Assembly: GCA_036490825.1 (NCBI GenBank)
Contig: DASXDE010000097.1
Coordinates: forward strand, 275 to 64,274
Length of the DNA stretch: 64,000 nt
From: Gaiellaceae bacterium
Lineage (GTDB): Bacteria > Actinomycetota > Thermoleophilia > Gaiellales > Gaiellaceae
Direction: 5' to 3'
Shown: piece after piece, positions 1-64,000 of the stretch
Position numbering within the stretch: position 1 is the stretch's first letter
How the letters are laid out: every line of letters starts with the position of its first letter
Notes under the pieces: model-generated
The model's input: the letters and a program-made list of their open reading frames with translations, nothing else
Database searches by the model: none
What the model was told of the DNA's origin: nothing
Position numbers and translations under genes: made by a program

Positions 1-7
1 AGCAGCG

Positions 8-277
8 ATGTATGTCGTTGCGATCCATGCCATCGACGATCCCAAGGCGTTTTGGGACGGCGCACAGGCGCTGGAGCTTCCGGAAGGTACGACTCTGCAC
101 AGCACGATCCCAAACGAGGACGGCACTCGTGCCGTTTGTTTGTGGGAGTCAGGATCGGTAGCCACGGTCGAAGGCATCGTCGAAGGCGCGGCTGGAACCA
201 TGAGCACCAACGAGTACTTCGGCGTGAACGAGCAGAACGCGATGGGACTTCCCGCCGTTCCGGCGGCAGCGAGTTAG
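8..277 (+). CDS. hypothetical small protein (89 aa)
   Basis: ATG-initiated track ORF with a diverse composition that is not Arg/Ala/Pro-biased. It is the first unit of the repeat-delimited array. I cannot name a motif. Confidence 0.5.
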   Translation: MYVVAIHAIDDPKAFWDGAQALELPEGTTLHSTIPNEDGTRAVCLWESGSVATVEGIVEGAAGTMSTNEYFGVNEQNAMGLPAVPAAAS

Positions 278-290
278 TCGGAGGCCGCGA

Positions 291-312
291 GGGCCCTGCT
301 TCCGGCGGGGTC
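291..312 (+). repeat. possible degenerate copy (R0) of the array repeat
   Basis: gggccCTGCttccggCGGGGTC keeps the GGGCC and TTCCGG blocks at the consensus 4-nt spacing, 14 nt after the stop of 8..277. Only about half of the positions match. Confidence 0.25.
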
Positions 313-334
313 TTCGCTCCTGTGCCAGGCGTAG

Positions 335-500
335 CTAGCCCCGACCATTCTCGGCTACCCGAACGCACGCATCTACGTCCTCTCCGACAGCGAGATCGTC
401 GAGACGCCGTACGAAGAAACCGAGCGGGGCGAACTGACACGATGCTTCCTCGACGACTGCCGCCGCTTCGTGCACTACTACTCGCTGACGAGCAGACGCT
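335..500 (+). pseudogene. start-less gene fragment (..ILGYPNARIYVLSDSEIVETPYEETERGELTRCFLDDCRRFVHYY..) reading into repeat R1
   Basis: The frame is open from the TAG at 332-334, with no ATG/GTG/TTG before 470. By hand count about 46/54 plus-strand codons end in G/C, versus about 30/54 for the antisense register used by track ORF 335..757. The amino-acid composition looks protein-like. Confidence 0.35.
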
Positions 501-536
501 CGCCTGGGCCAGTATTCCGGAATGACGCCTCGGATC
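501..536 (+). repeat. array repeat copy R1
   Basis: cgCCTGGGCCAGTATTCCGGAATGACGCCTcggatc matches the consensus. The downstream TGA is mutated to TCG. Confidence 0.85.
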
Positions 537-757
537 ACCGCGTACGCATCCTCCGCGCCATCAGCCGCATGGTCGTGGGCGACCGTCTCGGCTCCAGGCG
601 GCAGTTCAATCTGATACAGGCCGAAGGCTTCGACACCAAGCGCCTGGCCGATGCCCTTGTCGTACGGGCTCGCCGCCGGATGCGGGCCTGGTGCTGCCTC
701 GATAGTCGCGGCATCGAGCTTCAAGTACGAAGACACGGACGCGCCCGAAACTAACAC
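531..757 (-). pseudogene. cupin-domain gene, N-terminal part only (motif 1 present), truncated at repeat R1
   Basis: PGAETVAHDHAADGAEDAYAVIRG fits cupin motif 1, G(X)5HXH(X)nE(X)6G. No motif 2 follows. The reading frame then enters the repeat. The track ORF 335..757 continues, but with a much lower third-position GC. Confidence 0.5.
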
Positions 758-773
758 CGGCGAAGGTACGCCC

Positions 774-798
774 GCTCCGGAATGACCCCTGAGGGACG
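774..798 (+). repeat. array repeat copy R2 (3' half only)
   Basis: GCTCCGGAATGACCCCTGAGGGACG. The 5' GGCCTGGGCCAGTG part is absent. Confidence 0.6.
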
Positions 799-816
799 AG
801 TCCTCAGCGGCCGGAG

Positions 817-942
817 TTAGGCGCGAACGTCGTCGCGCTCGTCCAACTCCTCGGGCGTAGGCCCGCGTCCGGCGCCGAGGAACATGATGTTGCGCGCCAG
901 TATCCGGAAGAACGTCCGAAGGAATTGCATTGCTCGACGCAT
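817..942 (-). CDS. candidate small ORF (41 aa, MRRAMQFLRTFFRILARNIMFLGAGRGPTPEELDERDDVRA)
   Basis: Read by hand and below the track length cutoff. It has an ATG with GGAGCGG about 8 nt upstream. It is the only plausible ORF in the R2-R3 unit. Confidence 0.3.
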   Translation of the reverse strand: MRRAMQFLRTFFRILARNIMFLGAGRGPTPEELDERDDVRA

Positions 943-1004
943 CTTAGGCCGCTCCTGCGGACGAAAGGGCACTCTGAACGAAGGCTCTGGCTAAAGGGCG
1001 CCCG

Positions 1005-1040
1005 CATGGGCCAGTGTTCGGAAATGACCCTTGACGGACG
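1005..1040 (+). repeat. array repeat copy R3
   Basis: CATGGGCCAGTGTTCGGAAATGACCCTTGACGGACG. Confidence 0.8.
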
Positions 1041-1063
1041 GGCCAGGCGGCATCGACTGCGCG

Positions 1064-1333
1064 CTACCCGACTCCCTTCACCCGGCCCATCATGCAACGG
1101 ACAAGGACGGTCCGCTTCCGAGACTTGCCTGGCAGACACCCTCGTGCCTGTGCGTCAGATGCGTGGTGGGCGTAGTACAGGGCGGCGCTGGTTCGTTGGG
1201 TGGTTCGTTGCGTTCTGACCACGCGGCTTGACCCACCGCAACCAGCAAGCGCAACGAGTGTGGCCACGACCACGGCACTCGCGACTAGCCGCCACCACGG
1301 CGGCGACATCTTCCAGGAGGGCCACCGCTTCAC
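1064..1333 (-). CDS. putative small lipoprotein (89 aa; alternative ATG start at 1309)
   Basis: Signal peptide plus lipobox (LVALAGCGG). The mature part is Arg/Thr-rich and poorly convincing. By hand count GC3 is about 72%. Confidence 0.35.
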   Translation of the reverse strand: MKRWPSWKMSPPWWRLVASAVVVATLVALAGCGGSSRVVRTQRTTQRTSAALYYAHHASDAQARGCLPGKSRKRTVLVRCMMGRVKGVG

Positions 1334-1353
1334 TGGTCGGGAGCCTACGCACT

Positions 1354-1391
1354 CGCCTGGGCCAGTGTTCCGGAATGACGCCTGAGCGACG
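1354..1391 (+). repeat. array repeat copy R4
   Basis: CGCCTGGGCCAGTGTTCCGGAATGACGCCTGAGCGACG. Confidence 0.9.
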
Positions 1392-1427
1392 CACTACGGC
1401 CGCGTCAACCAGCCGGGCGCGGTCGCG

Positions 1428-1700
1428 TTACGCGGGTGCTTGTTCGACCAGGAGGACGAGCGTCTCGGCGAGTACGCCGTCGTGTGCCATCGCGTCTGCA
1501 GCCTCCTGCGTCTGCATGTAGCTCATCATGGCATCCATGTCGGGAATGTCCATCAGGACAGCGACCCTATTCGGGTCGTCAGGGCTGACGAACGTGCGGA
1601 TGTTGGTGACCCCGAGCGGGCCGAAAATCTCTTCGCGTTTCGGCGAGGCAAGCCAGTGCTCGGTATCCGTCACGTCGTGATGCCCGATCACAGTCGGCAT
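1428..1700 (-). CDS. hypothetical small protein (90 aa)
   Basis: ATG preceded by GGAGAGGAG 5-8 nt upstream. The composition is balanced and there is no signal peptide. Confidence 0.65.
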   Translation of the reverse strand: MPTVIGHHDVTDTEHWLASPKREEIFGPLGVTNIRTFVSPDDPNRVAVLMDIPDMDAMMSYMQTQEAADAMAHDGVLAETLVLLVEQAPA

Positions 1701-1800
1701 CCCGTCTCCTCTCCTTCACGGTGCCGCGGTAATCCGCCGCACCTGAGGGCGCGAGCATACGCCCGTTCCCCGACCCGCACACGCCATGCGTAAGGAGTCT

Positions 1801-1839
1801 GGCCTGGGCCAGTGTTCCGGAATGACCCCTGAACGAACG
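1801..1839 (+). repeat. array repeat copy R5
   Basis: GGCCTGGGCCAGTGTTCCGGAATGACCCCTGAACGAACG. Confidence 0.9.
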
Positions 1840-1854
1840 TTCTGTCTGAGCGGT

Positions 1855-2325
1855 CTAACCGGACTGCTCGGTTAAGGACGAGATCGCTTCATGCACGCGG
1901 CTGGCCGGGGTCGTGGCGAGTATCAATACGTTTGCGACCCGCGCAGTGGTGACGGGATTGTTTGAGGTCATCCAGTGTGCGAGCGGTTCGGTACGTACTG
2001 CGGCTTCGGCGTTCGAGGATGAGTCGAAGACGTAAGCAATTTCGCTTCTGAATGTGACCGGATTAGTGGCGATGAGGAAGGCGGTGACGTGCTTGGCATA
2101 GGGTTGTGCGCGCCGCGGTAGGAGGATCGATTGTGGCCGCGAGGCGCGCAAGTATGGATTGGTTGGGGTTCGATCCTGCTCGCTGGCGAATGGAATCCCA
2201 GCCCGCGAGAACGCCCGCTCCACTTGACGGGCGGTGAGCCCGTGAGAACTACCGCAGCCTGCGACAGCGCCGAGCACGACGACCGCAGTCGAAGCAGCGA
2301 CCACCGCGCGGAGCGTGAGACTCAT
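1855..2325 (-). CDS. putative lipoprotein (156 aa)
   Basis: N-terminal signal peptide with lipobox (LGAVAGCGSS). The composition is balanced. Confidence 0.65.
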   Translation of the reverse strand: MSLTLRAVVAASTAVVVLGAVAGCGSSHGLTARQVERAFSRAGIPFASEQDRTPTNPYLRASRPQSILLPRRAQPYAKHVTAFLIATNPVTFRSEIAYVFDSSSNAEAAVRTEPLAHWMTSNNPVTTARVANVLILATTPASRVHEAISSLTEQSG

Positions 2326-2386
2326 CGCCAGCCGATCCTAGATGCGTCATAGACGCAGAACAAGACCGCGCTGGCACAAGCACTTT

Positions 2387-2425
2387 GGCCTGGGCCAGCG
2401 TTCCGGAATGACCCTTGAGCGGTCG
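2387..2425 (+). repeat. array repeat copy R6
   Basis: GGCCTGGGCCAGCGTTCCGGAATGACCCTTGAGCGGTCG. Confidence 0.9.
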
Positions 2426-2428
2426 CGC

Positions 2429-2457
2429 TTGACGTGAGGTCTGGTGCTAGCGATACT
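2429..2457 (+). promoter_or_regulatory. candidate sigma-70-type promoter for a leaderless transcript
   Basis: TTGACG (2429-2434), a 17-nt spacer, GATACT (2452-2457), then 6 nt to the ATG at 2464. There is no Shine-Dalgarno sequence in between. Confidence 0.3.
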
Positions 2458-2463
2458 AGTGCT

Positions 2464-3033
2464 ATGGAATCGCGCGCACCCCGCCTGAGCTTCTCGCTTG
2501 ACGCACTGATTGCGGAGGCGAAGCGCCGAGCGCGGCAGCGACGTGTTCTCGTGTTGCTGCTGCTCGTCGCTGTTGTCGCCGTCGTCGCAGGAGTGACCTT
2601 CGGCTCGTCAGGCGGCGGTTCACGCGAGAGCGGCGTCCCCGGGCAGACCGGTGGCCGCTCTGATGGATCCCAGTCCGTACAGATCGGCCCCTTCGCCGTC
2701 AGAGTGCCGCGAGGTTTCCACTGGGCGGGGCCGCTGCCACGTCCCAACACGCAAAGCCTCACGATTTCGAATGTCATTAATCCGCTTGCCCCGAACCGCG
2801 TGGAGCTCGACATCGGGTACGTCGCCTCGGCAAACAGTCCGCTGTTCAGGACGTCACAGCTGCCATTGGACATCGACAAGCTTCACGCCGGGGAGAGCGG
2901 CCGGCTGTGGAGCGGGCTCGTGTCCGGGGGTGGCTCCATCTATTCGGTGCATCTTTTCTTTGGGAGCAAAGCCCCTGCTGCTGCCCGCGCGTCCGTACTT
3001 CGCGCCCTTAGCTCGATCCACCGCGCGCGCTAA
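2464..3033 (+). CDS. membrane-anchored or secreted hypothetical protein (189 aa from the ATG; the track ORF starts at GTG 2434)
   Basis: One N-terminal transmembrane segment (RRVLVLLLLVAVVAVVAGVTFG) followed by a Gly/Ser linker and a globular part. Confidence 0.6.
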   Translation: MESRAPRLSFSLDALIAEAKRRARQRRVLVLLLLVAVVAVVAGVTFGSSGGGSRESGVPGQTGGRSDGSQSVQIGPFAVRVPRGFHWAGPLPRPNTQSLTISNVINPLAPNRVELDIGYVASANSPLFRTSQLPLDIDKLHAGESGRLWSGLVSGGGSIYSVHLFFGSKAPAAARASVLRALSSIHRAR

Positions 3034-3068
3034 CTCGGGGAACACACACTCCGGCCGCTGCGGATACT

Positions 3069-3105
3069 GGCCTGGGCCAGTGTTCCGGAATGACCCCTGA
3101 AACTC
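3069..3105 (+). repeat. array repeat copy R7
   Basis: GGCCTGGGCCAGTGTTCCGGAATGACCCCTGAAACTC. Confidence 0.9.
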
Positions 3106-3181
3106 AATGCGCGGTCGAATCGAGCTACTCGACCGCTCCAGAAAAGGGACGTGGTAAAGCGCCTGAAGGGCGAAGGCCCGG

Positions 3182-3721
3182 CTAACCCCGGCAGATCGGC
3201 ACGAGCGAAGTGCTCACCCCGTTCCACCATGGGCCGTTCCGGTTGACGTACACGATGGCGTAGCCAAACCGGAACAACTTCCCGCCGTTGAGTCGTTGTG
3301 GCAGTCCGAAGACGACTTTGCCGAGCCAACGGCTCCGATAGACCGCGCAGTATCCGTCGTAGGGTTTGACCAACTGTGCGTCGCTCGGGAGTTCCTGTCC
3401 GGTGAGGCGCGCAAGCAGCGCCGATGTGCTGCGCTTCGGCGGCGAGCCGACGACCACGTGGTAGTCAGAGACGCGCCCCGGCGAGCCCCTCACTATGTGG
3501 TGGTAGACGACGTCCCCCTTCCGAGTTTCGTCAACCCGGTAATAGGTCTTTCCGGCCGGAGGCATTCCGACTCCGTGGGGGTTCGCGGCATAGAAGCGGG
3601 CGGTCGTTGCCCCGAGGCCGCCGTACGCGGCCGTCCCAGCCTGCAGCGGCGCAGCGACGAACGCGGCGGTTGAAGCCACCAGTGCGGCGATCCCAGCGAC
3701 GAAATAGAGCAGTTGCTTCAC
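3182..3721 (-). CDS. secreted hypothetical protein (179 aa)
   Basis: GTG start with GGAGGG 5 nt upstream. It has an N-terminal signal peptide (LLYFVAGIAALVASTAAFVAAPLQA). Confidence 0.65.
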   Translation of the reverse strand: MKQLLYFVAGIAALVASTAAFVAAPLQAGTAAYGGLGATTARFYAANPHGVGMPPAGKTYYRVDETRKGDVVYHHIVRGSPGRVSDYHVVVGSPPKRSTSALLARLTGQELPSDAQLVKPYDGYCAVYRSRWLGKVVFGLPQRLNGGKLFRFGYAIVYVNRNGPWWNGVSTSLVPICRG

Positions 3722-3857
3722 GAATCCCTCCGCCTAGAGCATCTACATACACCGTCCCTCCTATTTGCGGCCGATTCAAGGGTGCTAGCCTCCCCTCGCC
3801 GCCCCCGCCGGTAGCGCGCCTGAGATCTGGGCTGCCGCGCGGGCGAGAGGATCCCTC

Positions 3858-3895
3858 GGCTGGGCCAGTGTTACGGAATGACCCCTGAGCGGCGG
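3858..3895 (+). repeat. array repeat copy R8
   Basis: GGCTGGGCCAGTGTTACGGAATGACCCCTGAGCGGCGG. Confidence 0.9.
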
Positions 3896-3924
3896 TGACG
3901 ATTCGCCTTGCCGTGCCGTATCTT
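3895..3924 (+). promoter_or_regulatory. candidate promoter for a leaderless transcript
   Basis: GTGACG/TGACGA (3895-3901), a 17-18-nt spacer, TATCTT (3919-3924), then 7 nt to the ATG at 3932. Confidence 0.3.
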
Positions 3925-3931
3925 GATCGTG

Positions 3932-4378
3932 ATGAAGCGTGTTGGCGCGTGCGTGTTAGTCGCGGGCTTCGTTGTGGCCGGGACGGGCTGCGGAGCCTCT
4001 GGCACGGTGAGCGCACAGCACTCTGCTCAGCAGCAGGCGACTAGCGGGACGCGTCCGATCAGCTACCGGCCGTTCGGCGTGGCGTTAGCAGCGCCGCCAA
4101 CGAACTTCTCGCCTCGTCTCGGCCCCAAGGACTTGTCGAAGCTCTACAGAAGCCGCTTCGGTGCGTTCGGAGGCTCCCGGAGGCCTGTCGTTGCACTCCG
4201 CCTCGTGAGCTTCCGCGGTAGACGGTTTCCCGCGTGGGTCGTGACGCTGCATCACACCTCGCCTATCTCGTATGGGCCAGGGACTGTGCCCTCCACTCCG
4301 GTTTGCGACTCGGTCGCGGTGTTCGATCTGCACAGATCAGCCTGGGCGACCCGCTTCCAGGCATGCCCGAATCCTTAG
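3932..4378 (+). CDS. putative lipoprotein (148 aa from the ATG; the track ORF starts at TTG 3908)
   Basis: MKRVGACVLVAGFVVAGTGCGASG is a signal peptide plus lipobox. Confidence 0.6.
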   Translation: MKRVGACVLVAGFVVAGTGCGASGTVSAQHSAQQQATSGTRPISYRPFGVALAAPPTNFSPRLGPKDLSKLYRSRFGAFGGSRRPVVALRLVSFRGRRFPAWVVTLHHTSPISYGPGTVPSTPVCDSVAVFDLHRSAWATRFQACPNP

Positions 4379-4397
4379 CTCGGGTCAAAGGACGCAC

Positions 4398-4428
4398 GGC
4401 TGGGCCAGCGCCCTTACGCCTGACGGAC
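4398..4428 (+). repeat. array repeat copy R9 (degenerate, internal ~6-nt deletion); last copy
   Basis: GGCTGGGCCAGCGCCCTTACGCCTGACGGAC. It ends 2 nt before the stop of the first core gene. Confidence 0.6.
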
Positions 4429-4430
4429 TT

Positions 4431-4880
4431 CTAGCGATGCGCGACCCAGATCCCGGTGCCGGCCGCCGCGACTGCTGCGGCCGCGCCCAGTAGCGTCCAG
4501 CCGAGCCCGTGGTTCGGTCCCACTGCGGACAGGGAGACGACGAGCGCGGCCACCGCGAGCCCGGCGAGTCCGAGCGTCGCCACCGCCGCTCCTCTCCGCA
4601 AGGCCAGCGCCGGGGCGGCCTGGATCTCGAGCCGCGCGTCGAGCGACCAGGCCGTCAGCTCGCCGCAGAGGAGGAGCAACACGGCCACGAGCGGTGCGCT
4701 CGCGTCGGTTGCGGCTCCGGCGGCTGCCACTGCGGCGACGTACGTCGCGCCGGCGAGGAAGAGCGCCGCGCCGAGGCCGCGACCGTCGAAGACGAGCGCG
4801 ACGAGGAACAGCAACGCGCCGAGCACGAGGCCCGGCACGAACGCGACCACCGGAGACGGTGCGCGGACGAGCGCGTCCAC
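4431..4880 (-). CDS. polytopic membrane protein, last gene of the MoxR operon (start uncertain)
   Basis: This is the hydrophobic C-terminal ~150-165 aa of track ORF 4431..5816. The rest of that ORF is an Arg-rich shadow overlapping the DUF58 gene. The first canonical start downstream of the DUF58 stop is the GTG at 4880. Confidence 0.5.
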   Translation of the reverse strand: MDALVRAPSPVVAFVPGLVLGALLFLVALVFDGRGLGAALFLAGATYVAAVAAAGAATDASAPLVAVLLLLCGELTAWSLDARLEIQAAPALALRRGAAVATLGLAGLAVAALVVSLSAVGPNHGLGWTLLGAAAAVAAAGTGIWVAHR

Positions 4881-4921
4881 GACGACTCCGGCGTACGCGG
4901 CCGCGGCTCCAGCGGCCAGCG

Positions 4922-6175
4922 CTACGCGGGCCTGGCGAGGTGCCTGAATGCGTTCACCTCCTCGATCGGTACGGCGAGCGGCTCGCCATCGCGCCACGTC
5001 ACGACGGGGACGCCGACCTGCTCGTAGCGCCAGCGAAGCGCGCCCCGGGAGAGGCGCCACAGACGGTGGGCCAGCTCGAGCGACGAGCCGGGCTCCGGCG
5101 TCACGAGCTCGAGGGGGGACACTTCCACCACGATCAGGTCGTAGCCGCGGGCGCGCAAGTCGAGCAGCGCGGCGGCGGTGCGGTTGTCGAGCAGCGGGGT
5201 GATCGCCAGCACGAGCGCCTTCGGCGGCAGCGTCCGCGGCGGCAGCACGTCGACGCCGCGCAGGGCATAGCTGTGTACGACCTCGCTGGTGAGCAGCGCC
5301 TCGACGATCGCGTACAGCTGCCGCATGCCCGTCGTCGGCACCAGCCACGAGAGGAACCCGCCGAAGCCGACGAGCCCCACACGATCCTTTCGCTGCAGAT
5401 AGATGTGGGCGAGCGTCGCGGCGGCGCGCACGGCGCGATCGTTCGTGCTCCGCCCGTCGGCGCGCACCTCGGCGAACGTGTCGAGGAAGAGGACGACGTC
5501 GGTGTTCCGCTCCGGGTTCTGCTCGTTCACCCAGAGCGTGCGGCGAAGCGCGGTCGCGCGCCAGTTGACGCGCCGCAGCCGGTCCCCCGGCTGCCACTCG
5601 CGCAGGTCGGCGAACTCGATTCCCTCGCCGCGGGTGCGCGCGACCTGGTTGCCGGCGAAGACCTGCGTCTCGAGCGGAGCGACCAGTGAGCGAAGCGTCT
5701 CCTCGCGCGGGAAGACGCGCAGCGGTTGCGCCTCGCCCGCTTCGCCTTCCCACGAGCGCAGGCCGAGCATGTCGCGGGCGCGGAAGAGGACCTTTCCCAC
5801 CCGGAAGACCCCCCAATGCTCGCAGCGCAGTTGGAGCTCCAGCGTCTGCTCCTCGCCCGCACGCAGCCGGATCGCCTGTGCCGGGCTCTCCAACCCGGGC
5901 GGCAGCGGAGCGAACAGCTCGAACCGGTCGGCGCCGCGGGTCGAGGTCAGCCAGATCGTGGCCGTGACCTCGTCGCCCTCGATCACCCGGTCACGGTCGA
6001 GCGACACCCGGACCGAGACCTCAGGCTCGTGCACGGCCAGGCCTGTGACGAGCGCGAGGAGGAAGGGAGCCGCGAGAGCGACCGGCTCCACGCGGCCGAG
6101 CGCGAGGCCTGCGACGAGTCCCACCGCTGCGAGTACGGCGTAGGCCGGCAGGCGGAAGGACGTGTAGCCGGTCAC
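4922..6175 (-). CDS. DUF58 (vWA-like) family protein
   Basis: Two N-terminal transmembrane segments, then the ..VNWRATALRRTLWVNEQNPERNTDVVLFLD.. region typical of DUF58. Its start overlaps the MoxR stop, giving the canonical MoxR-DUF58 pairing. Confidence 0.8.
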   Translation of the reverse strand: MTGYTSFRLPAYAVLAAVGLVAGLALGRVEPVALAAPFLLALVTGLAVHEPEVSVRVSLDRDRVIEGDEVTATIWLTSTRGADRFELFAPLPPGLESPAQAIRLRAGEEQTLELQLRCEHWGVFRVGKVLFRARDMLGLRSWEGEAGEAQPLRVFPREETLRSLVAPLETQVFAGNQVARTRGEGIEFADLREWQPGDRLRRVNWRATALRRTLWVNEQNPERNTDVVLFLDTFAEVRADGRSTNDRAVRAAATLAHIYLQRKDRVGLVGFGGFLSWLVPTTGMRQLYAIVEALLTSEVVHSYALRGVDVLPPRTLPPKALVLAITPLLDNRTAAALLDLRARGYDLIVVEVSPLELVTPEPGSSLELAHRLWRLSRGALRWRYEQVGVPVVTWRDGEPLAVPIEEVNAFRHLARPA

Positions 6176-7149
6176 GCGCCCGCGGCGCGCAGCGTGTCCT
6201 CGGCGGGCGGCGTCGGCACCGTCTGCAGCGCGTCTTCCACGACGTCCTCGGCGCGGAGCCGCTGAACCCAGAGCTCGGGGCGCACCATCAACCTGTGCGC
6301 GAGCGCCGGCACGGCGATCGCCTTCACGTCCTCGGGAGTCACGAAGTCGCGCCCGGCGAGCGCAGCCTTCGCGCGCGAGAGCTTGACGAGGGCGATGCTG
6401 CCGCGCGGGCTCGCCCCGACCGCGAGCCGCTGCGAGTCGCGCGTCGCCGTGACGAGGTCGACGACATAGCCCTCGATCGCCTCTGAGACGTGCACCTCCT
6501 CGAGCGCGCGCTGCATCCCGAGGAGCGTCGGTGCGTCGACCACCGGCTCGAGCTCGACCTCGTCGACGCCCCGCTCGAGCCGCCGCTCGAGCATCTCGAT
6601 CTCGTCCTCGCGCGCCGGATAGCCGATCGAGATGCGCACGAGGAACCGGTCGAGCTGCGCCTCGGGCAACGGATACGTCCCCTCGTACTCGATCGGGTTC
6701 TGGGTCGCGAGCACGAGGAACGGCGGCTCGAGCGCGTGCGTCGTGTTCTCGATCGTCACCTGTCGCTCCTGCATCGCCTCGAGGAGCGAGGCCTGCGTCT
6801 TCGGTGGCGCGCGGTTGATCTCGTCGGAGAGGAGGAGGTTGGCGAAGATGGGGCCGGGGCGGAAGACGAACTCGGTCGTCCGCTGGTCGAAGATCTGCGA
6901 GCCGGTCACGTCACCCGGCATCAGGTCGGGCGTGAACTGGATGCGCGCAAAACGGAGCGAGGTGGCCTGCGCGAACGAGCGCGCGATCAGGGTCTTGGCG
7001 AGTCCCGGGTAGTCCTCGAGCAGCACGTGGCCGTCGCTCAGCAGCGCGAGCAGGATCAGCTCCAACGGGCCGCGCTTGCCCACGATGGCCTTCTCGACCT
7101 CGGCGAGGATCGACTCCGCTCGCTCGCGCAGGTCGGCGAGCGCGCTCAC
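6172..7149 (-). CDS. MoxR-family AAA+ ATPase
   Basis: GHVLLEDYPGLAKT (Walker A) and LLSDEINRAPPKTQASLLEAMQE (Walker B region). The start was trimmed to the GTG at 7149, which overlaps the upstream stop (GTGA). The track's N-terminal extension is Arg/Ala shadow. Confidence 0.9.
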   Translation of the reverse strand: MSALADLRERAESILAEVEKAIVGKRGPLELILLALLSDGHVLLEDYPGLAKTLIARSFAQATSLRFARIQFTPDLMPGDVTGSQIFDQRTTEFVFRPGPIFANLLLSDEINRAPPKTQASLLEAMQERQVTIENTTHALEPPFLVLATQNPIEYEGTYPLPEAQLDRFLVRISIGYPAREDEIEMLERRLERGVDEVELEPVVDAPTLLGMQRALEEVHVSEAIEGYVVDLVTATRDSQRLAVGASPRGSIALVKLSRAKAALAGRDFVTPEDVKAIAVPALAHRLMVRPELWVQRLRAEDVVEDALQTVPTPPAEDTLRAAGA

Positions 7150-7661
7150 AGCGACTCCACCCGCTCGATCACCGCGACGACGCGCTTGCGCGGCACGCCG
7201 GGCCCATGGCGGTCCTCGGGCGCCGGCAGATCGGGACGCAGCAGCTCCCACGCCTCCGCACCGAGCAGGGCCTCTGCATCCTCGGGCCGTCGTTCGAGCT
7301 CGAACCCGTGCCGGGCGGCGATGCGCGCAGCAGCCGTGGCCCGGAGGAGGGGCAGGAGCCGACGATGCGCGTGATCCGCGTCCGCGCTCCCGAGCACGAG
7401 CTCCCGCTCCATCTGAAGGAGCTCCACCGGCTCCGAGTCCGCAGCCTTCCTGCCGCGTAGCGCCTCCTCGAAGCGGCTGGCAGGCCGCGTCCACCTGATC
7501 TCGCGGCGATGCCGGATGATCGCGACGAGGACGAGTGCGGTCACGAGCACGACCCAGATCGCGAGGGCGCGCGCCGTCGAGAGGCTCGGGATCGCGAGCA
7601 GCACGATCAGCGCGACGAGCGCGGCTAGACCGGTCCTCACGACCCGCCCGGCAAGCCTCAC
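7146..7661 (-). CDS. small membrane protein of the MoxR operon
   Basis: Two N-terminal transmembrane helices. It overlaps both neighbouring genes by 4 nt. Confidence 0.6.
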   Translation of the reverse strand: MRLAGRVVRTGLAALVALIVLLAIPSLSTARALAIWVVLVTALVLVAIIRHRREIRWTRPASRFEEALRGRKAADSEPVELLQMERELVLGSADADHAHRRLLPLLRATAAARIAARHGFELERRPEDAEALLGAEAWELLRPDLPAPEDRHGPGVPRKRVVAVIERVESL

Positions 7662-8536
7662 GCCGGAGTCAGCTCCAGGCCCGAGGCGCGAAGCTCGTCG
7701 CGCACCGCGACGAGCGCGTCGACCGCGTCGTCCCTCATCGACGGCTCTGGCTCATGGTGGCTGAACCTAGCCCATTCGAACAGATCGGTGAGCCTGCGCA
7801 CCGCTTCGGCGCTCGTGTCGAGGGAGAGGAGAGCCCGTTCGACGTACTCGAGCGGCGCCTCGGCAGGATGGCGGGGGATCCCGGCGGCGCCGAGGGCGGT
7901 CTCCATCCGCGCGTAGGCGGCGATGATCGCGCGGCGGAGGTCCGGATCGTTCCGCAGGTCGTCGAGCGACTCGTCGAGCGCTGCGGCGAGGACTTCGGGC
8001 GCGCTTTCGTGCGACGTCTCGCGATTCCGGCGCACGAGCCACGTGGCGATGGCTGCGCCGGTCGCGACGAGCAGACCGAGGATGATGAGGAGCTCGCCCC
8101 AGCGGAAGCGGACCGTGCGCGTCGAGGGGACGCCGTGGTGCGGCGTTCGAGGGTTGCCGGGCCTGCCGACGCCGTTCCCGGTCTCGGTGGCCGGGTGCTG
8201 GTGGAGATTGAGGTGCAGGTGCCTCAGGTGCTTCACGACGAGCAGCTCGAGACCGATGAAGACGGCCCAGGTGACCAGGGAGATGAGCAAGCTCTGCCAG
8301 TAACCGCGCTTCTTTCCCTGCTTGCGTCGGATGAGGGAGGCCGCGAACAGCCCGGCGAACAGGAGCGGGACGACGACGATGACGATCGTCGTGTACAGGT
8401 AGTCCCAGAACGAGCCGGGGAGCCCACCGTGCCCACCGCCCCCCGAGCCGAGAGGACGTCCGCGGGCCGCCACCGCGACGACCGCGAGCAGCAGCGTGAC
8501 GGCGAGCGCGAGGGGGACGAGGCGGCTCCGGCTCAC
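7658..8536 (-). CDS. DUF4129-like membrane protein
   Basis: Transmembrane segments plus a C-terminal ..AEAVRRLTDLFEWARFSHHEP.. motif typical of DUF4129 proteins found next to MoxR/DUF58. Confidence 0.7.
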   Translation of the reverse strand: MSRSRLVPLALAVTLLLAVVAVAARGRPLGSGGGGHGGLPGSFWDYLYTTIVIVVVPLLFAGLFAASLIRRKQGKKRGYWQSLLISLVTWAVFIGLELLVVKHLRHLHLNLHQHPATETGNGVGRPGNPRTPHHGVPSTRTVRFRWGELLIILGLLVATGAAIATWLVRRNRETSHESAPEVLAAALDESLDDLRNDPDLRRAIIAAYARMETALGAAGIPRHPAEAPLEYVERALLSLDTSAEAVRRLTDLFEWARFSHHEPEPSMRDDAVDALVAVRDELRASGLELTPA

Positions 8537-8601
8537 GGCGAGAGTGTCGCACCGCGACGCGTTCGGGCGTCCTCCGGGCTCGGCGTTATTCTCGACCTCC
8601 C

Positions 8602-11600
8602 GTGCCCGAAGCGCCCTTCGTCCATCTCCACGTCCACTCCGAGTACTCGATCCTCGACGGCGCCTGCCGGATCCCGGACCTGGCGAAGCGGGCGGCAGAG
8701 CTCGAGATGCCGGCCGTCTCGCTCACCGACCACGGCTCGCTCGCGGGCGCGGTGGACCTCTACAAGGCGGCCCGGGACGAAGGAGTCAAGCCCGTCCTCG
8801 GCTGCGAGGTCTACGTCACCGACGACCGGCACGCGCAGCAGAAGGGGCAGGCACATCTCACTCTGCTCGCCGAGACGAACGAGGGCTACGCGAACCTGAT
8901 CAAGCTCTCCTCGCTCGGTTACCTCGAGGGCTACTACTACAAGCCGCGCGTCGACTGGGAGCTGCTCGAGCGCCACGGCGCCGGCCTGATCGCGCTCTCC
9001 GGCTGCCTCTCCGGCCGCGTCTGCAAGGCGCTCGAGGAGAGCCGCGAGACCGACGCCGAGGCGGAGCTCGACCGGCTCGAGCAGGTCTTCGGACGTGACT
9101 GCGTCTACGTCGAGCTGCAGAACGCGCACCTCGAGGTCCAGCAGCGGATCAACCCGCAGCTCGTCGCGCTCGCCGAGAAGCGAGGCCTGCCGACGGTGGC
9201 GACGGGCGACGTCCACTACCTGCGGCACGAGGACGCACGCGCCCACGAGGCGCTGCTCTGCATCCAGTCCGGCGACTCGCTCAAGAACCCGAACCGCTGG
9301 CGGTTCGAGACCGACCACTTCTACTTCAAGACACCCGAGGAGATGGCCGCCGACTTCCCCGGCCGCGACGACGCCCTGCGGCGCACGCTCGAGGTCGCCG
9401 GGCGCTGCAACGTCGAGATCGAGCTCGATCGGATCCTGCTGCCCCGCTTCGACACGCCCGAGGGCCGCGACTCCTTCGAGTACCTCGTCGAGCTCGTCGA
9501 GGCCGGCGCCGCGAAGCGCTACGGCACCGTCACGCCCGAGCTCCGAGAGCGTCTCAAGTTCGAGCTGAAGACGATCAAGGAGATGGGCTTCTCCGACTAC
9601 TTCCTGATCGTCGCCGACTTCGTCGGTTTCGCGAAACGGAACGGGATCAGCGTCGGCCCGGGGCGCGGCTCGGCCGCCGGCAGCCTCGTCGCCTACTCGC
9701 TCGAGATCACCGACCTCGACCCGATGCGCTACGACCTGCTCTTCGAGCGGTTCCTCAACCCGGGCCGCAAGTCGATGCCGGACATGGACATCGACTTCGC
9801 CGTGGACGGCCGCGAGCGGGTCATCAACTACGTGCGCGAGAAGTACGGGCGGGACCGCGTCGCGCAGATCATCACCTTCGGCACGATGGCCGCGCGCGCC
9901 GCGGTCCGCGACGCGGGCCGCGTGCTCGAGCACCCCTACGGCGTTATCGACCGGATCGCGAAGCTCATCCCCGAGGGGCCGGGTCAGACGCTCGCGGACT
10001 GCCTCAAGCCGGGCGGCGAGCTGAAGCAGGCCTACGACTCCGACCCGGTGGCGAAGGAGGTCGTCGACCTCGCGCGGCCGCTCGAGGGCCTGACCCGCCA
10101 GGACGGGATCCACGCCGCCGCGGTTGTGATCGGCGCCGAGCCGCTCACGGAGATCGTCCCGGTGCAGCAGAAGGGCCGCGACGAGGAGGTCGTGACCCAG
10201 TTCTCCGGCACCGTGATCGAGTCGATCGGGCTACTCAAGGTCGATTTCCTCGGCCTCCGCAACCTAGACGTGATCGACAAGGCGGTCGCGCTCGTCCCCG
10301 GTCTCGACATCTCGACGATCCCGCTCGACGACCGCAAGACGTACGAGATGCTGGCGCGCGGCGAGGCGACGGGCGTCTTCCAGTTCGAGTCGTCGGGGAT
10401 GCGCGACGCCCTGCGCCAGGTCAAGCCGACCGTGTTCGAGGACCTGATCGCGCTCGGGGCGCTCTACCGCCCCGGCCCGATGGGGTACATCCCCGTCTAC
10501 GCCCGCCGCAAGAACGGCCAAGAGCGCGTCACGTATCCCGACCCGCGCCTCGAGCAGATCACCTCCCTCACCTACGGCATCTGCGTCTACCAGGAGCAGT
10601 ACCTCGAGATCGCGAAGCGGATCGCGGGCTTCACGCCGGCCGAGGCCGACGACCTCCGCAAGGCGATCGGCAAGAAGATCCACTCCCTGATGGCGTCGCT
10701 GAAGAGCAAGTTCCTCGAGGGCTGCGCCTCGACCGGGACGACGCCGTCGGTCGCGAACCAGCTCTGGCAGGACATGGAGCAGTCCCAGGACTACTCCTTC
10801 AACAAGGCCCACGCCGCCTGCTACGCGCTCATCTCGTACCGCACCGCCTGGCTGCGCGCGAACCACCCGCGGGAGTACATGGCGGCGCTCATCTCCTCCG
10901 TGATGAACACGAAGGACAAGGTCCCGTTCTACGTCGCCGCCTGCGACGAGCTCGGGATCGAGGTGCTGCCGCCCGACGTGAACGAGTCGCAGGTCGACTT
11001 CGCCGTCGTCGACGGGAAGATCCGCTTCGGCCTCAACGCGGTCAAGAACGTCGGCGAGGCCACGTGCCGCGCGATCGTGGCGGCGCGTGAGGAGGGTGGC
11101 CCGTTCGCATCGATCTGGGACTTCACCGAGCGCGTCGATCCGTCCGTCGCGAACAAGCGCTCGCTCGAGTCGCTCGTCGCCTGCGGCGCCCTCGACTCGA
11201 CCGGCGCCTCGCGCCAGGGGATGCTCCACGTCCTGGAGGACGCGCTCTCCTACGGGCAGAAGCAGCAGCAGGACCGGCTGCTCGGCCAGGCGTCGATCTT
11301 CGACCTCGGCGACTCGCCCGCCACGTCGTCACGCCATCACGCCTCGATCCCCGACGGGGAGTTCGAGAAGGCCGAGCTACTGCGGATGGAGAAGGAGAGC
11401 CTCGGCCTCTACGTCTCCGAGCACCCGCTCAGCGCGATCCGCGATCAGCTGCGGCGGCGCACCGACTGCACCCTGGTGGAGCTCGAGCGGCGGCGCGACG
11501 GCGAGACGGTGCTCGCGGGCGGCATGGTCGCCTCGCTGCGGAACACGACGACGAAGCGGGGCGAGCCGATGGCGTTCGTCCAGCTCGAGGACATGACCGG

Positions 11601-11988
11601 CTCGGTCGAGGTCGTCGTCTTCAACTCGACCTACGCGGCGGCGCGCGAGCTGCTCGTCGAGGACACCGTCCTCGTCGTCAAGGGGCGCATCGACCACAAG
11701 CAGCAGGGCGAGACGAAGCTCGTCGCGCTCGAGGTGTCGGCCTTCGCGGCGACGCCCGAGCGGCGCGAGGTCAGGCTCAAGGTCGACGCCCGCAGCGCGC
11801 CGGCCGGCGTGATCCGCGAGCTCGCGGGCTTGGTGCGCGACTTTCCCGGCGAGGCGCCGGTGTACGTGGACCTCGTCACCTCGCTCGGCCCCAGGTTGCT
11901 CGAGCTCGGTCCCGACTACCGCGTCGACCCGCAGCCGGACTTCTTCGCCTCGGTGCGCCACCTCCTCGGCGCGACTTCCGTCCAGTAG
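8602..11988 (+). CDS. dnaE: DNA polymerase III alpha subunit
   Basis: 1128 aa with an N-terminal PHP domain (FVHLHVHSEYSILDGA), polymerase core motifs and an OB fold. Confidence 0.95.
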   Translation: MPEAPFVHLHVHSEYSILDGACRIPDLAKRAAELEMPAVSLTDHGSLAGAVDLYKAARDEGVKPVLGCEVYVTDDRHAQQKGQAHLTLLAETNEGYANLIKLSSLGYLEGYYYKPRVDWELLERHGAGLIALSGCLSGRVCKALEESRETDAEAELDRLEQVFGRDCVYVELQNAHLEVQQRINPQLVALAEKRGLPTVATGDVHYLRHEDARAHEALLCIQSGDSLKNPNRWRFETDHFYFKTPEEMAADFPGRDDALRRTLEVAGRCNVEIELDRILLPRFDTPEGRDSFEYLVELVEAGAAKRYGTVTPELRERLKFELKTIKEMGFSDYFLIVADFVGFAKRNGISVGPGRGSAAGSLVAYSLEITDLDPMRYDLLFERFLNPGRKSMPDMDIDFAVDGRERVINYVREKYGRDRVAQIITFGTMAARAAVRDAGRVLEHPYGVIDRIAKLIPEGPGQTLADCLKPGGELKQAYDSDPVAKEVVDLARPLEGLTRQDGIHAAAVVIGAEPLTEIVPVQQKGRDEEVVTQFSGTVIESIGLLKVDFLGLRNLDVIDKAVALVPGLDISTIPLDDRKTYEMLARGEATGVFQFESSGMRDALRQVKPTVFEDLIALGALYRPGPMGYIPVYARRKNGQERVTYPDPRLEQITSLTYGICVYQEQYLEIAKRIAGFTPAEADDLRKAIGKKIHSLMASLKSKFLEGCASTGTTPSVANQLWQDMEQSQDYSFNKAHAACYALISYRTAWLRANHPREYMAALISSVMNTKDKVPFYVAACDELGIEVLPPDVNESQVDFAVVDGKIRFGLNAVKNVGEATCRAIVAAREEGGPFASIWDFTERVDPSVANKRSLESLVACGALDSTGASRQGMLHVLEDALSYGQKQQQDRLLGQASIFDLGDSPATSSRHHASIPDGEFEKAELLRMEKESLGLYVSEHPLSAIRDQLRRRTDCTLVELERRRDGETVLAGGMVASLRNTTTKRGEPMAFVQLEDMTGSVEVVVFNSTYAAARELLVEDTVLVVKGRIDHKQQGETKLVALEVSAFAATPERREVRLKVDARSAPAGVIRELAGLVRDFPGEAPVYVDLVTSLGPRLLELGPDYRVDPQPDFFASVRHLLGATSVQ

Positions 11989-12063
11989 TACTGAGAAATC
12001 CCTCCGGAGGGGGAGATCCAATTGGCGGAAGTTCCCGAAAGTTAGGAACGGAAGAAACTGCGG

Positions 12064-12261
12064 ATGGCTGCGGCACACGACATCATCGAGACGGAGCTCG
12101 ACCGCGTGGAGCGCTGGCGGACTGCCGAGCTCATGCGGGTGGGGTTCCCCGGCGACGACGCCGTCGCGCTGGCGGCCCGGCTCGACATCGATCTCCACGA
12201 CGCAATCGCGCTCGTCCAGCGCGGCTGCCCGCCGGAGCTCGCGATCCGGATCCTCCGCTAG
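12064..12261 (+). CDS. hypothetical small protein (65 aa)
   Basis: ATG-initiated ORF in the dnaE-lgt gap with high third-position GC. I cannot name a motif. Confidence 0.4.
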   Translation: MAAAHDIIETELDRVERWRTAELMRVGFPGDDAVALAARLDIDLHDAIALVQRGCPPELAIRILR

Positions 12262-12294
12262 CGCGCCGCTCGTCCCCTCGTCCGGGCACAATGC

Positions 12295-13212
12295 GTGTCC
12301 GTGACCGGCGTCGTCCTCGGCTACATCCCCTCGCCTTCCAGCGGCACGTTCAGCCTCGGGCCGCTGACGCTGCACATGTACGGCGTGATGCTCCTCCTGG
12401 GCATCGCCGCGTGCATCTGGCTGACCGGGCGCCGCTGGGTGAGCTGGGGAGGCGACTGGGATCTCGTGTTCCGCGTCGCCCTGTGGGGAGTGATCGCGGG
12501 CGTGGTGGGCGCCCGCGCCTACCACGACATCACGAGCTGGAACCAGGATCCCGCGATCCACCAGCACTGGTGGGGCTTCGCCGCGGTCTGGGACGGCGGC
12601 CTCGGCATCTGGGGCGCGATCCCGGCGGGCGTCCTGGCGGGCGCCGTCGTCGTGCGGCAGTCGGGGAACAGCGTCCGGCTGATGATGGACGCGGTCGCGC
12701 CCGGGCTCCTGCTCGCGCAGGGGATCGGCCGCTGGGGCAATTACTGGAACCAGGAGCTGTACGGGAGGCCGACCAGCCTGCCGTGGAAGCTGCGCATCGA
12801 CCAGGTGCACCAGAACGGGATCCAGGCGCGTTACCGGTCGACGGGCGAGTTCGGCTATTACCACCCGACCTTCCTCTACGAGTTCACCTGGGATCTGATC
12901 GGCGTCGGCGTCCTGCTCTGGATCGACCGGCGCTTCACGTTGCGGCGGCCGGCGCTCTTCGCCCTCTACGTCGCGTGGTACACGACCTTCCGCACGTTCG
13001 AGGAGATCCTGCGGATCGACCCGTCCAACTACTTCCTCCACATGCGGGTCAACTTCTGGGTCTCGCTCGGCGTCTGGGTGCTGGCGGTCGGGTTCTTCGT
13101 CTGGTGGCAGTTCATTCGCGATCGCGAGCGGCCGGAGAGGCCGTCCGTCCAGAAGGCACGGCCGGTGCCGAAGGGGCCGCGCATGACCGTCCCCAAGAGC
13201 CGCGTCCGGTAA
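12295..13212 (+). CDS. lgt: prolipoprotein diacylglyceryl transferase
   Basis: Polytopic protein with YGVMLLLGI.., the ..GGLGIWGAI.. region and GRWGNYWNQELYG (the Lgt signature). Confidence 0.85.
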   Translation: MSVTGVVLGYIPSPSSGTFSLGPLTLHMYGVMLLLGIAACIWLTGRRWVSWGGDWDLVFRVALWGVIAGVVGARAYHDITSWNQDPAIHQHWWGFAAVWDGGLGIWGAIPAGVLAGAVVVRQSGNSVRLMMDAVAPGLLLAQGIGRWGNYWNQELYGRPTSLPWKLRIDQVHQNGIQARYRSTGEFGYYHPTFLYEFTWDLIGVGVLLWIDRRFTLRRPALFALYVAWYTTFRTFEEILRIDPSNYFLHMRVNFWVSLGVWVLAVGFFVWWQFIRDRERPERPSVQKARPVPKGPRMTVPKSRVR

Positions 13213-13231
13213 CGGCACTAGGGTCCGGGAC

Positions 13232-14002
13232 ATGATCGTGCGGGAGCTCGAGCTCGACCTCGACGCGTTCGAGGGGCCGTTCGACCTGCTCCTGGCGCTC
13301 GTGCTCAAGGAGGAGCTAGACCTCGGCGACGTCGACCTTGCCGGCATCGTCACCGCCTTCCTCGAGCGCCTCGCCGAGAGGGAGGAGCTCGACCTCGAAG
13401 CCTGCGGCGAGTTCCTCGTCCTCATCGCCGCGCTGCTCGAGCTGAAGGCGCGCACGCTCTTCCCGGACGAGGAGGCGGAGCTCGCCGAGCTCGACCCGGA
13501 AGAGGCGGCGGAGGAGCTCGCGCGGCGGCTCGGCGAGTACCGGCGCGCCAAGGAGGCCGCGATCTGGCTGCGCGAGCGCCTCGCCACCGAGGGCGACCGC
13601 TACTTCCGCCACGGGCCGGCGCCGCTCGCGCCGAAGCTCTCCACGCCGCTCGCGCGGCAGGATCCCGAGGCGCTGGCGGCGGTGCTGCGGCTGCTCGCGG
13701 AGGACCCGCCCGAGGTCTCCCTCTCGCACATGGCTCTCCGCTTCCCGCCCGTGTCGCAGTTCCTCGAGCGGTTTCGCGCCGTGCTCGGCCGGCGCTCACG
13801 CTTCGACTTCGAGGCCGAGGTGCAGGAGCTGACGCGGCTCGAGCAGGCGTCGGCCTTCCTCGCGCTGCTCGAGCTGCGCCGCGCGGGCGAGCTCGCGATC
13901 GAGCAGGCCGCGCCGTTCGCGCCGATCCGCGTGAGCCGGCTCACGAAGGAGAACTCCGCCCAAGAAGAAAGGACCGCAGCATGGACCGTCCGCTCCGCCT
14001 GA
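13232..14002 (+). CDS. scpA: segregation and condensation protein A
   Basis: FEGPFDLLLALVLKEELDL is the N-terminal kleisin motif. It is followed by an overlapping scpB. Confidence 0.85.
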   Translation: MIVRELELDLDAFEGPFDLLLALVLKEELDLGDVDLAGIVTAFLERLAEREELDLEACGEFLVLIAALLELKARTLFPDEEAELAELDPEEAAEELARRLGEYRRAKEAAIWLRERLATEGDRYFRHGPAPLAPKLSTPLARQDPEALAAVLRLLAEDPPEVSLSHMALRFPPVSQFLERFRAVLGRRSRFDFEAEVQELTRLEQASAFLALLELRRAGELAIEQAAPFAPIRVSRLTKENSAQEERTAAWTVRSA

Positions 14003-14583
14003 TCCCCACCGATCCGCTGGACACGCTCGCCCGGACGCTCGAGGCGCTGCTCGTTGTCGCCTCCGCGCCGCTCTCGATCGAGGAGCTCGCGGCGGCGGCG
14101 GACGACGCTCCGGAGCGGGTGGAGGACGCGCTACGGCTCGTCGGCGAGCGTTTCGCCGAGGAGCGGAGCGGCATCGTGCTCGAGCACGTGGCCGGCGGCT
14201 GGGCGTTCCGCGCGGGGCGCGGGCAGGCGGCAGCGTGCGCGCGCCTGTTCGAGCGGCCCGCGCAGCGGAACCTCTCCCAGGCGGCGCTCGAGACGCTCGC
14301 GATCGTGGCGTACCTCGGCCCGTGCTCGCGGCCGGACATCGCGCGGATCCGCGGCGTCGCCGCCGACTCCGCCGTCGCAAACCTCCTGGAGCGCGGCCTG
14401 ATCGCGGAGGCGGGCCGCGACAACGCCGCCGGCGGCGCTGTCCGCTACCGCACGACGCCGCTCTTCGAGCGCGTCTTCGGCCTCGAGAGCCTCTCGGAGC
14501 TGCCGCGCCTCGACGACATCGGCACCGACGAGGCGGAGATCCGGGACCGCCTCCACGCGGTCGCCGAGAAACGCAGCGCCTAG
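13981..14583 (+). CDS. scpB: segregation and condensation protein B
   Basis: LEALLVVASAPLSIEEL.. and ..LETLAIVAYLGPCSRPDIARIRGV.. are the winged-helix repeats of ScpB. Confidence 0.85.
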   Translation: MDRPLRLIPTDPLDTLARTLEALLVVASAPLSIEELAAAADDAPERVEDALRLVGERFAEERSGIVLEHVAGGWAFRAGRGQAAACARLFERPAQRNLSQAALETLAIVAYLGPCSRPDIARIRGVAADSAVANLLERGLIAEAGRDNAAGGAVRYRTTPLFERVFGLESLSELPRLDDIGTDEAEIRDRLHAVAEKRSA

Positions 14584-14587
14584 CCCG

Positions 14588-14878
14588 TTACAGCTTCTTG
14601 ATGATGTCTTCCGCCTCGTCGCGGGTGAACGCGCGGAGCGTCTCGGTCTGCTCGGCGCCGTGGTGGCTGAGCTTCGTCACGATCTCGAGGGCCACCTCGT
14701 CGTCGGGCGCCTCGAAGACCTCGACCACGTCGTAGCGGCCGAGCGTCACCCAGACGCCGACGAGCTTCCCGCCTGCTTCCTCGATCTCGCGCTCGCCGTC
14801 CTCGACCCGGTCGCGCCAGGCCGGGAGGCCCATGCGTCCCTGCGAGGTCCAGCGCATGAGCGAGATGTAGTGCGGCAC
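14588..14878 (-). CDS. GYD-domain protein
   Basis: MPHYISLMRWTSQG.. N-terminus, 96 aa, with the GYD-family pattern (..GRYDVVEVFEAPDD..). Confidence 0.7.
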   Translation of the reverse strand: MPHYISLMRWTSQGRMGLPAWRDRVEDGEREIEEAGGKLVGVWVTLGRYDVVEVFEAPDDEVALEIVTKLSHHGAEQTETLRAFTRDEAEDIIKKL

Positions 14879-14895
14879 CCCCGTATCTTCCCAGG

Positions 14896-15579
14896 ATGCG
14901 ATTGAACGCGTTCCTCGCCAGGGCGGGAGTCGCCTCGCGCAGGCGCGCCGACGAGCTGATCAAGGCCGGCCGCGTCACCGTCGACGGGGAGCCGGGTCAG
15001 CTCAACACCGTCGTCGGCGCGCATGCCCGGGTCGCGGTCGACGGCCGGGAGGTGGCGCGGCAGCGGCTCGCGTACGTCCTCCTGCACAAGCCGGCCGGCG
15101 TCGTCACGACGGCGCGCGACCCGCACGGACGGCCGACGGTCGTCGAGCTCGTCCCCTCCGAGCCGCGCGTCGTCCCGGTCGGAAGGCTGGACGCGGACAC
15201 GACGGGAGCGCTTCTGCTCACGAACGACGGCGAGCTCGCGCACCGGCTCGCGCATCCCCGCTACGGCGTCGAGAAGACCTACGTCGCCGAGGTCGAAGGA
15301 GACCCGGTCGAAGACGCGCTGCAGCGGCTACGCGACGGGGTCGAGCTGGACGACGGCCGTACCGCGCCGGCCCGAGCCCGTCGGCTCGGCCCAGGCCAGG
15401 TCGAGCTCGTCCTTCACGAGGGGCGCAAGCACCAGGTCAAGCGGATGCTGGCCGCGGTGGGACACCCGGTGACAGGCCTCCACCGCAGCGTCTACGCGGG
15501 GCTGACGCTCGAGGGGCTCGAGCCCGGCCGGTGGCGCGAGCTCGAGCCCCGTGAGGTCGACCGGCTACGAGCCGGCTAG
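14896..15579 (+). CDS. rluB: pseudouridine synthase (RsuA/RluB family)
   Basis: N-terminal S4 domain (RLNAFLARAGVASRRRADELI) and the catalytic GRLDADTTGALLLTNDGEL motif. Confidence 0.85.
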   Translation: MRLNAFLARAGVASRRRADELIKAGRVTVDGEPGQLNTVVGAHARVAVDGREVARQRLAYVLLHKPAGVVTTARDPHGRPTVVELVPSEPRVVPVGRLDADTTGALLLTNDGELAHRLAHPRYGVEKTYVAEVEGDPVEDALQRLRDGVELDDGRTAPARARRLGPGQVELVLHEGRKHQVKRMLAAVGHPVTGLHRSVYAGLTLEGLEPGRWRELEPREVDRLRAG

Positions 15580-17862
15580 CGCGTCGGCTCGCTGGAGAAG
15601 GTCGCTCGCGAGGGCGAGACCCTCCTTCACCTCACCGAGCCTCAGCCCGCGGCTATGGGCGGCGACGCTGAGCTCGTGCTTGAGCTTGGCGACCACCTTG
15701 TCGCGGTCGTCGGCCAGTTCCCGGAGCGTCTGCTGCTCCGCCTGGTAGGCGCTGTCATCGGAGCTCGAGCCAGACGCGAGCGCCTTCGTGTCGGCGATGA
15801 GCGTGTCGGTCGCGAACTGCCCGACGCTCGACTCGATCTGGTCGTAGGCGGCGGCGAGCTCCTCCGTCGCGGCAAGCCCACGCGGCACGTCGGCCAGCGC
15901 CTGCGCGATCACGTGGCCGTCGGACTGGTAGTCGTCCTTCAGACCGAGCAGGTAGAGCATCGTCGGTCGGATGTCGGTCTCCTCGACCCACGTCCCGGCC
16001 TGGCTCGCCTGCGGGACCGTATGCGTCGACTCCGGGTCGCTCGGCTGGTTCCCATCTGCGGGATCCGGGCCGTCCACCCCCCTGACGGCCACGCCCTTGC
16101 CCGCCATCCCGACCCAGGTGACGTCGATGTTCGGGCTGTAGTAGCCGTGGTCGTAGGCGAAGCTGCTGTTGATGCTGACGTTCGGGCCCGAGGTCGAGAA
16201 GAAGTAGTCGGGCTTGGGGAAGAGCGTGTACGTCGGGAACCGCAGCGGGTCCGTGGTCTGCATGTGCAGCACCCGCTCTTCCAGCGCGCCCGCCTGGTAG
16301 TCGACGATCTTCTCGTTGTTCACGCCGGAGTACGGGTCGTGTGGGTTGGTCATGGCCGCCGTATCCCGCTCGAGCTGGCGGACGGTGGGATCGCTCGCCG
16401 CCGGATTTCCGTGCACGTAGATCGACGCGCCTTGCGGCTCGATGTCGAACGGCGTTCCGGCGCTCGGCGTGGTGGAGAGCAAGCCCTTGACGTTCGCCTG
16501 CAGCTCGCCGATCGTGCCCGACGGGTAGGTGCACGGCGTCGTGACGCCGTCACAGCCGGCCGGAGTCGGCTGGAGGCCCGCCCGGTTGGCGTTCGCGCCG
16601 GCGAACTGGTCGTTCTCCTCCGCGCTGATCACGAACAGCGTGTTCGCCGGCGTGATCCCGTCGGACTCGAGCCGCTGGAAGAACGTCTGGAACGCCTGAT
16701 CGTAGTGCTGGGCGTTCGTGACGTAGCACGAGTCGCCGGGGCCGACCGGCCTGCCGGCGGTCGCGGAGTTCGCGGTCGTGGTGCAGCCTACGCGCGTGTC
16801 CGACTTCTTCTCGTGCAGGTCGGAGATGTAGCCGTAGGTGACCGGGATGCCGGCCTCCTGCATGTCCGCGAGCACGGCGAGGCTCTGCGCCGCCACCGGA
16901 TTGAAGCCGGAGAAGCCCGGAGTGCCCGTGAACGGCTCTGCGATCGTGTTCCCGTTGAGGTCGACGAGGTTCCCGTTCGCGTCGGTGACGCGGTATCCGT
17001 TGTGGAAGACGTTCGGGCCGCCGCCGATGGCCGGAGCGATGTACTTCGCTCCGAACAACGCCTGGAACCCGTCGTAGCCCTTGGGCTCGGTCGGCAAGAG
17101 GTCGGGGACCGGACGTGAGGAGCTCGCGCAGATCGAGTCCCCCTGCGCGCAGTGGATCGCCTCGCCGACGTACTGCGCGACCTCGACATCCTTGAAGTTG
17201 TCGGGGTCGGTGGCGGTCTGCTGCGCCTCGGTCGAGTCCGCTCCGAACACGGTCGGGACGTCGACGGCCGGGTTCTCGAGCACCATGTTGGCGGTCGAGA
17301 AGTCGCCGACCGTGCAGCCCGCCCGCGTGAAGGGCACCCACGGCGCCGGCGTGACGCCGCCTCCGGCATACGCCATCGACGGCGTCGTGTCGACCGTGTT
17401 CGCTGTCGGTGGGCTGGTCTTGGTGTCGATGATCGGCGATGTCCAGTAGGTGAACGACGTCGCAGGATCGGTCGACCCATCCGGGTTGTACGTCTTGTAC
17501 GAGTTCGTGAGCGGCTGACCGTGCCGGTCGCCGTACAGGCCCGTGTAGATCGCGAGGCTGTCGTCGGCCGTGTGAGCGATCAGCGGGGTGTGCGAGTTCG
17601 AGAAGACCGTGCCGTACTGCTTCAGGAAGCTGAGTAGGTGCGGCATCTGCTCGAGATCCGACGGCACGTTCGGGTTGTCCCGAGAGAAGTGGACGTTGTC
17701 GAACACGATGTTGATCACGTGCTGGACGCCGTTCCCGAGCTGACACCCGGCCCGCGGGTCGGCCGCCTTCTTCGGCGAGCCGGTGGCGCCGGCGACCTGA
17801 ACAGCGACGAGCGCAGCCATTCCGACGGCTGCGAGCGCCGCCACGACCGTGAGCTTCTTCAT
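15565..17862 (-). CDS. secreted alkaline-phosphatase-superfamily (type I phosphodiesterase/NPP-like) protein with a helical C-terminal extension
   Basis: Sec signal peptide, then ..INIVFDNVHF..MPHLLSFL..IAHTADDSLAIYTGLYGDRHG.., which resembles the metal and nucleophile motifs of the superfamily. Total length is 765 aa. Confidence 0.65.
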   Translation of the reverse strand: MKKLTVVAALAAVGMAALVAVQVAGATGSPKKAADPRAGCQLGNGVQHVINIVFDNVHFSRDNPNVPSDLEQMPHLLSFLKQYGTVFSNSHTPLIAHTADDSLAIYTGLYGDRHGQPLTNSYKTYNPDGSTDPATSFTYWTSPIIDTKTSPPTANTVDTTPSMAYAGGGVTPAPWVPFTRAGCTVGDFSTANMVLENPAVDVPTVFGADSTEAQQTATDPDNFKDVEVAQYVGEAIHCAQGDSICASSSRPVPDLLPTEPKGYDGFQALFGAKYIAPAIGGGPNVFHNGYRVTDANGNLVDLNGNTIAEPFTGTPGFSGFNPVAAQSLAVLADMQEAGIPVTYGYISDLHEKKSDTRVGCTTTANSATAGRPVGPGDSCYVTNAQHYDQAFQTFFQRLESDGITPANTLFVISAEENDQFAGANANRAGLQPTPAGCDGVTTPCTYPSGTIGELQANVKGLLSTTPSAGTPFDIEPQGASIYVHGNPAASDPTVRQLERDTAAMTNPHDPYSGVNNEKIVDYQAGALEERVLHMQTTDPLRFPTYTLFPKPDYFFSTSGPNVSINSSFAYDHGYYSPNIDVTWVGMAGKGVAVRGVDGPDPADGNQPSDPESTHTVPQASQAGTWVEETDIRPTMLYLLGLKDDYQSDGHVIAQALADVPRGLAATEELAAAYDQIESSVGQFATDTLIADTKALASGSSSDDSAYQAEQQTLRELADDRDKVVAKLKHELSVAAHSRGLRLGEVKEGLALASDLLQRADALAGS

Positions 17863-17994
17863 CCGATTCCCCCTCCGTTTCGGTTTGACCTCGGGCCTCA
17901 GTCGGCGGGGCGAGCCTCGCCGCCGCGTGCCGGCGCATGGGCATCGCCGTGGTGACGCGGTCGAAACGAAGCTGTGAACCCGCTCGCCGGAGAC

Positions 17995-19056
17995 TTACAA
18001 ACCGCGCGGTCGCGCTGCGCCGAACAGCCGCCCGGCCTCGGCCTTGACGAACCCCATCCGCTCGTACATCGCCTCGAGCGTCGGCTCGCTCGCCCGTCGC
18101 GCCTTCTCCGCCCCGACCGCGAGCAGGCGCTGCAGCTCCCGCTCGTCGGCCCGTAGGTCGCGATAGCGCTCCTGGATCGGGGCCAGGAGCGCGACGACCG
18201 CCTCGCCGACCGCCTCCTTGAACTCGCCGTAGCCGCTGCCGTCGAAGCGGCGTTCGAGCTCCGCGACGGGCTCGCCCGTTGCGACGGACATGATCTCGAG
18301 CAGGTTCGAGATCCCCGGCTTCGCATCGGGCAGGCGCCGGATCTCCTTCTCGGAGTCCGTGACCGCCGTCTTGAACTTCTTCCGGATCACGTCCGGCTCG
18401 TCGACCATCCGGACGACGCCCTGCGGGGCGCCCCGCGTCGTCGACATGAGGCGCTCGGGCTCCTGGAGGTTCTTGATCCGGGCGCCCTCCTCGGGATAGA
18501 CGCCGCGCGGGATCGTGAACGTCTCGCCGTAGCGCTGGTTGAAGCGCTCCGCGACGTCCCGGGTCAGCTCGAGGTGCTGACGCTGGTCGTCGCCGATCGG
18601 GACGATCTCGGTCTGGTAGAGCAGGATGTCGCCGGCCATCAGCACCGGATACGTGAAGAGCCCGGCTGAGACGAAGTCCTGGCCCTCGGATTTCTCCTTG
18701 AACTGCGTCATCCGACGTAGCTCACCGAAGCTCGTGGCCGCGCTCAGCAGCCAGGCTGCCTCGGCGTGGGCGACGACGTGGCTCTGCGCGAAGACGGTCG
18801 AGCGATCCGGGTCGAGGCCGGTCGCGAAGAGCATCGCCGCACCTGCGAGCGTGTACTCGCGCAGCTCCCCGGGCTCGATCGGAGTCGTGATCGAGTGCAG
18901 GTCGACGATGCAGAAGAACGCTTCGCCTTCCTCCTGCGTCGCCGCGTACTGCCGGTAGCCGCCGGAGTAGTTGCCGAGCGTCTTGTCGCCCGTCGCGCGG
19001 ATGCCGGAGAAGACGCGCGGCTTGGCGGGCTCGGTTGCTGGCTGGGCATCGGCCAT
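17995..19056 (-). CDS. trpS: tryptophan--tRNA ligase
   Basis: A class I aaRS with ..GNYSGGYRQY.., the HIGH-like region, the KMSTT-like ..RLMSTTRG.. and ..TYPVLMAGDILLY... Confidence 0.95.
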   Translation of the reverse strand: MADAQPATEPAKPRVFSGIRATGDKTLGNYSGGYRQYAATQEEGEAFFCIVDLHSITTPIEPGELREYTLAGAAMLFATGLDPDRSTVFAQSHVVAHAEAAWLLSAATSFGELRRMTQFKEKSEGQDFVSAGLFTYPVLMAGDILLYQTEIVPIGDDQRQHLELTRDVAERFNQRYGETFTIPRGVYPEEGARIKNLQEPERLMSTTRGAPQGVVRMVDEPDVIRKKFKTAVTDSEKEIRRLPDAKPGISNLLEIMSVATGEPVAELERRFDGSGYGEFKEAVGEAVVALLAPIQERYRDLRADERELQRLLAVGAEKARRASEPTLEAMYERMGFVKAEAGRLFGAARPRGL

Positions 19057-19084
19057 GGAGGGTGATTCTGCCTAAGCTGTTCCG

Positions 19085-20125
19085 ATGGCGATCACCGGAG
19101 CCCCCGAGCTGCTGATCGTGATGGGCGCGAGCGCCACCCAGGAGCAGGTGGACGAGGTCGTCGCGCGGCTCGACGAGGCCGGCTGCTCCGCGCTCGTCAC
19201 GCCCGGCCGCGAGGCGACGGTGATCGGCGCCATCGGCGAGCGCGAGCTGCTCGCGACGCTGCCGCTCGAGGGCTTCGCCGGGGTCGAGCAGGTGCTGCCG
19301 ATCCTGAAGCCGTACAAGCTCGTCTCGCGCGAGCTGTCGCCCGATCCGACGGTGATCGAGGCGCGCGGACGCCGCATCGGGGACGGGTACTTCGGCTTCA
19401 TCGCCGGCCCCTGCACGGTCGAGACGCGCGAGCAGACGCTCGAGACCGCGCACGCCGTCAACGCCGAGGGCGTGACCATGCTCCGCGGCGGCGCCTTCAA
19501 GCCCCGCACGTCGCCGTACGCCTTCCAGGGGCTCGGCGACGAGGCGCTCGAGATCCTCAAGGAGGCACGCGAGGAGACCGGGCTGCCGCTCGTGACGGAG
19601 CTGATGGACCCGCGCCACGTCGAGGCGGTCGTCGAGGCGGCGGACGTGATCCAGATCGGCGCTCGCAACATGTCGAACTTCTCGCTCCTCTCGGAGGTCG
19701 GCCGGGCCCCGAAGCCCGTGCTGCTCAAGCGCGGGCTCTCCTCGACGGTCGAGGACCTGCTGATGGCCGCGGAGTACATCGTCAAGGAGGGCAACTCCGA
19801 GGTGATCCTCTGCGAGCGCGGGATCAAGACCTTCGAGACGGCGACGCGCTTCACGCTCGACATCGGCGCGATCCCGGTGCTCAAGCAGGAGACGCACCTG
19901 CCCGTGATCGTCGACCCCTCGCATCCGGCGGGGCGGCGCGATCTCGTCCTGCCGCTCGCGCGGGCGGCCGTCGCGGCCGGCGCCGACGGGATCATCGTCG
20001 AGGTGCACCCGCGGCCGGAGGAGGCGCTGTGCGACGCCGCCCAGCAGATCCCGACCTCCGAGTTCCACGATTTCGCAGACGAGATCCGCGCGCTCGCGTC
20101 CCTCATGGGACGCACGATCGGCTGA
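19085..20125 (+). CDS. 3-deoxy-7-phosphoheptulonate (DAHP) synthase, type I-beta with an N-terminal regulatory domain
   Basis: ..GPCTVETREQ..MLRGGAFKPRTSPYAFQGLG..IQIGARNMSNF..VILCERGI.. motifs. The N-terminal ~80 aa form an extra domain. Confidence 0.9.
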   Translation: MAITGAPELLIVMGASATQEQVDEVVARLDEAGCSALVTPGREATVIGAIGERELLATLPLEGFAGVEQVLPILKPYKLVSRELSPDPTVIEARGRRIGDGYFGFIAGPCTVETREQTLETAHAVNAEGVTMLRGGAFKPRTSPYAFQGLGDEALEILKEAREETGLPLVTELMDPRHVEAVVEAADVIQIGARNMSNFSLLSEVGRAPKPVLLKRGLSSTVEDLLMAAEYIVKEGNSEVILCERGIKTFETATRFTLDIGAIPVLKQETHLPVIVDPSHPAGRRDLVLPLARAAVAAGADGIIVEVHPRPEEALCDAAQQIPTSEFHDFADEIRALASLMGRTIG

Positions 20126-20127
20126 GC

Positions 20128-21405
20128 GTGCGGGTCGAGCCCGCTGCCTCGATCGTGGGCCACGTCGTCGTGCCCGGCGACAAGTCCATCTCACACCGCG
20201 CCGTCCTGATCGGCGCGCTCGGGGAGGGGGAGACGCGTGTGCACGGCTTCGGGCGCTCCGGGGACACGCAGGCGACGGTGGACGCGGTGCGCGCGCTCGG
20301 CGTCGAGGTCGAGAACGTCGCCGACGACGAGCTCGTCGTGCACGGCGCCGGGCTGCGCGGGCTCCGCGCGGGCAGCGTCGACTGCCGCAACGCGGGGACG
20401 CTCATGCGCCTCCTCGCCGGCGTCGTGGCCGGGCAGGACGGCGATTTCACGCTCACCGGCGACGAGTCGCTGACGCCCCGGCCGATGGAGCGGATCGCCG
20501 CGCCGCTGCGGCGGATGGGGGCGACCGTCGAGACGACCGACGGCCATGCCCCGCTCGTGGTGCGCGGCTCGGATGCGCTTCGCGGCGTCGAGATCGAGCC
20601 GGAGGTGGCGAGCGCGCAGGTGAAGTCCGCGATCCTCCTGGCGGGCCTCAACGCCGACGGGCCGACGACGGTTCTCGAGCGGATCCCGACCCGCGACCAC
20701 ACCGAGCTCATGCTCGAAGCTGCGGGCGCGCGCCTGCGCCGCAACGCGACGAGCGTGACCGTCGAGCCGGCCGGCGCACTGCGGCTCGAGGACGTCGTCG
20801 TCCCAGGCGACTTCTCCTCTGCGGCGCCTCTGCTCGTCGCCGCAGCGCTCGTCCCCGGGAGCGACCTGACGATCCACGACCTCGGCGTCAACGCGCGCCG
20901 TACCGGCCTGCTCGCCGTGCTCGAGCGGATGGGCGCCCGCATCTCCGTCTTCGAACGCCGCCGGGCCGGCGGCGAGCCCGTCGCCTCCGTGCAGGTGCAG
21001 CCCGGCGAGCTCATCGCGACGGAGATCGGAGCCGACGAGGTACCGAGCCTCGTCGACGAGCTCCCGCTCGTCGCGCTCCTCGCCTCGCACGCGCGCGGCG
21101 AGACGCGGGTCTCCGGCGCCGGCGAGCTGCGCGTGAAGGAAACGGACCGCATCGAGGCGGTCACCGATGGCCTGCGGCCGCTCGGGGCGCGGATCCACTC
21201 GCGGGCGGACGGCTGGACGGTCACCGGCGTCCCGGCCCGGCTGCGCGGCGGTCGCGTCGACGCGCGCGGCGACCACCGGATCGCCATGCTCGGCGCCGTC
21301 GCGGGCCTTGCCTCCCGCGAGGGAGTGGCGATCGAGGGCGCCGACACCGCCGCTATAAGCTTCCCCGGCTTTTACGAGCTCCTGGACTCTGTGACGAGGC
21401 GATAA
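20128..21405 (+). CDS. aroA: 3-phosphoshikimate 1-carboxyvinyltransferase (EPSP synthase)
   Basis: PGDKSISHRAVLIGAL.., ..NAGTLMRLLAGV.. and ..RVKETDRI... The start was trimmed to the GTG at 20128, 2 nt after the DAHP synthase stop. Confidence 0.9.
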   Translation: MRVEPAASIVGHVVVPGDKSISHRAVLIGALGEGETRVHGFGRSGDTQATVDAVRALGVEVENVADDELVVHGAGLRGLRAGSVDCRNAGTLMRLLAGVVAGQDGDFTLTGDESLTPRPMERIAAPLRRMGATVETTDGHAPLVVRGSDALRGVEIEPEVASAQVKSAILLAGLNADGPTTVLERIPTRDHTELMLEAAGARLRRNATSVTVEPAGALRLEDVVVPGDFSSAAPLLVAAALVPGSDLTIHDLGVNARRTGLLAVLERMGARISVFERRRAGGEPVASVQVQPGELIATEIGADEVPSLVDELPLVALLASHARGETRVSGAGELRVKETDRIEAVTDGLRPLGARIHSRADGWTVTGVPARLRGGRVDARGDHRIAMLGAVAGLASREGVAIEGADTAAISFPGFYELLDSVTRR

Positions 21406-21409
21406 CGCG

Positions 21410-22045
21410 ATGGTGGTGGCGATCGACGGGCCCGCAGGCGCGGGGAAGAGCACGGTGGCGCGCGCGCTCGCGGAGCGGCTCGGCTTTCGCTATCTCGACA
21501 CCGGCGCCATGTACCGCGCGCTGACGTGGCTCGCGATGCAGCGCGGGCTCGACCTCGGCGACGCGGAGGGACTGGCGCAGCTCGCGCGCGAGCATCCCGT
21601 GCTCTTCTCCGACGACGACCGCGTCTGGATCGCGGGCACCGACGTCACCTCCTCGATTCGCGGGACGCGCGTCGACCGGATGGTGCCGGTCGTGGCCCGC
21701 CACCACGCCGTGCGCGAGGTGATGCGCGACCGGCAGCGGCAACTCGGGCACGACGGCGACGTCGTGATCGAGGGGCGCGACATCGGCACCGTCGTGGCGC
21801 CGGACGCCGAGGTGAAGGTCTACCTCGTCGCCGACCGTGAGGAGCGCGCGAAGCGCCGCAGCGCCGAGCGGCCCGGGATCGGCGCCGACGCCTTGGCGAC
21901 CGACCTCCGGCTCCGCGACGAGAGCGACGCCGCGCGGATGCAGCCGGCGCCGGACGCGACCGAGATCGACACCACGAGGCTCGAGGTCGAGGACGTCGTC
22001 GACCGGATCGAGGCGCTCGTACGCGAGCGGTCTCCCGCCGCATGA
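21410..22045 (+). CDS. cmk: cytidylate kinase
   Basis: [17 protein letters not shown].. P-loop and ..[10 protein letters not shown]... Confidence 0.9.
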
Positions 22046-22725
22046 AGTCCGAGGACGTGGTGTGGAAGTTCGGCAAGCCGCTGCTGGGGTTCCCGGCGGC
22101 GGCCGCCACGCGGCTTCACTCGTACGGCGCGGAGCGGATGCCGAGGAGCGGCGGCGTCGTGCTGGCGATCAACCACTTCTCGTGGATCGACATCCCCTGC
22201 ATCGGCTACGTCACTCCGCGCAACCTCTACTTCGTCGCCAAGGTCGAGGCGCATCGGGTCCCCGGGCTCGGACAGGTGATCCGCGGCTTCGGCACGCTGG
22301 CGGTGCGCCGGGGGGAGTCCGACCGCGAAGCGGTGCGCAGGATGCGGGAGGTCGTGCGCGACGGCAACGTCCTGGGCGTGTTCGTCGAGGGGACGCGGCA
22401 GCGCAGCGGCGTTCCCGGCCACGTGCAGCCGGGCGCCGCGATGGTCGCGATCCAGGAGGACGTCCCGGTGATCTGCGCCGCGATCCACGGCTCGCAGCGC
22501 TGGCGACTGGGCAACTTCGCGCCGGTCTCGATCGCCTGGGGAGAGCCGATGCGCCTGGAGGGCATGCCCCGTGGCGGCAAGGGCTACCGCGAGGGCTCGC
22601 AGCTGATCGAGGACGAGCTGAACCGGCTCTGGCGCTGGCTGTGCGACCTGCACGAGGCGGGGAGGCCGCGCGTCGCGGTCCCGCCGACGCGGGGGGATTC
22701 CGCACCCGTCACGCTCCCGAGTTAG
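22042..22725 (+). CDS. plsC: 1-acyl-sn-glycerol-3-phosphate acyltransferase
   Basis: NHFSWIDI (the HX4D motif) and ..[11 protein letters not shown]... Confidence 0.8.
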
Positions 22726-24089
22726 TGAGCGACGTCGAGGACATCGATTCCGGCGAGCTTCCCGCTCCGCCGCCTCCGCCGCTGCTGGGCGCGGTTGCGA
22801 TCGTCGGCTTCCCGAACGTCGGCAAGTCGACCCTCGTCAACCGGCTGACCGAGACCCGCGCGGCCGTCGTCCACGAGATGCGGGGCGTGACGCGCGACCG
22901 GAAGGAGCTGGTGTGCGAGTGGACGGGGAAGCGCTTCGTGCTCGTCGACACCGGCGGGGTCGACATCGGCGATCCTGCGCCACTGACGCGCGCGATCGCG
23001 CAGCAGGCGCGCGAGGCGGTCGACGAGGCGGATCTCGTGCTCTTCGTCGTGGACGCGCGCGCCGGCGTCACGCCCGGCGACGAGGAGGTGGCCCAGATCC
23101 TGCGTGAGTCGCACAAGCCGGTCCTCGTGCTCGCGAACAAGATCGACGATCCGGCCCAGGAGCCGCTCGCGCTGGAGCTGCACAGGCTGGGGCTCGGCGA
23201 CCCGATCCCGATCTCCGGCCTGCACGGCACCGGCAGCGGCGACCTGCTCGATCGCGTGATCGCCGAGCTCGAGCGACTGGCGCCGGCCGGACGGCCTCCG
23301 CTGTCCGACGACGCGATCCGCGTCGCGATCCTCGGCCGCCCGAACGTCGGCAAGTCCAGCCTCGTCAACGCGCTCCTCGGCCGGGAGCGGTTGATCGTGA
23401 GCGAGATCCCGGGCACTACGCGCGATGCGGTCGACACCGTGCTCGAGCGCGGAGAGCGCACCTTCGTGCTGATCGACACCGCGGGTCTTCGGCGCAAGAG
23501 GAGGCACCGTCGGGGGGTCGAGTACTACTCGGAGCTACGCGCGCTCGAGGCGGCGGAGCGCGCCGACGTCGCGCTCGTCCTGGTCGACTCGGCGGAGGGG
23601 ATCGTGGAGCAGGACATCGCGGTCGCCGACGTCGCCCGCCACGCGGACTGCTCGACGCTCGTAGTCCTCTCGAAGTGGGACGCGACGACGATCAACGTCG
23701 AGGACGCCCGCGGCGAGCTGCGCCGCCGCCTGCGCCAGCGGCCGCCGTTCGTCGCCGTCTCGGCGCAGACCGGGCGCGGCCTCGAGCGGCTGCTCGACGG
23801 GATCGCCGAGCTCTTCGACCGGCACGTGGCGCGGATCCCGACCCCCGAGCTGAACCGCGCGCTCGCCGAGCTGCGCGCGGCACGCCAGCCGCCGAGCGGC
23901 CCGCGCGGCCGCAGGCTCAACCTCCTCTACGGCACACAGATCCGCGTGCGGCCCCCGCGGTTCCGTTTCTTCGTCAGCGATCCCGGCCTCGTCACGCGGG
24001 ACTACGGCTACTGGGTCGAGAACCGGCTGCGCGAGCGCTTCGGCCTGGACGGCGTGCCCGTCTCGATCGACTTCGTGAAACGATCCTGA
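22725..24089 (+). CDS. der: ribosome-associated GTPase Der/EngA
   Basis: Two G domains ([14 protein letters not shown] and [14 protein letters not shown]) plus a KH-like C-terminus. The start was trimmed to the GTG that overlaps the plsC stop. Confidence 0.9.
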
Positions 24090-24091
24090 CG

Positions 24092-25045
24092 ATGCGGTTC
24101 CTCGTCGCCGGAGCCGGCTCCTGGGGGACGGCGTTCACGCGCGTGCTCCTCGACCGCGGCCACGACGTGGTCCTCGCGTGCCACTCCCGCGAGCAGGCCG
24201 AGGCGATAGCCGGGACGGGCCGGAACCCGCGCTACCTGCAGGGCGTCGATCTCAGCGCCGCCGAGCCGGTTGCTCTCGCCGACGCTCCCGGTGACGCCGA
24301 CGTCGTCGTGGCGGCCGTGCCGAGCAGCGTCTTCGCCGGGGTGGTGGAGGCGCTGCCCGGGGGCGCGCCGGTGCTGAGCCTCGCCAAGGGGCTCGATCCG
24401 GAGACCGGCGAGCGGCTGTCGAGGCGGGTCGGCGGCCGCGCGGTCGCCGTCCTCTCGGGCCCGAACATGGCGGAGGAGGTCGCGGAGGGGCTGCCGACCG
24501 CGGCGGTGATCGCGAGCGAGGACGGCGTCCTCGCCGGGCAGCTCCAGCACGCGCTCAACTCGAGCCTCTTCCGCATCTACGTCAATCCGGACCTGGTCGG
24601 CGTCGAGCTGTGTGCGGCGGCGAAGAACGTGATCGCGCTCGCCGCCGGTGGCGTCGACGGGCTCGGCCTCGGCGACAACGCGAAGGCGTCCCTCATCGCA
24701 CGGGGCCTCGCGGAGATGGCGCGGCTGGGGGAAGCGGCGGGCGCGCGGGCGGAGACCTTCGCCGGCCTCGCCGGAATCGGCGACCTCGTCGTCACGTGTT
24801 GGAGCCGCCACGGCCGCAACCGGCACGCCGGCGAGCTGATCGCGCAAGGGCTGACGCCGGAGCGGGCGATGGCCGAGATCGGCCAGACGGTCGAGGGCCT
24901 GACGACGGCGCCGATCCTCCGCGACCTCTCTCACCGGCTCGGCGTCGAGCTCCCGATCACCGAAGGTGTCTGCGCGGTGCTCGGCGGCCAGAGCATCACC
25001 GACCTCGCGGCCGGCCTCATGGGCAGGGAACCCACCGAGGAATGA
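24092..25045 (+). CDS. gpsA: NAD(P)H-dependent glycerol-3-phosphate dehydrogenase
   Basis: MRFLVAGAGSWGTAF.. Rossmann motif and ..GLGDNAKASLIARGLAEM... Confidence 0.9.
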   Translation: MRFLVAGAGSWGTAFTRVLLDRGHDVVLACHSREQAEAIAGTGRNPRYLQGVDLSAAEPVALADAPGDADVVVAAVPSSVFAGVVEALPGGAPVLSLAKGLDPETGERLSRRVGGRAVAVLSGPNMAEEVAEGLPTAAVIASEDGVLAGQLQHALNSSLFRIYVNPDLVGVELCAAAKNVIALAAGGVDGLGLGDNAKASLIARGLAEMARLGEAAGARAETFAGLAGIGDLVVTCWSRHGRNRHAGELIAQGLTPERAMAEIGQTVEGLTTAPILRDLSHRLGVELPITEGVCAVLGGQSITDLAAGLMGREPTEE

Positions 25046-25069
25046 AGGGGCGTCGGCTAGCCTGCCGCC

Positions 25070-26311
25070 ATGACAAGCCGCAGCTTCTCTTTCACCTCCG
25101 AGTCGGTCACAGAAGGTCATCCCGACAAGATGGCCGACCAGATCTCCGACTCCGTGCTCGACGCCGTCCTCACGGACGACCCCGAAGGCCGCGTCGCCTG
25201 CGAGACCTTCCTCACGACTGGCCTCGTCGTCGTCGGCGGCGAGATCACGACCTCGACCTACGTCGACATCCCAGGCCTCGTCCGCGAACAGATCCGCCAG
25301 ATCGGCTACACGCGCGGCAAGTACGGGTTCGACGCCGACACGTGCGGCGTCACCGTCGCGATCGACAACCAGTCGCCCGACATCGCACAGGGAGTGGACA
25401 GCTCCTACGAGCAGCAGCACGGCGACGACGACCCGCTCGACCGCGTCGGCGCCGGCGACCAGGGGATGATGTTCGGCTACGCGACGAACGAGACCGAGGA
25501 GCTGATGCCGCTGCCGATCATGCTCGCGCACCGGCTCGCCAAGCGGCTCGCAGCCGTCCGCAAGTCGGATGTCCTTCCGTACCTGCGGCCGGACGGAAAG
25601 ACGCAGGTGACGATCCGCTACGAGGAGACCGACGGCCGGCGGCGGCCCGTCGAGATCGAGCGCGTCGTCGTCTCGACCCAGCATCGCGAAGGCATCGACA
25701 TCGAGTCCCTGATGAAGCCGGACATCGCGGAGGCCGTTCTCGAGCCGATCCTCCCGAAGGATCTCTACGACCCGAAGCGGCTCGAGGAGAAGGGGTTCTT
25801 CTACTGCAACCCGACGGGCAAGTTCGTCGTCGGCGGGCCGATGGGCGACGCCGGCCTGACCGGTCGCAAGATCATCGTCGACACGTATGGCGGCGCTGCC
25901 CCGCACGGCGGCGGCGCCTTCTCGGGCAAGGACCCGACGAAGGTCGACCGCTCGGCCGCCTATGCGGCGCGCTACGTGGCGAAGAACGTCGTCGCCGCCG
26001 GTCTTGCCGATCGCTGCCAGATCCAGGTCGCGTACGCGATCGGGGTCGCGCACCCGATGTCGGTCCTCGTCGACACGTTCGGGACCGAGAACGTAGCGGT
26101 CGCGACGATCGAGGAGCTCGTCCGCGAGCAATTCGACCTGCGCCCGGCCGCCATCCTCCGGGACCTCGACCTGCGTAGGCCCATCTATGCGAAGACCGCG
26201 GCGTACGGCCATTTCGGCCGTGACGACGGCGACTTCACGTGGGAGCGTACGGACAAGGCGGCGGCGCTGCGGGCCGCAGCGGGGTTCCAGGCTGCAAGCG
26301 TCGCCGGCTGA
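25070..26311 (+). CDS. metK: S-adenosylmethionine synthetase
   Basis: [20 protein letters not shown].., ..[12 protein letters not shown].. and ..[16 protein letters not shown]... Confidence 0.95.
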
Positions 26312-26320
26312 GCCGGCGAC
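26300..26320. terminator. GC-rich hairpin spanning the metK stop codon (possible bidirectional terminator)
   Basis: G-TCGCCGGC-TGA-GCCGGCGA-C gives an 8-9-bp perfect stem with a 3-nt loop that is the stop codon. There is no U-tract. It sits between the convergent genes metK and the DtxR-family regulator. Confidence 0.25.
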
Positions 26321-26350
26321 GCGCGGCCGAAACCCTGGCGGAGCCGGCGG

Positions 26351-27040
26351 CTACGAGCGTCTGACGAACAGCCCGGCGGCGGCCTTCTCGGAGATCGCGC
26401 GCTCGCCGACCTTCTCGATCGCGACCGTGAACTGATCCGCCGCCGGCTCGGCGGTGCGCACGAGGATGCTCGTCCCCGGCACGAGCCCCTGGTCGTAGAA
26501 CCAGTGCAGGAGGTCGCCGTCGTGCTCCGCGAGGCGGACGATCGTCGCGCGCGTCCCGGCCGGCAGCGTCGCGAGCGGCGCGAGCTCGGCGTTCTCCGCC
26601 TGCTCCACCGAGGGGTCGACGGGCCAGCCGTGAGGACAGCGCTGCGGGTGGCCGAGCCTGTCGTCGATCCGCTCGACCATCTCGTCGGTGAAGGTGTCGC
26701 CGAGCACGTCGGCACGCTCGTGCGACTCGTAGCCGGTGTAGCCCATGAAGTCGGTGAGGAGCCGCTCGATGATCCGGTGCTTGCGCACCACGCGCTCGGC
26801 GCGCTCGCGGCCCGCCTCGGTCAGGAGCGCCTCCTTCTTCTTCCCGCGCTCGATCAGGCCCTCGGCCTCGAGCCGCTTCAGCATCTCGCCGGCCGAGGCC
26901 CGCGATACGTGCAGCATCTCGGCGACGCGAGACGCGAGCGGAGGTGCGCCGGCGCCGTGCGGCGTGTATTCGCCGATGGGGAAGGCGAGGAAATAGATCG
27001 TCTCCAGGTACTCGTCTACCGAATGGCCGGCTGCGGGCAC
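26351..27040 (-). CDS. DtxR/IdeR/MntR-family metal-dependent transcriptional regulator with a C-terminal FeoA/SH3-like domain
   Basis: N-terminal wHTH (..VSRASAGEMLKRLEAEGLIE..), metal-site region (..ESHERADVLGD..HPQRCPHG..) and an FeoA-like C-terminus. Confidence 0.85.
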   Translation of the reverse strand: MPAAGHSVDEYLETIYFLAFPIGEYTPHGAGAPPLASRVAEMLHVSRASAGEMLKRLEAEGLIERGKKKEALLTEAGRERAERVVRKHRIIERLLTDFMGYTGYESHERADVLGDTFTDEMVERIDDRLGHPQRCPHGWPVDPSVEQAENAELAPLATLPAGTRATIVRLAEHDGDLLHWFYDQGLVPGTSILVRTAEPAADQFTVAIEKVGERAISEKAAAGLFVRRS

Positions 27041-27065
27041 GCAGCTATATTGCCCTGGCGCCTGC

Positions 27066-27085
27066 GTGTAAGGGCACCCTTACAC
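27066..27085. promoter_or_regulatory. perfect 20-bp palindrome, candidate operator of the adjacent DtxR-family regulator
   Basis: GTGTAAGGG-CA-CCCTTACAC has 9-bp perfect arms. It lies in the 71-bp divergent gap, 27 nt upstream of the ZIP transporter ATG. The TWAGG..CCTWA architecture recalls IdeR/DtxR boxes. Confidence 0.5.
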
Positions 27086-27111
27086 GGGCAGTCAGGGGAA
27101 AATAAGAGCTT

Positions 27112-27954
27112 ATGTCGACGGCACACATCCTTCTGCTCGGCGCGATCGCGGGCGCGACGATCTTCCTCGGCCTGCCGATCGGCCGCGTGAACACGTTCGC
27201 GCCGATCGTGCGCGCCTGCCTCTCCGCGCTAGCGACCGGGATCCTCCTCTTCCTCTTCTGGGACGTGCTGACGGGCGCGGTCGATCCGATCGACTCGGCG
27301 CTGCAGGCGCGGCACTGGGGGAGGTTCGCGTGGCTCTCGGGCCTCGGCGCGGCCGGATTCGCGCTCGGCCTGATGGGTCTCGTGCACTACGCGGTCTGGA
27401 TGCGCCGCCGCTCGAGCCGGCGCGTGACGACGATGGTCGGCCCGGGCGCGGCCGCGGTCGACGAGTTCACGCACCGTCGCTGGATCGACGAGCTCACGCC
27501 GGGCAAGCAGCTCGCGCTCCTGATCGCGGTCGGGATCGGAGTCCACAACTTCGGCGAAGGGCTTGCGATCGGCCAGGCGGCTGCGGCGGGCTCGATCAGC
27601 CTCGCCGTGACGCTGATCGTCGGCTTCGGGCTGCACAACGCGACCGAGGGATTCGGGATCTGCGGACCGCTCGCCGGCGAGGGCACGAAGCCGAGCTGGG
27701 GCTTTCTGGGCGCGATGGGCCTGATCGGCGGGGGCCCCACCTTCCTCGGCACGGTGCTGGGACAGGCGTGGTCGAGCGAGGCGATGTCGGTCGTCTTCTT
27801 CGCCGTCGCCGCCGGCTCGATCCTCTACGTCGTGCAGGAGCTGATGGCGGTCAACCGGAGCTACGGGCGCACCGCCCTCGTGACGTGGCTCGTCCTCGCG
27901 GGGATCCTGCTCGGCTTCGCGACGGACTTCGTCGTCAGCGCCGCCGGCGTCTAG
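27112..27954 (+). CDS. ZIP-family divalent metal transporter (ZupT-like)
   Basis: Polytopic protein with GIGVHNFGEGLAIG and GFGLHNATEGFG, the ZIP signature helices. Confidence 0.85.
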   Translation: MSTAHILLLGAIAGATIFLGLPIGRVNTFAPIVRACLSALATGILLFLFWDVLTGAVDPIDSALQARHWGRFAWLSGLGAAGFALGLMGLVHYAVWMRRRSSRRVTTMVGPGAAAVDEFTHRRWIDELTPGKQLALLIAVGIGVHNFGEGLAIGQAAAAGSISLAVTLIVGFGLHNATEGFGICGPLAGEGTKPSWGFLGAMGLIGGGPTFLGTVLGQAWSSEAMSVVFFAVAAGSILYVVQELMAVNRSYGRTALVTWLVLAGILLGFATDFVVSAAGV

Positions 27955-28256
27955 CGCACGACGTGGTGGAGCTCGTAGAAGCCGTCCCGGGTCGGCTCGG
28001 TGAAGTTGTCCGGGTTCGGAAACGCCTGCGGGCCCTGCTCGAGCAGCGGCTGGACGTGTTCGGCGAGGAACCGGTCGGCGTGCTCGCGGCTCTCCCACAC
28101 GTCGAGGATCCGGAACACGCCGGCCTCGTCGTCGAACCCCGCCGTGTGCGCGATCAGGCCCTCGAAGGGGCCGTCGCCGATCTTGTCCGCGACGAAGTCG
28201 TAGTTCGTCGTCGTCCGATCGCCGATCGGGAACTCCTGGATGTACACGACTGCCAC
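27951..28256 (-). CDS. hypothetical small protein (101 aa)
   Basis: GTG start with AGGAGG 6 nt upstream. The composition is balanced. Confidence 0.55.
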   Translation of the reverse strand: MAVVYIQEFPIGDRTTTNYDFVADKIGDGPFEGLIAHTAGFDDEAGVFRILDVWESREHADRFLAEHVQPLLEQGPQAFPNPDNFTEPTRDGFYELHHVVR

Positions 28257-28379
28257 TACAACCTCCTTGACGTTTGGCCGATCATATGACGTTCGACGAC
28301 CTCGGCCGCCTCTTCGCGGGGCCGCTCGAGCAGACCGGCGCCTGAGCGCCGACCAGCGCCGCGGCTAGGCTCGCTGCCC

Positions 28380-30305
28380 GTGTCGCGTCTCGCCTCCGTC
28401 TACCCGATCATCACGGCCCGCTCGCTCGCGCGGCTGTTCACGTACGAGATCGAGGACGAGGTGGAGAAGGGGGCCGTCCTCGCGATCCGCTTCGGCAACG
28501 CGCGGCGGCGCGGCGTCGTCGTCGACGCCGACGCGGAGGCGCCGCCCGACGTCGAGCCCGTCGCGGCGGAAGGCGTGCTGGAGACTCTGCCGCCGGCGCT
28601 CGTCGACCTTGCCCTCTGGCTCGCCGATTACTACGGCTCGACGCCGGCGCGTGCGCTCGCGCTGATCGCGCCGCACCAGCCAAAGCGGCGCGGCGAGCGG
28701 CGGGAGGTGACCGCGACGGCCGGCCTGGCCGCCGAGCCCGCGCCCGCCCGGCTCTCCGACTCGCAGGAACGCGCGCTGCAGCGCATCGAGGCGCTGCTCG
28801 CGAGCGGCGGCGGAAACGTCCTCCTCTCCGGCGCGACCGGCAGCGGCAAGACCGAGGTCTACATCCGCGCCTGCGAGGCCGCCCTCGCGGCGGGCCGCGG
28901 CGCAATCGTCCTCGTCCCGGAGATCGCGCTCACGCCGCAGACGCTCGGCCGCTTCATCGCGCGCTTCGGCGACCGGGTCGCGCTGCTCCACTCCGGCCTC
29001 ACGGAGGCCGAGCGGCGGGACGAGCGCGAGCGGATCGCCGCCGGTGAGGCCCCGGTCGTGGTCGGCGCCCGCTCCGCCGTGTTCGCGCCGCTCCCGTCGC
29101 TCGGAGTGATCTGCGTCGACGAGGAGCACGACGCCTCCTACAAGCAGGAGTCCGACCCGCGCTACGACGCCCGCACCGTCGCTGCGAAGCGGGCCGCGCT
29201 CGAGGGGGCGGTGGCGATCTTCGGCTCGGCGACGCCGCGGCCGGAGTCCTGGCAGGCGCTCGAGCGGCTCGAGCTCGGCGGCCGGATCGCCGCCCCGATG
29301 CCGACCGTCCGTGTCGTCGACCTCCGCCGGGAGAGGGCCTACCCGCTCTCCGCGCCGTTGCTCGCCGAGCTCGGCAAGCTCGCCGAACGAGGCGGCAAGG
29401 CGATCCTGCTCCTCAACCGGCGCGGCGTCGCGCCCGCACTCCACTGCCGCGCCTGTGGCGCCACCCGCCGCTGCCCGAACTGCGACGTCGCCTTCACGCT
29501 GCACGGCGACGGAACGCTGCGCTGCCATCACTGCGCCGCCCGAGAGCCCGCCGGGGAGACCTGTCCGGCGTGCGGATCGCCCGAGCTCGCTCGGATCGGG
29601 GCGGGGACGCAGCGGCTCGAGCGCGAGCTGGAGAAGCACGTCCCCGAGCTCGAGCGGATCCGGCTCGACGCGGACGCGATCGCGAAGCCCGAGCAGCTGC
29701 GCGAGGCGCTCGAGCGCTTCGCCCGCGCCGAGCGCGCGGTCCTCGTCGGCACGCAGATGGTCGCGAAGGGACACCACTTCGCCGGTGTCGAGCTCGCCGC
29801 GGTCGTCGACGCCGACACCGGGCTCGGCCTGCCAGACTTCCGCGCCGAGGAGCGCACCTTCCAGCTCCTGACCCAGCTCGCAGGCCGCAGCGGCCGCGAC
29901 GCGCCGGGGCGTGTCCTCATCCAGACGTTTCAGCCGGAGTCGCGCGCGGTCGAGCACGCGGCGCGCCACGACGTGGCCGGGTTCCTGGCCGGCGAGCTCG
30001 AGCGCCGCCGCGCGCTCGGCTACCCGCCCTTCCGGCACCTCGTCCGAGTCCTCGTCTCCGGCCCGGAGCCCGAGCCGACGCTCCGCGCGCTCGAGGAGCT
30101 GAAGGCGGGGCTGCCCGAGTTCGAGCTGCTCGGCCCCGCTCCGTTGCTACGGCTGCGCGGCCGCCATCGCGCCCAGCTCGTCGGCAAGACCGACCGGCCA
30201 CGTGCGCTCGCCTCCCGCGCGGCGGCGCTCCTCTCGGCCGCCGCGCCGGCGATGCGCCGAGCCGGCCTCGCGGCCGTCGTCGACGTCGATCCGCAGAGCC
30301 TCTAG
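28380..30305 (+). CDS. priA: primosomal protein N' (replication restart helicase)
   Basis: GATGSGKTEVY (Walker A), VDEEHD and the Cys-rich zinc-binding insertion (CRACG..CPNCD..CHHC..CPACG). Confidence 0.9.
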   Translation: MSRLASVYPIITARSLARLFTYEIEDEVEKGAVLAIRFGNARRRGVVVDADAEAPPDVEPVAAEGVLETLPPALVDLALWLADYYGSTPARALALIAPHQPKRRGERREVTATAGLAAEPAPARLSDSQERALQRIEALLASGGGNVLLSGATGSGKTEVYIRACEAALAAGRGAIVLVPEIALTPQTLGRFIARFGDRVALLHSGLTEAERRDERERIAAGEAPVVVGARSAVFAPLPSLGVICVDEEHDASYKQESDPRYDARTVAAKRAALEGAVAIFGSATPRPESWQALERLELGGRIAAPMPTVRVVDLRRERAYPLSAPLLAELGKLAERGGKAILLLNRRGVAPALHCRACGATRRCPNCDVAFTLHGDGTLRCHHCAAREPAGETCPACGSPELARIGAGTQRLERELEKHVPELERIRLDADAIAKPEQLREALERFARAERAVLVGTQMVAKGHHFAGVELAAVVDADTGLGLPDFRAEERTFQLLTQLAGRSGRDAPGRVLIQTFQPESRAVEHAARHDVAGFLAGELERRRALGYPPFRHLVRVLVSGPEPEPTLRALEELKAGLPEFELLGPAPLLRLRGRHRAQLVGKTDRPRALASRAAALLSAAAPAMRRAGLAAVVDVDPQSL

Positions 30306-30315
30306 GCTCCCCGGC

Positions 30316-30696
30316 ATGGAGGAGAGAACCCGCAGCGGCGGCTGCCTGTGCGGCGCGGTTCGCTACACCGTCCGCGGCGAGCCGTTCCACGTCGGACGCT
30401 GCCACTGCGCCGACTGCCGGAAGGAGTCCGGCAGCACGTACACGATCTACGGGCAGTGGCCGCTCGCTGCGTTCGAGTCGAGCGGCGAGTACGCGACGTA
30501 TGACGGACGCAGCTTCTGTGCGCGCTGCGGCTCGAGCCTCTTCACCCTCGACGAGGAGGGCGCGGAGATCCGGCTCGGCTCGCTCGACGAGGCGCCGTTC
30601 GAGCTACGGCCGGAGGCGGAGGTCTGGATCAAGCGCCGGGAGCCGTGGCTGGACATAGTCGCGGGCGCGTCGCAGCACCAGGAGAACCGGCACTAG
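30316..30696 (+). CDS. GFA-family (glutathione-dependent formaldehyde-activating-like) zinc protein
   Basis: GGCLCGAVRY..CHCADCRK..FCARCGS.. Cys pattern. The start was trimmed to the ATG at 30316. Confidence 0.8.
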   Translation: MEERTRSGGCLCGAVRYTVRGEPFHVGRCHCADCRKESGSTYTIYGQWPLAAFESSGEYATYDGRSFCARCGSSLFTLDEEGAEIRLGSLDEAPFELRPEAEVWIKRREPWLDIVAGASQHQENRH

Positions 30697-30698
30697 CC

Positions 30699-31196
30699 TC
30701 AGTCGTCCGCGATCCGCTGGAAGAGGAGGAAGTCCCGCCACTCGTCGTCGATGCGCAGGAACTTCCGGGCCAGCCCGATCCGGTCGAAGCCGTTCTTCTC
30801 GAGCACCCGCTGCGACGGGACGTTGTCGACGAGCGTCGCGGCCTCGACGCGGTGGAGCTCGAGGATGCCGAACGCGTAGGCCAGGATCTCGCCAGCCGCG
30901 GCCGTCGCGAGGCCGCGGCCGTTGCGCGTCGCGTCCACCCAGTAGCCGATCACGCCGCTCTGCAGGCTCTCCCGGACGATCCCGAACAGGTTGACCGTCC
31001 CGGCGATCGCATTGCCGTCGAGGATCACGAACGGATGGGTCTCGCCCTCGAGCTGCCGCTGGAGCCGCTCGCGCTGGCCCTCCGGGGTGAAGAACTCAGG
31101 CGGCCGGACCGGCTCGAACGGCGCGAGAAACTCGCGGTTCGCGGCGTAGAGCGCGGCGAGCTCCTCGCCGTCCTCCGGCTGCACCGCCCGGATCAC
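30699..31196 (-). CDS. GNAT-family N-acetyltransferase (RimJ/RimL-like)
   Basis: ..IGYWVDATRNGRGLATAAAGEILAYAF.. acetyl-CoA motif. The GTG start overlaps the upstream stop (GTGA). Confidence 0.8.
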   Translation of the reverse strand: MIRAVQPEDGEELAALYAANREFLAPFEPVRPPEFFTPEGQRERLQRQLEGETHPFVILDGNAIAGTVNLFGIVRESLQSGVIGYWVDATRNGRGLATAAAGEILAYAFGILELHRVEAATLVDNVPSQRVLEKNGFDRIGLARKFLRIDDEWRDFLLFQRIADD

Positions 31197-31759
31197 GCAT
31201 TCCCCGCTCCGGCGCCGTACGCGCCGGCGCCTGCGCCACCGGGCGGCTCCGTCGAGCCTACGCCGCCTGCAGCCGCGCGCTCGGGCGGGAAGCGGTCGAG
31301 GATCCACGGCGCGTCGAGCGGCTCCCGCAGGTACGAGCGTCCGTTGACGCGGACGAAGTCGCGGGTGCGGGGGTCCATCGCCAGTCGTGCCTCGGCCGGG
31401 AAGTTGCGGTTGTGGCGCTCGATTAGCCCGTTCACCTCGGCGAAGCTCCAGTTGCCGGCGAGCTCGCGCCAGGCGGCCGCGAAGTCCGCGGGCTCCTCGA
31501 GCTCCTCTGCGAGCGCCCGCCAGGCCCCCCTGAGCCGGCGCTCGTGCTGCTCGACGGCGTCCTCGATGGCCCGCAGCCTCCGCATCCAGACCGTCGGCCC
31601 GTCGAGCGCCCGCACCGCCGAGTCGGGGTCGGGGCGGAAGTTGCGGAGGCGCTGCCGGAGCGGCATTCCACGCACCGGGCTCGACTCGAGATCGGCCTCG
31701 AGCAGCTCACGCTCGCGCCGCTCCTGCGGAGTCTCGGGACGCGTCGCGCCCTGGCTCAT
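31193..31759 (-). CDS. hypothetical protein (188 aa)
   Basis: Trimmed to the ATG at 31759 (MSQGATRPETPQ..). The upstream part of track ORF 31193..32050 is a Ser/Arg/Cys-rich shadow of def. Confidence 0.5.
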   Translation of the reverse strand: MSQGATRPETPQERRERELLEADLESSPVRGMPLRQRLRNFRPDPDSAVRALDGPTVWMRRLRAIEDAVEQHERRLRGAWRALAEELEEPADFAAAWRELAGNWSFAEVNGLIERHNRNFPAEARLAMDPRTRDFVRVNGRSYLREPLDAPWILDRFPPERAAAGGVGSTEPPGGAGAGAYGAGAGNA

Positions 31760-31811
31760 GATCTCTTTCAACGTCCGTGGATCCACGTCCGCGAGGGTAC
31801 AGTCCGGCCCA

Positions 31812-32375
31812 ATGCCGGAGATCGAGGGACAGGTCAAGGACGAGCAGCTCGACCCGGAGCAGGAAGCCCGGCGGCGCGTGGCCCTTGCGCAGATCCGGCA
31901 GTACCCGGATGCCGCGCTGAAGATGGCCGCCCGCCCGGTCGAGGAGTTCGACGACGACCTGCGCCGCCTCGCCGACCGGATGAAGCAGCTGATGGTCGAC
32001 GCCAGCGGGATCGGTCTCGCGGCGACCCAGGTCGGCGTCCTGCAGCGCATCTTCGTCTTCCAGGTCGCCGAGGACGAGACCGCCGTGATCGTGAACCCGG
32101 AGATCGTGGAGCTGAGCGAGGAGACGACGGTCGACGACGAGGGCTGCCTCTCGATCCAGGGCGTCCTCCTGCCGGTCGAGCGCCCGGCGACGATCGCGAT
32201 CGAGGGCCGCGACGAGCACGGGGCCGAGGTGCGCTACGAGCTCGAGGAGCCGTACTCGCGCGTCGCCCAGCACGAGACGGATCACCTCGACGGCGTCCTG
32301 ATCCTCGACCGCACGACGCCCGAGGCGAAGCGCGAGGCGCTCGCGAGCCTACGCCCGCGCATCGTCATCGGGTAG
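31812..32375 (+). CDS. def: peptide deformylase
   Basis: GIGLAATQVG, EGCLS and HETDHLDG, the three Def motifs. Confidence 0.9.
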   Translation: MPEIEGQVKDEQLDPEQEARRRVALAQIRQYPDAALKMAARPVEEFDDDLRRLADRMKQLMVDASGIGLAATQVGVLQRIFVFQVAEDETAVIVNPEIVELSEETTVDDEGCLSIQGVLLPVERPATIAIEGRDEHGAEVRYELEEPYSRVAQHETDHLDGVLILDRTTPEAKREALASLRPRIVIG

Positions 32376-32379
32376 CCGC

Positions 32380-33174
32380 ATGGCGCGCCGGATCGCGGTC
32401 GCCGCGACCGGGCCGTTCGGCGCCGATGTGCTCGAGCGGCTCGCGGGCGAGCACGACGTCGTCCAGCTCTTCACGCGTCCCGACAAGCCGCGGGGACGCG
32501 GCCGTCGCGTCGCCCCGCCGCCGGCAAAGGAGGTGGCCGAGCGGCTCGGGATCCCCGTCGAGCAGCCGGCGAAGCTCGATTCGTCCGTCGGGATCGCAGC
32601 CCACACCGTCGTCGTCTGTGCCTACGGCCTCCTCGTCCCGAATGCGCTGCTCGAGCGTGCGCTGTGGCTCAACGTCCACCCGTCGCTGCTCCCGCGGTGG
32701 CGCGGCGCGGCGCCGGTCGAGCGCTCGCTCATGGCCGGCGACGAGGAGACCGGCGTCACGATCCACCGCACCGTCGAGGCGCTCGACGCGGGGCCGATCG
32801 CGGCGCAGCGCGCGTTCGCCGTCCGGCCGGACGACGACGCCGGCGCCGTGTACGCGCGCGCGGCGGAAGTTGCGGCCGAGCTCCTCCGGGACGTGCTCGC
32901 ACAGGACGAGCCGCAGTTCGAGCCGCAGCCGGAGGACGGCGCCAGCTACGCGGAGAAGATCGGCCCCGAGGATCGGGAGCTCGACTCCGCCGCGCCGCCG
33001 CAGGAGCTCGTGAACCGCGTCCGCGCGCTCTCGCCGCACATCGGCGCGCGGCTGGGCGACCTCATCGTCTGGCGGGCGAGGGTGGGCGAGGACGGCTCGT
33101 TCGAGCCGGTCGAGGTGCAGCCGGCCGGCGGCCGCCGGATGGCGTACGACGCGTACCTGCGAGGCCGCCGATGA
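32380..33174 (+). CDS. fmt: methionyl-tRNA formyltransferase (short form, 264 aa)
   Basis: ..NVHPSLLPRWRGAAPVERSLMAGDEETGVTIH... It follows def. Confidence 0.9.
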   Translation: MARRIAVAATGPFGADVLERLAGEHDVVQLFTRPDKPRGRGRRVAPPPAKEVAERLGIPVEQPAKLDSSVGIAAHTVVVCAYGLLVPNALLERALWLNVHPSLLPRWRGAAPVERSLMAGDEETGVTIHRTVEALDAGPIAAQRAFAVRPDDDAGAVYARAAEVAAELLRDVLAQDEPQFEPQPEDGASYAEKIGPEDRELDSAAPPQELVNRVRALSPHIGARLGDLIVWRARVGEDGSFEPVEVQPAGGRRMAYDAYLRGRR

Positions 33175-33893
33175 CCTGGTGGTACGCCGTCGTCGAGGCC
33201 GAGCACGAGATCCAGAACCCGACGAGTGAGGAGAAAATCCGACTGCTCGGCCGGCGGCTCGGGCTCGGGCCGGGCTCTCATGTGCTCGACGTCGCCTCCG
33301 GACGCGGCGGCCCGGCGCTCGTCCTCGCACGAGAGTTCGGCTGCCGGCTGACGTGCGTCGAGCGCGCGTCGGAGTTCGTCGCCGCCGCGCGCGAGCGGGT
33401 CGCGCACGCGGGCCTCGACGATCGGATCGAGCTCGTCGAGAGCGACGCCGCGCACTTCGAGCTCGGCCGTTACGACGCGGCACTCTGCCTCGGCGCCACG
33501 TTCGCCTACGGCGGTCTCGTGGCGACGCTCGATCGACTCTCCGTAGCCGCGCCCCAAGTCGCCGTCGGCGAGCCGTATTGGCGTGTCTGGCCACCGCCGC
33601 CGGAGGCCGAGCCGGAGGAGATCGTCGCCGGCGAGGACCTTCTCCCGCTGGCGGCGACCGTCGAGCGAGCCGAGTCGACCGGCGTGCGGGTCGTCTACCT
33701 CATCGTGTCCTCCGAGGACGACTGGGACCGCTACGACTCGCTGCACTGGCAGACGCTCGACCGCTGGCTCGAGGCGAACCCCCAGCATCCGCAGGCCGAC
33801 GAGTTCCGAGCGCGCGGCCTCGCCTATCGCGACCGTTACCTGCGTTGGCAGCGTGACTCGCTCGGCTGGGCGATCCTCCTCTGCCGCTCGTGA
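33171..33893 (+). CDS. class I SAM-dependent methyltransferase
   Basis: VLDVASGRGGPAL (motif I) and ..LVESDAA... The ATG overlaps the fmt stop (ATGA). Confidence 0.7.
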   Translation: MTWWYAVVEAEHEIQNPTSEEKIRLLGRRLGLGPGSHVLDVASGRGGPALVLAREFGCRLTCVERASEFVAAARERVAHAGLDDRIELVESDAAHFELGRYDAALCLGATFAYGGLVATLDRLSVAAPQVAVGEPYWRVWPPPPEAEPEEIVAGEDLLPLAATVERAESTGVRVVYLIVSSEDDWDRYDSLHWQTLDRWLEANPQHPQADEFRARGLAYRDRYLRWQRDSLGWAILLCRS

Positions 33894-35104
33894 CCGTCTC
33901 GCCGGCCCGGCGTGCGGCCTACGAGGTGCTGCTGCGCGTCTTCGAGCAGGACGCCTACGCGGACCGCGCCTTTCGCAGCGCCGCGGAGGGCCTCGACGAG
34001 CGGGAGCGCGCCTTCGCGCAGCGGCTCGCCTACGGCTCCGTGCAGCGCGTGCGGACCCTCGACCACGCGATCGACACGCTCGGCCGGCGGCCGGTGCGGA
34101 AGCTCGACCCGCCGGTGCGGGCGGCGCTGCGGCTGGGCGCGTACCAGCTCGGCTACACCGACACCGCGCCGCACGCCGCTGCGAACGAGTCCGTCGAGCT
34201 CGTGCGCCGCGCCCGGCTCGAACGGGCCGTTCCGTTCGCGAACGCCGTGATGCGCCGGCTGTCCGAGGGGATCGGGCCGCTGCTCGAGTCGCTGCCGGAG
34301 GGTCCGTTGAAGGAGTCGTACCCCGACTGGATCCACGACGTGTTCCTGCGCGTGCTGGGCGAGCAGGGCGCGCTCGCGCTCATGCGCACGATGAACGAGC
34401 CGCTCGAGACTGTCGTCCGGCTCGTGCGGGGGGAGCCTCCCGCGGGCGCCGAGGAGACGGACGTGCCCGGCGCCTACCGCGTGGAGCGCGTGGACGAGGC
34501 GCTCGTCGTCGAGGGGAGGGTCTGGCCGCAGAGCCGGGGCTCGCAGCTCGCGGGCCTCTGCGTCGGCTCGGGGGAAGGCGAGCGCGTGCTCGATCTCTGC
34601 GCCGCGCCGGGCGGCAAGACGGGGCAGCTGCGGGGCGCGGTGACCGCGATCGAGATCGACCCGGCCCGCGCGCGCGAGCTGCGCGAGAACCTCGCGACCA
34701 TGGGCCGTCCCGACGTCACCGTCGTGGAGGCGGACGGGACGGCGCTGCCGCCCGAGCTCGACAGCTTCGATCGCGCGCTCGTCGACGCGCCGTGCTCCGG
34801 GCTCGGCGTCCTCTCCCAGCGGCCCGACCTGCGCTGGCGCGCGACCGCGCTGCCGGAGCTCCAGCTCGCCCTTCTCCGCTCCGCCGCGGAACGCATCCGT
34901 CCCGGCGGCACGATCGTCTACTCGGTTTGCACGCTCAACCCCGAGGAATGCGAGGCGGTGGTCGACGCGAGCGGGCTGCGCGTCCTGCCGCTCGGGGAGG
35001 AGCGGCCGGCCTTCGTCCATCCGTCCCGGCCGGAGTTCCTCCTCACGCTGCCGCACGTCCATGAGACGAGCGGCTTCTTCGTCGCCCGCCTCGCCGTCGA
35101 CTGA
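33890..35104 (+). CDS. rsmB: 16S rRNA (cytosine-C5)-methyltransferase RsmB/Sun
   Basis: N-terminal NusB-like domain, DLCAAPGGKT and DAPCSGLGV motifs. Confidence 0.85.
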   Translation: MTVSPARRAAYEVLLRVFEQDAYADRAFRSAAEGLDERERAFAQRLAYGSVQRVRTLDHAIDTLGRRPVRKLDPPVRAALRLGAYQLGYTDTAPHAAANESVELVRRARLERAVPFANAVMRRLSEGIGPLLESLPEGPLKESYPDWIHDVFLRVLGEQGALALMRTMNEPLETVVRLVRGEPPAGAEETDVPGAYRVERVDEALVVEGRVWPQSRGSQLAGLCVGSGEGERVLDLCAAPGGKTGQLRGAVTAIEIDPARARELRENLATMGRPDVTVVEADGTALPPELDSFDRALVDAPCSGLGVLSQRPDLRWRATALPELQLALLRSAAERIRPGGTIVYSVCTLNPEECEAVVDASGLRVLPLGEERPAFVHPSRPEFLLTLPHVHETSGFFVARLAVD

Positions 35105-35162
35105 CCCGTCGCCGGTCGAGGCATGGCTGTCGCCCGTCCGGACTGCGTACGATCGCGGCGCA

Positions 35163-35840
35163 ATGGCCTGGCAGGAGTGGGTCCGGACGATCGAGGTCGA
35201 GCCGTCGCTCTACGCGGCGGACTTCGCGCGGCTCGGCGAGCAGATCGCAGAGCTTCTCGAGGCGGGGTGCCGCGTCTTCCACTTCGATGTCGGCGACGGC
35301 CACTTCGTCGAGCCCATCACGATCGGGCCGGTCGTCCTCGACTCGATCGCCCCGCTCGTGCACGATGCCGGCGGGGTGCTCGACTGCCACCTCATGGTCG
35401 ACAACCCGCTGCGCCACTTTCCGCAGATCGCCCGGGCCGGCGGTGACAGCGCGACCTTCCACTACGAGGTCGTCGACGACGTGCCGGGCACGATCGCCGC
35501 CGCCCGCGGGCACGGCCTTCAGGTCGGCGTTGCCTTCAACCCCGAGAGCGAGCCGGAGGAGGTGGCGGCCGCCGCGGGGGACGCCGACCTCGTGCTGTGC
35601 ATGAGCATCCATCCGGGCTACAGCGGCCAGCAGTTCAGGCCGGACGCGCCGGACCGGATCGGGCGGCTACGCGCAGCGTTGCCCGAGGGCGTCCACGTCC
35701 AGGTCGACGGCGGAATCGACCACGAGACGATCGGAGCCGCACGCGCGGCGGGGGCGTCACTGTTCGTCGCCGGCTCGGCGATCTTCGGCCGCGATGACCT
35801 GGCGCAGGCGTATCGGGGCCTCGTCCGGGACCTCGGGTGA
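35163..35840 (+). CDS. rpe: ribulose-phosphate 3-epimerase
   Basis: ..PSLYAADFARLGE..FHFDVGDGHFV..DCHLMV..MSIHPGYSGQ..VDGGI... Confidence 0.9.
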   Translation: MAWQEWVRTIEVEPSLYAADFARLGEQIAELLEAGCRVFHFDVGDGHFVEPITIGPVVLDSIAPLVHDAGGVLDCHLMVDNPLRHFPQIARAGGDSATFHYEVVDDVPGTIAAARGHGLQVGVAFNPESEPEEVAAAAGDADLVLCMSIHPGYSGQQFRPDAPDRIGRLRAALPEGVHVQVDGGIDHETIGAARAAGASLFVAGSAIFGRDDLAQAYRGLVRDLG

Positions 35841-36781
35841 GCCATTTCGAGCGCGCGCTCGAGCTCGCCGAGCGCGGGCGGGGCAAGACCGGCGACCATC
35901 CCCTCGTCGGCGCGGTGGTGGTGCGCGAGCGCGAGGTCGTGGGGGAGGGCTGGTACGAGTACGACGCTGTTCGCCACGCGGAGGTGATCGCTCTCGAGCA
36001 GGCCGCCGACCGAGCGCGGGGGGCGACCCTCTACGTGACGCTCGAACCGTGCTCCCACCACGGGCGGACGCCTCCCTGCGCGGATGCCGTCGTTGCCGCC
36101 GGAGTCGCGCGAGCCGTCGTCGGCGCTCGCGACCCGAACCCCGTCGTGGACGGTCGCGGGCTCGAGCGCCTCCGCGCCGCCGGAATCGAGGTCGAGCTGC
36201 TCGACGACATCGCCGCCCGCCGGCAGAACGAGGCGTGGCGCGCCTGGAAGTCCCTCGGCCGTCCCTTCGTGACGTACAAGGCGGCGATCACGCTCGACGG
36301 CCGCGTCGCCGTCCCGGGGCGCCGCTGGGTGTCCGGCGAGGAATCGAGACGGCGGGTGCACAATCTCCGTGCCGCCTCCGACGCGGTCGCGGTGGGGATG
36401 GGGACGGTGCGGGCCGACGCGCCGCGCCTCGACGCGCGCGACGTCGACGCCGACCGGCAGCCGCGGCGCCTCGCGTTCGGGCGTGGCCCGCTGCCCGAAG
36501 GGTCGGAGCTCGAGCTCCGCATGGGCTCGCTCGAGGAAGAGCTGCACGCACTCGCCGCCGACGGCGTCCAGTCGCTCCTGCTCGAAGGCGGGCCGACGCT
36601 GGCCGCGGCGTTCCTCGCCGCCGGTCTCGTCGACAAGCTTCTCTTCTTCGTCGCGCCCGTCCTTGCGGGCGACGGGCCGCGCGTGCTCGGCGACCTCGCC
36701 GCCCCGCTCGAGCTCCTCCACCTGAGCGCCGAGCCGTCCGGCGAGGACGTGCTCGTCCAGGCGTACTTGCGCGAGCCGTAA
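35837..36781 (+). CDS. ribD: bifunctional riboflavin biosynthesis deaminase/reductase
   Basis: HAEVIAL..TLEPCSHHGRTPPC deaminase zinc motif plus the reductase domain. The start overlaps the rpe stop. Confidence 0.9.
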   Translation: MSHFERALELAERGRGKTGDHPLVGAVVVREREVVGEGWYEYDAVRHAEVIALEQAADRARGATLYVTLEPCSHHGRTPPCADAVVAAGVARAVVGARDPNPVVDGRGLERLRAAGIEVELLDDIAARRQNEAWRAWKSLGRPFVTYKAAITLDGRVAVPGRRWVSGEESRRRVHNLRAASDAVAVGMGTVRADAPRLDARDVDADRQPRRLAFGRGPLPEGSELELRMGSLEEELHALAADGVQSLLLEGGPTLAAAFLAAGLVDKLLFFVAPVLAGDGPRVLGDLAAPLELLHLSAEPSGEDVLVQAYLREP

Positions 36782-36791
36782 CCTTTGTCGC

Positions 36792-37376
36792 ATGTTCACG
36801 GGCATCGTCCGCGAGATCGGGAGAGTCGCCGCCTTCGACGGCTCGCGGCTGGTGCTCACGGCGCCCGACACGGCTGCGAGCGCGTCGGTCGGCGACTCGG
36901 TGGCGGTGGCCGGCGTCTGTCTCACCGTGGTGGAGAAGGAGGAGGCGCAGCTCGCGTTCGACGTCGTCCCGGAGACGCTGTCGCGGACGGCGCTCGGCCA
37001 CCTCGAGCCGGGCGGCGCCGTCAACCTCGAGCCGTCGTTGCGCGTCGGCGACCCGCTCGGCGGCCACGTGGTGCAGGGCCATGTCGACGGCCTGGGCCGA
37101 GTCCGCTCGACGGCGCCCGAGGGAGACGGTCGCCGCATGTGGATCGATGCCCCGGAAGGGTTCGTTCGCTACTGCGTCCAGAAAGGCTCGATCACGGTCG
37201 ACGGCGTCTCGCTGACGATCGCCTGCCTCGACGACGACGGCTTCGAGGTCGCGTTGATCCCGCACACGCTCGCCGTGACGACGCTCGGCCGGCTCGAGCC
37301 GGGCGACGAGGTGAACCTCGAGGCCGACGTGCTCTCGCGCGTCGTCGAGCGCCTCCTGGCGGCGAGGCTGCCGTGA
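36792..37376 (+). CDS. ribE: riboflavin synthase (alpha chain)
   Basis: MFTGIVREIG.. and the internal repeat ..GSITVDGVSLT... Confidence 0.9.
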   Translation: MFTGIVREIGRVAAFDGSRLVLTAPDTAASASVGDSVAVAGVCLTVVEKEEAQLAFDVVPETLSRTALGHLEPGGAVNLEPSLRVGDPLGGHVVQGHVDGLGRVRSTAPEGDGRRMWIDAPEGFVRYCVQKGSITVDGVSLTIACLDDDGFEVALIPHTLAVTTLGRLEPGDEVNLEADVLSRVVERLLAARLP

Positions 37377-38611
37377 GCTCCGCCGTCACTCCCTTCGCCT
37401 CGATCGACGAGGCCGTCGAGGACATCCGGAACGGGAAGATGGTCGTCGTCGTCGACGACCCCCAGCGCGAGAACGAGGGCGATCTCGTGATCGCCGCGCA
37501 GTTCTCGACGCCCGAGGCGGTCAACTTCATGGCGACGCACGCCCGCGGGCTGATCTGCCTCTGCCTCACGGGCGAGCGCTGCGAGCAGCTCGGCCTGCCG
37601 CCGATGACACAGCGGAACGAGGCGCGCCTCGGCACCGCGTTCACAGTCTCCGTCGAGGCCCGCGAGGGCGTAACGACCGGCATCTCCGCGGCCGACCGCG
37701 CGCACACCATCCAGGTCGCGATCGACCCCGCGTCCACGCCGCACGATCTCGTCCAGCCCGGGCACGTCTTCCCGCTGCGGGCACGCGACGGCGGCGTCCT
37801 GGTGCGCGCGGGCCAGACGGAGGCTGCGGTCGACCTCGCGCGGCTCGCCGGCCTCGTCCCGGCCGGCGTGGTGTGCGAGATCATGAACGAGGACGGGACG
37901 ATGGCCCGCGTCCCGGATCTCGTGCCCTACTGCGAGCGGCACGGGCTGCGGATGATCACCGTCGCCGACCTGATCGAACACCGGCGCCGGACGGAGAAGC
38001 TCGTGGAGCGCGTGGTCACCGTGCAGCTGCCGACGGAGTACGGCCTCTTCACGGCGATCGCCTTCCGCGAGACGCTCTCCGGGCGCGACCACCTCGCCCT
38101 CGTGATGGGCGAGGTCGGCGAGGACGTGCTCGTCCGCGTCCATTCCGAGTGCCTGACAGGCGACGTCTTCCACTCGCTCCGCTGCGACTGCGGCGAGCAG
38201 CTCGAGGCCGCCCTTGCCGCGATCGCCGCCGAGGGCCGCGGCGTCCTCCTCTACATGGCCCAGGAGGGGCGGGGCATCGGCCTCCTCAACAAGCTCAGGG
38301 CCTATGAGCTGCAGGAGCAGGGGCTCGACACGGTCGACGCGAACCTCGCGCTCGGCTTCGCCGCCGACGAGCGGGAGTGGGGGATCGGCAACCAGATCCT
38401 GGCCGAGCTCGGGATCACGACGATGCGGCTGCTCACGAACAACCCGAAGAAGGTCTCCGGGGTCGAGGCCTACGGGTTGAGGGTGACGGAGCAGGTACCG
38501 ATCGAGATGCCGCCCCATCCCGAGAACGTTCGCTATCTGGCCGCCAAGCGGGATAAGCTCGGACACAAGTTGCACCACCAGGATCTGAAGTTCGAGTCGG
38601 AGGGCGAATGA
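37373..38611 (+). CDS. ribBA: bifunctional 3,4-dihydroxy-2-butanone-4-phosphate synthase / GTP cyclohydrolase II
   Basis: ..DDPQRENEGDLV.. (DHBPS) and ..VRVHSECLTGDVFHSLRCDCG.. (GCHII). The GTG overlaps the ribE stop. Confidence 0.9.
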   Translation: MSSAVTPFASIDEAVEDIRNGKMVVVVDDPQRENEGDLVIAAQFSTPEAVNFMATHARGLICLCLTGERCEQLGLPPMTQRNEARLGTAFTVSVEAREGVTTGISAADRAHTIQVAIDPASTPHDLVQPGHVFPLRARDGGVLVRAGQTEAAVDLARLAGLVPAGVVCEIMNEDGTMARVPDLVPYCERHGLRMITVADLIEHRRRTEKLVERVVTVQLPTEYGLFTAIAFRETLSGRDHLALVMGEVGEDVLVRVHSECLTGDVFHSLRCDCGEQLEAALAAIAAEGRGVLLYMAQEGRGIGLLNKLRAYELQEQGLDTVDANLALGFAADEREWGIGNQILAELGITTMRLLTNNPKKVSGVEAYGLRVTEQVPIEMPPHPENVRYLAAKRDKLGHKLHHQDLKFESEGE

Positions 38612-39384
38612 GTTCAGGAGGCTTTTGGCCGGGCGAGGCGCCGCCGGCTACCGAGCAGGAGGATGCGCCGAAGTCGGAGGCCGCTGTCGCCGAGCCGCTC
38701 GGGTGGCCGCAGTCGAGCCCGGAGGAGCCGGACGAGCAGGCGCAGGAGGATGCGAGGCCGGAGCCCGAAGCCGAGGTCGAGACCGAGGCGGCCCCGGTCG
38801 GCGAGCCGGAGCCGGAGGCAGAGGACGAGCCCGAGGCCGAGGAGGAGCCGAAGGCCGAAGAACCCGAGGTCGCCCCGGTGGGGCACCTCCCCGGCGAGCT
38901 CGACATCCCCGATGGCGTCGCGGTCCTCGAGGGATCTCCCTCCGGCGCGGATCGCACCGTCGGCATCGTCGTCTCCCGCTTCAACGGCGACATCTCGAAC
39001 CGGCTCCTCGACTCGGCGCTCGCAGCCCTCCGGGCGGCCGGCGTCGCCGAGGAGCGGATCACCGTGATGCCGGTGCCCGGCGCGTTCGAGCTCCCGATCG
39101 GCGCGATGGCGCTCGCGAAGACGCGCCGCTACTCCTGCGTGGTCGCGCTCGGCTGCGTGGTGCGCGGCGAGACGGCGCACTTCGAGTACGTCGCGGGCGA
39201 AGCGGCTTCCGGCCTCCAGCTCGCCGGCCTCGAGACGGGGGTGCCCGTCGCGTTCGGCGTGCTCACGGTCGACACGGCAGACCAGGCGGAGGCACGGATC
39301 GACCGGGGCGCGGACGCCGCGCGCGCGGCGCTCGAGATGGCCGACCTCTTCTCCCAGGTACGCGACCAGGCCAAAGCCGGGTAG
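38608..39384 (+). CDS. ribH: 6,7-dimethyl-8-ribityllumazine synthase with a ~90-aa acidic Pro/Glu/Ala-rich N-terminal extension
   Basis: The C-terminal ~165 aa are canonical (..VGIVVSRFNGDI..GAFELP..VVRGETAHFEYV..). The ATG at 38608 overlaps the ribBA stop (ATGA). An alternative internal GTG at 38878 would give a normal-length protein. Confidence 0.8.
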   Translation: MSSGGFWPGEAPPATEQEDAPKSEAAVAEPLGWPQSSPEEPDEQAQEDARPEPEAEVETEAAPVGEPEPEAEDEPEAEEEPKAEEPEVAPVGHLPGELDIPDGVAVLEGSPSGADRTVGIVVSRFNGDISNRLLDSALAALRAAGVAEERITVMPVPGAFELPIGAMALAKTRRYSCVVALGCVVRGETAHFEYVAGEAASGLQLAGLETGVPVAFGVLTVDTADQAEARIDRGADAARAALEMADLFSQVRDQAKAG

Positions 39385-39432
39385 CCCGCCGGCCCAGGTG
39401 CCGTGCAGCCATTCGGCTACACTCCGCCGCCG

Positions 39433-39624
39433 ATGTCCAAGGTCTGCGCAGTCTGTGGGAAGAAGCCCGGGTTCGGTAACCACCGGAGCCACTCCATGGT
39501 GGCGACGAAGCGGCGCTTCGAGCCCAACCTCCAGCGCGTTCGCGTCGCGATCGACGGCAAGGCGACGCGCGCGTACGTCTGTACGCGCTGCCTCAAGGCC
39601 GGCAAGGTCCAGAAGGCTCTCTAG
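39433..39624 (+). CDS. rpmB: 50S ribosomal protein L28 (zinc-ribbon form)
   Basis: [27 protein letters not shown]. The start was trimmed to the second Met of the track ORF. Confidence 0.9.
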
Positions 39625-40082
39625 CCGGAACGGCGCCCGAACCGGAGGGCGCGTCCAGTCCCGCGCGCGAGCGGGTCGGGGCGGACGTTCTCGGGCTCCT
39701 TGATCCCCACCCGGCCGCCGCCGTCGGCGTTGGGCTCGTCGTCGAAGCGCGGCACGACATGGAGATGCGCGTGCATCCGCACCACCGCCTCGTCGCTGCG
39801 CGGGAACGGGCTCCAGTAGAGGCCATACCCGTCCGGGGCCAGGCGGTCGTCCCAGACCGCCTTCGCCTGCAGGAGAAGGTCGTGCGTCGCCGCCCACTCC
39901 TCGACGCTGAAGTCGAACGGCGACGCTTTATGCGCGATCGTGACGATCACACCGCTGCCGGGGAGGACGTCGGCCGGGTCGCGCGGGTCCCGCGTCGAGG
40001 CATAGACGCAGTGCTCGTTCTCGAGATAGACCTCCGCCTCACCGCGGAGAAAGTCGCGGTCGCAGAAGACGCAGTCACTCAC
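39621..40082 (-). CDS. HIT-family hydrolase
   Basis: The histidine triad HAHLHVVPR. Confidence 0.8.
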
Positions 40083-40527
40083 CGTCGGGCTTCGGGACGT
40101 CGTAGATGAGCCAGAGCCGCTCGCCGGTTTGCGAGCCGGTCGGCGCCTGCGCAGTGATCTGGCCCAGCTCCGGGTACTCGACGACCTCCGGCGCCTGCCC
40201 GGACGAGGCCATGAGGTAGCGACAGCTCCCTTCGCCGTCGATACGGAAGCCGTGTGCGCCCGCCGGGCCGACCGGGAAGATCACGACCTCGCCGCGCCGC
40301 ACGATCCGCTCCCCGTCCTCCGTCTTCATCGTCATCTCGCCGTCGAGGACGACGAGCATCTCCTCCGAGGCGTGGTGGAAGTGGTAGACGACGAAGTTGC
40401 CCGGCCCGAGCTCGTACACCGTGGCGCCAAGCCGCTCCCCGCGAGGCAGCCGCTTCGCGTTGCCGCCTCCGCCCGACCAGTCCTCGCCCTCGTCCCACTC
40501 GGACGTCCAGATGTTGTCGTCGCTCAT
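40075..40527 (-). CDS. cupin-domain protein (150 aa)
   Basis: ..GNFVVYHFHHASEEMLVVLDGE.. (motif 1) and ..GEVVIFPVGPAGAHGF.. (motif 2). Trimmed to the ATG at 40527. Confidence 0.7.
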   Translation of the reverse strand: MSDDNIWTSEWDEGEDWSGGGGNAKRLPRGERLGATVYELGPGNFVVYHFHHASEEMLVVLDGEMTMKTEDGERIVRRGEVVIFPVGPAGAHGFRIDGEGSCRYLMASSGQAPEVVEYPELGQITAQAPTGSQTGERLWLIYDVPKPDGE

Positions 40528-40578
40528 GCGGGGATTCTGCTCGCAACCGCATGCGGGGGTCGCCGGTCCAACCGAACG

Positions 40579-40932
40579 ATGGAAGCGGGGCACGCGCTCT
40601 CCTCGCGCCTCGGGCGGATCACGATCTCGAGCGAGGCGATCGCGCAGATCGTCGCGGAGACGGCGCTCGAGTGCTACGGCGTGCTGGGGATGAAGGGCTC
40701 GCTGCGGGGGCAGCTCGCCCGAGCCCGAGGCCGCCCGCGCGGGATCGAGATCGGCCGGGACGGCGGGGAGGTGACCGTCGACGTCCACGTCGTCGTCGAG
40801 TACGGACTCAACCTCGCCGAGGTCGCCTCCAGCGTCGGCAACCGCGTCGCCTACGAGGTCGAGCGGCTGACGGGCCTGACGGTTCGCGCGGTGGAGGTGC
40901 ACGTCGATGACGTGCGCATCGGCGGGAAGTGA
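40579..40932 (+). CDS. Asp23/Gls24-family envelope stress protein
   Basis: ..ITISSEAIAQIVAETALECYGV.. and ..VEVHVDDV... It precedes the DAK2 gene, as is typical. Confidence 0.8.
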   Translation: MEAGHALSSRLGRITISSEAIAQIVAETALECYGVLGMKGSLRGQLARARGRPRGIEIGRDGGEVTVDVHVVVEYGLNLAEVASSVGNRVAYEVERLTGLTVRAVEVHVDDVRIGGK

Positions 40933-42302
40933 CCGCCGAGGGAGATCTCGAGCTCGTCCGCGGTCTCGTCGGCGCCGCTCTCGCCTCGCTGGAGGCAAGC
41001 CGAGGCCGGCTCGACGACCTCAACGTCTACCCGGTTCCCGACGGCGACACCGGCACGAACCTGATCCTGACCGTGCGAGCCGTCGCGGAGGCGGTCGCCT
41101 CGGCGGAGGCGGACCGCCCGGCGCTCGCCCAGACGGTCGCGCGCGCCGCGCTGATGGGAGCGCGCGGCAACTCCGGCGTCATCCTCTCCCAGATCGTGCG
41201 CGGCGTCGCCGAGGTCCTCGCCCGGTCGACGAACGGCATCGACCCGGCGCTCACGGCCCGCGCGCTGCGTGGAGCCTCCGACGCCGCCTACCGCGCCGTG
41301 CGGCGACCCGTGGAAGGGACGATGCTCTCCGTCATCCGCGGGCTCGCGGAGGAGGCGGAGCGGCACGAGGGCGAGGCCGGGCCGCTCGGCGACCTGCTCG
41401 TCGAGCTCGTGCGTCACGGGGAGGAGACAGTCGCCCGCACGCCCGAGCAGCTCGACGTCCTGCGCGAGGCGGGAGTCGTCGACGCAGGCGGCGCTGGCCT
41501 TGTCGAGCTGCTCCGCGGACTTGCCGGAGCGGTCAGCGGCGACGTGCCGCCCGCCGCGCCGGCGCCTGCGGCGTTCGCGAACATGCACGAGCAGCAGGAG
41601 CAGCGCGAGCGGCGACTCTCGCTGGTACCCGCCACGCGCGCGAAGAGCGGCGTCGTGGCCGTCGCCGCCGGGGAGGGGAACCGGCTGCTCTTCGAGACGC
41701 TCGCGGAGCCGGTCGGGACGATCCGGGTCGTCGCGGGCGGTCAGACCGCCGATCCCTCCACGGCCGAGCTTCTCGCGGCGGTCGAGGCGCTCGACGCGGA
41801 TGAGGCGATCATCCTCCCGAACAACGCGAACGTGCGGCTCGCCGCCGAGCAGGCGGCCGATGAGGCGGAGCGGCCCGCCGCGATCGTCCCGACGGACTCG
41901 ATCCCAGCCGGTCTTGCGGCGGTCCTCGTGTACGACGGGACGCGCGGGGCGGCCGAGAACGCCGCCGAGATGAGAGGCGCCGCCGCAGCGGTCGCCGCGG
42001 GGGAGGTCATGCGCGCCTCCCGTGACCTCGAGCTGAACGGCCTGGCGATCCGGCAGGGCGACTGGCTCGGGCTCGCGGAGGGGGAGCCGGTGGCGGGCGG
42101 AGACGACTTCGCGGAGGTCGCGTCCGGCGTTGTCGAGCAGCTGCTCGGGCGGCCCCGCACCGTCCTGACCCTCCTCACCGGCGCCGAGCCGCCGCCGCTC
42201 GACGGGCTCGTCAAACGGCTCACCGCGGCGCATCCCGAGCTCGAGGTCGAGGTGCACGAGGGCGGCCAGCCGCACTTTCCGCTTCTGCTCGGGGCGGAAT
42301 AG
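40929..42302 (+). CDS. DAK2-domain protein (YloV-like)
   Basis: ..LNVYPVPDGDTGTNL.. and ..GARGNSGVILSQ.. (Dak2) plus a DegV-like C-terminal domain. Confidence 0.85.
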   Translation: MTAEGDLELVRGLVGAALASLEASRGRLDDLNVYPVPDGDTGTNLILTVRAVAEAVASAEADRPALAQTVARAALMGARGNSGVILSQIVRGVAEVLARSTNGIDPALTARALRGASDAAYRAVRRPVEGTMLSVIRGLAEEAERHEGEAGPLGDLLVELVRHGEETVARTPEQLDVLREAGVVDAGGAGLVELLRGLAGAVSGDVPPAAPAPAAFANMHEQQEQRERRLSLVPATRAKSGVVAVAAGEGNRLLFETLAEPVGTIRVVAGGQTADPSTAELLAAVEALDADEAIILPNNANVRLAAEQAADEAERPAAIVPTDSIPAGLAAVLVYDGTRGAAENAAEMRGAAAAVAAGEVMRASRDLELNGLAIRQGDWLGLAEGEPVAGGDDFAEVASGVVEQLLGRPRTVLTLLTGAEPPPLDGLVKRLTAAHPELEVEVHEGGQPHFPLLLGAE

Positions 42303-42312
42303 GCTGGCAGGG

Positions 42313-42690
42313 ATGCCGCCGGTCCGAATCGTGGTCGTCGAGGACAACGACGTCTTCCGCGAGGCTCTCGAGCTCCTCCTCGGGATGCGGGACGACGTCC
42401 AGGTCGTCGGCTCCGTCGGCGACGGGGCGGCCGCCGTCGCCGCTGCGATCGAGCACCGCCCGGACGTCGTGCTGATGGACTACCGGCTGCCCGGGCTCGA
42501 CGGGATCCAGGCCACGGCGCAGGTGGTCGAGGCGGTCCCCGAGGTCGCAGTCGTCGCGCTGACCGCCTCGGCGGACGACGCGGAGCGCGAAGCGCTCGTC
42601 GAGGCGGGAGCGGTCATGTGCCTGAACAAGGACCAGGAGCTCGACGAGATCGTCGCCGCCATCCTGCAGGCCGCCGCCGCGGTCGGGTGA
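42313..42690 (+). CDS. stand-alone response-regulator receiver domain (125 aa, no output domain)
   Basis: IVVVEDND.., ..VVLMDYRLPGLDG.. (phospho-acceptor Asp) and ..ALTAS...K.. The ORF ends after the receiver fold. Confidence 0.8.
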   Translation: MPPVRIVVVEDNDVFREALELLLGMRDDVQVVGSVGDGAAAVAAAIEHRPDVVLMDYRLPGLDGIQATAQVVEAVPEVAVVALTASADDAEREALVEAGAVMCLNKDQELDEIVAAILQAAAAVG

Positions 42691-42708
42691 GGCTCTTTCG
42701 GCTCCGCG

Positions 42709-43464
42709 ATGACCGCTAGCCGGATCTGGATCGGCGGGGGCACGGGGTCGGGGAAGTCGACCGCGGCCAGGGCGCTCGCCGTGCAGCACGGGCTCCGCCG
42801 GTTCCCGATCGACGCCTTCTGGTACGCCTACGACGCCCGCTGGGCGCACCCGCGCAAGTCGCCCGACGAGCAGTGGCTCGACACGCCGCCCGAGGTGCAG
42901 GCAGCCGAGTTCGAGGAGACGTCGCGACGGATGATGGGCTTTGCGCTCGACGACCTCGCCGTGCTCCCGGACGTGCCGACGGTCGTCGAGGGGCCGCAGA
43001 TCCTCCCCGATCTGGTCCCGCCGGGCGAGCAGGCGGTCTTCCTCGACCCGACGCCGGAGTTCCAGCGCTGGGTGCTCGAGTCGCGCTCCATGCCCTCGAG
43101 CGACCCGGCTCGCGCGCTCCGGGCGCGCCTCGTGAAGGATCGGGGCTACGCCGACCGGGTTGCCGCGCTGGCGCGGGAGCACGGCTTTCCTGTGCTCGTG
43201 ATGGACGGCGATCGCGACATCGCCGCCGAGGTCGAGTCCCTGTTCGAGATCCCGGAGGGCGTGGCCGATCTGCGGGCGATCCGCCGCTGGGAGAACGAGG
43301 CCGCGGCGGCGAACGTCCGGGCGTGGCTCGTCTCCCCGGAGGCGCCGGAGCGGGACGGCGGCTACCCGTTCGCGTGCGAGTGCGGTCGCCGGGGCTGCGA
43401 CGAGCTCGTGCAGCTCACGATCGAGGAGTTCGACTCCGCGCCGCAGGTTCTTGTCCACGTCTGA
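42709..43464 (+). CDS. P-loop NTPase/kinase-like protein with a Cys-containing C-terminal tail
   Basis: The Walker A motif GGGTGSGKST is 10 aa from the N-terminus. The C-terminus is ..FACECGRRGCDE... Confidence 0.6.
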   Translation: MTASRIWIGGGTGSGKSTAARALAVQHGLRRFPIDAFWYAYDARWAHPRKSPDEQWLDTPPEVQAAEFEETSRRMMGFALDDLAVLPDVPTVVEGPQILPDLVPPGEQAVFLDPTPEFQRWVLESRSMPSSDPARALRARLVKDRGYADRVAALAREHGFPVLVMDGDRDIAAEVESLFEIPEGVADLRAIRRWENEAAAANVRAWLVSPEAPERDGGYPFACECGRRGCDELVQLTIEEFDSAPQVLVHV

Positions 43465-43497
43465 CGTCCGGTCCGCACGGGATACTCAGCGCGCCCG

Positions 43498-45591
43498 GTG
43501 CCGCCGACGATGACAAGCGCCCGTCGACAGACGGCCTTCCCAGGTCTGGACCCGCCCAGGGCCTGGCCGCCGACGCCGCGTGCCGCCAGGCCGGAGCGGC
43601 TCGAGCTCGGGCTCGACACGCTGCCCGGAGTCGCCGCGACGACGCAGCGGAAGCTGGGCAAGCTCGGCCTCGCGACGGTGCGCGACGTGCTCGAGCACCG
43701 GCCGCGACGCTACGAGACCGCCGCCGACGAGGTGGCCATCGCGGAGCTCCGCCAGGGCGAGGAAGTCGTCGTGACGGGCCACGTCCTCAACGTCGAGAAG
43801 CGCCCGATGCGCGGCCGCCGGCGTACGCGGGTCGTCGCACGCGTGGCGGACGGCACCGCCGCGGTGAGCGTGACGTGGTTCAACCAGCCGTGGCTCGCCG
43901 ACCGGCTGCAGGTGGGAACGGAGGTCCGGCTGCGCGGGAAGCTCGGTCGCTTCGGCTTCGAGCCCCGCTCGTACGACATCGGCGATGAGGCACGCGCGAC
44001 GGCCGACTTCGCTCCGGTCTATCCGGCCGCGGAGGAGATCGCCGCCGCGACCGTGCGGCGCGTGGTGGACACTGCGCTGCCGCTCGCCGAGCACATGCCC
44101 GACCCGCTGCCGGCGGAGCTCCGCGAGCGCGAGGGGCTGGCGCTGAAACGCGACGCGCTCGCCGTGGTGCACCGGCCGCGCGACCTCGAGGAGGCCGAGA
44201 CGGGCCGAAAACGGCTCGCCTTCGAGGAGCTTCTCGTCCTCCAGATCGGCATCGCTCGGCGCGTGGCGAAGCGCGAGCAGACGCTCGCCCCGGGGCTCGG
44301 CGAGCCGGGGGACCTGATCCGCCGCTACCGCGAGGCGCTGCCGTTCGCGCTCACGCCGTACCAGGAGAAGGCGATCCGCGAGATCGACGGCGACCTCGGG
44401 CGCACCGTTCCGATGCAGCGGCTCCTGCAGGGCGACGTGGGCTCCGGCAAGACGGTCGTCGCGCTCCACGCGCTCCTGCGCGCGGTGGAGAGCGGGCGCC
44501 AGGGCGCGCTCATGGCGCCGACCGAGACGCTCGCGGAGCAGCATTTCCTGACGATCGCCGACCTCTGCCTCGAGCTCGGCGTGACCTGCGCGCTGCTCAC
44601 GAGCTCGTCCGGGAAGCGGCAACGTGAGGCGGCGCTCGGCGCCGACGTCGTGGTGGGGACGCACGCGCTCATCCAGGAGGGCTTCGAGCTGCGCGACCTC
44701 GCGGTCGCCGTCGTCGACGAGCAGCACCGCTTCGGCGTCGAGCAGCGCTCGGCGCTCGTGGCGGGACGCACACCGCACGTCCTGCACATGACCGCCACCC
44801 CGATCCCGCGCACGCTCGCGCTCACGGTCTACGGCGACCTCGCAGTTTCCGAGATCGCCAAGCCGCCTGCGTCGCGGAAGCCCGTGATCACGAGCTGGAT
44901 CACCGAGGAGCGCGCCTCCGAGGCCTACACGCGTCTCACCCGGCTGCTCCGGGAGGGGCGGCAGGCGTACGTCGTGTGCCCGCTCATCGAGGCCTCCGAG
45001 ACCTCGCTCGCGCGCGCGGCGGAGGAGGAGGCCGAGCGGCTGCGGGGGGCGGAGCTGCGCGACTTCCGCGTCGGCTGCCTCCACGGACGGCTCAAAGCGG
45101 CGGACCGGCGCGACCTGATGGCGCGGTTCAAGGCGTGCGAGCTCGACGTGCTCGTGGCGACGACGGTGATCGAGGTCGGAGTCGACGTGGCGAACGCGAC
45201 GGTGATGATCGTTCAGGAGGCCGACCGCTTCGGGCTCGCGCAGCTCCATCAGCTGCGCGGCCGGGTCGGGCGGGGCGCGGAGCAGTCGTACTGCCTGCTC
45301 GTCTCGCGCGCGAAGGAGGAGCTGACGGAGTCGGCACATGCCCGTTTGCAGGCACTTTGCGAGACGAACGACGGCTTCGAGCTGGCCGAGGTGGATCTCG
45401 AGCTGCGCGGCGGCGGCGCGCTGCTCGGCACGCGCCAGTCCGGGCTCTCCGACCTCCGTTTCGCCCATCTCCGCCGCGACCGCGATCTGCTCGAGCGGGC
45501 ACGCGCCGCGGCGCCCGGCGTCGCCCCGGGCCCGCTGCAGGACACCGCCGCGGCGCTCTTCGCCGAGGTCGAGCCGGAGGCGCTCGCATGA
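43498..45591 (+). CDS. recG: ATP-dependent DNA helicase RecG
   Basis: Wedge/OB domain, GDVGSGKT (Walker A), VDEQHRFG, and the ..QLRGRVGRG.. motif VI. Confidence 0.9.
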   Translation: MPPTMTSARRQTAFPGLDPPRAWPPTPRAARPERLELGLDTLPGVAATTQRKLGKLGLATVRDVLEHRPRRYETAADEVAIAELRQGEEVVVTGHVLNVEKRPMRGRRRTRVVARVADGTAAVSVTWFNQPWLADRLQVGTEVRLRGKLGRFGFEPRSYDIGDEARATADFAPVYPAAEEIAAATVRRVVDTALPLAEHMPDPLPAELREREGLALKRDALAVVHRPRDLEEAETGRKRLAFEELLVLQIGIARRVAKREQTLAPGLGEPGDLIRRYREALPFALTPYQEKAIREIDGDLGRTVPMQRLLQGDVGSGKTVVALHALLRAVESGRQGALMAPTETLAEQHFLTIADLCLELGVTCALLTSSSGKRQREAALGADVVVGTHALIQEGFELRDLAVAVVDEQHRFGVEQRSALVAGRTPHVLHMTATPIPRTLALTVYGDLAVSEIAKPPASRKPVITSWITEERASEAYTRLTRLLREGRQAYVVCPLIEASETSLARAAEEEAERLRGAELRDFRVGCLHGRLKAADRRDLMARFKACELDVLVATTVIEVGVDVANATVMIVQEADRFGLAQLHQLRGRVGRGAEQSYCLLVSRAKEELTESAHARLQALCETNDGFELAEVDLELRGGGALLGTRQSGLSDLRFAHLRRDRDLLERARAAAPGVAPGPLQDTAAALFAEVEPEALA

Positions 45592-45734
45592 GGCTCCTCG
45601 CGCGCCTCATCCGCCGCCTGCTCGGTCGCGGGCGGCCCAGGCCACACCCCGTGCCGCCGGCCGATCCCGAGCGGCTGCAGCGCATCTATCGCGACACGCA
45701 CCGCCACGTGGAGGAGCTGCGCCGCGCCGCGTGA
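45588..45734 (+). CDS. candidate 48-aa ORF translationally coupled to recG
   Basis: The ATG overlaps the recG stop (ATGA). The peptide MRLLARLIRRLLGRGRPRPHPVPPADPERLQRIYRDTHRHVEELRRAA is very basic and could be non-coding. Confidence 0.2.
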   Translation: MRLLARLIRRLLGRGRPRPHPVPPADPERLQRIYRDTHRHVEELRRAA

Positions 45735-45749
45735 TGTCACGATCTGCCG

Positions 45750-46292
45750 GTGCGCGTCATCGCCGGCAGCCGGAAGGGGCACAAGCTTGCCGCGCCGCGC
45801 GGGCTCGACACGCGGCCGACCTCCGACCGCGTCCGCGAGAACGTCTTCAACCTCGTCGGCCCGGTCGAGGGAGCGCGGGTGCTCGACCTCTTCGCGGGTT
45901 CCGGCGCACTCGGGATCGAGGCGCTCTCCCGCGGCGCCGCGAGCGCCGCCTTCGTCGAGCGGGACCCGGACGCCGTGCGGACGATCGAGCGCAACCTCGA
46001 CCGATTGCGGCTGACCGGCGCGCGCGTCGTCCACGGCGACGTCCTCCGTACGATCGCGCAGGAGGCGACCGCCGGCGCGAAGTACGATCTCGTGCTGGTC
46101 GACCCTCCCTACGGCATGCTCACCGAGATCCAGCCACGCCTCGCGCGCTACCTGCCGCCGCTGCTCGCGGCGGACGGCCTGCTAGTCGTCGAGACGGGCG
46201 CGCGCTCGGAGCCGGAGCTGCCGCTGCCCGTCCGCACGAGCCGTAAGTACGGCCAGACGCGTGTCACCCTCTTCGAGGCGCCGGCGCAGTGA
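45750..46292 (+). CDS. rsmD: 16S rRNA (guanine966-N2)-methyltransferase
   Basis: MRVIAGSRKGHKL..RPTSDRVRE..LDLFAGSGALGIEALSRG..VDPPY. Confidence 0.85.
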   Translation: MRVIAGSRKGHKLAAPRGLDTRPTSDRVRENVFNLVGPVEGARVLDLFAGSGALGIEALSRGAASAAFVERDPDAVRTIERNLDRLRLTGARVVHGDVLRTIAQEATAGAKYDLVLVDPPYGMLTEIQPRLARYLPPLLAADGLLVVETGARSEPELPLPVRTSRKYGQTRVTLFEAPAQ

Positions 46293-46804
46293 TCACCGCC
46301 ATCGCCCCCGGCTCCTACGACCCGGTCACGAACGGCCATGTCGACGTGATAGCACGGGCCGCGGGGATCTTCGACCGCGTCGTCGTCGGCGTCGTGGGGA
46401 CGCCGCACCACAAGGAGCCGACCTTCGCAGTCGAGGAACGGGTCGAGTTCCTCCGCGGAGCGCTCGCCGACCTCGGCAACGTCGAGATCGACGTCTTCCG
46501 GGAGCTCGTGGTCGACTTCGCCCGCAGGTGGGACGCCAAGGCGATCGTCAAGGGGCTCCGCGTGATCTCGGACTTCGAGTGGGAGTTCCAGATGAACCAG
46601 CTGAACCGGACGCTCGCGCCGGAGGTGGAGACGGTGTACGTGATGGCGAGCCCGCAGGTGAGCTTCGTCTCCTCGAGCGGGGTGAAGGAGATCGCGGCCT
46701 TCGGCGGCGACGTGTCCGCGCTCGTGCCGCAGCCGGTGGCGCGCCGGCTCGCCGAGCTCTTCCCGAACGGGCGGCCCGGGACGCCGGAACGGCCCGACGA
46801 GTGA
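46289..46804 (+). CDS. coaD: phosphopantetheine adenylyltransferase
   Basis: PGSYDPVTNGHVDVI (the H/TxGH motif) and ..ISDFEWEFQMN.. ..SSSGVKE... Confidence 0.95.
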   Translation: MITAIAPGSYDPVTNGHVDVIARAAGIFDRVVVGVVGTPHHKEPTFAVEERVEFLRGALADLGNVEIDVFRELVVDFARRWDAKAIVKGLRVISDFEWEFQMNQLNRTLAPEVETVYVMASPQVSFVSSSGVKEIAAFGGDVSALVPQPVARRLAELFPNGRPGTPERPDE

Positions 46805-47685
46805 CCGAGCTCGACGTCACCCTCCGCGACGGCCGGACGCTCCATGTCTACGACGACGGCGATCCCGACGGCCACGTCCTCGTCCAGCACCACGGGACGC
46901 CCGGGAGCGGCCTCGGCTACCCGCCGGACAACGAGCTCGGCGGCGAGCGCGGGCTGCGTGTCGTCCGCTACGACCGCGCCGGCTACGGCGGGTCGACGCC
47001 GAATCCCGGGCGCTCGGTCGTGGACGTCGTCGCGGACATCGAGGACGTGCTCGACGCGCTCGGTGTCGAGCGGTACGCGTCGCTCGGCGGCTCGGGCGGC
47101 TGCCCGCACTCGTTCGCCTGCGGCGCCCGCTCGGAGCGGTGCGTAGCCGCCGCGGCGATCGCGGCGCCGACGCCGTACCCCGCCGAGGGACTCGAGTGGC
47201 TTGCGGGCATGGGCCAGCAGAACGTCGACGAGTTCAACGCGGCGCTCGAGGGGCCGGAGAAGCTCGAGCCGTACCTCGAGCACGAGGCCGCGGAGCTGCA
47301 GGCGGCGACGCCCGAGCAGGTCAAGGAGGTGTGGGCCAGCGTCCTGCCGCCCGTCGACGCGGCCGTGCTGACAGGCGACCGCGCGGTGCACTGGAAGCGG
47401 AGCAACGACCGCGCCCTCGCCCAGGGGGTCGCCGGCTGGCGCGACGACGACCTCGCGTTCACCAGGCCGTGGGGCTTCGAGCTGAGCGAGATCCGCGTCC
47501 CCGCGCTCCTCTGGCAGGGCGTGCAGGACAAGATGGTTCCCGTCGCGCACGCACGCTGGCTCGCAGAGCGAATCCCCGGCGTCGAGGCCCACATCAGCGA
47601 GGAAGACGGGCATCTCTCCATCACCGTGGGCCGCCTCGGCGAGATCTACGACTGGCTCGCCGCCCGCTTCCGGCAGCCTTCCTGA
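46801..47685 (+). CDS. alpha/beta-fold hydrolase
   Basis: ..HHGTPGSG.. oxyanion region and the nucleophile elbow LGGSGGC (GxSxG). The GTG overlaps the coaD stop. Confidence 0.75.
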   Translation: MTELDVTLRDGRTLHVYDDGDPDGHVLVQHHGTPGSGLGYPPDNELGGERGLRVVRYDRAGYGGSTPNPGRSVVDVVADIEDVLDALGVERYASLGGSGGCPHSFACGARSERCVAAAAIAAPTPYPAEGLEWLAGMGQQNVDEFNAALEGPEKLEPYLEHEAAELQAATPEQVKEVWASVLPPVDAAVLTGDRAVHWKRSNDRALAQGVAGWRDDDLAFTRPWGFELSEIRVPALLWQGVQDKMVPVAHARWLAERIPGVEAHISEEDGHLSITVGRLGEIYDWLAARFRQPS

Positions 47686-47746
47686 CCCCGGCCGAAAGGC
47701 GCTCCTCGACCGCGCCGACCGCTCAGGGGGCTACACTCCGAGGCCA

Positions 47747-48253
47747 ATGGACGTCCTAGTTCTGATCGACAAGCTCGACGACCTCGTCCACAACGCCAAG
47801 GCCGTGCCCCTCACTGACCAGGTGCGGATCGACCGCGAGGAGATCTACGACATCCTCGACCAGATGCGCGCGACGATTCCGGAGGAGATCAAGCAGGCCC
47901 GCTGGATCGTCAAGGAGCGGCAGGAGATGCTGGCCGAGGCGAAGCGGGAGGTCGACCGGCTGCTCGCCGAGGCGCGGGAACAGGCGGTGCGCGAGGCGTC
48001 GCAGACCGAGATCGTCAAGATCGCGGAGCGGCAGGCCGACGAGATCGTGGACGACGCCCGGCGGGGCGCGCGCGAGATGAAGCTCGAGATGGAGGACTGG
48101 GCCGACAACCAGCTCGCCTCGCTCGAGGTCAATCTCGAGCGGTTCCTCACCGCAGTCCGGCGAGGCCGCGAGCGGTTGCACGAGCGCTCGCAGGAAACGG
48201 TCATCGCGGGCATCGGCGCCAACGGCGACATCGCCGACGACGAGCGCTTCTAG
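47747..48253 (+). CDS. coiled-coil protein (DivIVA / ATP-synthase-b-like)
   Basis: 168 aa, almost entirely charged heptad-like helix (..EIKQARWIVKERQEMLAEAKREVDRLLAEAREQAV..). Confidence 0.6.
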   Translation: MDVLVLIDKLDDLVHNAKAVPLTDQVRIDREEIYDILDQMRATIPEEIKQARWIVKERQEMLAEAKREVDRLLAEAREQAVREASQTEIVKIAERQADEIVDDARRGAREMKLEMEDWADNQLASLEVNLERFLTAVRRGRERLHERSQETVIAGIGANGDIADDERF

Positions 48254-49158
48254 CCCGTAGCCGCCAGTTCCTGCGCGAGCTCGACGAAGGCCTGCGCGGC
48301 CTGCGAGCGATAGCGGTCCCGGTGCCAGGCGAGGACGATCGTCCGCGGCGGGATCCGCGAGCCGAAGGGGAGCGTCTTCACTCCGCGGTCGCGCGGATCG
48401 ACCACGAGCCGCGGCTCGATCGCAGCGCCCAGGCCCTCCGCAACGAGCGCGCCGAGCGTGCCGTTGTCGTCCGTGCGGAAGACCACGTTCACCTCCGGCA
48501 CTCGGCCGGCGAGGAACCGCTCGGGCTCATCGGTGGTGCGGCGGCCGATCAGCGGCAGCTTCGCGACCTCGCGCAGCGGCGGCGCGGCCTCGAGCGAGGC
48601 GAGCTCGGAGTCGGCGGAGACGAGCAGGACGTAGGGATCCTGGAGCAGCTCGGCCCACTCGAACGGGCCCTCCGGTAGCGGCAGGTCGGCGAACGTCAGG
48701 TCGAGCTCGCCGTGCTCGAGCAGCCGCAGCAGGTCGGCGGCGGCGCTCTCCTCCCGCACCCGCACGCCGACCAATGGCCACTGGGCGCGGAATCGCCGGA
48801 CGAGGGCGGGGAGGAGACGGGCCCCGACGCTCTGGTAGATGCCGACCCTGAGCGTGCCGGCCTCGCCCTCGGCGAGCGCGGCCATGTCCGCGCGCGCAGC
48901 GTCGAGCCGCGCCACGATCGCGTCGGCATGGCCGAGGAGCAGGAGCCCGGCCTCCGTGGGCTCGACCCGTCGCGGTCCGCCGGGCCGGTGAAAGAGGCGC
49001 TGCCCGACGATCCGCTCGAGCTGCGCGATCTGCTGGCTGACGGCCGACTGCGTGTAGCCGAGCTCGCGGGCCGCCCGGCCGAACGAGCCGGTGCGCGAGA
49101 CCGCTTCCAGAGCCGCGAGATGCCGCAGCTCGATCCCCAACCACTCATTAGACGCCAT
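48250..49158 (-). CDS. LysR-family transcriptional regulator
   Basis: ..LRHLAALEAVSRTGSFGRAARELGYTQSAVSQQIAQLE.. HTH. I prefer the ATG at 49158 over the track's TTG at 49164. Confidence 0.85.
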   Translation of the reverse strand: MASNEWLGIELRHLAALEAVSRTGSFGRAARELGYTQSAVSQQIAQLERIVGQRLFHRPGGPRRVEPTEAGLLLLGHADAIVARLDAARADMAALAEGEAGTLRVGIYQSVGARLLPALVRRFRAQWPLVGVRVREESAAADLLRLLEHGELDLTFADLPLPEGPFEWAELLQDPYVLLVSADSELASLEAAPPLREVAKLPLIGRRTTDEPERFLAGRVPEVNVVFRTDDNGTLGALVAEGLGAAIEPRLVVDPRDRGVKTLPFGSRIPPRTIVLAWHRDRYRSQAAQAFVELAQELAATG

Positions 49159-49159
49159 G

Positions 49160-49174
49160 ATCAAAACGAACGAT
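49160..49174. promoter_or_regulatory. candidate LysR box (ATC-N9-GAT, T-N11-A type)
   Basis: ATCaaaacgaacGAT lies in the AT-richer divergent gap between the LysR gene and the EamA transporter gene. Confidence 0.25.
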
Positions 49175-49217
49175 AACTCAACTTGCCCTGATCGACGGCG
49201 CTCGGCACCATGGAGCC

Positions 49218-50216
49218 ATGAGGACGAAGATCGCCATCGCGCTCGGGATCGTGTATGTGGTCTGGGGCTCGACCTATCTCGCGATCGCCGTCGCCGACCG
49301 GTCGCTGCCTCCGCTGCTCATGCTCGCGGTCCGGTTCGCGCTCGCCGGCGGTCTGCTCTACGCCTGGTCCGCGTGGCGCGGCGACGTCGCAGCTGCGCGG
49401 CTCGGCCGGCGAGAGTGGACGGCCGCGGCGATCGTAGGAGGGCTGCTGCTGTTCGTCGACACCGGCGGCGTGGCCTGGGCCGAGCAGCGGGTCGCGTCGG
49501 GACTGACGGCTCTCCTTGTCGCGACCGTGCCGCTGTTCGCGGCCGTCCTCGACCGCACCTTCTTCGGAGTCCGGCTGTCGCTCGGCGCGCTCGCCGGAAT
49601 CGCCACCGGTCTGCTCGGCGTGGCGCTGCTGGTGGGGCAGAGCGCGCACGTCGACCCGGTCGGCGCCGCGGTGATCCTCGGCGCCGCGCTCGCGTGGGCG
49701 GGCGGCTCCGCCTACGGGCGCGTCGCGCCGCTCCCGAAGGCGCCGTTCCTCTCGGCCTCGATGCAGATGCTCTCCGCCGCGGTGCTCCTGGCGATCACCG
49801 GAGCCGCGACGGGCGAGGTCGGGCGCGTCCATCCGGCCGCGATCACGCTCGGCTCGCTCGCCGCTTTCGCGTACCTGATCGTCTTCGGCTCGATCGTGGC
49901 GTTCACGGCCTACGGCTGGCTGTTGCGGAGCGGGGCGCCGAGCGTCGTCGTCACGACCTACGCGTACGTCAACCCCGCCGTCGCGGTGCTGCTCGGCTGG
50001 GCGCTCGCGGGCGAAGCGGTCGGCAGCCGCGAGCTCGCCGCCGGCGCGATCGTCGTCGCCTCGATCGGCATGCTCGTCCTCGCCCGGCACGCGCCGCACG
50101 AGGACGCCGAGCCGCTGCCCGAGACGGTCGGCCCGTACCTTCGCCGGAAGGAGGCGCAGGAGACGCGCCCTGCGCTCGTGCCGCGCCTCGCCGACCTCCG
50201 CCGCATGGCGCCCTGA
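49218..50216 (+). CDS. EamA/DMT-family transporter
   Basis: About ten transmembrane segments, with a duplicated EamA pattern (..VVWGSTYLAI.. in the first half; the second half repeats it). Confidence 0.85.
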   Translation: MRTKIAIALGIVYVVWGSTYLAIAVADRSLPPLLMLAVRFALAGGLLYAWSAWRGDVAAARLGRREWTAAAIVGGLLLFVDTGGVAWAEQRVASGLTALLVATVPLFAAVLDRTFFGVRLSLGALAGIATGLLGVALLVGQSAHVDPVGAAVILGAALAWAGGSAYGRVAPLPKAPFLSASMQMLSAAVLLAITGAATGEVGRVHPAAITLGSLAAFAYLIVFGSIVAFTAYGWLLRSGAPSVVVTTYAYVNPAVAVLLGWALAGEAVGSRELAAGAIVVASIGMLVLARHAPHEDAEPLPETVGPYLRRKEAQETRPALVPRLADLRRMAP

Positions 50217-50248
50217 GCGGCCCGCGACCGCCGCGCTACGGTGGCGGG

Positions 50249-50752
50249 GTGACCACCTTCGACCTCCGCAATCTTCGGCTCCGCTCCGGCGATCAGGCGC
50301 GCGAGCCCGTCGAGATCGAGATCGAGCCGCTCGTCCTCGGCGGGCAGACGTACGAGCCGCAGCCGGATCCGGCGCCCGCCGAGCTCGCCGTCACGCGCGC
50401 ATCGAGCGGCACTGTGCTCGAGCTCTCGCTCGACGTCGCCCTCGAGGGGCCGTGCTTCCGCTGCCTGCAGGACGCCGACCTCCCGCTGCAGCTCCGCCTG
50501 CGCGAGTACGAGGCCGCGAAGCCGGAGGGAGAGGAGGAACGGACGGAGTACCTCGAGGATCACCGCCTCGACCTCTCTGCGTGGGCGCACGACGCCATCT
50601 CGCTGGCTTTGCCGGACAAGATCCTCTGTCGCCCCGACTGCGCCGGGCTCTGTCCGGTCTGCGGGAAGGACCTCAACGTCGAGCCTCACGAGCACGTCGA
50701 GGAGCGCCTCGACCCGCGCTGGGCCAAGCTCAGGGAGCTGCAGGAGAAGTAA
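50249..50752 (+). CDS. YceD/DUF177 family protein
   Basis: ..CFRCLQD.. and the C-terminal ..CRPDCAGLCPVCGKDLN.. Cys cluster. The start was trimmed to the GTG at 50249. Confidence 0.8.
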   Translation: MTTFDLRNLRLRSGDQAREPVEIEIEPLVLGGQTYEPQPDPAPAELAVTRASSGTVLELSLDVALEGPCFRCLQDADLPLQLRLREYEAAKPEGEEERTEYLEDHRLDLSAWAHDAISLALPDKILCRPDCAGLCPVCGKDLNVEPHEHVEERLDPRWAKLRELQEK

Positions 50753-51398
50753 GCATGAACGGCGTCGTCGTCGTGATCGGCACGAAGCCGAGGCGCTCGA
50801 GGATCGGGCGGCTCGTCGGCAGCGCGTCGGAGTAGAGCCAGCGATAGCCGCGCTCGCGGGCGAGCTCTGCGCGCTTGGCGACGGTCGCCCGGTACAGCCC
50901 GCGACCGCGGAACTCGGGCAGCGTGATCCCGCCGAACAGACCCGCGAACTCGACTCCGTCCTCGAAGTCGACGCGGCCGCCCGAGGCCGCCTCCCCCTCG
51001 ACGACGGCGACGACCGCCACGGCCTTCTCCGGCAGCTCGAAGCGGCTGCCGAAGACGCGTGCCGCGAGCTCGACGAACTCCTCCGTCACGATGCGCAGCT
51101 CGACGTCCTCGGGCGGAGGCGGGATCGATTTGGTTTCGGCCACCACGACCGTCTCCTCGTCGTCGGGCTCGAGCCCCGCCGCGGCGAGACGCTCGCGCAG
51201 CTCCGCTCCGTCGTGGGAGTAGTACTTCCACTCGACGTGCCCCGGCAACTCGCGCATGCGCGCGACGAGCGGCTCGACGACGCCGTCGTCCGGGCGCCAG
51301 AGCACGGCGCTCCAGCCCTTGCCGACGAACAGCGAGTCCGGCGCCGCCCGGCGGCGCATCTGCTCGTCGAAGCGCGCGAGGATCTCGGTCGTGTCCAC
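50730..51398 (-). CDS. GNAT-family acetyltransferase-like protein
   Basis: The C-terminal ..PEFRGRGLYRATVAKRAELARERGYRWLYSD.. is an acetyl-CoA binding motif. Confidence 0.65.
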   Translation of the reverse strand: MDTTEILARFDEQMRRRAAPDSLFVGKGWSAVLWRPDDGVVEPLVARMRELPGHVEWKYYSHDGAELRERLAAAGLEPDDEETVVVAETKSIPPPPEDVELRIVTEEFVELAARVFGSRFELPEKAVAVVAVVEGEAASGGRVDFEDGVEFAGLFGGITLPEFRGRGLYRATVAKRAELARERGYRWLYSDALPTSRPILERLGFVPITTTTPFMLTSPAAP

Positions 51399-51425
51399 GA
51401 GCAGAGGCTATAGTGGCCCGCTGCG

Positions 51426-51614
51426 ATGGCCGTCCCGAAGCGCAAAACCTCGAAGTCCCGCCGCGACAAGCGGCGCGCGACACACGCGATCAGCGCGCCG
51501 AAGGTCAACGTCTGTCCGACGTGCGGCCAGCCGAAGCGCCCGCATCGCGTCTGCCCGACCTGCGGCACGTACAAGGGCCGCGAGGTCGAGCCGCTCCGCG
51601 TCCAGGCTCCGTAA
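51426..51614 (+). CDS. rpmF: 50S ribosomal protein L32 (zinc-ribbon form)
   Basis: [27 protein letters not shown]. Confidence 0.95.
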
Positions 51615-51623
51615 GCTCCAGCC

Positions 51624-52601
51624 ATGATCCGGGTCGCCGTCGATGTGATGGGCAGCGACCGCGGCGCCGCTGCCGTGATCGACGGCGCGCAGCGGGCGGC
51701 GGCCGACGGCGTGGTTCCCGTCATCTTCGGCCCGGCGGGGCTCGACGCCGGCGGGCTCGCCCACGTCCCGACGACGCAGGTCGTCGGCATGGACGAGAAG
51801 CCCGCGGACGCCTTTCGCACCAAGGAGGACAGCTCGCTCGTCCGCGCGGTCAAGGCGGTCGCGGACGGGGAGGCCGACGCCGTCGTCTCCGCCGGGAACA
51901 CCGGCGCCATGCTCGCCGCGGGCCTCGTCCTGCTCCGCCGCGTCCCCGGCGTGCGCCGTCCCGCCATTGCCGTGCCGATCCCGTCGCGGCAGGGCCCGTC
52001 CATCCTGATCGACGCCGGGGCGAACGCCGACTGCCGCCCCGAGCACCTGCTCCAGTTCGCGACGATGGGCGCGGTCTTCGCCGAGGAGATCCTCGGCGTC
52101 GCCCGGCCGCGCGTGCGCCTGCTCTCGATCGGCGAGGAGCCGGAGAAGGGGAACCAGCTCACGCTCGACGCGCATGAGCTGCTCGCCGCGTCGGACCTCG
52201 ACTTCCGCGGCAACGCCGAGGGGCGCGACGTCCTCGAGGGCGCCGCCGAAGTCCTCGTCACCGACGGCTTCACCGGCAACGTCGTCCTCAAGGCGGTCGA
52301 AGGAACGGTCAGGACGCTGCTGGACTTGCTGCGCGAGGAGATCACCGCGAGCACGCCGGGAACCGTCGGCGGATTCCTCATCCGGCCCGCAGCGCGGCGC
52401 CTGCGAAAGCGCCTCGACCCCGACACCTACGGGGGCGCGTACCTCCTCGGCCTGCGCGGGCTCGTCGTAATCGCGCACGGCAACTCGTCGCCGACCGCGA
52501 TCGCGAACGCGATCCGGCTCGCCGCCCGCGGCGTCGACCACGACGTCGTCGGCCGCCTCGCATCCCGCCTCTCCCAGCCGGAGCGGGCGGAGATTGTATG
52601 A
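51624..52601 (+). CDS. plsX: phosphate acyltransferase
   Basis: ..VDVMGSD.., ..SAGNTGA.. and ..DGFTGNVVLK... Confidence 0.9.
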   Translation: MIRVAVDVMGSDRGAAAVIDGAQRAAADGVVPVIFGPAGLDAGGLAHVPTTQVVGMDEKPADAFRTKEDSSLVRAVKAVADGEADAVVSAGNTGAMLAAGLVLLRRVPGVRRPAIAVPIPSRQGPSILIDAGANADCRPEHLLQFATMGAVFAEEILGVARPRVRLLSIGEEPEKGNQLTLDAHELLAASDLDFRGNAEGRDVLEGAAEVLVTDGFTGNVVLKAVEGTVRTLLDLLREEITASTPGTVGGFLIRPAARRLRKRLDPDTYGGAYLLGLRGLVVIAHGNSSPTAIANAIRLAARGVDHDVVGRLASRLSQPERAEIV

Positions 52602-52640
52602 TCGGCGCGCTTTCCGGCCCCAACGACACAACGAGGTGAC

Positions 52641-52886
52641 ATGGCAGCGTCGCGCGAGGAAGTCTACGAGCGGGTCAAGGAGGTCCTCACCGAGCAGCTC
52701 GGCATCGAAGAGGCGGACATCACGGAGGAGGCATCCTTCCAGGAGGACCTCGACGCCGACTCCCTCGACCTCGTCGAGCTGATCATGGAGCTCGAGGACC
52801 AGTTCGGGATCAAGATCTCGGACGAGGACGCCCAGAAGATCCAGACCGTCGGCCAGGCCGTCGACTACGTCACTTCGCACCAGTAG
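52641..52886 (+). CDS. acpP: acyl carrier protein
   Basis: ..[17 protein letters not shown].. is the phosphopantetheine attachment site (DSL). Confidence 0.95.
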
Positions 52887-52909
52887 CCGCGGATCCGGAC
52901 CTCGCGCAG

Positions 52910-53572
52910 CTGATCGACGGGCTCTCGCCCGAGCTGGCGTCGCCCGTCTTCACCCACACCTCGTGGGCGAGCGAGCGTAGCTCCTCGTACGAGCGGCTCG
53001 AGTCCCTCGGCGACAGCGTCCTGGAGCTGGCCGTCGCGCATGCGCTGTACGCGCGCCATCCGGACTTCTCCGAGGGGAGGCTCGCGAAGGTACGCTCCCA
53101 CGTCGTCTCTCGCGCGACCTGCGCCGTGGTCGCGCGGCAGCTCGAGCTCGGCAGGCGTCTGGTGGAGTGGGCGCCTGCCACGCAGACGACGGACGAGCTC
53201 GCGCGGCTCTCCCGGAACCGCAACGTGCTTGCGGCCGTGATCGAGGCGGCGCTGGGAGCGCTCTTCCTCCAGCATGGCTTCGCGGCGATCGAGGATGCCG
53301 TGGTCGACGCGTTCTCCGAGCAGATCGAGCACGCGCTCACGACGCGCGTCGACCAGAAGACCGACCTCCAGGAGCTGCTGGCGCGCACCGGCCGGCACGT
53401 GACGTACGTGGAGGTCTCCGTCGAGGGCCCGCCGCACGAGCGCAGGTTCACGTGCGCCGCGGTCATCGACGGCGAGGAGCTGGGCCGCGGCGAGGGGCAG
53501 ACGAAGAAGGCCGCCGAGCAGGAGGCGGCCCGGGAGGCGCTCGCCAAGCTCGATTCCGACGAGCCCTCGTAG
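52910..53572 (+). CDS. rnc: ribonuclease III (the start codon is non-canonical or unresolved; CTG at 52910 is shown)
   Basis: The catalytic signature ERLESLGDSVLEL and the dsRBD (..KTDLQELL..GEGQTKKAAEQEAA..) are in one frame, open from 52640. There is no ATG/GTG/TTG in that frame before the GTG at 53126, which lies downstream of the signature. Confidence 0.8.
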   Translation: MIDGLSPELASPVFTHTSWASERSSSYERLESLGDSVLELAVAHALYARHPDFSEGRLAKVRSHVVSRATCAVVARQLELGRRLVEWAPATQTTDELARLSRNRNVLAAVIEAALGALFLQHGFAAIEDAVVDAFSEQIEHALTTRVDQKTDLQELLARTGRHVTYVEVSVEGPPHERRFTCAAVIDGEELGRGEGQTKKAAEQEAAREALAKLDSDEPS

Positions 53573-53596
53573 GTTTCTGGCATCCTGTCCGGCCTC

Positions 53597-53764
53597 GTGG
53601 CCGAACGTCGCCCGACCAACTCAGAGCTGCGCCTGCGGCGCCTCACGGCAGAGAAGCCGGACGCCGAGCCGCGCGGGATCCTCGAGCTCTTCTCCGACGC
53701 CGAGCCGGCGGACGAGGACGCTCCGCTCGCGCGCGACGACGAAGACACGCACGACCGGCAGTAG
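53597..53764 (+). CDS. candidate 55-aa acidic small ORF
   Basis: Hand-read GTG ORF (VAERRPTNSELRLRRLTAEKPDAEPRGILELFSDAEPADEDAPLARDDEDTHDRQ) with high third-position GC. It is the only plausible ORF in the 221-bp rnc-smc gap. Confidence 0.25.
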   Translation: MAERRPTNSELRLRRLTAEKPDAEPRGILELFSDAEPADEDAPLARDDEDTHDRQ

Positions 53765-53793
53765 CGTCCTGTCGCCTCTTTAGGCTGCGGGCG

Positions 53794-56388
53794 GTGCACC
53801 TACGCGCCGTCAAGCTGCGTGGCTTCAAGTCGTTCCCCGACCCGGTCGAGATCCGTCTCGAGCCGGGCGTCGGCGTCATCGTCGGCCCGAACGGCTCCGG
53901 TAAGTCGAACGTCTCCGACGGGATCCGCTGGGCGGCCGGCTCGCTCAGCCCCACCGAGCTGCGGGCCGAGAAGCCCGACGATGTCCTCTTCGCCGGGGGC
54001 GGAGCACGCGGCGCCGCGGACTTCTGCGAGGTCGAGCTCCTCTTCGACAACGCCGACGGGGCGCTGCCCGTCGACTTCGCGGAGCTCTCGGTCGCGCGCC
54101 GCCTGCACCGCGGCGGCGAGGGCCAGTACCTCGTCAACCGGGCCGCGGTGCGGCGCCTCGACCTCGTCGAGCTGCTCGCCGACCTGGGGCTCGGGCAGGG
54201 GATGCACTCGATCATCAGCCAGGGGAAGGTCGAGGCGATCCTCGCTTCCCGCCCGGCCGAGCGGCGTGCGCTGATCGAGGAGGCGGCCGGCCTCGGCCGC
54301 TTCAAGGCCCGCCGTCACCGTGCCGAGCTCAAGCTCGCGCGCGTCGCGGTCGAGGTCGAGCGCGCCCGCGACGTCGAGGCCGAGGTCAAGAAGCGGCTCC
54401 GGCCGCTCGCGCTGCAGGCGACGGCGGCGGAGCGCGCGCAGAAGCTCGGGGTCGAGCTCGCGCGCCTGCGCGCGCGCGTCGCGCAGCTCGACCTCGCGGG
54501 GCTCGAGGAGCGGCTCGCGGAGCTCGCGACGCGCCGCAGCACGGCTGCGGGCGGACGCCGCGGGGTGGAGGAGAGGCTCGAGGCGCTGCTCGCCGAGCGC
54601 GGGAAGGCCGAGGATGAGCTGGCGGACGCGGCGGGAGGGCGCGAGCAGGCGCTGCAGGCGCTCTACCGGCTCCGCAGCGCGGCGGAACGGCTCGGGCTGC
54701 GGCGTGAGTCCGTGGAGGCGAGGGTGGTGCGGCTCCGCGACGAGCTGGCCCGGCCGCGGCGGGTGCTCGACGAGCGCGTCCGCGCCGAGCGTGCTGCGCT
54801 CGCCGAGGAGGTTCGCCTGCTCGAGGAGCGGTTGCGGGCGCTCGACCGGACCCTCGCCGAGCGCGAAGGACTGCCGCCGGCGGCGCGCGCGCTGGCGGAG
54901 GAGGGCGAGCGGATCGCCCTCTCGCTGCTCGAGGTCGAGCCCGGCCGCGAGCATGCGGTCGCGGCGGCGCTCGGCCGTTCGGCCTCCGCGGTGATCCGGG
55001 ACGACGCGGCCGGGGCGCTCGCCCTGCTCGAGCGGGCGCGCGAGGCGGGTCTCGGGAGTCTCGTCGTCCTCGTCGGCCGCGATCCGGCCCAGCTGGTCGC
55101 CGAGATGCCCGTGGTTCCGAAGGAGGCGCTGCTGGCGTCGCCCGTCGCGGCCGTGACTTCGGAGGGCTTCGGCTACGACCCGCAGCGCGGGGAGCTGTGG
55201 TTCGCGGGCGAGACCGCCGAGGCGGTGCTGCTCGAGCTGCAGGCCCGCCGGCGGGCGCTGGCGGCCGAGCTCGACGAGCTTCGGACACGACTCGAGACGC
55301 CGATCCCGGACGCCGCGTACTCGCTGGAGCGGGATCCCTTAGCCGACCGCAGCATCCGGCTCGCCGAGCGGCTCCTCCGCGCGCTCGACGTCTCGGTGGA
55401 GCACCTCGAAGCGCCGCTCCGCCGGGAGGTCGACGCCGGCGCGGCGCGCAGCGGCGAGCTCGGCGCCGAGCTGCGCAAACTCGGCGCGGCCGAGGTCGAG
55501 CTGCGACAGGAGCACGCGGCCGCCTCCGAGGCGGTCTCCGCGGTCGAGATCGAGGCGGCGCGACTCGAAGCCGAGGCCGACGAGGCGCGCCGGCGCCTCG
55601 AGCAGGCGATGCTGGAAGCGACGGCGGCGGAGCCACCGTCGCCCGGCGGTAAGACCGCGGCGCCTCCGGCGCCGCCCGGCGCCGAGCCGGCGGAGGGCGA
55701 CGACCGCGAGCAGCTCCTCGCGACGGTCGAGCGGCTGGAGCGCCGCCGCGAGTCCCTCGGCCAGGTCAACCCCCTCGCGCACGAGGAGTACGAGGCGGAG
55801 AAGGAGCGGCTCGAGGAGCTCGCCGCGCAGCGGTCCGACCTCGAGGCGAGCCTCGCCGAGCTCGAGAAGCTGCGGAGCGAGCTGACGGAGACGGTCGAGC
55901 GCCGCTTCGCAGAGACGTTCGACGCGGTCCGCGGCCACTTCGCCGAGGTGACCGCGACCGTGTTCCCGGGCGGCGAGGGGCGCCTGCGCCTCACCGAGGC
56001 CGAGGACGGCGACGACGATGAGCAGCCGGGCGTCGAGGTAGAGCTGCGTCCCGCCGGCAAGCGCGTGCAGCGGCTCTCGCTCCTGTCCGGCGGCGAGAAG
56101 GCGCTCGGCGCGATCGCGTTCCTGTTCGCGCTCTTCCTCGCACGGCCGTGCCCGTTCTACCTCCTCGACGAGGTGGAGGCGGCGCTCGACGACACGAACA
56201 TCGGACGCTTCGTCGAGCTCCTGCGCCGCTACTCCGACCGCGCGCAGTTCGTCGTGATCACGCACCAGAAGCGCACGATGGAGGCGGCCGACGTCCTCTA
56301 CGGCGTGACGATGGGCGGCGACGGCGTCTCGCAGGTCGTCTCGCGGCGGCTGCCGCGAGACGAGGCGAAGGCCGCCAGCGCCGCTTAG
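53794..56388 (+). CDS. smc: chromosome partition protein Smc, short form (864 aa)
   Basis: VHLRAVKLRGFKSF..GPNGSGKSN (Walker A), a compact hinge (..EVEPGREHAVAAALG..), LSGGEKA signature and FYLLDEVEAALD (Walker B). The start was trimmed to the GTG at 53794. Confidence 0.9.
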   Translation: MHLRAVKLRGFKSFPDPVEIRLEPGVGVIVGPNGSGKSNVSDGIRWAAGSLSPTELRAEKPDDVLFAGGGARGAADFCEVELLFDNADGALPVDFAELSVARRLHRGGEGQYLVNRAAVRRLDLVELLADLGLGQGMHSIISQGKVEAILASRPAERRALIEEAAGLGRFKARRHRAELKLARVAVEVERARDVEAEVKKRLRPLALQATAAERAQKLGVELARLRARVAQLDLAGLEERLAELATRRSTAAGGRRGVEERLEALLAERGKAEDELADAAGGREQALQALYRLRSAAERLGLRRESVEARVVRLRDELARPRRVLDERVRAERAALAEEVRLLEERLRALDRTLAEREGLPPAARALAEEGERIALSLLEVEPGREHAVAAALGRSASAVIRDDAAGALALLERAREAGLGSLVVLVGRDPAQLVAEMPVVPKEALLASPVAAVTSEGFGYDPQRGELWFAGETAEAVLLELQARRRALAAELDELRTRLETPIPDAAYSLERDPLADRSIRLAERLLRALDVSVEHLEAPLRREVDAGAARSGELGAELRKLGAAEVELRQEHAAASEAVSAVEIEAARLEAEADEARRRLEQAMLEATAAEPPSPGGKTAAPPAPPGAEPAEGDDREQLLATVERLERRRESLGQVNPLAHEEYEAEKERLEELAAQRSDLEASLAELEKLRSELTETVERRFAETFDAVRGHFAEVTATVFPGGEGRLRLTEAEDGDDDEQPGVEVELRPAGKRVQRLSLLSGGEKALGAIAFLFALFLARPCPFYLLDEVEAALDDTNIGRFVELLRRYSDRAQFVVITHQKRTMEAADVLYGVTMGGDGVSQVVSRRLPRDEAKAASAA

Positions 56389-57017
56389 CTCAGCGCGCGC
56401 TCGAGGGCGGCGCGGTCGGTCGGCTCGCCGTGCGCGGGCAGAACGAGCTCGACCGGCAGGTCGAGCAACGGGCGAAGCCGCTCGACGACGTCGTCGCGCG
56501 TCACGTGCTTGCGACCGCCGAGCTGGATGTCCAGCCCGTCGCCGAAGTCGGAAAGCGAGTCGCCCGTCACGATCGCGGCGATCGAGGGCAGCCAGAGGAC
56601 GAGGTCGTTGTTCTCGCGCCCCGCGTACGCGTGGATGCCGAAGGGCCACGCTCCGGGGCCGTGAAAGTGCCCCTCTCCTTCGCCCGCGCGCAGCCAGGCG
56701 AGATCGTCGCTCTCCATGCCGCGGACGCGGTCGGGGTCGACGCCGAACTTCTCGACCCAGTCTTCCCAGGTGTCCGCCGGAGGCGTGTGCACCGGGAGGC
56801 CGAGCGCGCGGGCGTCACGCTCGTGGTACGGCGCGGTCAGGACGACGGCGGTCGCGCGCCCGCGCAGCTCGTCCGGAACGGAGAGCGGGTCGAACAGCAG
56901 GAGCTCGTCGCCTAGCTCGATCGCGTACGAGGACACCTCCTGCTGCCACGCCTCGTCCGCAGCCCAGTCCGGGTGCGGCGCCCGCCAGTGCCAGAGATCG
57001 GGTCGGAGCTCGTGCAC
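56385..57017 (-). CDS. MBL-fold hydrolase-like protein
   Basis: ..VVLTAPYHERDA.. and ..VLPAHGEP.. loosely resemble metallo-beta-lactamase-fold motifs. The assignment is weak. Confidence 0.5.
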   Translation of the reverse strand: MHELRPDLWHWRAPHPDWAADEAWQQEVSSYAIELGDELLLFDPLSVPDELRGRATAVVLTAPYHERDARALGLPVHTPPADTWEDWVEKFGVDPDRVRGMESDDLAWLRAGEGEGHFHGPGAWPFGIHAYAGRENNDLVLWLPSIAAIVTGDSLSDFGDGLDIQLGGRKHVTRDDVVERLRPLLDLPVELVLPAHGEPTDRAALERALS

Positions 57018-57058
57018 GCGCCGAGCCTAGCTCAGCGGATTACGTAGGATCGCCGGCG

Positions 57059-58240
57059 ATGGACGAACGCCTCGAGCGCTACGCGGAGCTCGTCGTGACG
57101 GTCGGCGCGAATGTCCAGCCGGGCCAGGAGGTCTTCCTCTTTCCGGCGGTCGAGCACCACGAGCTCGCGCGCGCCCTGACCCGGCAGGCGTACCGCGCCG
57201 GCGCCGCCTACGTCCACGTCGTCTACCGCGACGGACACGCGCGCCGGGCGATGATCGAGCTGGGGCCGGACGAGGCGCTGACCTACACGGCGGACTGGCA
57301 GAAGGCTCTCGTGAGCGCGTGGGCCGGCAACGCGATGATCGGCACGACGGGTGATCCCGAGCCGGATCTGCTCGCCGACCTCGACGGCGAGCGCGTCGGT
57401 CGAGCGGTGCAGCAGGAGCTCGTGGGCATCCAGATGGAGCACCTCGGCAACAACGTGCTCAACTGGTGCGGCATCGGCGCTCCGAGCGAGGGCTGGGCTC
57501 AGCAGGTCTTCGGCGAGCCCGACGTCGAGCGGCTCTGGGAGACGGTCGCGTTCTGCATGCGGCTCGACGAGCCCGATCCCGCCGCGGCCTGGGACGAGCA
57601 CCTCGAGCGGCTCGCGGCGCGGACCGGGCAGCTCAACGAGCTTCGCCCCGACGGCCTGCGCTACCGCGGCCCCGGCACCGACCTGAGCGTCGGGCTCCTG
57701 CCGAACGTGCGCTGGGCCTCGGGGGCCTCGGAGACGACGGCGGGGATCCGCTATGTCGCGAACATGCCGACCGAAGAGGTGTTCACGTCGCCCGACGCGC
57801 GGCGCACCGAGGGAACGATCCGCTCCACCCGCCCCCTGCCTCTCTTCGGCCAGATCATCCGCGGGCTCGAGCTGACGTTCGAGCAGGGCCGGGCCGTTCG
57901 CGTCGAGGCAGAGACGGGAGCGGACCTGGTGCGCGGCCACTTCGCGACGATCGAGGACGCCGACAGGCTCGGCGAGGTCGCGCTCGTCACGCGCGAGTCG
58001 CGTGTCGGCCAGACCGGGACGCTGTTCTACGACGCGCTCTACGACGAGAACGCGACCTGCCACATCGCGTACGGCTCGGGCCTGCCGTTCCTCCTCGAGG
58101 GGGCGCCGGACGACGGGTTCAACGTGGCCAACATGCACGTCGACTTCATGGTCGGCGGGCCAGAGCTCGAGGTCGACGCCGTACTCGCCGACGGCGCGGA
58201 GGTGCCGCTGATCCGGAACGAGGAGTGGCAACTGACGTGA
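57059..58240 (+). CDS. M29-family aminopeptidase (AmpS/PepS-like), copy 1
   Basis: ..LERYAELVV.VGANVQPGQ.., ..NMPTEEVFTSP.. and ..DENATCHIAYG.. ..HVDFM... Confidence 0.85.
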   Translation: MDERLERYAELVVTVGANVQPGQEVFLFPAVEHHELARALTRQAYRAGAAYVHVVYRDGHARRAMIELGPDEALTYTADWQKALVSAWAGNAMIGTTGDPEPDLLADLDGERVGRAVQQELVGIQMEHLGNNVLNWCGIGAPSEGWAQQVFGEPDVERLWETVAFCMRLDEPDPAAAWDEHLERLAARTGQLNELRPDGLRYRGPGTDLSVGLLPNVRWASGASETTAGIRYVANMPTEEVFTSPDARRTEGTIRSTRPLPLFGQIIRGLELTFEQGRAVRVEAETGADLVRGHFATIEDADRLGEVALVTRESRVGQTGTLFYDALYDENATCHIAYGSGLPFLLEGAPDDGFNVANMHVDFMVGGPELEVDAVLADGAEVPLIRNEEWQLT

Positions 58241-59430
58241 GCGCCAACGGCGATCGGCTCGAGCGCTACGCCGAGCTCGCGGTTCGCGTGGGCGCGAACG
58301 TGCAACCCGGGCAGGAGGTCTACGTCCATCCGATGGTGGAGCACGCCGAGCTGGGGCGCGCTCTCGTCCGGCAGGCGTACCGGGCAGGCGCGTCGTACGT
58401 CCACCTTCAGTACGTCGATGACCACGTTCGCCACGCCATGATCGGGCTGGGCCCCGACGCCGCCCTCACCTACTCGCCCGAGTGGGAGAAGGAGATGTTC
58501 GGGGCGGCGGACGGGAACGCGTCCATCGGAACCACCGGCCGGCCGAACCCGCGGCTGCTCGCCGACCTCGACGGAGAGCGGATCGGGCGCGCGGTCAAGG
58601 TGGAGATCGCGGAGATCGTCCAGCGGCAGCACCGCGAGAACACGGTCAACTGGTGCGGGATCGGCGCGCCGAACGAGGGCTGGGCGACGCAGGTCTTCGG
58701 CGAGCCCGACGTCGAGCGGCTGTGGGAGAAGGTCGCGTTTTGCATGCGGCTCGACGAGCCGGACCCGGTCGAGGCGTGGCGCGAGCACATCGCCCGGCTC
58801 GAGGCGCGCTCCGCCTCACTGACCGAGCTCCGTCCGGACGCGCTCCACTACCGCGGTCCGGGCACCGACCTCAGGGTCGGCCTGCTCCCGAGCGCGCGCT
58901 GGGGAACCGCCCGCTTTCGCACCTCCGGCGGGATCGACTACGTGGCGAACATGCCGACCGAGGAGGTCTTCACAACGCCGGACTGCCGTCGCGCCGAGGG
59001 GAAGATCCGTTCCTCGCTGCCGCTCTCCCTCAACGGCCAGATCGTGCAGGGCCTCGAGCTCACGTTCGAGGGCGGTCGGATCGTCGGCGTCGAGGCGGAG
59101 GAGGGCGGGGACCTCGTCCGCAGCCAGCTTGCGACGAACGAGAACGCGGACCGGCTGGGCGAGGTCGCGCTCGTGACGAAGGAGTCGCGGGTCGGCCGGT
59201 CCGGGACACTCTTCTTCGACACGCTGTTCGACGAGAACGCGACCTGCCACATCGCCTACGGGATGGGGCTCGCGTACGCCTTCGACGGCGAGCTCGACGA
59301 GGGGTCGAACATCTGCAACATCCACATCGACTTCATGGTCGGCGGCCCGGAGCTCGAGGTCGACGCGGTCCTGGCGGACGGCAGCGAGGTGCCGCTGATC
59401 CGCGAAGAGACCTGGCAGCTCGCGGCGTAG
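58237..59430 (+). CDS. M29-family aminopeptidase, copy 2 (tandem paralog)
   Basis: It carries the same motifs as copy 1 and is collinear over its full length. The GTG overlaps the copy 1 stop (GTGA). Confidence 0.85.
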   Translation: MSANGDRLERYAELAVRVGANVQPGQEVYVHPMVEHAELGRALVRQAYRAGASYVHLQYVDDHVRHAMIGLGPDAALTYSPEWEKEMFGAADGNASIGTTGRPNPRLLADLDGERIGRAVKVEIAEIVQRQHRENTVNWCGIGAPNEGWATQVFGEPDVERLWEKVAFCMRLDEPDPVEAWREHIARLEARSASLTELRPDALHYRGPGTDLRVGLLPSARWGTARFRTSGGIDYVANMPTEEVFTTPDCRRAEGKIRSSLPLSLNGQIVQGLELTFEGGRIVGVEAEEGGDLVRSQLATNENADRLGEVALVTKESRVGRSGTLFFDTLFDENATCHIAYGMGLAYAFDGELDEGSNICNIHIDFMVGGPELEVDAVLADGSEVPLIREETWQLAA

Positions 59431-59475
59431 CTTTCTGAAACACGTCTAGTCCGGCGACTCACTACGCTGCGCGTC

Positions 59476-60432
59476 GTGGCGCGGAGCTGGGCTGAGCTGC
59501 TGGGCGAGCCGGATGCGGCCTCGCAGGCGGAGGAGGAGAGTGGAGGCCGCTTCTTCTCGCGGCTGCGGGACTCGCTCTCGAAGTCGCGCCGGGCGCTGAC
59601 CGGGGAGCTCGCCGCCGCGGCCTCCTTCGACCCGGGCAACGACGCGGACTGGGAGCGGCTCGAGGAGGCCCTGATCGCCGGAGACGTCGGCGTGCGGGCC
59701 ACCGCCGAGCTCGTGCGGCGCCTCGAGGCGCGCGGGGAGCTCGCGGACCTGAACTCGGCGCTTGCGGAGGAGGTGACCGTGCTCTTCGGCGAGCCGCCCG
59801 TCCTCGACGTCGCCCACGAGCCGGCCGTGATCCTGGTGGTGGGCGTCAACGGCACCGGGAAGACGACGACGATCGGCAAGCTCTCGGCGCGGCTCGCCGA
59901 GCACGGCCGCTCCGTCGTCGTCGCGGCCGCCGACACGTACCGCGCCGCGGCGGAGGAGCAGCTCGAGATCTGGGCGCAGCGGGCCGGCGCGGACTTCGTC
60001 GGCTCCGAGCGCGGCTCGGATCCCGCGGCGGTCGCCTACGACGCCGTCGAGGCCGCCGTCGCCCGTGGCCGGAACGTCGTGGTCGTCGACACCGCGGGCC
60101 GCCTCCATACGCAGACGAACCTGATGGAGGAGCTCGCCAAGGTGCGGCGCGTCCTGGCCGGCCGCCTCGAGGCGGCGCCGCACGAAACCCTGCTCGTCGT
60201 CGACGCCACGACGGGACAGAACGGCGTCCAGCAGGCACGGCTCTTCGGCGATGCGGTCGGCGTCACCGGCGTCGTCCTGACGAAGCTCGACGGCTCCGCG
60301 AAGGGCGGGGTCGCGATCCCGATCGCGTACGAGCTCGGCCTCCCGGTCAAGCTCGTCGGCGTCGGCGAGGCGCTCGAGGACCTGCAGCCGTTCGACCCGC
60401 GCGACTACGCACGGGCGCTGGTCTCGGGCTGA
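59476..60432 (+). CDS. ftsY: signal recognition particle receptor
   Basis: NG domain with GVNGTGKTTTIGKL, DTAGRL and TKLDGSAKGG. The A-domain is short. Confidence 0.9.
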   Translation: MARSWAELLGEPDAASQAEEESGGRFFSRLRDSLSKSRRALTGELAAAASFDPGNDADWERLEEALIAGDVGVRATAELVRRLEARGELADLNSALAEEVTVLFGEPPVLDVAHEPAVILVVGVNGTGKTTTIGKLSARLAEHGRSVVVAAADTYRAAAEEQLEIWAQRAGADFVGSERGSDPAAVAYDAVEAAVARGRNVVVVDTAGRLHTQTNLMEELAKVRRVLAGRLEAAPHETLLVVDATTGQNGVQQARLFGDAVGVTGVVLTKLDGSAKGGVAIPIAYELGLPVKLVGVGEALEDLQPFDPRDYARALVSG

Positions 60433-60455
60433 GACACCGGTACCCTGCGCCCTCG

Positions 60456-61862
60456 ATGTTCGACGCGCTCAGCGACAAGCTCCAGAACGCCCTCGGCGAC
60501 CTCCGCGGGCGCGGCGTCCTCGACGACGAGGCGATCTCCCGCGCGATGCGCGAGGTGCGGCTCGCGCTGCTCGAGGCGGACGTCAACTTCGGCGTCGTCA
60601 AGGAGTTCGTCGCCCAGGTACGCGAGCGCGCGCTCGGGGAGGACGTGCGCAAGAGTCTCACTCCCGGCCAGCAGGTCGTGAAGATCGTGCACGAGGAGCT
60701 GAGCGAGCTGCTGGGCTCCAGTGACTCTCGTCTCGCATTCTCGCCGCGGCCGCCGACCACGATCCTGCTCGCCGGCCTGCAGGGCTCGGGCAAGACCACG
60801 GCGGCCGGCAAGCTGGCGCTGCTGCTCTCCACGGAGGGCCGCAAGCCGGCGCTCGTTGCCGCCGACCTGCAGCGCCCGGCCGCGATCGACCAACTCGTCC
60901 AGCTCGGCGAGCAGGTCGGCGTGCCCGTCTACGCCCACGAGCGCGGCGACCCGGTCAAGGCAGTCCACGACGGGATCGCGCGCGCAAACGACGACGGCCG
61001 CGACGTCGTGATCCTCGACACGGCCGGCCGCCTCCACGTCGACGAGGAGCTGATGGAGGAGCTCGCCGCCGTCCGGCGCGAGGCGAAGCCCACCAACGTC
61101 CTCCTCGTCCTCGACGCGATGACCGGCCAGGAGGCCGTGAACGTCGCGCAGGCATTCCAGGAGCGCATCGACTTCGACGGAGTCGTCCTCACGAAGCTCG
61201 ACGGCGACGCGCGGGGCGGCGCCGCGCTCTCCGTCCGCGCGGTCACCGGCCGGCCGATCAAGCTCGCCTCGATCGGCGAGAAGCTCGACGCGCTCGACTG
61301 GTTCCACCCGGACCGGATGGCGTCGCGGATCCTCGGCATGGGCGACGTGCTGACGCTGATCGAGCGCGCCGAGGCGGCGATCGAGGACGAGGAGAAGGAA
61401 GAGCTCGAGCGCCGCATGATGAAGGGCGAGTTCTCGTTCGACGACTTCCTCTCGAGCTACAAGATGATCCGCCGCATGGGGCCGCTGCAGGGCGTGCTCA
61501 AGATGATCCCAGGGCTCGGCAAGCAGCTGGAGGGCCTCGACCAGGTCGACGAGCGCCAGCTGAAGCAGGTCGAGGCGGTCATCCTCTCGATGACCCCCCA
61601 CGAGCGCCGCGTCCCGCACGTCATCGACGCCTCGCGCCGCAAGCGGATCGCCGCCGGCTCCGGCACGACCGTCGAGCAGGTCAACCAGCTGATCGAGGCA
61701 CGCAAGCAGATGGCGAAGATGATGAAGATGGTGGGATCGGGCAAGATGCCGCAGATCCCCGGCGCCGGCCTGCCCGGCAACGGCTTGCCCACTCAGGGGC
61801 CGCCGCGACCGAGCGCCACCCGAAAGTCGAAGTCCAAACGGAAGAAGAAAGCGAGAAGGTAG
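60456..61862 (+). CDS. ffh: signal recognition particle protein
   Basis: [25 protein letters not shown], a Met-rich M domain and a basic C-terminal tail. Confidence 0.95.
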
Positions 61863-61866
61863 GCAG

Positions 61867-62109
61867 ATGGCAGTCAAGCTCAGGCTGACGCGAGTCGGCT
61901 CGAAGAAGAACCCGATCTACCGCGTCGTCGCCGCCGATTCGCGCTCGCCGCGCGACGGCAAGTTCATCGAGATCGTCGGCCGCTACAACCCGCAGTCGGA
62001 CCCGTCGCTCATCGACCTCGACGAGGAGAAGGTGCGCAACTGGCTCGAGAAGGGCGCGCAGCCGACGGAGTCGGTGGCGAAGCTCCTCAAGGCGCAGGGC
62101 ATCAAGTAG
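61867..62109 (+). CDS. rpsP: 30S ribosomal protein S16
   Basis: [21 protein letters not shown]. Confidence 0.95.
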
Positions 62110-62113
62110 CGGC

Positions 62114-62347
62114 ATGGCCGAACTGGTTGCGGAGCTCGCACGCCGGCTCGTCGACGAGCCGGACGCCGTGCGGGTCGAGGAGCTCGACGAGGAGGACGGC
62201 ACGCTGCTCCTGCGGCTGCACGTCGCCGAGGGAGACGTCGGCAAGGTGATCGGCCGCCATGGCCGCCTCGTCCGGGCGCTGCGCACGATCGTCCGCGCCG
62301 GCGGCGTCCAGGCGGGACGCCGGCTCCAGCTCGAGATCGTCGACTGA
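62114..62347 (+). CDS. KH-domain RNA-binding protein (YlqC-like)
   Basis: ..GDVGKVIGRHGRLVRALRTI.. is the GXXG KH motif. It sits between rpsP and rimM. Confidence 0.85.
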   Translation: MAELVAELARRLVDEPDAVRVEELDEEDGTLLLRLHVAEGDVGKVIGRHGRLVRALRTIVRAGGVQAGRRLQLEIVD

Positions 62348-62348
62348 C

Positions 62349-62984
62349 GTGGCGCCGGTCGCGGCCCTCTACGACATCCACGGCAACCTCGCCGCGCTCG
62401 AGGCGGTGCTCGCCGAGGTGCCGGACGACGCGACGATCGTGGTCGGCGGCGACATCTGCGCGGGCGGCGACGAGCCGTCCGAGACGCTCGCGCGCCTGCA
62501 GGGGCTCGGCGACCGGGTCCGCTGGGTGCGCGGCAACGCCGACCGCGAGCTGTTCCCGGGCGAGGGCGGCCTCGTCCCGGAGCCGATGGTCGAGGAGACG
62601 CGCGGCCGCCTCAGCGAGGAGGAGATCGCATTCCTGCACGAGCTGCCGGAGACCCAGCTGATCGACGACGTCCTCTACTGCCACGCCTCGCCGCGCAACG
62701 ACATGGACATCTTCACGGAGCGGACGTCCGAGGAGCGGCTCGTCCCGATCTTCGACGGCCTCGACGTTCACGCGGTGGTGTGCGGGCACACGCACACGCA
62801 GTTCGAGCGCACGGTCGGAGGTGTCCGCGTGGTCAACGCGGGCAGCGTCGGCATGCCGTACGAGGAGAAGCCGGGCGCGTACTGGCTGCTCGACCTCGTC
62901 CACCGGCGCACGCCGTACGACGGCGCGGAGCTGAAGGCATCGCGCGAGGAAGCGGTCTCGGAGTTCACCGAGCGTGGGCTCTGA
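62349..62984 (+). CDS. metallophosphoesterase (YfcE-like)
   Basis: ..YDIHGN.., ..GGDI.., ..GNAD.. and ..CGHTH.. motifs. The start was trimmed to the GTG at 62349, 1 nt after the KH-gene stop. Confidence 0.75.
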   Translation: MAPVAALYDIHGNLAALEAVLAEVPDDATIVVGGDICAGGDEPSETLARLQGLGDRVRWVRGNADRELFPGEGGLVPEPMVEETRGRLSEEEIAFLHELPETQLIDDVLYCHASPRNDMDIFTERTSEERLVPIFDGLDVHAVVCGHTHTQFERTVGGVRVVNAGSVGMPYEEKPGAYWLLDLVHRRTPYDGAELKASREEAVSEFTERGL

Positions 62985-63447
62985 CCTCGTGCGGGTCGGT
63001 CGCGTCGGCAAGCCGCACGGGCTGGACGGCGGCTTCTTCGTCGAGGGTCCGAGCGAGCGGAAGGGCGTCTTCGCGCAGGGTGCGACGCTCTACGCCGGCG
63101 GGGAGCCGGCGACCGTCGTCGCCTCACGGCATGGCTCCGGCGGCCGGCCGGTGATCCGCCTCGACCGGCACGTCGAGCGGGGCGCCGAGCTTGCCGTCGC
63201 GCGCGTGAGCCTGCCGCAGCTCGACGATGCCGACGAGTTCTACGTCTTCCAGCTCGTGGGCCTCAGCGTCGAGGAGGAGACCGGGCGGCTGCTCGGGCGG
63301 GTGCGCGAGGTACTCGAGTACCCTGGGAACGGCGTGCTCGAGCTCGACTCCGGCGCGTCGCTGCCCCTCGTCGAGGCGTGCGTTCGGCAGGTCGATCTGG
63401 CCGGCGGGCGGATCGTCGTCGCCGCGGGGTTCGCAGACCCGGATTGA
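62974..63447 (+). CDS. rimM: 16S rRNA processing protein
   Basis: ..VGRVGKPHGLDG.. and the PRC-barrel C-terminus. Confidence 0.85.
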   Translation: MGSDLVRVGRVGKPHGLDGGFFVEGPSERKGVFAQGATLYAGGEPATVVASRHGSGGRPVIRLDRHVERGAELAVARVSLPQLDDADEFYVFQLVGLSVEEETGRLLGRVREVLEYPGNGVLELDSGASLPLVEACVRQVDLAGGRIVVAAGFADPD

Positions 63448-63455
63448 GCCCAGCC

Positions 63456-64000
63456 GTGCGCATCGACGTCTTCACCCTCGTTCCCCACGCCTATGCCTGG
63501 CTGACCGAGCAGCGTCCCGTGGCGAACGTCCTCGGCACGAGCCTCGAGCTGCGGCTCTTCAACTACCGCGACTGGACGCCGCTGCGCGGGGGCCAGGTCG
63601 ACGACGAGCCGTACGGCGGCGGGGCGGGAATGGTGCTCCGCGTCGACGTCGTCGCGGCCGCGCTCGAGGCCGCCTACGGCGCGGAGCGGCCCGGCCCGGT
63701 GATCGCGCTCACGCCGAAGGGCCGTCAGCTCACCCAGGCGGTCGTCGAGGAGCTCGCGGCGCTCCCTGCGCTCACCCTCCTCTCCGCCCGCTTCGAGGGC
63801 TTCGACGAGCGGATCGTCGAGCATCTGGCGACGGACGAGATCTCGGTGGGGCCGTACGTCCTCTCGAACGGCGACCTACCGGCCATGCTTCTCCTCGACG
63901 CCGTGGCGCGCCGGCTGCCCGGGGCGCTCGCCGAGGGGTCCGGCGAGCTCGAGAGCTTCTCCGAGGAGCTCGGCGGCGGCCTCGAGTACCCGCACTACAC
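63456..64000 (+). CDS. trmD: tRNA (guanine37-N1)-methyltransferase, 5' part (runs off the window)
   Basis: VRIDVFTLVP.., ..VDDEPYGGGAGMV.., ..RFEGFDERI.. and ..SVGPYVLSNGDLPAM... Confidence 0.9.
   Translation, partial: MRIDVFTLVPHAYAWLTEQRPVANVLGTSLELRLFNYRDWTPLRGGQVDDEPYGGGAGMVLRVDVVAAALEAAYGAERPGPVIALTPKGRQLTQAVVEELAALPALTLLSARFEGFDERIVEHLATDEISVGPYVLSNGDLPAMLLLDAVARRLPGALAEGSGELESFSEELGGGLEYPHY

Follow-up and report, generated by a model that had tools for sequence, protein, structure and literature searches.

What kind of locus is it in which small genes follow one another, each set apart from the next by the same short repeat, and can its genes move singly? The window (the whole stretch analysed, 64,000 nt of contig DASXDE010000097.1 from a soil actinobacterium of the Gaiellaceae) carries in positions 1-4430 seven full copies of such a repeat (R), a further copy reduced to its 3' half and, at the end, a variant form (T); all lie on the plus strand. 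Our best reading is a cassette system that works on duplex-DNA sites with a recombinase whose gene lies elsewhere; it appears to be undescribed, as the literature searched gave no description of such a system. The features are as follows.

8..277, plus strand: cassette ORF of 89 aa that follows the R outside the window at -159 and precedes the next unit (JGI gene call; no Pfam match)
335..757, minus strand: cupin-like fragment, a truncated cassette gene whose reading frame crosses the R copy at 499-538 (ORF list; a JGI call of 129 aa spans the repeat)
485..530, plus strand: R copy, core T0 at 505, 3' end diverging past about +21 (nhmmer 40.8 bits; repeat search D1 80%)
776..799, plus strand: 3' half of R only, R-like from about +11, with unrelated sequence as its 5' half (nhmmer 20.5 bits, model positions 37-60; grouped with 5'-truncated copies)
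817..972, minus strand: small cassette ORF, 37-51 aa (JGI call of 37 aa; own gene caller)
985..1041, plus strand: R copy (nhmmer 40.6 bits)
1064..1333, minus strand: possible cassette ORF of 89 aa with a lipoprotein-like N-terminus (ORF list; weak coding signal, negative codon score; absent from JGI calls)
1336..1391, plus strand: R copy (nhmmer 52.2 bits; 28-nt core with 1 mismatch)
1428..1700, minus strand: cassette ORF of 90 aa (JGI call, on 9 contigs; own gene caller 25.0)
1783..1839, plus strand: R copy with perfect core (nhmmer 52.1 bits; 0 mismatches)
1855..2325, minus strand: cassette ORF of 156 aa with a lipoprotein-like signal (JGI call; own gene caller)
2370..2426, plus strand: R copy (nhmmer 47.1 bits)
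2429..2457, plus strand: promoter-like site TTGACG-17 nt-GATACT, 6 nt upstream of the ATG at 2464, probably cassette-borne and for a leaderless mRNA (promoter scan; region conserved in a cassette of locus L098)
2464..3033, plus strand: cassette ORF of 189 aa (JGI call; own gene caller)
3061..3102, plus strand: R copy with perfect core (nhmmer 47.8 bits; 0 mismatches)
3182..3721, minus strand: cassette ORF of 179 aa with a secreted-type N-terminus, from a rare orphan family (JGI call; 23 homologues in 5.8e9 proteins)
3846..3896, plus strand: R copy (nhmmer 47.1 bits)
3932..4378, plus strand: T-proximal cassette ORF of 148 aa with a lipoprotein-like signal (ORF list; JGI call of 148 aa in L123)
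4379..4423, plus strand: T, ending …ACGGCTGGGCCAGCGCCCTTACGCCTGA, with the 5' half and CCTGA as in R and without TTCCGGAATGAC (nhmmer 11.9 bits for the 5' half; T pattern match 4400-4423)
4431..4880, minus strand: conserved host flanking gene for a membrane protein of 149 aa, the last of the MoxR-DUF58 operon (JGI calls; Pfam for neighbours)

R is conserved, asymmetric and direct, with the consensus AGGACGCTCGCC-TG-GGCCAGTGTTCCGGAATGACCCCTGA, and it is the most AT-rich patch in a genome of 72% GC; T has the left arm and the TG in common with it and a right arm that is more symmetric. Full R copies reach profile scores of 41-52 bits and the degenerate terminal copy 12 bits (E=7e-4), and the shuffled window gave 0 matches to the 28-nt core, versus 6 real ones at ≤3 mismatches. 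There are no comparable copies in the remaining 60 kb of the window by profile search, and on the left the array extends beyond the window edge, with one perfect R at window coordinate -159. The array differs in composition from the core (64% vs 72% GC; GC3 of 0.70-0.79 in array ORFs vs 0.89-0.97 in core genes). The flanking gene at 4431..4880 reads toward the array and has its stop codon directly beside T; similarity to relatives starts at this gene, and T is kept beside it in relatives as well.

A preliminary description had listed nine copies of a 38-nt motif, all on one strand and spaced at 230-790 bp, with a single ORF or gene fragment on either strand in each unit. Repeat and profile searches recover the nine as seven R, the half-copy and T, 242-788 nt apart and all on the plus strand, and JGI gene calls together with our own caller agree on the gene content. 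The conserved block, however, is about 50 nt long (-21 to +30 around the core, with no conservation outside), the profile gives no support to a possible tenth copy at 291, and the array was placed too close to the flanking gene: T ends at 4423, 7 nt from the complemented stop codon (4431-4433), and not 2 nt before it. The copy at 4398 is degenerate, as had been said, but it is a conserved terminal variant and not a product of random decay. Folding analyses agree that the motif is not a hairpin, since the repeat with its flanks shows no excess folding on either strand relative to neighbouring DNA (z-scores near 0), and the TGA stops in two plus-strand frames prove conserved on direct reading. 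We found no terminator-like or RNA structure at R, nor any R''/L''-L'/R' inverted organisation or conserved second box outside -21 to +30. For R as for T, dyad symmetry peaks at the central TG (0.52-0.56 vs a background of ~0.30, best of 49 centres); the dyad is imperfect, typically with 6-8 of 12 pairs per copy, which we count against our main reading.

The same repeat is present in at least 120 blocks from species genomes of Gaiellaceae/Thermoleophilia, about 80 at the least; the 120 blocks represent about 80 species-representative genomes from several assembly projects, and with the window and its source contig (L121) they make up 122 sources. These hold 418 copies at a median spacing of 632 nt, and 291 of the 296 neighbouring pairs lie on the same strand (5 opposite), in line with a motif arranged in co-oriented arrays rather than dispersed as single REP-like copies. 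There are many arrays per genome, R is solitary in 21 of the 122 sources, and partial and decayed copies are common; the 28-nt core is near-invariant in some 80 species, although their core genes are only 81-93% identical. Units are compact, with a median ORF share of 81%. The 150 cassettes encode 105 Pfam families, a diverse accessory repertoire (GNAT, glyoxalase, cupin, SnoaL) in which ECF sigma factors are frequent, and gene orientation relative to R is mixed (117 antisense vs 83 sense, 58:42). The repeat was absent from the viral contigs and plasmids searched, which gives no vehicle for transfer and counts against our main reading.

These arrays have a polarity. T lies on the array strand in 65 cases vs 4 on the opposite strand, with no R downstream in 57 of the 65, and outside the window it is the last array copy in 34 of 41 cases; the gene beyond it is convergent in 33 of 40, mostly 6-27 nt away. 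The farther an R copy lies from T, the more it has decayed (rho -0.24, p=0.004). A recognisable T closes only 29 of the 54 arrays whose 3' side is visible, and this too counts against our main reading.

Cassettes turn over at fixed sites. The interval from the DUF58/membrane gene to OsmC-GNAT-GGT holds 0, 1, 2, 3, 5 or 9-10 repeats in relatives, and at the orthologous DUF58 locus none of the window cassette proteins was found in any relative compared. This comparison and the genome-wide distribution are the two tests by which the preliminary description could have been refuted, and both favour its proposal. Similarity of relatives to the window ends just past the membrane gene stop, in or beside T (~4380-4431), and in five further cross-species array pairs at other sites homology starts at most ~15 nt from T and runs on into the host flank; in one pair of loci (L013/L034) both flanks are conserved around arrays of 5.1 kb and 1.9 kb. 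Arrays at orthologous sites have T and their flanks in common, but no cassette. The same cassette also recurs in unrelated arrays: in 69 of the 70 strongly homologous unit pairs from different loci the neighbours on either side are non-homologous, whole-locus comparison of different species reveals exactly one repeat-bounded cassette in common (94-98% nt), and another pair (L115/L112) has two in common with their order swapped. Homology between shared cassettes begins and ends in or at repeats. Within the repeat, breakpoints are spread over positions of about -10 to +28, which counts against our main reading, because a conservative site-specific crossover predicts one nucleotide. Neither an excised circle nor an empty-site junction was seen, and the window strain showed no polymorphism across 5 samples; this likewise counts against our main reading.

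The behaviour is integron-like, in that the same architecture recurs in related species with shuffled gene content; the system is not an integron, because neither R nor T folds and no recombinase is linked to them. An array of cassettes or a hypervariable locus distinct from a classical integron, as first suggested for the window, is supported and extends to other genomes. To the left of the window, 8.5 kb contain ordinary genes only; the window has no tyrosine or serine catalytic motif, and the 144 nearest flanking genes include no recurrent recombinase or transposase family; none is nearby, and the earlier suggestion of a recombinase outside the window is in keeping with this. A weak tyrosine-type match in L023, the sole one in ~1.5 Mb of array loci, was judged spurious. 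That these searches brought no recombinase to light counts against our main reading.

We consider it highly probable that these loci are arrays of cassettes that can move as single units, and give about even weight to a dedicated site-specific recombinase doing the work. On balance, we lean towards a view in which the region belongs to a numerous class of chromosomal gene-cassette arrays found only in Thermoleophilia (Gaiellaceae and relatives) and served by a trans-encoded recombinase. Each unit is a compact single gene in either orientation, bounded by R and in at least one case with its own promoter-like site, and T marks one array end, usually a few nt past the stop of a host gene transcribed toward the array. 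In the mechanism that we infer, a recombinase encoded elsewhere in the genome would bind R and T as a dimer; strand exchange between two sites would excise single units as circles, to be re-inserted; a crossover left of the T-specific segment would leave T at the array end; and the array would be renewed preferentially near T.

The main rival to a cassette recombinase takes R for a REP-like, lineage-specific intergenic repeat with another or no primary role, and the shuffling for a by-product of RecA-type recombination that involves no dedicated recombinase; identical repeats of 35-50 bp would serve as portable homology, by which units are replaced, deleted or inserted when DNA arrives from related arrays. 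We hold this to be unlikely. Breakpoints spread over about 40 nt and not at one position, the missing linked recombinase, the many arrays per genome with some solitary copies (21/122 sources) and the common partial and decayed copies speak for it. It leaves unexplained, however, why one R stands at essentially every gene boundary within arrays, the 291:5 co-orientation, a distinct conserved T at one end only and its placement 6-27 nt after the host stop codon, and it does not account for the near-invariant core. Moreover, a length of 35-50 bp lies at the lower limit for efficient RecA recombination.

Alternatively, R could be primarily a protein-binding regulatory or architectural site (operator, insulator, silencer loading site for horizontally acquired genes) that travels with each accessory gene, the array being an accretion of such genes in permissive islands by unrelated means. 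The short dyad-symmetric core (TTCCGGAA and CTGG-G-CCAG, read directly) suits a dimeric DNA-binding protein, and the AT-richness of R, the promoter-like site directly after R in at least one cassette and the frequent ECF sigma factors point the same way. Yet R has no fixed orientation to the adjacent gene, whereas within arrays it is strictly co-oriented, contrary to the expectation for a promoter, operator or UTR element; the searches gave no terminator-like or RNA structure, and T, polarity and homology breaks at repeats go unexplained. We regard this account as improbable. A bona fide integron array without integrase (CALIN), with an unusually short attC and IntI encoded elsewhere, is already disfavoured and in our view very improbable, for while the single-gene architecture, the diverse accessory repertoire and the cassettes common to different arrays suit it, the lack of excess folding, of inverted organisation or a second box and of a nearby tyrosine recombinase, the mixed gene orientation and the many arrays per genome speak against it.

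Among known systems, CRISPR arrays are similar in that their direct repeats all point one way, the last of them at one end diverges, and repeat decay forms a gradient along the array, but the "spacers" here are expressed genes of 200-2000 bp at irregular spacing, with no cas genes and no leader. REP/BIME and MIRU elements are likewise short, conserved, lineage-specific intergenic repeats in many copies per genome; REPs, however, form hairpins and lie scattered in both orientations or as inverted pairs, whereas R is non-folding, co-oriented and clustered in arrays that have a terminal variant, and it is where homology breaks off. SCCmec-type composite islands, IMEX arrays at dif (such as TLC-CTX-RS1) and PAISt of Streptomyces (PMC4057263), in all of which integrative elements accumulate in tandem at a single att site, have direct att-core repeats that flank modules and integrate where a host gene ends (3'). 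The junction with the chromosome retains a functional or variant site, excision is modular, and the recombinase may act in trans (Xer for IMEX). Their modules are multi-gene and kilobases long, at one site per genome, in contrast to the single genes of 0.2-2 kb at many sites here, and their att cores derive from the host target, whereas R and T are not host-gene-derived. The pdif modules of Acinetobacter plasmids are small gene modules between short XerC/XerD sites (~28 bp, like the best-conserved core of R with its 28 nt); they encode no recombinase and the same module occurs in different contexts. Orientation of the dif-like pdif sites alternates (C/D then D/C), whereas R copies are all direct and chromosomal, and no similarity of R to dif was seen. 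Integrons, which Cury et al. reportedly regarded in 2016 as absent from Actinomycetota, the phylum of the present host, have attC sites that are imperfect palindromes of 57-141 bp and act as folded single strands, whereas here the site is a ~50-bp non-hairpin duplex with no IntI, attI or Pc module, gene orientation is mixed, a promoter-like site of its own is present in at least one cassette, and the many arrays per genome are each anchored just past the stop of a different host gene. Sedentary chromosomal integrons and CALINs are nevertheless alike in their compact, mostly single-gene, heterogeneous cassettes of atypical composition between co-oriented conserved sites that are homogeneous per lineage, in a distinct end site (attI in integrons, T here), in some arrays that have no adjacent integrase, and in cassettes that different arrays have in common beside different neighbours.

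The preliminary description had claimed a family of same-strand direct repeats at positions 1-4430, and this was confirmed, with minor corrections, by three approaches. A repeat search recovered a 40-nt unit in eight copies (at 499, 759, 1001, 1352, 1799, 2385, 3067 and 3855) and a partial further copy at 4391; a 28-nt core gave six matches in the window at three or fewer mismatches as against none in 100 shuffles, with no match elsewhere in the 64-kb window outside the array; and a profile HMM, trained on 304 distinct repeat copies from related genomes, returned seven full copies scoring 41-52 bits. All repeats in 1-4430 are direct and on the plus strand. The profile gave no match at 291, where a further copy had been thought possible, and it added two half-copies:

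776-799, plus strand: 3' half-copy of the cassette-bounding repeat, R (profile HMM, 20 bits)
4379-4409, plus strand: 5' half-copy, the terminal repeat (profile HMM, 12 bits, E=7e-4)

The last copy, placed at 4398 and regarded as degenerate, is indeed related to the repeat, but is better described as a conserved variant, T, which adjoins the same membrane gene (4431-4880, minus strand) in many relatives. Gene calls and the ORF list bear out that each inter-repeat unit holds one short ORF or fragment of a gene, which may lie on either strand. The array has a GC content of 64%, as against 72% in the remaining window, and its ORFs have GC3 values of 0.70-0.79 as against 0.89-0.97 in the adjacent core genes. 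In L121, a JGI soil metagenome contig containing the same array, an additional perfect copy of R lies 159 nt left of the window start, and ordinary genes follow beyond this leftmost R (GNAT, NlpC/P60, cupredoxin, OsmC, GNAT, GGT and, farther on, FtsZ).

The repeat is widespread in related soil bacteria. An exact search with a 22-nt degenerate core through GTDB contigs, one genome per species, yielded at least 120 blocks; nearly all of those listed belong to Gaiellaceae, Thermoleophilia or "Actinomycetes" soil MAGs, and they derive from at least about 80 assemblies of several independent projects, long-read MAGs included. Short-read assemblies break at these repeats, and MAGs therefore probably contain too few arrays, or truncated ones. 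Among the matches listed, a single genome contributes up to nine separate blocks, and other phyla account for few: one lone partial match (Breoghania) and the rest on very short contigs, which are likely mis-binned. Across 122 sources (the blocks as listed, at least 120, with the window and L121) the profile finds at least 418 repeat copies; neighbouring copies share a strand in 291 of 296 pairs and are opposed in five, and they lie a median of 632 nt apart (5th-95th percentile 235-2157). The densest arrays among the blocks listed carry up to 15 copies per 8 kb. One 77-kb contig, L122 (JGI Ga0376675_0000202), terminates within the array.

In coordinates of the R core, the conserved block extends from about -21 to +30 around TGGGCCAGTGTTCCGGAATGACCCCTGA, and nothing outside this range is conserved. 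The TG at 0/+1 is the centre of an imperfect dyad symmetry in both R and T: averaged over 12 pairs, complementarity there reaches 0.52-0.56, with a background of ~0.30, the highest value among the 49 centres tested. T can be idealised as AGGACGCTCGCC-TG-GGCGAGCGTCCT; real copies match at only 6-8 of 12 pairs, those of T at 7-8, and an initial reading of T as a perfect 26-bp palindrome was downgraded accordingly. Given the symmetry at TG, R looks, at the level of sequence, like two half-sites, one good and one weaker, on either side of a central dinucleotide that is not palindromic, with 14 nt (GGAATGACCCCTGA) added after the weaker one, a layout compatible with the site of a dimeric recombinase. 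The 12-2-12 arrangement recalls the crossover sites of serine recombinases, for example hix and gix.

Folding of the DNA (-90..+31, -21..+100 and the core, both strands) was the same as in controls 150 nt away, and RNA and DNA folding of R and T on either strand gave z-scores of ~0, with one of six T contexts standing out; the repeat is thus not an attC-like hairpin, in agreement with the preliminary description, and most plausibly acts as duplex DNA. There was no excess of terminator-like hairpins at repeats, and no Rfam match in window positions 1-6000 (E<=1). The GGAAT in R was considered as an ECF-type promoter and rejected, there being no conserved -10 element downstream. The least conserved positions (+13, +22, +25 and +28) of the otherwise near-invariant core have a period of three, as if formerly constrained by a reading frame; no ORF consistently spans the repeat.

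The consensus of T is CTCGCCTGGGC[C/G]AGCGTCCT[YW]C[GA]CCTGA; relative to R it retains the 5' half and the final CCTGA, while TTCCGGAATGAC is exchanged for a shorter segment. T occurs on the array strand in ~40 of the blocks listed (at least 120) and closes the array in 34 of 41 cases. With a slightly wider T pattern, applied to the blocks as listed, 65 copies lie on the array strand as against four on the opposite strand; downstream of 57 of these 65 there is no R, and of the 54 arrays whose 3' side is visible, 29 terminate in T. In 33 of 40 cases the first confident gene past T is convergent, its stop codon lying mostly 6-27 nt from T. Flanking genes are biased in orientation on the T side (89:40) as compared with the other side (78:72), and confinement of the bias to the T side argues against replication-strand polarity as the cause of co-orientation. 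R copies are the more decayed the farther they lie from T (Spearman rho -0.24, p=0.004), the mean score falling from 43.7 bits for the copies nearest to T to 36.7 bits for the farthest (p=0.013). Seen from the host gene, the arrangement reads host gene → T' → [cassette → R']n, a formal analogue of attI with cassette-attC units after it.

The units behave as individually mobile elements. All-against-all tblastx of 524 segments, comprising inter-repeat units and the left and right array flanks, gave 70 strong homologous pairs of units from different loci, and in 69 of these both neighbours were non-homologous; in whole-block comparisons each pair has exactly one repeat-bounded segment in common and nothing else. 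In nucleotide alignments the homology begins and ends in or at the flanking repeats. The cassette shared by loci L001 and L033 is 96.5% identical over 657 nt (98.2% inside the unit), and those of L028/L106, L100/L101 and L007/L114 are 96.0%, 94.1% and 93.0% identical; L115 and L112 have two cassettes in common, in reversed order. The genomes compared are species representatives, genome-wide identity being below about 95% by construction, so that cassettes 96-98% identical in unrelated contexts suggest recent transfer or relocation.

The units are also compact, with an ORF occupying a median of 81% of the unit and gaps of ~23-35 nt on the stop-codon side and ~41-57 nt on the start side. Pfam matches were obtained for 150 cassettes, in 105 families, headed by GNAT acetyltransferases, cupins, ECF sigma factors, α/β-hydrolases, glyoxalase/VOC and SnoaL-like proteins. 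Genes for ECF sigma factors (seven of the 150 cassettes) are among the commonest and occur at L011, L029, L035, L057, L083, L103, L111, L113 and other loci; such cargo is unusual for a cassette system, and a link between the arrays and regulation is possible.

In the window itself, a Pfam search of ten ORFs gave a single weak DUF match and nothing else. A 179-aa cassette protein (3182-3721, minus strand) has 23 relatives among 5.8 billion proteins, none of them named, and thus represents an orphan family of great rarity, whose more distant members (51-61% identical) are located outside R arrays. One cassette carries a promoter-like site:

2429-2457, plus strand: σ70-type promoter-like site TTGACG-17 nt-GATACT, directly after a repeat and 6 nt before the ATG at 2464

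The ~100-nt leader holding this site is also conserved in a cassette of locus L098, and the sequence suggests a cassette-borne promoter giving a leaderless mRNA. The frame of a cupin-like ORF (335-757, minus strand; 129 aa in the JGI call) crosses the repeat copy at 499-538 (…AYAVIRG|VIPEYWPRRA…); the ORF apparently represents a cassette gene cut short by the repeat.

Array turnover at a fixed site is evident from the orthologous locus. With the DUF58 protein beside the window array as an anchor, we collected 80 orthologous metagenomic loci; the frame of DUF58 and membrane gene on one side and OsmC-GNAT-GGT on the other is conserved among them, but the interval varies from 1.7 to 8.2 kb and holds 0, 1, 2, 3, 5 or 9-10 repeats in constant orientation. 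None of the window cassette proteins occurs at the locus in any relative among the 80, and nucleotide similarity to the window stops just beyond the stop codon of the membrane gene. Thus, as a variable array predicts, repeat number and gene content differ between relatives, with breaks beside the terminal repeat. Five cross-species pairs of arrays have their right flank in common (L003/L017, L013/L034, L040/L085, L066/L087 and L088/window): homology starts no more than ~15 nt from the terminal repeat and extends through host genes at 81-93% identity, whereas the arrays have only repeats in common. In L013/L034 both flanks are conserved around arrays of 5.1 kb and 1.9 kb. The window strain has the same array in five samples, and no polymorphism within the population was seen. 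The mobile units, the array turnover and the non-hairpin sites together support the original reading of the region as a cassette or hypervariable array distinct from a classical integron.

Relatives lacking T and the array (L128, L129, L150, L193, L203, L204, L149, L156 and L148) have different convergent genes beside the membrane gene, each ending in a TGA 9-13 nt from its stop codon, the position of the TGA of T; this could be chance or a recombination scar. L128 and L129 keep just "…CCTGACGCAC" at the membrane-gene boundary.

A trans-acting site-specific recombinase working on duplex R and T sites is the best-supported, if unproven, mechanism. The enzyme would be encoded elsewhere; the 8.5 kb left of the window array and the sequence beside T contain no integrase or recombinase. 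Tyrosine or serine catalytic motifs are absent from the window, and ~1.5 Mb of array loci gave a single weak match, which was judged spurious. The 144 array-nearest genes (189 Pfam families) include no recurrent recombinase or transposase. No RAYT (HUH Y1) transposase was seen in the fetched array loci, and the repeat, sought as an attP partner, was absent from viral contigs and plasmids. Were exchange to occur left of the T-specific segment, insertion at T would restore T at the array end and leave an R at the opposite edge of the inserted unit, which would explain the polarity of the arrays. From the 12-2-12 symmetry, the recombinase is possibly of the serine type.

A serious rival is a RecA-type mechanism with R serving as portable homology, and it draws on the scatter of breakpoints within the repeat: shared-cassette junctions fall at about -10 to +28, and truncated copies start at -3 to +12. 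Owing to the same scatter, these junctions and truncated copies assign the crossover to no unique nucleotide. Among recurrent neighbour proteins, considered as candidate recombinases, the largest cluster is an ECF sigma family (12 of the 120 loci listed). The integrase of L207, a locus reached through the 179-aa family, belongs to an unrelated, classical tRNA-integrated island (L207:462-5430). This island is bounded by an exact 45-nt direct repeat with the tRNA 3' end (462-506 and 5386-5430), encloses the Phage_integrase gene (813-2069, minus strand) and has a 31-nt repeat three times at 3119, 3698 and 4249 (~565-nt spacing). A separate observation concerns three species (L001:4076, L033:2618 and L067:2892, oriented coordinates) with one common cassette and an unusual 3' repeat variant (TGGGCCAGCGTGCGGGAATGTCACCCGA); homology in this trio covers the variant in full before breaking at +28. 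Since other junctions break closer to the 5' half, the 3' CCTG|A may be a second point of exchange.

Integrons are, to our knowledge, alone among well-understood systems in storing and reshuffling single genes, and they are taken to be absent from Actinomycetota. Few soil bacteria are as abundant, or as little studied, as Gaiellaceae and Thermoleophilia. We tentatively propose, as a possibility of some weight, that Thermoleophilia have a gene-cassette capture system of independent origin, the second of its kind and mechanistically unrelated to integrons, with ~50-bp duplex sites, a dyad-symmetric, TG-centred R core, T at the array end, a recombinase in trans, many docking points just downstream of host genes, and cassettes exchanged between species. 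If so, gene-cassette architectures evolved more than once, soil holds a large hidden reservoir of mobile accessory genes (acetyltransferases, glyoxalase/VOC, hydrolases, sigma factors), and a new recombinase/site pair would be available for genome engineering in high-GC Gram-positive bacteria. In practice, the repeats break short-read assemblies and flag hypervariable islands in MAGs.

Our literature search (integron or attC in Thermoleophilia, Gaiellales and Gaiellaceae; integron-like arrays in Actinobacteria; the motif) found no prior description. Among known systems, CRISPR arrays combine regular 24-48-nt repeats and 26-72-nt spacers with cas genes, whereas R copies lie 235-2157 nt apart (5th-95th percentile) with ORFs between them. 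REP/BIME elements (REPIN-RAYT) are palindromic hairpins dispersed in both orientations or as inverted pairs, whereas R has no hairpin and is clustered and co-oriented (291:5). In pdif modules the sites alternate in orientation, while R sites are all direct; moreover, Xer sites (pdif/IMEX) have 11-6-11 XerC/XerD arms, and by inspection the R core shows no dif-like TTATG/CATAA arms. In tandem site-specific accretion, as here, each unit is flanked by direct repeats and the array ends beside the 3' terminus of a host gene; at least some of its modules, however, encode the integrase, and its repeat is derived from the host target, whereas R/T modules have no integrase and R and T are identical at sites with unrelated host flanks. 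R arrays also differ from tandem island accretion in their single-gene units and many docking sites. The nearest analogue found is PAISt, a modular island of Streptomyces whose integration site is an 8-bp palindrome in a gene's 3' end region (PMC4057263).

From integrons, the R/T arrays differ in the features that define them. The attC site is an imperfect inverted repeat (R''-L''…L'-R') that folds to a hairpin, whereas R and T have no folding excess, and the second box expected of attC is not conserved outside -21..+30. A complete integron has IntI, attI and Pc at the array end, whereas no integrase was found in the 8.5 kb left of the window array or beside T, and none recurs among the 144 flanking genes; a CALIN needs no nearby IntI. 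Integron cassettes are mostly promoterless, co-oriented ORFs, whereas here 117 ORFs are antisense and 83 sense to the repeat, and one cassette has the internal promoter-like site. The likeness lies in mobility of the individual cassette, with unrelated neighbours in 69 of 70 homologous pairs and single shared cassettes at 94-98% nucleotide identity, and in this the R/T arrays work like a chromosomal integron or CALIN.
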